Shown piece by piece: positions 1 to 10,811 of a stretch of DNA of 10,811 nucleotides. A program made the translations under genes and the position numbers. The notes below the pieces were generated by a model that worked only from the letters and a program-made list of their open reading frames with translations, was not told where the DNA came from and did not search any database. Numbering within the stretch: the first letter of the stretch is position 1; each line of letters starts with the position of its first letter. This DNA is from Abditibacteriaceae bacterium. GTDB lineage: Bacteria; Armatimonadota; Abditibacteriia; Abditibacteriales; Abditibacteriaceae. The stretch spans positions 1 through 10,811 of the forward strand of contig JANPJS010000118.1 in NCBI GenBank assembly GCA_031425655.1, in the 5' to 3' direction.

Positions 1-108
1 GCCCGCGTTGGAGGGGAATACGCTTTCTCAGACCAATTTTGAACTCAAACCGCGTAAATTCCCCTCCAACGCGGGCGCCCTCTGGGCAGGAGGTTAGGGG
101 AGGGTTCC
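1..108. repeat. Partial REPIN/BoxC-like long palindromic element (left arm cut by window edge), same family as 5922-6051, in opposite orientation
   Basis: Perfect 19-bp inverted repeat gcccgcgttggaggggaat (1-19) / attcccctccaacgcgggc (58-76) around a 38-bp spacer. The right arm continues ...ggaggttaggggagggttcc (89-108), matching the right arm of the 5922-6051 element. The reverse complement of the spacer matches the 38-bp spacer of that element at 26/38 positions (manual count). Confidence 0.85.
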
Positions 109-130
109 GCCACAGGTAACAACTTCGGTT

Positions 131-179
131 AAAAAGCAAAACCCGCAAACGAATCGGATTCGTTTGCGGGTTTTGCTTT
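131..179 (-). terminator. Intrinsic (probably bidirectional) terminator downstream of the Tim44-domain gene
   Basis: Perfect 23-bp inverted repeat aaagcaaaacccgcaaacgaatc (133-155) / gattcgtttgcgggttttgcttt (157-179) with A/T-tracts on both sides, 9 bp past the stop codon at 189. Confidence 0.85.
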
Positions 180-188
180 GTGCGGCGT

Positions 189-1226
189 TTAGCCTTCCTG
201 GTTGATGGCCGAGAGTTTCCACTCGCCGCGTCCGCGTTGGCGCGTGAAAGTCCAGTATTCGCTGAACTGAACCGGCGTCGAGGCATCGCCTTCGATGACC
301 TGACCGTTGCGTTCGGTGTAATCAATCAAGCGAGCATTGATGGACGCCGTGGCATATTCCACTTCGCCTTCCTGCCACGCCTCGGTGATGTCGAAGGAGC
401 GCATCACGATGTTCTTGATGATATTGCGCTCGCCGCGCTGCTCCATCGCTTGCAAATCGCCAATCAATTCAGCCTGCATTTCCGGCGTTGCCGACGAGTT
501 CAGCGTGGCGCGATCTCCGGCTGACCACGCTTCCTGAATCTGGAAAAAGTGATTCGTCAGCGTGTCCTGAAGCTTCAGGTTGGTCATGGACGAGTCTTCA
601 AGAGCAATCGCCGCCAAGCCCTGATCGCGCGATTGATTATTCATCTGGTTGTTCATCGCCGGGCCTTCGGTGTCGCGGAAATCGGAATACGGCGAATTGG
701 CGTTACCAAAGCCGCCCTGATTGCCGCCGAAACCGGGATTCCTGAAGTTATCGGTTTTCACGTTGCCGACCATGTTTGGCTGCTGTTTTGACTTCATCAT
801 GCGGAACAAGGCAAAAAGCGCCAATCCGCCGAGAAGAAGCATCAAAATGCCGCCCATGCCGCCGCCGCCCATGCCGCCGAACGCGTTCATCAGCATGGAG
901 CCGATGACGGTTCCGGCGACGGCGCCCATGAGGCCGCCGAGCAGAGGATTGCGCTGAAGCCACGAGCCGCGATTGTTTTGTCCGTTGACGCCGCTGGCCG
1001 CGCCTCCCGGCTGACGAGCGCCGTTGATGGGCGCCATCTGGTTGCCCGGCCCGCCGCTGTCCTGCGTGCGCGAGCCGCGATTGCCGAACGAGCGATACGA
1101 TCCGCCGCGCGAGCGTCCCACGCGCGCTTCTGCCGTTTCGATGAGCACGCCGCCGGTGAACACGCCGATGGCGGTCAGTGCGACGAGGCGCGCAGTGCCC
1201 ATTCTCTTGATCCAATTACTTAACAT
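189..1226 (-). CDS. Tim44 domain-containing membrane protein (signal peptide, Gly-rich region, TM hairpin, C-terminal Tim44-like domain), 345 aa
   Basis: Start moved from 1286 (ORF track) to ATG at 1226, which follows a strong SD (ggaggaaaaATG). The N-terminus has a signal-peptide-like segment ending AEA, then RVGRSRGGSYRSFGNRGSRT. Hydrophobic Gly-rich helices follow. The C-terminus has Tim44-like motifs FFQIQEAWSAGD...ATPEM and IEGDASTPVQFSEYWTFTR...WKLSAINQ. Confidence 0.88.
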   Translation of the reverse strand: MLSNWIKRMGTARLVALTAIGVFTGGVLIETAEARVGRSRGGSYRSFGNRGSRTQDSGGPGNQMAPINGARQPGGAASGVNGQNNRGSWLQRNPLLGGLMGAVAGTVIGSMLMNAFGGMGGGGMGGILMLLLGGLALFALFRMMKSKQQPNMVGNVKTDNFRNPGFGGNQGGFGNANSPYSDFRDTEGPAMNNQMNNQSRDQGLAAIALEDSSMTNLKLQDTLTNHFFQIQEAWSAGDRATLNSSATPEMQAELIGDLQAMEQRGERNIIKNIVMRSFDITEAWQEGEVEYATASINARLIDYTERNGQVIEGDASTPVQFSEYWTFTRQRGRGEWKLSAINQEG

Positions 1227-1325
1227 TTTTCCTCCGTTGTCTGCCGATTCGGACTGAGCGAATTCATCGCTGTGTCGAACGGTCAATCATTGCTGCTTCG
1301 ATGCCGAAATCGGCGTCTTAGAAAC

Positions 1326-1387
1326 AAAAAAGGCGCAAGACCTCACAGGCTGAGCAAAAACTCATTCCTGTGAAGGTCTTGCGCCTT
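1326..1387 (-). terminator. Intrinsic terminator forming the riboswitch expression platform
   Basis: Minus-strand RNA: AAGGCGCAAGACCUUCACAGG (1387-1367) pairs with CCUGUGAGGUCUUGCGCCUU (1349-1330) with one bulge, followed by UUUUGUUU. The 5' arm overlaps the 3' strand of the aptamer. Confidence 0.88.
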
Positions 1388-1473
1388 AGATCGCTCTAAG
1401 AGAACAGGACGAGCGAAAATTCGCTGTATTGACGACCCTGTTCACCAATTCAATTGGCCGCTACTCCCCTTCA
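1371..1473 (-). promoter_or_regulatory. yybP-ykoY (manganese-sensing) riboswitch aptamer
   Basis: Minus-strand RNA folds as a four-way junction. P1: UGAAGG/CCUUCA, with L1 GGAGUA/AAGA and GCG/CGC. P2: GCCAAU-UGA-AUUGGU. P3: GAACAGG/CCUGUUC, with the L3 region GUCGUCAAUAC and distal hairpin AGCGA-AUUU-UCGCU. P4: CUUAGA-GCGA-UCUAAG. The hallmark motifs AAGGGGAGUAGC, CGUCAAUAC and GCAAGACCUU are all present in the correct order. Confidence 0.93.
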
Positions 1474-1487
1474 GAAGCAACGATTTA

Positions 1488-1493
1488 ATTCTA
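1488..1493 (-). promoter_or_regulatory. Candidate sigma70 -10 box (TAGAAT) for the riboswitch/Tim44 transcript
   Basis: TAGAAT on the minus strand lies 14 nt upstream of the first aptamer base. No convincing -35 box was found. Confidence 0.45.
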
Positions 1494-1577
1494 CTCGATT
1501 TGCCTGCCGAACGCTATGCGATTTTGAAAATAAATCCCGCGCTGATAAAAACGCTTCGCGCTGTAAACTGCACGCTG

Positions 1578-1919
1578 ATGGACGAACCAAAACCGCTTCG
1601 CATTCAATGCCGGCGCGTCAAAGGCTTCAATCTTCAGGCCATGAGTCAAGCGCGCAATGGCTTGCCGTGCGTTTATGTGGGGCGGCCTTCGCGCTGGGGC
1701 AACCCGCACGAGCCGTCGCCGACCGAACGCTTCGATGCTTATAACCGCTTCGTGGCGGTCGAAGATTACAAAGAGCATCTCGAAGAGCATCCCGAATTGG
1801 TCGTGCTGGCCAAACAAGAACTGCGCGGCAAAAATCTGGCGTGCTATTGTAAGGAAGGCGAGGCCTGCCACGCCGATATTCTGCTGCAAATCGCCAACGA
1901 AGACCCAATTGAACCATGA
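1578..1919 (+). CDS. DUF4326 domain-containing protein, 113 aa
   Basis: Motifs VYVGRPSRWGNP and ELRGKNLACYCK-x4-CHADILL are typical of DUF4326. ATG 1578 is preferred over the TTG at 1500 because the family N-terminal pattern (PLRIQCRRVKGF) starts just after it and the upstream part overlaps the divergent promoter region. The stop overlaps the next start (ATGA). Confidence 0.82.
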   Translation: MDEPKPLRIQCRRVKGFNLQAMSQARNGLPCVYVGRPSRWGNPHEPSPTERFDAYNRFVAVEDYKEHLEEHPELVVLAKQELRGKNLACYCKEGEACHADILLQIANEDPIEP

Positions 1920-2986
1920 TAAATTTTGCTATTCTCGGCGCCGGCTGGCGCAGCGAGTTTTTCGCCCGCGCCGCGCGCGAATTGCCCGAACAATTTCAAA
2001 TTAGCGGATTGCTGTCGCGCAGTGCGGAAAAAGCCGCCGCCTTCGGCCAAAAATGGAATGTTCCCGTCGCCTCATCGCTGGATGAATTGCTGCAAGCGCG
2101 GCCCGACTTCGCCGTCGTTTCGGTTCCGTGGGGCATTGGCGAAGAACTCGTTACCGAATTAGCGCGGCGCGGCGTGACGGTTCTTTACGAAACGCCGCCC
2201 TCGCCCACTTTAGACGGCCTGCGCTCATTACACGCGGCGCTGGCCGAGTTTCCCAATGCGCGCGTGCAAGTCGCCGAGCAGTTTCACTTGCAGCCGCTGC
2301 ACGCAGCGCGAATTGAGGCCATCAAACGCGGCTGGATCGGCACGCCGAGCTTTGCGCGCGTCTCGGTGGCACACGGTTATCATGGCATCAGTTTGATGCG
2401 CCGCTATTTGGGAATCGGCTTTGAGCTACCAATAATCACGGCGCGCTCGTTTAAATCGCCCATTCTTGCCGGGCCGGGGCGCGACGGGCCGCCCGACGAA
2501 GAAAAAATAGGCGAATCTGAGCAAACGCTGGCGACTTTCGATTGGGGCGACAAATTAGGCACCTTCGATTTTTGCGGCGACCAGTATTTTTCGTGGATAC
2601 GAGGTCAGGATGTCGTAATTCGCGGCGAACGCGGCGAGATTATCAACGAAGAAATGCGCGTTTTAAACGATTTCCAAACGCCGCTCAAAACCGCTTTGCA
2701 GCGCGAAACCGCGGGCGTCAACGGCAATTTGGAAGGCTATTTTCTCAAAGGTATCACGGCGCGCGGCGAGTGGCTGTATCAAAATCCTTTTGCTCAGGCG
2801 CGGCTTTCCGACGAAGAAATCGCCGTTGCAGCGTGCATGGAAGGCATGGCGCGCCTTGTCCAAAGCGGCGAAGAATTTTATCCAATCGCAGAAGCGATGC
2901 AAGACCGTTATCTCGATATTCTCATGGCCGAAGCCGCCAAAAGCGGGCAAACGGTGCAGGCCGAAGCACAATCGTGGATGTCGTAA
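1916..2986 (+). CDS. Gfo/Idh/MocA family NAD(P)-dependent oxidoreductase
   Basis: N-terminal Rossmann motif FAILGAGWR, PDFAVVSVP, an EKP-equivalent VLYETPP, VQVAEQF and HGYHGISL; 356 aa. Confidence 0.88.
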   Translation: MINFAILGAGWRSEFFARAARELPEQFQISGLLSRSAEKAAAFGQKWNVPVASSLDELLQARPDFAVVSVPWGIGEELVTELARRGVTVLYETPPSPTLDGLRSLHAALAEFPNARVQVAEQFHLQPLHAARIEAIKRGWIGTPSFARVSVAHGYHGISLMRRYLGIGFELPIITARSFKSPILAGPGRDGPPDEEKIGESEQTLATFDWGDKLGTFDFCGDQYFSWIRGQDVVIRGERGEIINEEMRVLNDFQTPLKTALQRETAGVNGNLEGYFLKGITARGEWLYQNPFAQARLSDEEIAVAACMEGMARLVQSGEEFYPIAEAMQDRYLDILMAEAAKSGQTVQAEAQSWMS

Positions 2987-3081
2987 CGAAATTTCATTCC
3001 AGAGGCGCTGAAAAGCGACTTTTCAAGCTCTGCTCTGGCCCCAAATTTGTGCAGTAGGCGGCGAATCGTCTGAAAACTCCT

Positions 3082-3915
3082 ATGAATCCCTCCTGCCTGC
3101 AACATCGCCTGACCCACGAAGAACGACGCACTTTCAACGAAACCGGCCTGCTGCAAATCGAAAACGCGCTCTCGCCCGAACAAGTGTCGGCTTTGACTGC
3201 CGCGACTGACCGCGTTTACGAATCCAAACTCGCCACAGGCCACAATCCGCAACAATCGCTGTTCTACCCGAACTTTCTGCCCGACGACCCCGCTTTCGCC
3301 AACCTGGTGGATTACGAGAAAATCCTGCCTAAAGTGTGGGGCATTTTGGGCTGGAATATTTATTTGTATCACGCGCATCTCATCGTAACGCCGCCGTCGG
3401 GGCAGGCGCGCGACGACAAAACCTTCGGCTGGCATCAAGATTCGGGGCGCGTCAATCAGGAAATGGAAGGGCATCCGCGTCCGCGACTGTCGTTCAAAGT
3501 CGCTTATTTTCTCTCGGATACAAGCGAAGAAGGGCGCGGCAATTTTTGGACGATTCCCGGCAGCCATCTCGACGACGAATTGCAGCGCCCCGCCGACGGA
3601 AAAGGGCAGCCACCGGGCGCCATGCCGGTTTTGGCTAAGCCGGGCACAGCGGTTTTCTTCGACCGGCGCTTGTGGCACGCGGCCAGCCCGAATTGGTCGG
3701 ATGTCACGCGCAAGATTCTCTTTTTTGGCTACGGTTATCGTTGGATTCGCACCAAAGACGACATGACGGTGCAGGATTTATGGCCGCAATCCGACCCGAT
3801 TCGCCGCCAAATGCTGGGATGGGGCGTAAATTGCAACGGGCACTATTCGCCCACCGACGAAGATGTGCCGCTGCGCGCTTGGCTGCGCGAACATTCGCCG
3901 GATGAGGCCAAATAA
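3082..3915 (+). CDS. Phytanoyl-CoA dioxygenase (PhyH) family Fe(II)/2-oxoglutarate dioxygenase
   Basis: LT-EE---F-ETG-L-IENALS N-terminus, iron-binding WHQD ... LWH triad, IPGSH, PGTAVFFDRRLWH and SPNWSDVTR; 277 aa. Confidence 0.9.
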   Translation: MNPSCLQHRLTHEERRTFNETGLLQIENALSPEQVSALTAATDRVYESKLATGHNPQQSLFYPNFLPDDPAFANLVDYEKILPKVWGILGWNIYLYHAHLIVTPPSGQARDDKTFGWHQDSGRVNQEMEGHPRPRLSFKVAYFLSDTSEEGRGNFWTIPGSHLDDELQRPADGKGQPPGAMPVLAKPGTAVFFDRRLWHAASPNWSDVTRKILFFGYGYRWIRTKDDMTVQDLWPQSDPIRRQMLGWGVNCNGHYSPTDEDVPLRAWLREHSPDEAK

Positions 3916-3923
3916 AGGACACC

Positions 3924-4886
3924 ATGCAATACACGAATTTAGGCCGCACCGGATTGAAAGTGAGCCGCCTCTGTCTGGGCACGATGAATTTCGGGCCGCA
4001 AACCAATGAAGCCGATTCCTTCGCCGTGATGGACAAAGCGCTCGAACACGGCATCAACTTTTGGGACAGCGCCGATGTTTACGGCGGCAAAAAAGGCGAA
4101 GGCGTGACCGAGCAGATTATCGGGCGCTACTTCGCGCAGGGCGGAGGGCGGCGCGAAAAAGTGGTTTTAGCCACCAAAGTTTACGGAGACATGGGCGAAT
4201 GGCCCAATACTTCGCGCTTGTCGGCCTTGCACATTCGCCGCGCTTGCGAGGACAGTTTGCGCCGTTTGCAAACCGATTATCTCGATCTGTATCAAATGCA
4301 CCACGTCTGGCGCGAGGCGCCCTGGGCCGAAGTCTGGCAGGCGATGGAACTGCTGGTGCAGCAAGGCAAAGTGATTTACGTCGGCTCGTCCAACTTCGCC
4401 GGCTGGCACATCGCCCAAGCCAATGAAATCGCCAAAAAGCGCAACTTTCTCGGCTTGGTTTCCGAACAAAGCCTGTATAACCTGAACGCGCGCACCATCG
4501 AGCGCGATTTGATTCCGGCCTGCGAATCGTATGGCGTCGGCATTATTCCCTGGAGTCCGCTGGGCGGCGGCTTGCTGGGCGGCGTGTTGGATAAGCCAAG
4601 CGAAGGCCGTCGCGCGGGCATGGACAAGCAAATCGAAGACAACCGCGCCAAGTTGGAGCCGTGGGAAGCTTTGTGCAAAGAAATGGGCGAGCAACCCGCC
4701 GATGTCGCCCTCGCGTGGCTCCTTTCCAACAAAGCCGTGACCGCGCCGATTATCGGGCCGCGCACGATGGAACAACTCGACGGCTCGCTGCGCGCTTTAG
4801 AGATTGAAATTTCGGACGAAACGCGCAAAAAGTTAGATGAAATCTTCCCCGGATTCAAGCCTTCGCCCGAAGGCTACGCGTGGTAA
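3924..4886 (+). CDS. Aldo/keto reductase (AKR12/Tas-like)
   Basis: LGRTGLKVSRLCLGTMNFG, catalytic tetrad in DSADVYG / LATK / LYQMHH, plus GSSN, PWSPLGGGLL and PIIGPRT. SD aaggac precedes the ATG. Confidence 0.93.
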   Translation: MQYTNLGRTGLKVSRLCLGTMNFGPQTNEADSFAVMDKALEHGINFWDSADVYGGKKGEGVTEQIIGRYFAQGGGRREKVVLATKVYGDMGEWPNTSRLSALHIRRACEDSLRRLQTDYLDLYQMHHVWREAPWAEVWQAMELLVQQGKVIYVGSSNFAGWHIAQANEIAKKRNFLGLVSEQSLYNLNARTIERDLIPACESYGVGIIPWSPLGGGLLGGVLDKPSEGRRAGMDKQIEDNRAKLEPWEALCKEMGEQPADVALAWLLSNKAVTAPIIGPRTMEQLDGSLRALEIEISDETRKKLDEIFPGFKPSPEGYAW

Positions 4887-4895
4887 CGCGCGCGA

Positions 4896-4974
4896 GCGGG
4901 GCTAACGCCCTCTTCCAAACCAGTGAGCCTATTTTGTTTGGAAGAGGGTCCGCCCAGAGGGCACCCGGCCCCGC
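4896..4974. repeat. REP-doublet-like intergenic palindrome with an extra unit in its right arm
   Basis: gcggggc (4896-4902) / gccccgc (4968-4974) and ccctcttccaaac (4908-4920) / gtttggaagaggg (4936-4948) are inverted pairs. Opposite the 5-nt taacg lie 19 nt that contain gcccagagggcacccg (4952-4967). Confidence 0.75.
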
Positions 4975-5012
4975 CTCCCTGCTACTGACTCACTACCAAA
5001 AAAGGAAGCACA

Positions 5013-5915
5013 ATGGCATTACCGACAACGAAGTTAGGCCGCACCGGGTTGGAAGTCACGAGGCTCGGTTACGGCGCGATGGAAGTGCGCGGCACGCGCA
5101 TCTGGGGCGGACGGCCCGTCGAAGATTCCGAGGCCGAAAGCATTCTCAACGCCGTCGTGGATTCGGGCATCACTTTCATTGATACCGCCAACGATTACGG
5201 GCGCAGCGAAGAATATATCGGGCGTTATTTATCGCATCGGCGCGGCGAATTCGTGCTGGCGACCAAGTGCGGCTGCACCGTCGTGCATAAAGATGAAAAG
5301 ACCGATGACACGCCGCACGTCTGGACGCGCGAGAACTTGTTTCGCGGCCTGCACGAAAGTTTGCAGCGCATGAAAACCGATTACGTGGATTTGATGCAAC
5401 TGCATAATCCGAGCGTAGAGCAATGCGAAGAAGGCGACTTAGTGGCGGCGTTGCAAGAGATGAAAGCGCAGGGCAAAGTGCGCTGGATCGGCATTTCTTC
5501 GACCAAGCCGCATCTGGAAACTTATATCGGCTGGGGCGTTTTCGACAGCTTCCAGATTCCTTATTCAGCGCTTGAACGCGAACACGAGGAACTTATTCAA
5601 AGCGCTGCCGATGCCGGTGCGGGCGTGATTGTGCGTGGCGGCGTCGCGCGCGGCGAACCCGGCGCCGGGCTGGGCAACAACGACCGCTGGGCCGTGTGGG
5701 AAAAAGCCAAGTTGGACGAATTATTAGAAGACGGAGAAACGCGCACCGGCTTTTTGCTGCGCTTCACCAACTCGCATCCGGGCATGAGCACCAACATCGT
5801 CGGCACTAAAAGCCACGAGCATTTGCAAGATAATGTGCAAGCGGCGGCGCGCGGCGCGTTGTCGCCAAACACCTACGAAGAAGCCAAAAAGCGTTTGGAC
5901 GCGGCTCAGGCGTAA
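5013..5915 (+). CDS. Aldo/keto reductase
   Basis: LGRTGLEVTRLGYGAM, tetrad motifs DTANDYG / LATK / LMQLH, and GKVRWIGIS. SD aaggaag precedes the ATG; 300 aa. Confidence 0.92.
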   Translation: MALPTTKLGRTGLEVTRLGYGAMEVRGTRIWGGRPVEDSEAESILNAVVDSGITFIDTANDYGRSEEYIGRYLSHRRGEFVLATKCGCTVVHKDEKTDDTPHVWTRENLFRGLHESLQRMKTDYVDLMQLHNPSVEQCEEGDLVAALQEMKAQGKVRWIGISSTKPHLETYIGWGVFDSFQIPYSALEREHEELIQSAADAGAGVIVRGGVARGEPGAGLGNNDRWAVWEKAKLDELLEDGETRTGFLLRFTNSHPGMSTNIVGTKSHEHLQDNVQAAARGALSPNTYEEAKKRLDAAQA

Positions 5916-5921
5916 ATCAAG

Positions 5922-6051
5922 CTGTTACGCTGGAACCCTCCCCTAACCCCTCCCGTTGGAGGGGAATTTACGCTGCGTAATTTCAAGCTTGACCGTAGAA
6001 CGCGTATTCCCCTCCAACGGGAGGGGTTAGGGGAGGGTTCCAGCGTAACAG
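5922..6051. repeat. Complete REPIN/BoxC-like long palindromic element (46-bp perfect inverted arms, 38-bp spacer)
   Basis: ctgttacgctggaaccctcccctaacccctcccgttggaggggaat (5922-5967) is the exact reverse complement of 6006-6051. Each arm contains its own hairpin cccctcc-cgtt-ggagggg. Confidence 0.9.
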
Positions 6052-6068
6052 TTATCTTTCAATAACCA

Positions 6069-6112
6069 ACAGCAAAAGGCCGTAATTCAATAGAATTACG
6101 GCCCTTTGCTGT
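6069..6112. terminator. Probable bidirectional terminator hairpin between convergent AKR and isomerase genes
   Basis: acagcaaaaggccgtaattc (6069-6088)-aata-gaattacggccctttgctgt (6093-6112), 19/20 paired, 11 bp from the minus-strand stop at 6124. Confidence 0.75.
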
Positions 6113-6123
6113 GTGAAATAAGC

Positions 6124-6879
6124 TTAACCGGCTAACGAACGCATTTTATTAACGCATTCGGTTAAGGCGGGCACGGGGTTTTCGACATCGGCTTCGTATT
6201 CGATGACGGCCATGCCGTTGAAATCGTTGGCTTCGAGCGCCGTCACGAAAGCGGGCAAATCCAAGTTGCCGGTTCCGACGACGACATCGTTCCACATGGC
6301 GTTGCGGTCGAATGTGAAGTCTTTGTAATGCACGCCATGCACCTGCGATTTGAACTTTTCGACCCACTCGACCGGGTTGCCCTGACGCGGCCCGATTTGC
6401 ATACACCACGCGGTATCAATGCAAACGCCGATCTCCGGCCCGCCCAATTGTAGCAAATGCGAAAGAACGTCCGGCGAGCCGCCGAACATATAGCCGCCGT
6501 GACAGTGAATGCCGACTTTGACGCCGTATTCCTCGCAGAGCGCCGCCGTCGCGGGAACGGCGGTGGCGAAGCTGTCCACGCGAAAATGCGCCGAAATGTG
6601 CTTGGCGCCCGCAGCGACGGCGCACTCGAACCAATCGCGCTCGGAAGCCGCGCCGACAAAGGTTTGCACACCAAGCGAGACGATGCCGACACCGGCGTCC
6701 TGATAGATTTTCACTACGTCGTTCCACGCTTCCACGTCGTTGAAATCGGCGTGAACCCCGCAGACTTCGATGCTGCTGACGCCGATTTTCTTGACCAGTT
6801 GCGCGACTTCCGTGTTGTCCTTAAAATGGCGAAAGCAGTAGCTTTGCACGCCGAAATTCCTTGCAGCCGAGTTGCTCAT
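6124..6879 (-). CDS. Sugar phosphate isomerase/epimerase family protein (xylose isomerase-like TIM barrel), 251 aa
   Basis: Start moved to ATG 6879 after SD gaggaa. Motifs FGVQSYCFR, IEVCGVH, GIHCHG, CIDTAW, GVHYKD, VGTGNLD and VIEYE fit the AP_endonuc_2/IolE-like metal-binding pattern. Confidence 0.87.
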   Translation of the reverse strand: MSNSAARNFGVQSYCFRHFKDNTEVAQLVKKIGVSSIEVCGVHADFNDVEAWNDVVKIYQDAGVGIVSLGVQTFVGAASERDWFECAVAAGAKHISAHFRVDSFATAVPATAALCEEYGVKVGIHCHGGYMFGGSPDVLSHLLQLGGPEIGVCIDTAWCMQIGPRQGNPVEWVEKFKSQVHGVHYKDFTFDRNAMWNDVVVGTGNLDLPAFVTALEANDFNGMAVIEYEADVENPVPALTECVNKMRSLAG

Positions 6880-7045
6880 TAAATTCCTCTTTCCAAAATG
6901 TAGCGCCGAGGCGCCCAATGCAATTGTAGTAAAGCATTTTGGTAGCAATTGATGCGATGCAGAGCCAAGCTTTTCGTGTTGCCATGAGCCAAAAACGGCG
7001 CATCAATCAACTGCGCGCACTTCGACTCTGTAACACTTTGCAGCG

Positions 7046-8095
7046 ATGCTGACCGCCCATCTTTATAATACGCAATCGCAGAAGCTGCGCATTCTGAGCC
7101 GCGACGAATTGCTGGCTGAAGCGCCCTCGCCCGAAGAGCGCACGCAAAAGCAAAACGCGCCCGGCAAAAGCGTGGGTCTGCTGACGCGCGGCGTGGCGTA
7201 TTGTCATGCCGACGAGTTCGTGTGGGTAGACATCACCGCGCCCGACGAGGCCGATTTTACTTTGCTCACCGAGCGTTTCAACGTGCATGAAATGGTTCTC
7301 GAAGACGTGCACGGGCAGGAAGGACGGCCCAAGCTGCACGAATACGACGACCAGCTTTATCTGGTCTTTCACGCGCTGTTAAAGCAAGAGAAAACCGAGC
7401 ATTTCAGCGTGCATTTGCAGGAAATAGACTGCCTCGTCGGCCCCGATTACGTCGTGACGCTGCATACCGAAGAAATTTCGCCCTTCGAGGATTTACGCAA
7501 GCGCTGGGAACGTCATCCGACGCTGATGCAGCCCGGCCCGGCGTATTTGCTTTACGAATTGATGGACGAAGTATTGGACGATTATTTTCCGCTTTTAGAC
7601 GTGATGGACGACCATATTGACGACATGGAAAATCGGATGCTGGAAGGCGACGGACAAAATTTGTCGGGCGAGATTTTCGGCTTGAAGCGCAGTCTTTTGC
7701 AAGTGCGTCACATTGCCGGGCCAACGCGCGACGTGGTCAACACGCTGCTGCGCCGCGATGCCGAAACCGGCGGCAAGCACTTCGCGTATTTTCAAGACCT
7801 CTACGATCATGCAGTGCGCATCGTGGACATGATTGACACCTTTCGAGAAATCCTTTCGGGCGCGCTGGACGTTTATTTAGCCACGCAAAGCAATCGCCTC
7901 AACGAAGTGATGAAAACCATGACCGCAATGAGCATCATTTTGCTGGCGCCCAACCTCATCGCGGCGGTTTACGGCATGAACTTCGAGAATATGCCCGAAT
8001 TGCACACCCGCTTCGGCTACTTCGGCGCATTGGGCGCGATGGCATTCGTCGCTGTCGGTCTCGTTGTTTACTTCAAGCGCATCCGCTGGTTGTAG
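7046..8095 (+). CDS. corA: Magnesium/cobalt transporter CorA
   Basis: WVDI, ED...RPKL, LLYELMDEVLDDYFP, YFQDLYDH, SNRLNEVMKTMT, the signature YGMNF-x2-MPEL, two C-terminal TM helices and FKRIRWL. Confidence 0.95.
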   Translation: MLTAHLYNTQSQKLRILSRDELLAEAPSPEERTQKQNAPGKSVGLLTRGVAYCHADEFVWVDITAPDEADFTLLTERFNVHEMVLEDVHGQEGRPKLHEYDDQLYLVFHALLKQEKTEHFSVHLQEIDCLVGPDYVVTLHTEEISPFEDLRKRWERHPTLMQPGPAYLLYELMDEVLDDYFPLLDVMDDHIDDMENRMLEGDGQNLSGEIFGLKRSLLQVRHIAGPTRDVVNTLLRRDAETGGKHFAYFQDLYDHAVRIVDMIDTFREILSGALDVYLATQSNRLNEVMKTMTAMSIILLAPNLIAAVYGMNFENMPELHTRFGYFGALGAMAFVAVGLVVYFKRIRWL

Positions 8096-8100
8096 AGTGA

Positions 8101-8158
8101 CGGAACCCCACCTGCCCAGAGGGCGCCCGCCCCTTGCTAAGGGGGTTTGGGGGTTCCG
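8101..8158. repeat. Short palindromic element related to the BoxC/REPIN-like family, with an inserted unit in the left arm
   Basis: cggaacccc...cccctt-gct-aagggg...ggggttccg palindrome. Bases 8111-8130 (cctgcccagagggcgcccgc) are the exact reverse complement of 71-90. The flank gggttccgcctcagg resembles gggttccgccacagg at 102-116. Confidence 0.75.
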
Positions 8159-8213
8159 CCTCAGGAACGAAATGGTGAAACGAGCAACTCACCTCTAAAG
8201 ATAAAATACTCTT

Positions 8214-10325
8214 GTGAATAAAGCCGAAACGGCGCGGCGCGACCCCGCTCTCAATCTCGAACCGAATCTCGAATCATCCGGCGCGCTGGATTTCCAGTCG
8301 TTGCCGGCGTTCATCGGCTTCGGCGCGCTGTGTTTGCTGCTCGTGGCGGCGCCGTTTTACCTTTCGGGCCTGTGGCAAGCCGAAATTGACGCTTTGGGCG
8401 GCGATGCTCTGGTGCCGCAGATGAGCTTTCTCTCGCTGACGGTCGGCGCCTGCTTTTTGCTGGCCTTAGCCGGCCTGAATCCGGCGCCGCGCTCGGCGAC
8501 GGGCTGGCTCATCATCGCGTTTTTGAGTTGGTGCGCGCTTTCGCTGATCGGCTCGGTTTACAAACACGATTCGGTCATCGAGCTTTCGCGTTTGGCGGCT
8601 TTGGCGGCGTGGTTTTTTATCGCGCGCACGCTGCTGGGAAGCGAAAACGAGGCGGACGACGACGCGCGCCGTTTATGGCTGCTGAGCGCAGTTGTTTTGG
8701 GCGCCGACATCGTGAGCGGCATCGCGTTACAAGCCTTTCTTTTCAGCGACGACGCCGATCTCAAACATAATCCGCGCCAGTTCAGCACCTTTTTCAACCC
8801 GAATTTGCTGGCGAATTATTGCGCCCTCGCGCTGCCTTTGGGCCTCTCGTTGCTGATGAAATCGCGCCGCCGTCCGGCGCTGCTGGTTTTCGCCGCGCTT
8901 TCTTTGGCCTTAATCTTCAGCGGACTCCTTCTCACTTCCAGCAAAGGCGGCTTTCTTTCGGCGCTGATCGCGTTATTGGTTTTCGCCGTCGCCGCGTGGC
9001 GGGCAAGAGGAAATCGCATCGCGGCACAATTGCAAGCCCATCGCAAACTTGTCGTCATCGCGGCCCTTTTCGTTCTGGTAGTAGGCGGCGTGCTTTTGCA
9101 AAAAACTTTGCTGCCTCGTTTGCAGGCGGCGCGTGGCGGCGATAACTCGACGATGTTTCGCGTTTACACCTGGCGCGGCACCACAGAAATGGCGACGGCG
9201 CGGCCTTTACTCGGTTGGGGGCCGGGCAGCTATCCTTCGGCCTATCCGCAGTTCGCAATTACCGGCTACACGCGCACCGCGCATCAGGTGTGGCTGCAAT
9301 TATCCGCAGAAAGCGGCTTTCCCGCCGCGCTTTTGCTTTTGGCCGCGTGCGGGACAAGTGCATTTTACGGCTGGCGCGCCTTGAAAACGCACCGCGATTG
9401 GCCGGTTGCCGCCGGCGCGATGGGCGCGATGGGCGCCTTTATCGCGCACGGCTGCACCGATGCCGGTTGGAGCATCAATTCCATTGCCCTCCTGCTCATC
9501 GTTGCGCTGGCGCTGCTCAATTCGCTTCGCAGCAGTCGCCACTCCGCACTTCGCGCTCCGCACTCCGCACTTAATTATTGGTGGTTGATTTCCGCTTTGT
9601 TTTTCGCGCTTTTGACCTCAGGCGCTCAACGCTTGATAAAAGGCGAAGATTTATCCGCAAAAGCGCGTGATTTGTTGACCAAAGGCGCGCCGGAAACGGC
9701 GCTGCAAACCGCGCGCGAAGCGACCGAAGTTGCCCCTTCCAACGCACGGCTCTGGCACAAATTGGGACGCATCGAAGCCGCAACGTGGCAGCCGGAAAAT
9801 GGGCAATCGGCCTATTTGCGCGCCCTGACGTTGCAACCGACCAAAGCCATCCACTACTTTTTCGTAGCGAAGTCGCTGGGCACGAGCGAAAAGGCGCGCA
9901 GCTATTTTGAACAAGCCGTGAATCTCGACCCAAACGACACCGACACGCGGCTGGCGCGGGCTGAATATTTATTGTCGTTGGAGACCCCTGAAGCGCGTAA
10001 AATTGCATGGCAAGATTACGAATACGTGGCCGCGTTGGCCGATGCGCCTTACGGTAAATATCCGGCCATTGCCGAAATGGTCAATCTCGATTTTCCGCGT
10101 GCATTTTTGAAGCTTGGCGAACGCGCATTAGCCGCGAAAAATAAATCGCAGGCAGAAAAACAGGCGACTCGCGGGTTGGAATTTCTCGCTCACTGGCACG
10201 CCAACGCAGCGCGCAATCGCCGCATCGCGCAAAGCGGCGACGGCGGCGCGCAATTCGCGGACGAGACCGCACAAGTCGCCAATTTGGAAGCACAACTCAA
10301 CACATTGAAGGAGCAAGCGAAATGA
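8214..10325 (+). CDS. O-antigen ligase (Wzy_C) family membrane protein with C-terminal TPR repeats
   Basis: Multiple TM helices and Wzy_C motifs STFFNPNLLANY, LLLTSSKGG, R-x2-TW-x7-ARPLLGWGPGSY and AHQVWLQLSAESG. The C-terminal region is TPR-like (APSNARLWHKLG, ALTLQPT, AVNLDPND). The start codon (GTG) is uncertain. Confidence 0.87.
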   Translation: MNKAETARRDPALNLEPNLESSGALDFQSLPAFIGFGALCLLLVAAPFYLSGLWQAEIDALGGDALVPQMSFLSLTVGACFLLALAGLNPAPRSATGWLIIAFLSWCALSLIGSVYKHDSVIELSRLAALAAWFFIARTLLGSENEADDDARRLWLLSAVVLGADIVSGIALQAFLFSDDADLKHNPRQFSTFFNPNLLANYCALALPLGLSLLMKSRRRPALLVFAALSLALIFSGLLLTSSKGGFLSALIALLVFAVAAWRARGNRIAAQLQAHRKLVVIAALFVLVVGGVLLQKTLLPRLQAARGGDNSTMFRVYTWRGTTEMATARPLLGWGPGSYPSAYPQFAITGYTRTAHQVWLQLSAESGFPAALLLLAACGTSAFYGWRALKTHRDWPVAAGAMGAMGAFIAHGCTDAGWSINSIALLLIVALALLNSLRSSRHSALRAPHSALNYWWLISALFFALLTSGAQRLIKGEDLSAKARDLLTKGAPETALQTAREATEVAPSNARLWHKLGRIEAATWQPENGQSAYLRALTLQPTKAIHYFFVAKSLGTSEKARSYFEQAVNLDPNDTDTRLARAEYLLSLETPEARKIAWQDYEYVAALADAPYGKYPAIAEMVNLDFPRAFLKLGERALAAKNKSQAEKQATRGLEFLAHWHANAARNRRIAQSGDGGAQFADETAQVANLEAQLNTLKEQAK
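9540..9572 (+). repeat. Heptamer tandem repeat (consensus CACTCCG, ~4.7 units) inside the O-antigen ligase CDS
   Basis: cactccg cacttcg cgctccg cactccg cactt; encodes HSALRAPHSAL between two hydrophobic segments. Confidence 0.8.
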
Positions 10326-10756
10326 TCTCTATTTTAGTGCTACACGGGCCGAATTTGAATTTATTGGGCCGTCGTGAGCCGGGAATTTACGGCCACGTCA
10401 CGCTGCAAAATATCAACGAGAATCTGCTGCGATTGGGCGCAGAATTGAACGCGGATGTCACAACGGCGCAAAGCAATCACGAGGGCGCCTTGCTCGATAT
10501 ATTGCACGCTTCGCAAGCCGGCGCCATCGTGCTCAATGCCGGAGCCTTGACGCATTATTCTTACGCGCTGCGCGACGCCATCGCCGCGATTTCGATTCCC
10601 GTCGTCGAAGTGCATCTTTCCAACACAGCGGCGCGCGAAGATTGGCGACACAAAAGCGTGATTTCTGAAGTTTGCGCCGGCAGTATTTTCGGCTTCGGCG
10701 TGCTGAGCTACGAACTCGGCCTGCGCGCCGCCATTCAATTATGCGCAGCCACTTAA
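10322..10756 (+). CDS. aroQ: Type II 3-dehydroquinate dehydratase
   Basis: HGPNLNLLGRREPGIYG, QSNHEG, NAGALTHYSYALRDAI and VEVHLSN-x3-RE-x-WRHKS; 144 aa. Overlaps the upstream gene (ATGA). Confidence 0.96.
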   Translation: MISILVLHGPNLNLLGRREPGIYGHVTLQNINENLLRLGAELNADVTTAQSNHEGALLDILHASQAGAIVLNAGALTHYSYALRDAIAAISIPVVEVHLSNTAAREDWRHKSVISEVCAGSIFGFGVLSYELGLRAAIQLCAAT

Positions 10757-10773
10757 ACCACTAAAAATATAAA

Positions 10774-10805
10774 CGGTAAGACGGGAAGGGCGGTAAGACG
10801 GGAAG
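10774..10805 (+). repeat. Direct repeat cggtaagacgggaag x2
   Basis: Exact 15-bp copies at 10774-10788 and 10791-10805, just after the aroQ stop. It may continue beyond the window. Confidence 0.65.
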
Positions 10806-10811
10806 AAAATT

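Follow-up and report, generated by a model that had tools for sequence, protein, structure and literature searches.

A conserved Tim44-family gene behind a yybP-ykoY-class, predicted Mn2+, riboswitch in Abditibacteriaceae

The window analyzed here, a 10,811-nt stretch at the start of contig C118 (JANPJS010000118.1) in a 5.98-Mb Abditibacteriaceae genome, carries a Tim44-family gene whose leader is very likely a real yybP-ykoY-class element with all core features, predicted to act as a Mn2+ riboswitch. The gene is a conserved Tim44 target of a known riboswitch class, and in the literature searched we found no description of such a target. On balance, we favor the reading that Mn excess, or alkaline stress read via Mn, induces a membrane-protein quality-control factor and not a transporter.

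Organization of the transcription unit

The unit lies on the minus strand and consists of the following features, given by their positions in the window.

131 to 179, minus strand: downstream terminator, a long perfect hairpin that closes the one-gene unit
189 to 1226, minus strand: Tim44-family open reading frame, 345 aa (Pfam PF04280, AlphaFold, Foldseek, hydropathy, and charge)
1231 to 1235, minus strand: Shine-Dalgarno sequence GGAGG, outside the terminator of the leader; GGAGG is also found 5' of the ATG in loci L009 to L012
1322 to 1387, minus strand: expression-platform terminator (intrinsic), whose 5' arm is made up of the 3' strands of P4, P1.2, L1, and P1.1
1371 to 1473, minus strand: yybP-ykoY (Mn2+) riboswitch aptamer, four-way junction (RF00080 at 15 bits, below the cut-off; covariation; custom model)
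1472 to 1468 with 1376 to 1372, minus strand: P1.1 switch helix, GAAGG pairing with CCUUC
1426 to 1432, minus strand: L3 loop UCAAUAC, in which A1430 is the counterpart of the Mn-binding adenosine A41/A48
1462 to 1467, minus strand: 5' strand of the L1 loop, GGAGUA; the 3' strand, AAGA, is at 1380 to 1377
1474 to 1481, minus strand: 5' arm of the 'P0' competitor helix, GUUGCUUC, which pairs with the 5' strand of L1; probably the first bases of the transcript
1488 to 1493, minus strand: probable -10 box TAGAAT of the leader promoter, assigned by eye

The layout proposed in the first-pass annotation holds in all of its parts: the aptamer at 1473-1371 ends 145 nt upstream of the ATG at 1226, which is preceded by GGAGG at 1235-1231. 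That the unit is monocistronic, as the same annotation had suggested, is supported by the long perfect hairpin at 179-131, and strong hairpins also lie 3' of most of the orthologues that were folded. A separate promoter between 1325 and 1227, which would have uncoupled the gene from the leader, was considered and rejected: none was called between the terminator and the ATG, and the spacer there is not conserved. The scan, which covered positions 1-2400, called zero sigma-70-like promoters, the TAGAAT box included. A TAnAAT sequence at the -10 place is conserved in all five aligned leaders; the -35 position (1516-1511) is a poor match in the window, and orthologues have better -10/-35 pairs. 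Contigs from three RNA runs of one study on a near strain, which may be DNA, cover parts of 355-939 and not the leader.

The leader has the core features of the yybP-ykoY class

The aptamer occupies 1472-1372 of the minus strand, or 1473-1371 when the closing U-A pair is counted. From 1472 onward its elements follow in the order P1.1 (GAAGG), L1 (GGAGUA), P1.2, P2, P3.1, L3, P3.2, and P4, and the 3' end reads CGC AAGA CCUUC, closing at 1372. Excerpts of published work describe the class architecture as a four-way junction and the alx subtype as three-way (PMC12153347); for L. lactis, the available text gives L3 as UCA41AU43UC, with N7 of A41 making the contact that is specific for Mn and P1.1 serving as switch helix (PMC6754395). 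The class assignment made from the letters alone is upheld, because the four-way junction, L1, L3, and the Mn-binding A are all present in the window.

Conservation follows this architecture closely. In eight orthologous Tim44-linked leaders, which are kin and not independent, 94.9% of cells are paired in the 32-pair structure with a four-way junction that was drawn on the window sequence. Both sides have changed in seven of the 32 pairs, a count that none of 500 shuffles reached, and slid controls gave 26-44% paired. L1 (GGAGUA/AAGA) and the C-G and G-C pairs adjoining L3 are invariant in all eight. In a larger set of 18 aligned leaders, the G-G-A-x-U-A-G columns of L1 are invariant, and so is the counterpart of A1430 (18/18). 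P2, which alx-type aptamers lack, is present, and three of its pairs have changed on both sides. Two positions are less uniform: the pair at columns 61/94, beside the L3 receptor, is U-U in four of the eight leaders (the window and three close relatives), and the L3 sequence is variable among Tim44 leaders 3' of the conserved A.

The Rfam cut-off is a weak test for this lineage

A search of the window with Rfam at gathering cut-offs returned no match. The check that the first-pass annotation had proposed, a search with the yybP-ykoY model, thus gave no significant hit: only when the thresholds are relaxed does RF00080 align to 1315-1475, scoring 15 bits (E 0.039) where 45 are required, and no other place in the host genome reaches E<=1 with this model. 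Taken as a refutation, this result would have wrongly failed the finding. The cut-off is a weak test for this lineage, because it misses the terC-linked copy of the same genome as well (see below) and was passed in only two of 14 control genomes. At the gathering cut-off, nothing was found in 20 related loci, and in 20 of 30 Pseudomonadota Tim44 loci the search returned one tRNA and no riboswitch. The miss is a property of the model and not of the RNA, since a custom model of Tim44 leaders finds the terC-linked leaders; used at its cut-off, Rfam overlooks both riboswitch copies of the host genome. A scan for the core pattern in 27 genomes of the family gave 13 matches in 11 genomes, and its reversed control gave 0. 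The miRNA and plastid-UTR matches that appear at relaxed Rfam thresholds are the terminator hairpin and were rejected.

Expression platform and predicted switching

The terminator at 1387-1322, which is absent from the first-pass annotation, shares sequence with the 3' strand of the aptamer, and the two folds exclude each other. With the terminator formed, the full-length leader has a folding energy of -80.4 kcal/mol, versus -52.4 when the aptamer is forced, before tertiary or metal contacts are taken into account; at equilibrium, the terminator fold is favored by 28 kcal/mol. Across the eight leaders, 96% of the terminator cells are paired and two pairs have changed on both sides, with 49 of 500 shuffles as high; covariation is weaker here than in the aptamer. 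An equivalent hairpin with a U-run is found in all 11 other Tim44 leaders that were folded. Because the Shine-Dalgarno sequence lies ~90 nt beyond the terminator, control is predicted to be transcriptional and of the ON type. The yybP-ykoY class has Mn2+ as its ligand and works by ON-type antitermination. Control of this kind, ON-type and transcriptional, is described for L. lactis yoaB in the accessible part of PMC13598126.

The P0 fold and the aptamer fold are about isoenergetic (-38.1 vs -37.1). P0 folds at -8.2 to -11.2 kcal/mol in all eight Abditibacteriaceae-type Tim44 leaders and in the SPFH leader L164, and the variants found in those leaders keep the pairing; it is weak or absent in the distant Tim44 leaders L052, L056, and L059 and in terC leaders. 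This distribution is consistent with a helix that sets an OFF default. We propose that a sigma-70-type promoter would start the mRNA at ~1481. At low Mn2+, P0 would hold the L1 strand, the weak P1.1 would stay undocked, and the terminator would halt RNA polymerase near 1325. At high free cytosolic Mn2+, arising from Mn excess or from the Mn rise that accompanies alkalinization, the ion would be bound at the L1-L3 interface via A1430, P1.1 would be locked, and transcription would enter the gene.

The pairing of leader and Tim44 gene is conserved within one clade

Judged from sequence comparison, the pairing is conserved and clade-specific: all 16 clade loci that reach the leader position carry the leader, versus none of 32 Tim44 homologues outside the clade. 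The survey of homologues that had been suggested as a check therefore bears out the association. Among 27 genome loci, all four full-length orthologues have the leader (57-63% identity), as does G221. Among 43 metagenome loci, 14 (L046 to L059) fall in the clade and 10 of these show the leader, a count that includes near-copies (L052, L053, L055) and leaders cut by a contig end (L046, L049, L054). Upstream sequence is short in the clade loci L047 (70 nt) and L048 (141 nt), and the gene start is missing from L057 and L058. L059, whose protein is 37% identical, is a weak match to the custom model (18.7 bits, E 0.012) and clear by eye. That model, run on 100 sources with duplicates and part of the weak metagenome matches left out, found no leader in the 30 Pseudomonadota Tim44 loci, in L103 or L060, or with distant long Tim44 proteins, in a search that could miss leaders farther upstream in an operon.

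A quick tree of 50 proteins (midpoint root only; L057 and L058 not included) separates the 16 rows with a leader and two rows with a short upstream region from the 32 without a leader, across a branch with SH-aLRT of 100. The clade is small: clustering at 50% identity gives seven clusters with 360 bits or more, followed by one with 226. The gene is present in six of the 27 family genomes and, at full length, in no other of the 301 phylum genomes searched. The neighboring genes differ from one clade locus to the next, which suggests that promoter, riboswitch, gene, and terminator move together. A profile of the family, applied under strict E-values and without a positive control, matched nothing in the 151 genomes searched from the phylum of G301 or in the 81 from that of G302. 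Matches on plasmids are C-terminal only, with <40% identity, and come mostly from rhizobia; viral contigs contain two weak partial loci. Clade members outside the Abditibacteriaceae have a GC content of 63-69% versus 51-58%, and one related protein is labeled 'Pantanalinema sp.' at NCBI.

Other genes behind the same leader

A motif scan of the host genome revealed a second copy of the leader on contig C143 (positions 1643-1736), for which Rfam reports no match even at E<=10. The genes behind it are those for a zinc-ribbon protein, TerC, a bicarbonate transporter, and a P-II protein, and this TerC belongs to the Alx family (TIGR03718, 435 bits, cut-off 246). The genome has three terC genes in total, of which only this one is led by a riboswitch; a TerC-type protein encoded elsewhere in the genome, as the first-pass annotation had supposed, thus exists.

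A custom covariance model, built from the eight Tim44 leaders only, gave 24 matches in 21 of 121 phylum genomes. Three are Tim44 leaders and one is the htpX leader L093. The remaining 20 precede genes for TerC (nine, three of them behind a zinc-ribbon gene), an HtpX-type M48 protease (six), and, once each, a zinc ribbon with a P-type ATPase, a Na/Ca exchanger, a carbonic anhydrase, an HPF-like protein, and an SPFH pair. In the Abditibacteriaceae, the same model found 26 leaders in 19 of 27 genomes, preceding HtpX in 13 cases (one cut by a contig end), Tim44 in six, an SPFH pair in two, YidD in one, and TerC in four. Thus, 22 of the 26 leaders head HtpX, Tim44, SPFH, or YidD genes and four head TerC, a tally that overstates independence, as these genomes are kin. 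Among the leaders that head other genes, those of the SPFH pairs are most closely related to the Tim44 leaders, at 74 and 62 bits. The tally suggests that, in the Abditibacteriaceae, a 'Mn exporter' riboswitch mostly controls genes for membrane-protein quality control.

A predicted membrane-anchored Tim44-family protein without transporter features

Pfam confirms the Tim44 domain recognized in the first-pass annotation: PF04280 matches residues 202-343 (window 623-198) with 109 bits against a cut-off of 29.6 (E 2.7e-31). From the N terminus, the protein consists of a signal-like helix (residues 1-34), a Gly/Arg-rich linker, a Gly-rich helix (94-116), a transmembrane helix (125-143), another linker, and the Tim44 domain (202-343). 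The AlphaFold model has pLDDT values of 90-98 over blocks of residues 201-345, and its three N-terminal helices are joined by disordered linkers. The best Foldseek match is the C-terminal domain of human Tim44 (E 9.6e-8, 17% identity), and a search of the ESM Atlas returned Tim44 clusters only. Six acidic residues of the domain (D238, E249, E282, E286, D302, and E323) are conserved across a 54-row alignment. The NCBIfam TimA models NF033778 and NF033779 score below their cut-offs (33.5 vs 200 and 52.8 vs 80 bits).

The helices at residues 94-143 contain zero Asp, Glu, His, or Cys and are flanked by basic residues; the whole protein has one His and zero Cys. Membrane helices of this composition argue against a transporter. 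The protein has two or three hydrophobic helices and no Pfam match to the Mn exporters MntP, TerC, UPF0016, or P-type ATPase. According to the positive-inside rule, basic flanks mark the cytoplasmic side. The protein is therefore most likely an inner-membrane anchor whose Tim44 domain faces the cytoplasm, the placement following from the basic residues around the helices.

A probable role in membrane-protein quality control

The closest parallel that we found in the literature is P. aeruginosa PA5528 (probably PA14_72930), a membrane-associated Tim44-family protein co-induced with htpX and overlapping with it in function, as far as the published descriptions on which this likeness rests go. 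Excerpts of PMC4335980 name htpX, yccA, and PA5528 as the main envelope-stress effectors of AmgRS and state that HtpX and PA5528 compensate mutually. In the accessible part of bioRxiv 2024.03.26.586813, which cites Hinz 2011, PA14_72930 appears as 'Tim44 family' in the same triad of genes, which is there linked to pH and osmotic stress, and the matching triad suggests that PA14_72930 and PA5528 are the same gene. If so, a Tim44-family gene of P. aeruginosa is probably co-induced with htpX under envelope stress, as these partial texts describe it. The PA5528 primers printed in PMC4335980, read by hand, point to an A-x-A-K-R junction near residue 25, as in the family of the window protein. In contrast to the window gene, PA5528 is controlled, according to the same excerpts, by the AmgRS two-component system and not by an RNA switch. 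The available portion of another report finds PA5528 dispensable for rescue from LspA depletion, with HtpX and YccA needed, and calls PA5528 a protein of unknown function (PMC12906115).

From the regulon and these precedents, we consider membrane-protein quality control the probable role of the window protein. Modeled on the genetics of PA5528, the product would not transport Mn; it would help to fold, insert, or clear membrane proteins in parallel to HtpX. The first-pass annotation had offered Mn tolerance, metalation of exported proteins, and membrane protection as possible functions. Membrane protection gains from the regulon context and from P. aeruginosa genetics, whereas a direct role in Mn tolerance or metalation does not stand as the lead, given the composition of the helices and the single His and missing Cys of the whole protein. 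Quality-control targets also fit recent work that, in the sections available, associates TerC with the secretion machinery: SecY, SecDF, FtsH, HtpX, and flotillins co-purify with the TerC proteins of B. subtilis (PMC10550928). As to the signal, alkalinization raises cytoplasmic Mn in E. coli and the pH response of alx acts through Mn, according to excerpts of PMC12153347; a switch that senses Mn could therefore signal not only an excess of the metal but also alkaline stress.

A broader version of this proposal is more tentative. Perhaps the yybP-ykoY element of the Abditibacteriaceae and some other lineages is mainly an RNA regulator of envelope stress that reads cytosolic Mn2+ as a sign of alkaline or membrane stress and induces HtpX, Tim44, SPFH, YidD, and TerC as a set for membrane-protein quality control, thereby taking the part that AmgRS has in Pseudomonas. 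If true, bacterial Tim44 would be a translocon-associated rescue factor, which would likely be the ancestral role of mitochondrial Tim44 and mL45.

Alternative explanations

The same Mn switch could instead serve a protein that handles the metal, either as a Mn chaperone or as an accessory of TerC that loads Mn on exported proteins. The characterized targets of the riboswitch are mostly Mn exporters or TerC, the host genome has its three TerC genes with one of them riboswitch-led, and the domain has conserved acidic residues (D238, E249, E282, E286, D302, and E323). However, the same acidic residues are conserved in distant homologues, and homologues outside the clade are without the riboswitch; moreover, no terC gene adjoins the Tim44 gene among the ORFs of the 12 loci read by eye, and the membrane helices are without metal ligands. 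We consider Mn handling unlikely. A tether between ribosome and membrane, like mL45, whose Gly/Arg-rich segment and Tim44 fold would aid insertion when Mn disturbs translation, appears less likely still. It would explain why mL45 chains make up the majority of the best Foldseek matches (E ~2e-7) and turn up in the profile search as well, why the segment after the first helix has nine Lys/Arg in 59 residues, and why a YidD gene stands behind the same riboswitch in one genome. Yet the identity to mL45 (11-15%) is no higher than that to Tim44, neither ribosomal genes nor yidC appear among the neighboring ORFs read, and cleavage of the first helix as a signal peptide would leave the basic segment outside the cytoplasm.

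The remaining alternatives concern the RNA. The aptamer may have drifted to Ca2+, another divalent ion, or pH, so that the gene would answer a general envelope or pH signal. L3 does vary among Tim44 leaders 3' of the conserved A, and among the other genes behind the leader are those for a carbonic anhydrase, a bicarbonate transporter, and a Na/Ca exchanger; in published excerpts, Ca2+ too elicits a response of the S. pneumoniae riboswitch in vitro (PMC11672702), and for alx a response to alkaline pH is described (PMC12153347). Against such drift, the adenosine that discriminates Mn is invariant and the aptamer is of the four-way type and not the three-way alx type, whose alkaline response goes via Mn in any case, as the available text of PMC12153347 has it; we regard a change of ligand as improbable. 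Very improbable, finally, is a relic acquired from the locus of a terC or htpX gene, whose sole effect would be to dampen expression constitutively: such a leader would be in keeping with the low Rfam score, the 28 kcal/mol in favor of the terminator, and the outside-clade Tim44 homologues that do without a leader, but its loops and helices are kept with compensatory changes among loci whose proteins are 37-63% identical, while the flanking DNA diverges. These considerations leave induction of a quality-control factor by Mn as the reading that we prefer.

Relation to known systems

In the parts of PMC6754395 available, the L. lactis yoaB and X. oryzae riboswitches (RF00080) have in common with the window leader the four-way junction, L1/L3, the Mn-binding A, and a P1.1 that overlaps the terminator. 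The window leader differs from them in its score (15 bits vs the Rfam cut-off of 45) and in the 5' competitor helix conserved in its lineage. Its target differs too, being a Tim44-family gene and not an ATPase, MntP, UPF0016, or TerC. Targets other than transporters already have a precedent in the RegPrecise yybP-ykoY regulon (Sun et al. 2013, PMC3766115, supplement 5), which lists several, htpX among them; a link of the riboswitch to membrane proteolysis is thus already catalogued. None of the 18 RegPrecise target families (PMC3766115) is named Tim44, COG4395, or PF04280, with six given as bare locus tags. The pairing of riboswitch and Tim44 was not found in the literature searched, and the gene tables of riboswitch catalogues could still list it. 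With a well-known riboswitch class, and with htpX already among its catalogued targets, the surprise is limited. On the other hand, Tim44-family proteins are widespread in bacteria and have had no function assigned, and a conserved Mn riboswitch provides a defined inducing signal for one clade, which makes the function directly testable.

On the protein side, mitochondrial Tim44, mL45, and the Caulobacter-type TimA share the C-terminal fold with the window protein, at 17% identity in the case of human Tim44 and below the TimA cut-offs. The window protein differs from them in having the extra signal-like helix, a GSRGSR-type motif, and the Gly-rich helix. The stretch that starts with the GSRGSR motif and extends to the Gly-rich helix has a weak match in the N terminus of human CHCHD2/10 (E 7e-4), a similarity that may reflect composition.

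Distribution and targets of the riboswitch

The nearest kin of the leader that precedes the Tim44-family gene are found upstream of tandem SPFH/Band 7 genes in two related genomes, G002 and G001 (loci L164:1501-1700 and L183). An equivalent SPFH pair, 74% identical, is present in the window's own genome (contig C99:8483-6526), whereas no leader was found in the 800 nt read upstream of it. The riboswitch before the SPFH pair was thus gained or lost inside one genus.

The window's genome has a second yybP-ykoY leader (locus L089), undetected by Rfam even at E<=10, with the following operon behind it:

Second leader and its operon in the window's genome
G000:C143:1643-4490: zinc ribbon (PF13453), TerC/Alx, Sbt_1 bicarbonate transporter, P-II

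The small zinc-ribbon protein (PF13453) recurs in most riboswitch operons among loci L089, L093, L100, L150-L152, L165, L166, L173, and L186. It has a Pro-rich middle and, at the C-terminal end, a D-rich, KKKRGGFL-like tail; its gene lies upstream of terC or a P-type ATPase, or downstream of htpX.

Some other targets are single cases. The YidD membrane-insertion factor (TIGR00278, 67 bits) lies behind a weak leader match (25.9 bits with our custom covariance model) at L187:1119-1529 in genome G008, and three more targets occur in other families of the phylum:

Leader targets found once each
L148: carbonic anhydrase
L161: HPF/S30AE
L163: Na/Ca exchanger

The htpX leaders at L090, L092, L101, L174, L175, L179, L180, and L181 have a two-step platform, in which a hairpin on the switch helix P1.1, lacking a U-run, is followed by a separate terminator.

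The Tim44-family protein and its neighborhood

Over residues 35-116 of the Tim44-family protein (window 1124-879), the family profile has two weak matches, one to human CHCHD2/CHCHD10 at their N-terminal region (E 7e-4), the other to Pfam DUF2076 (E 0.088); both may be an effect of Gly-rich composition.

Two other genes in the window were also noted:

1500-1919 (+): DUF4326 ORF (E 9e-18), divergent, starting just past the leader's promoter
7046-8095 (+): CorA-type Mg2+ transporter, 5.5 kb from the riboswitch-Tim44 unit

The former does not neighbor the Tim44 gene in the orthologous loci read, and there is no sign of a link between the latter and the riboswitch-Tim44 unit. At one related locus (L048:60-141), the spacer upstream of the Tim44 start contains a 16-nt unit repeated several times in tandem, which was not found in the close relatives L047 and L049.
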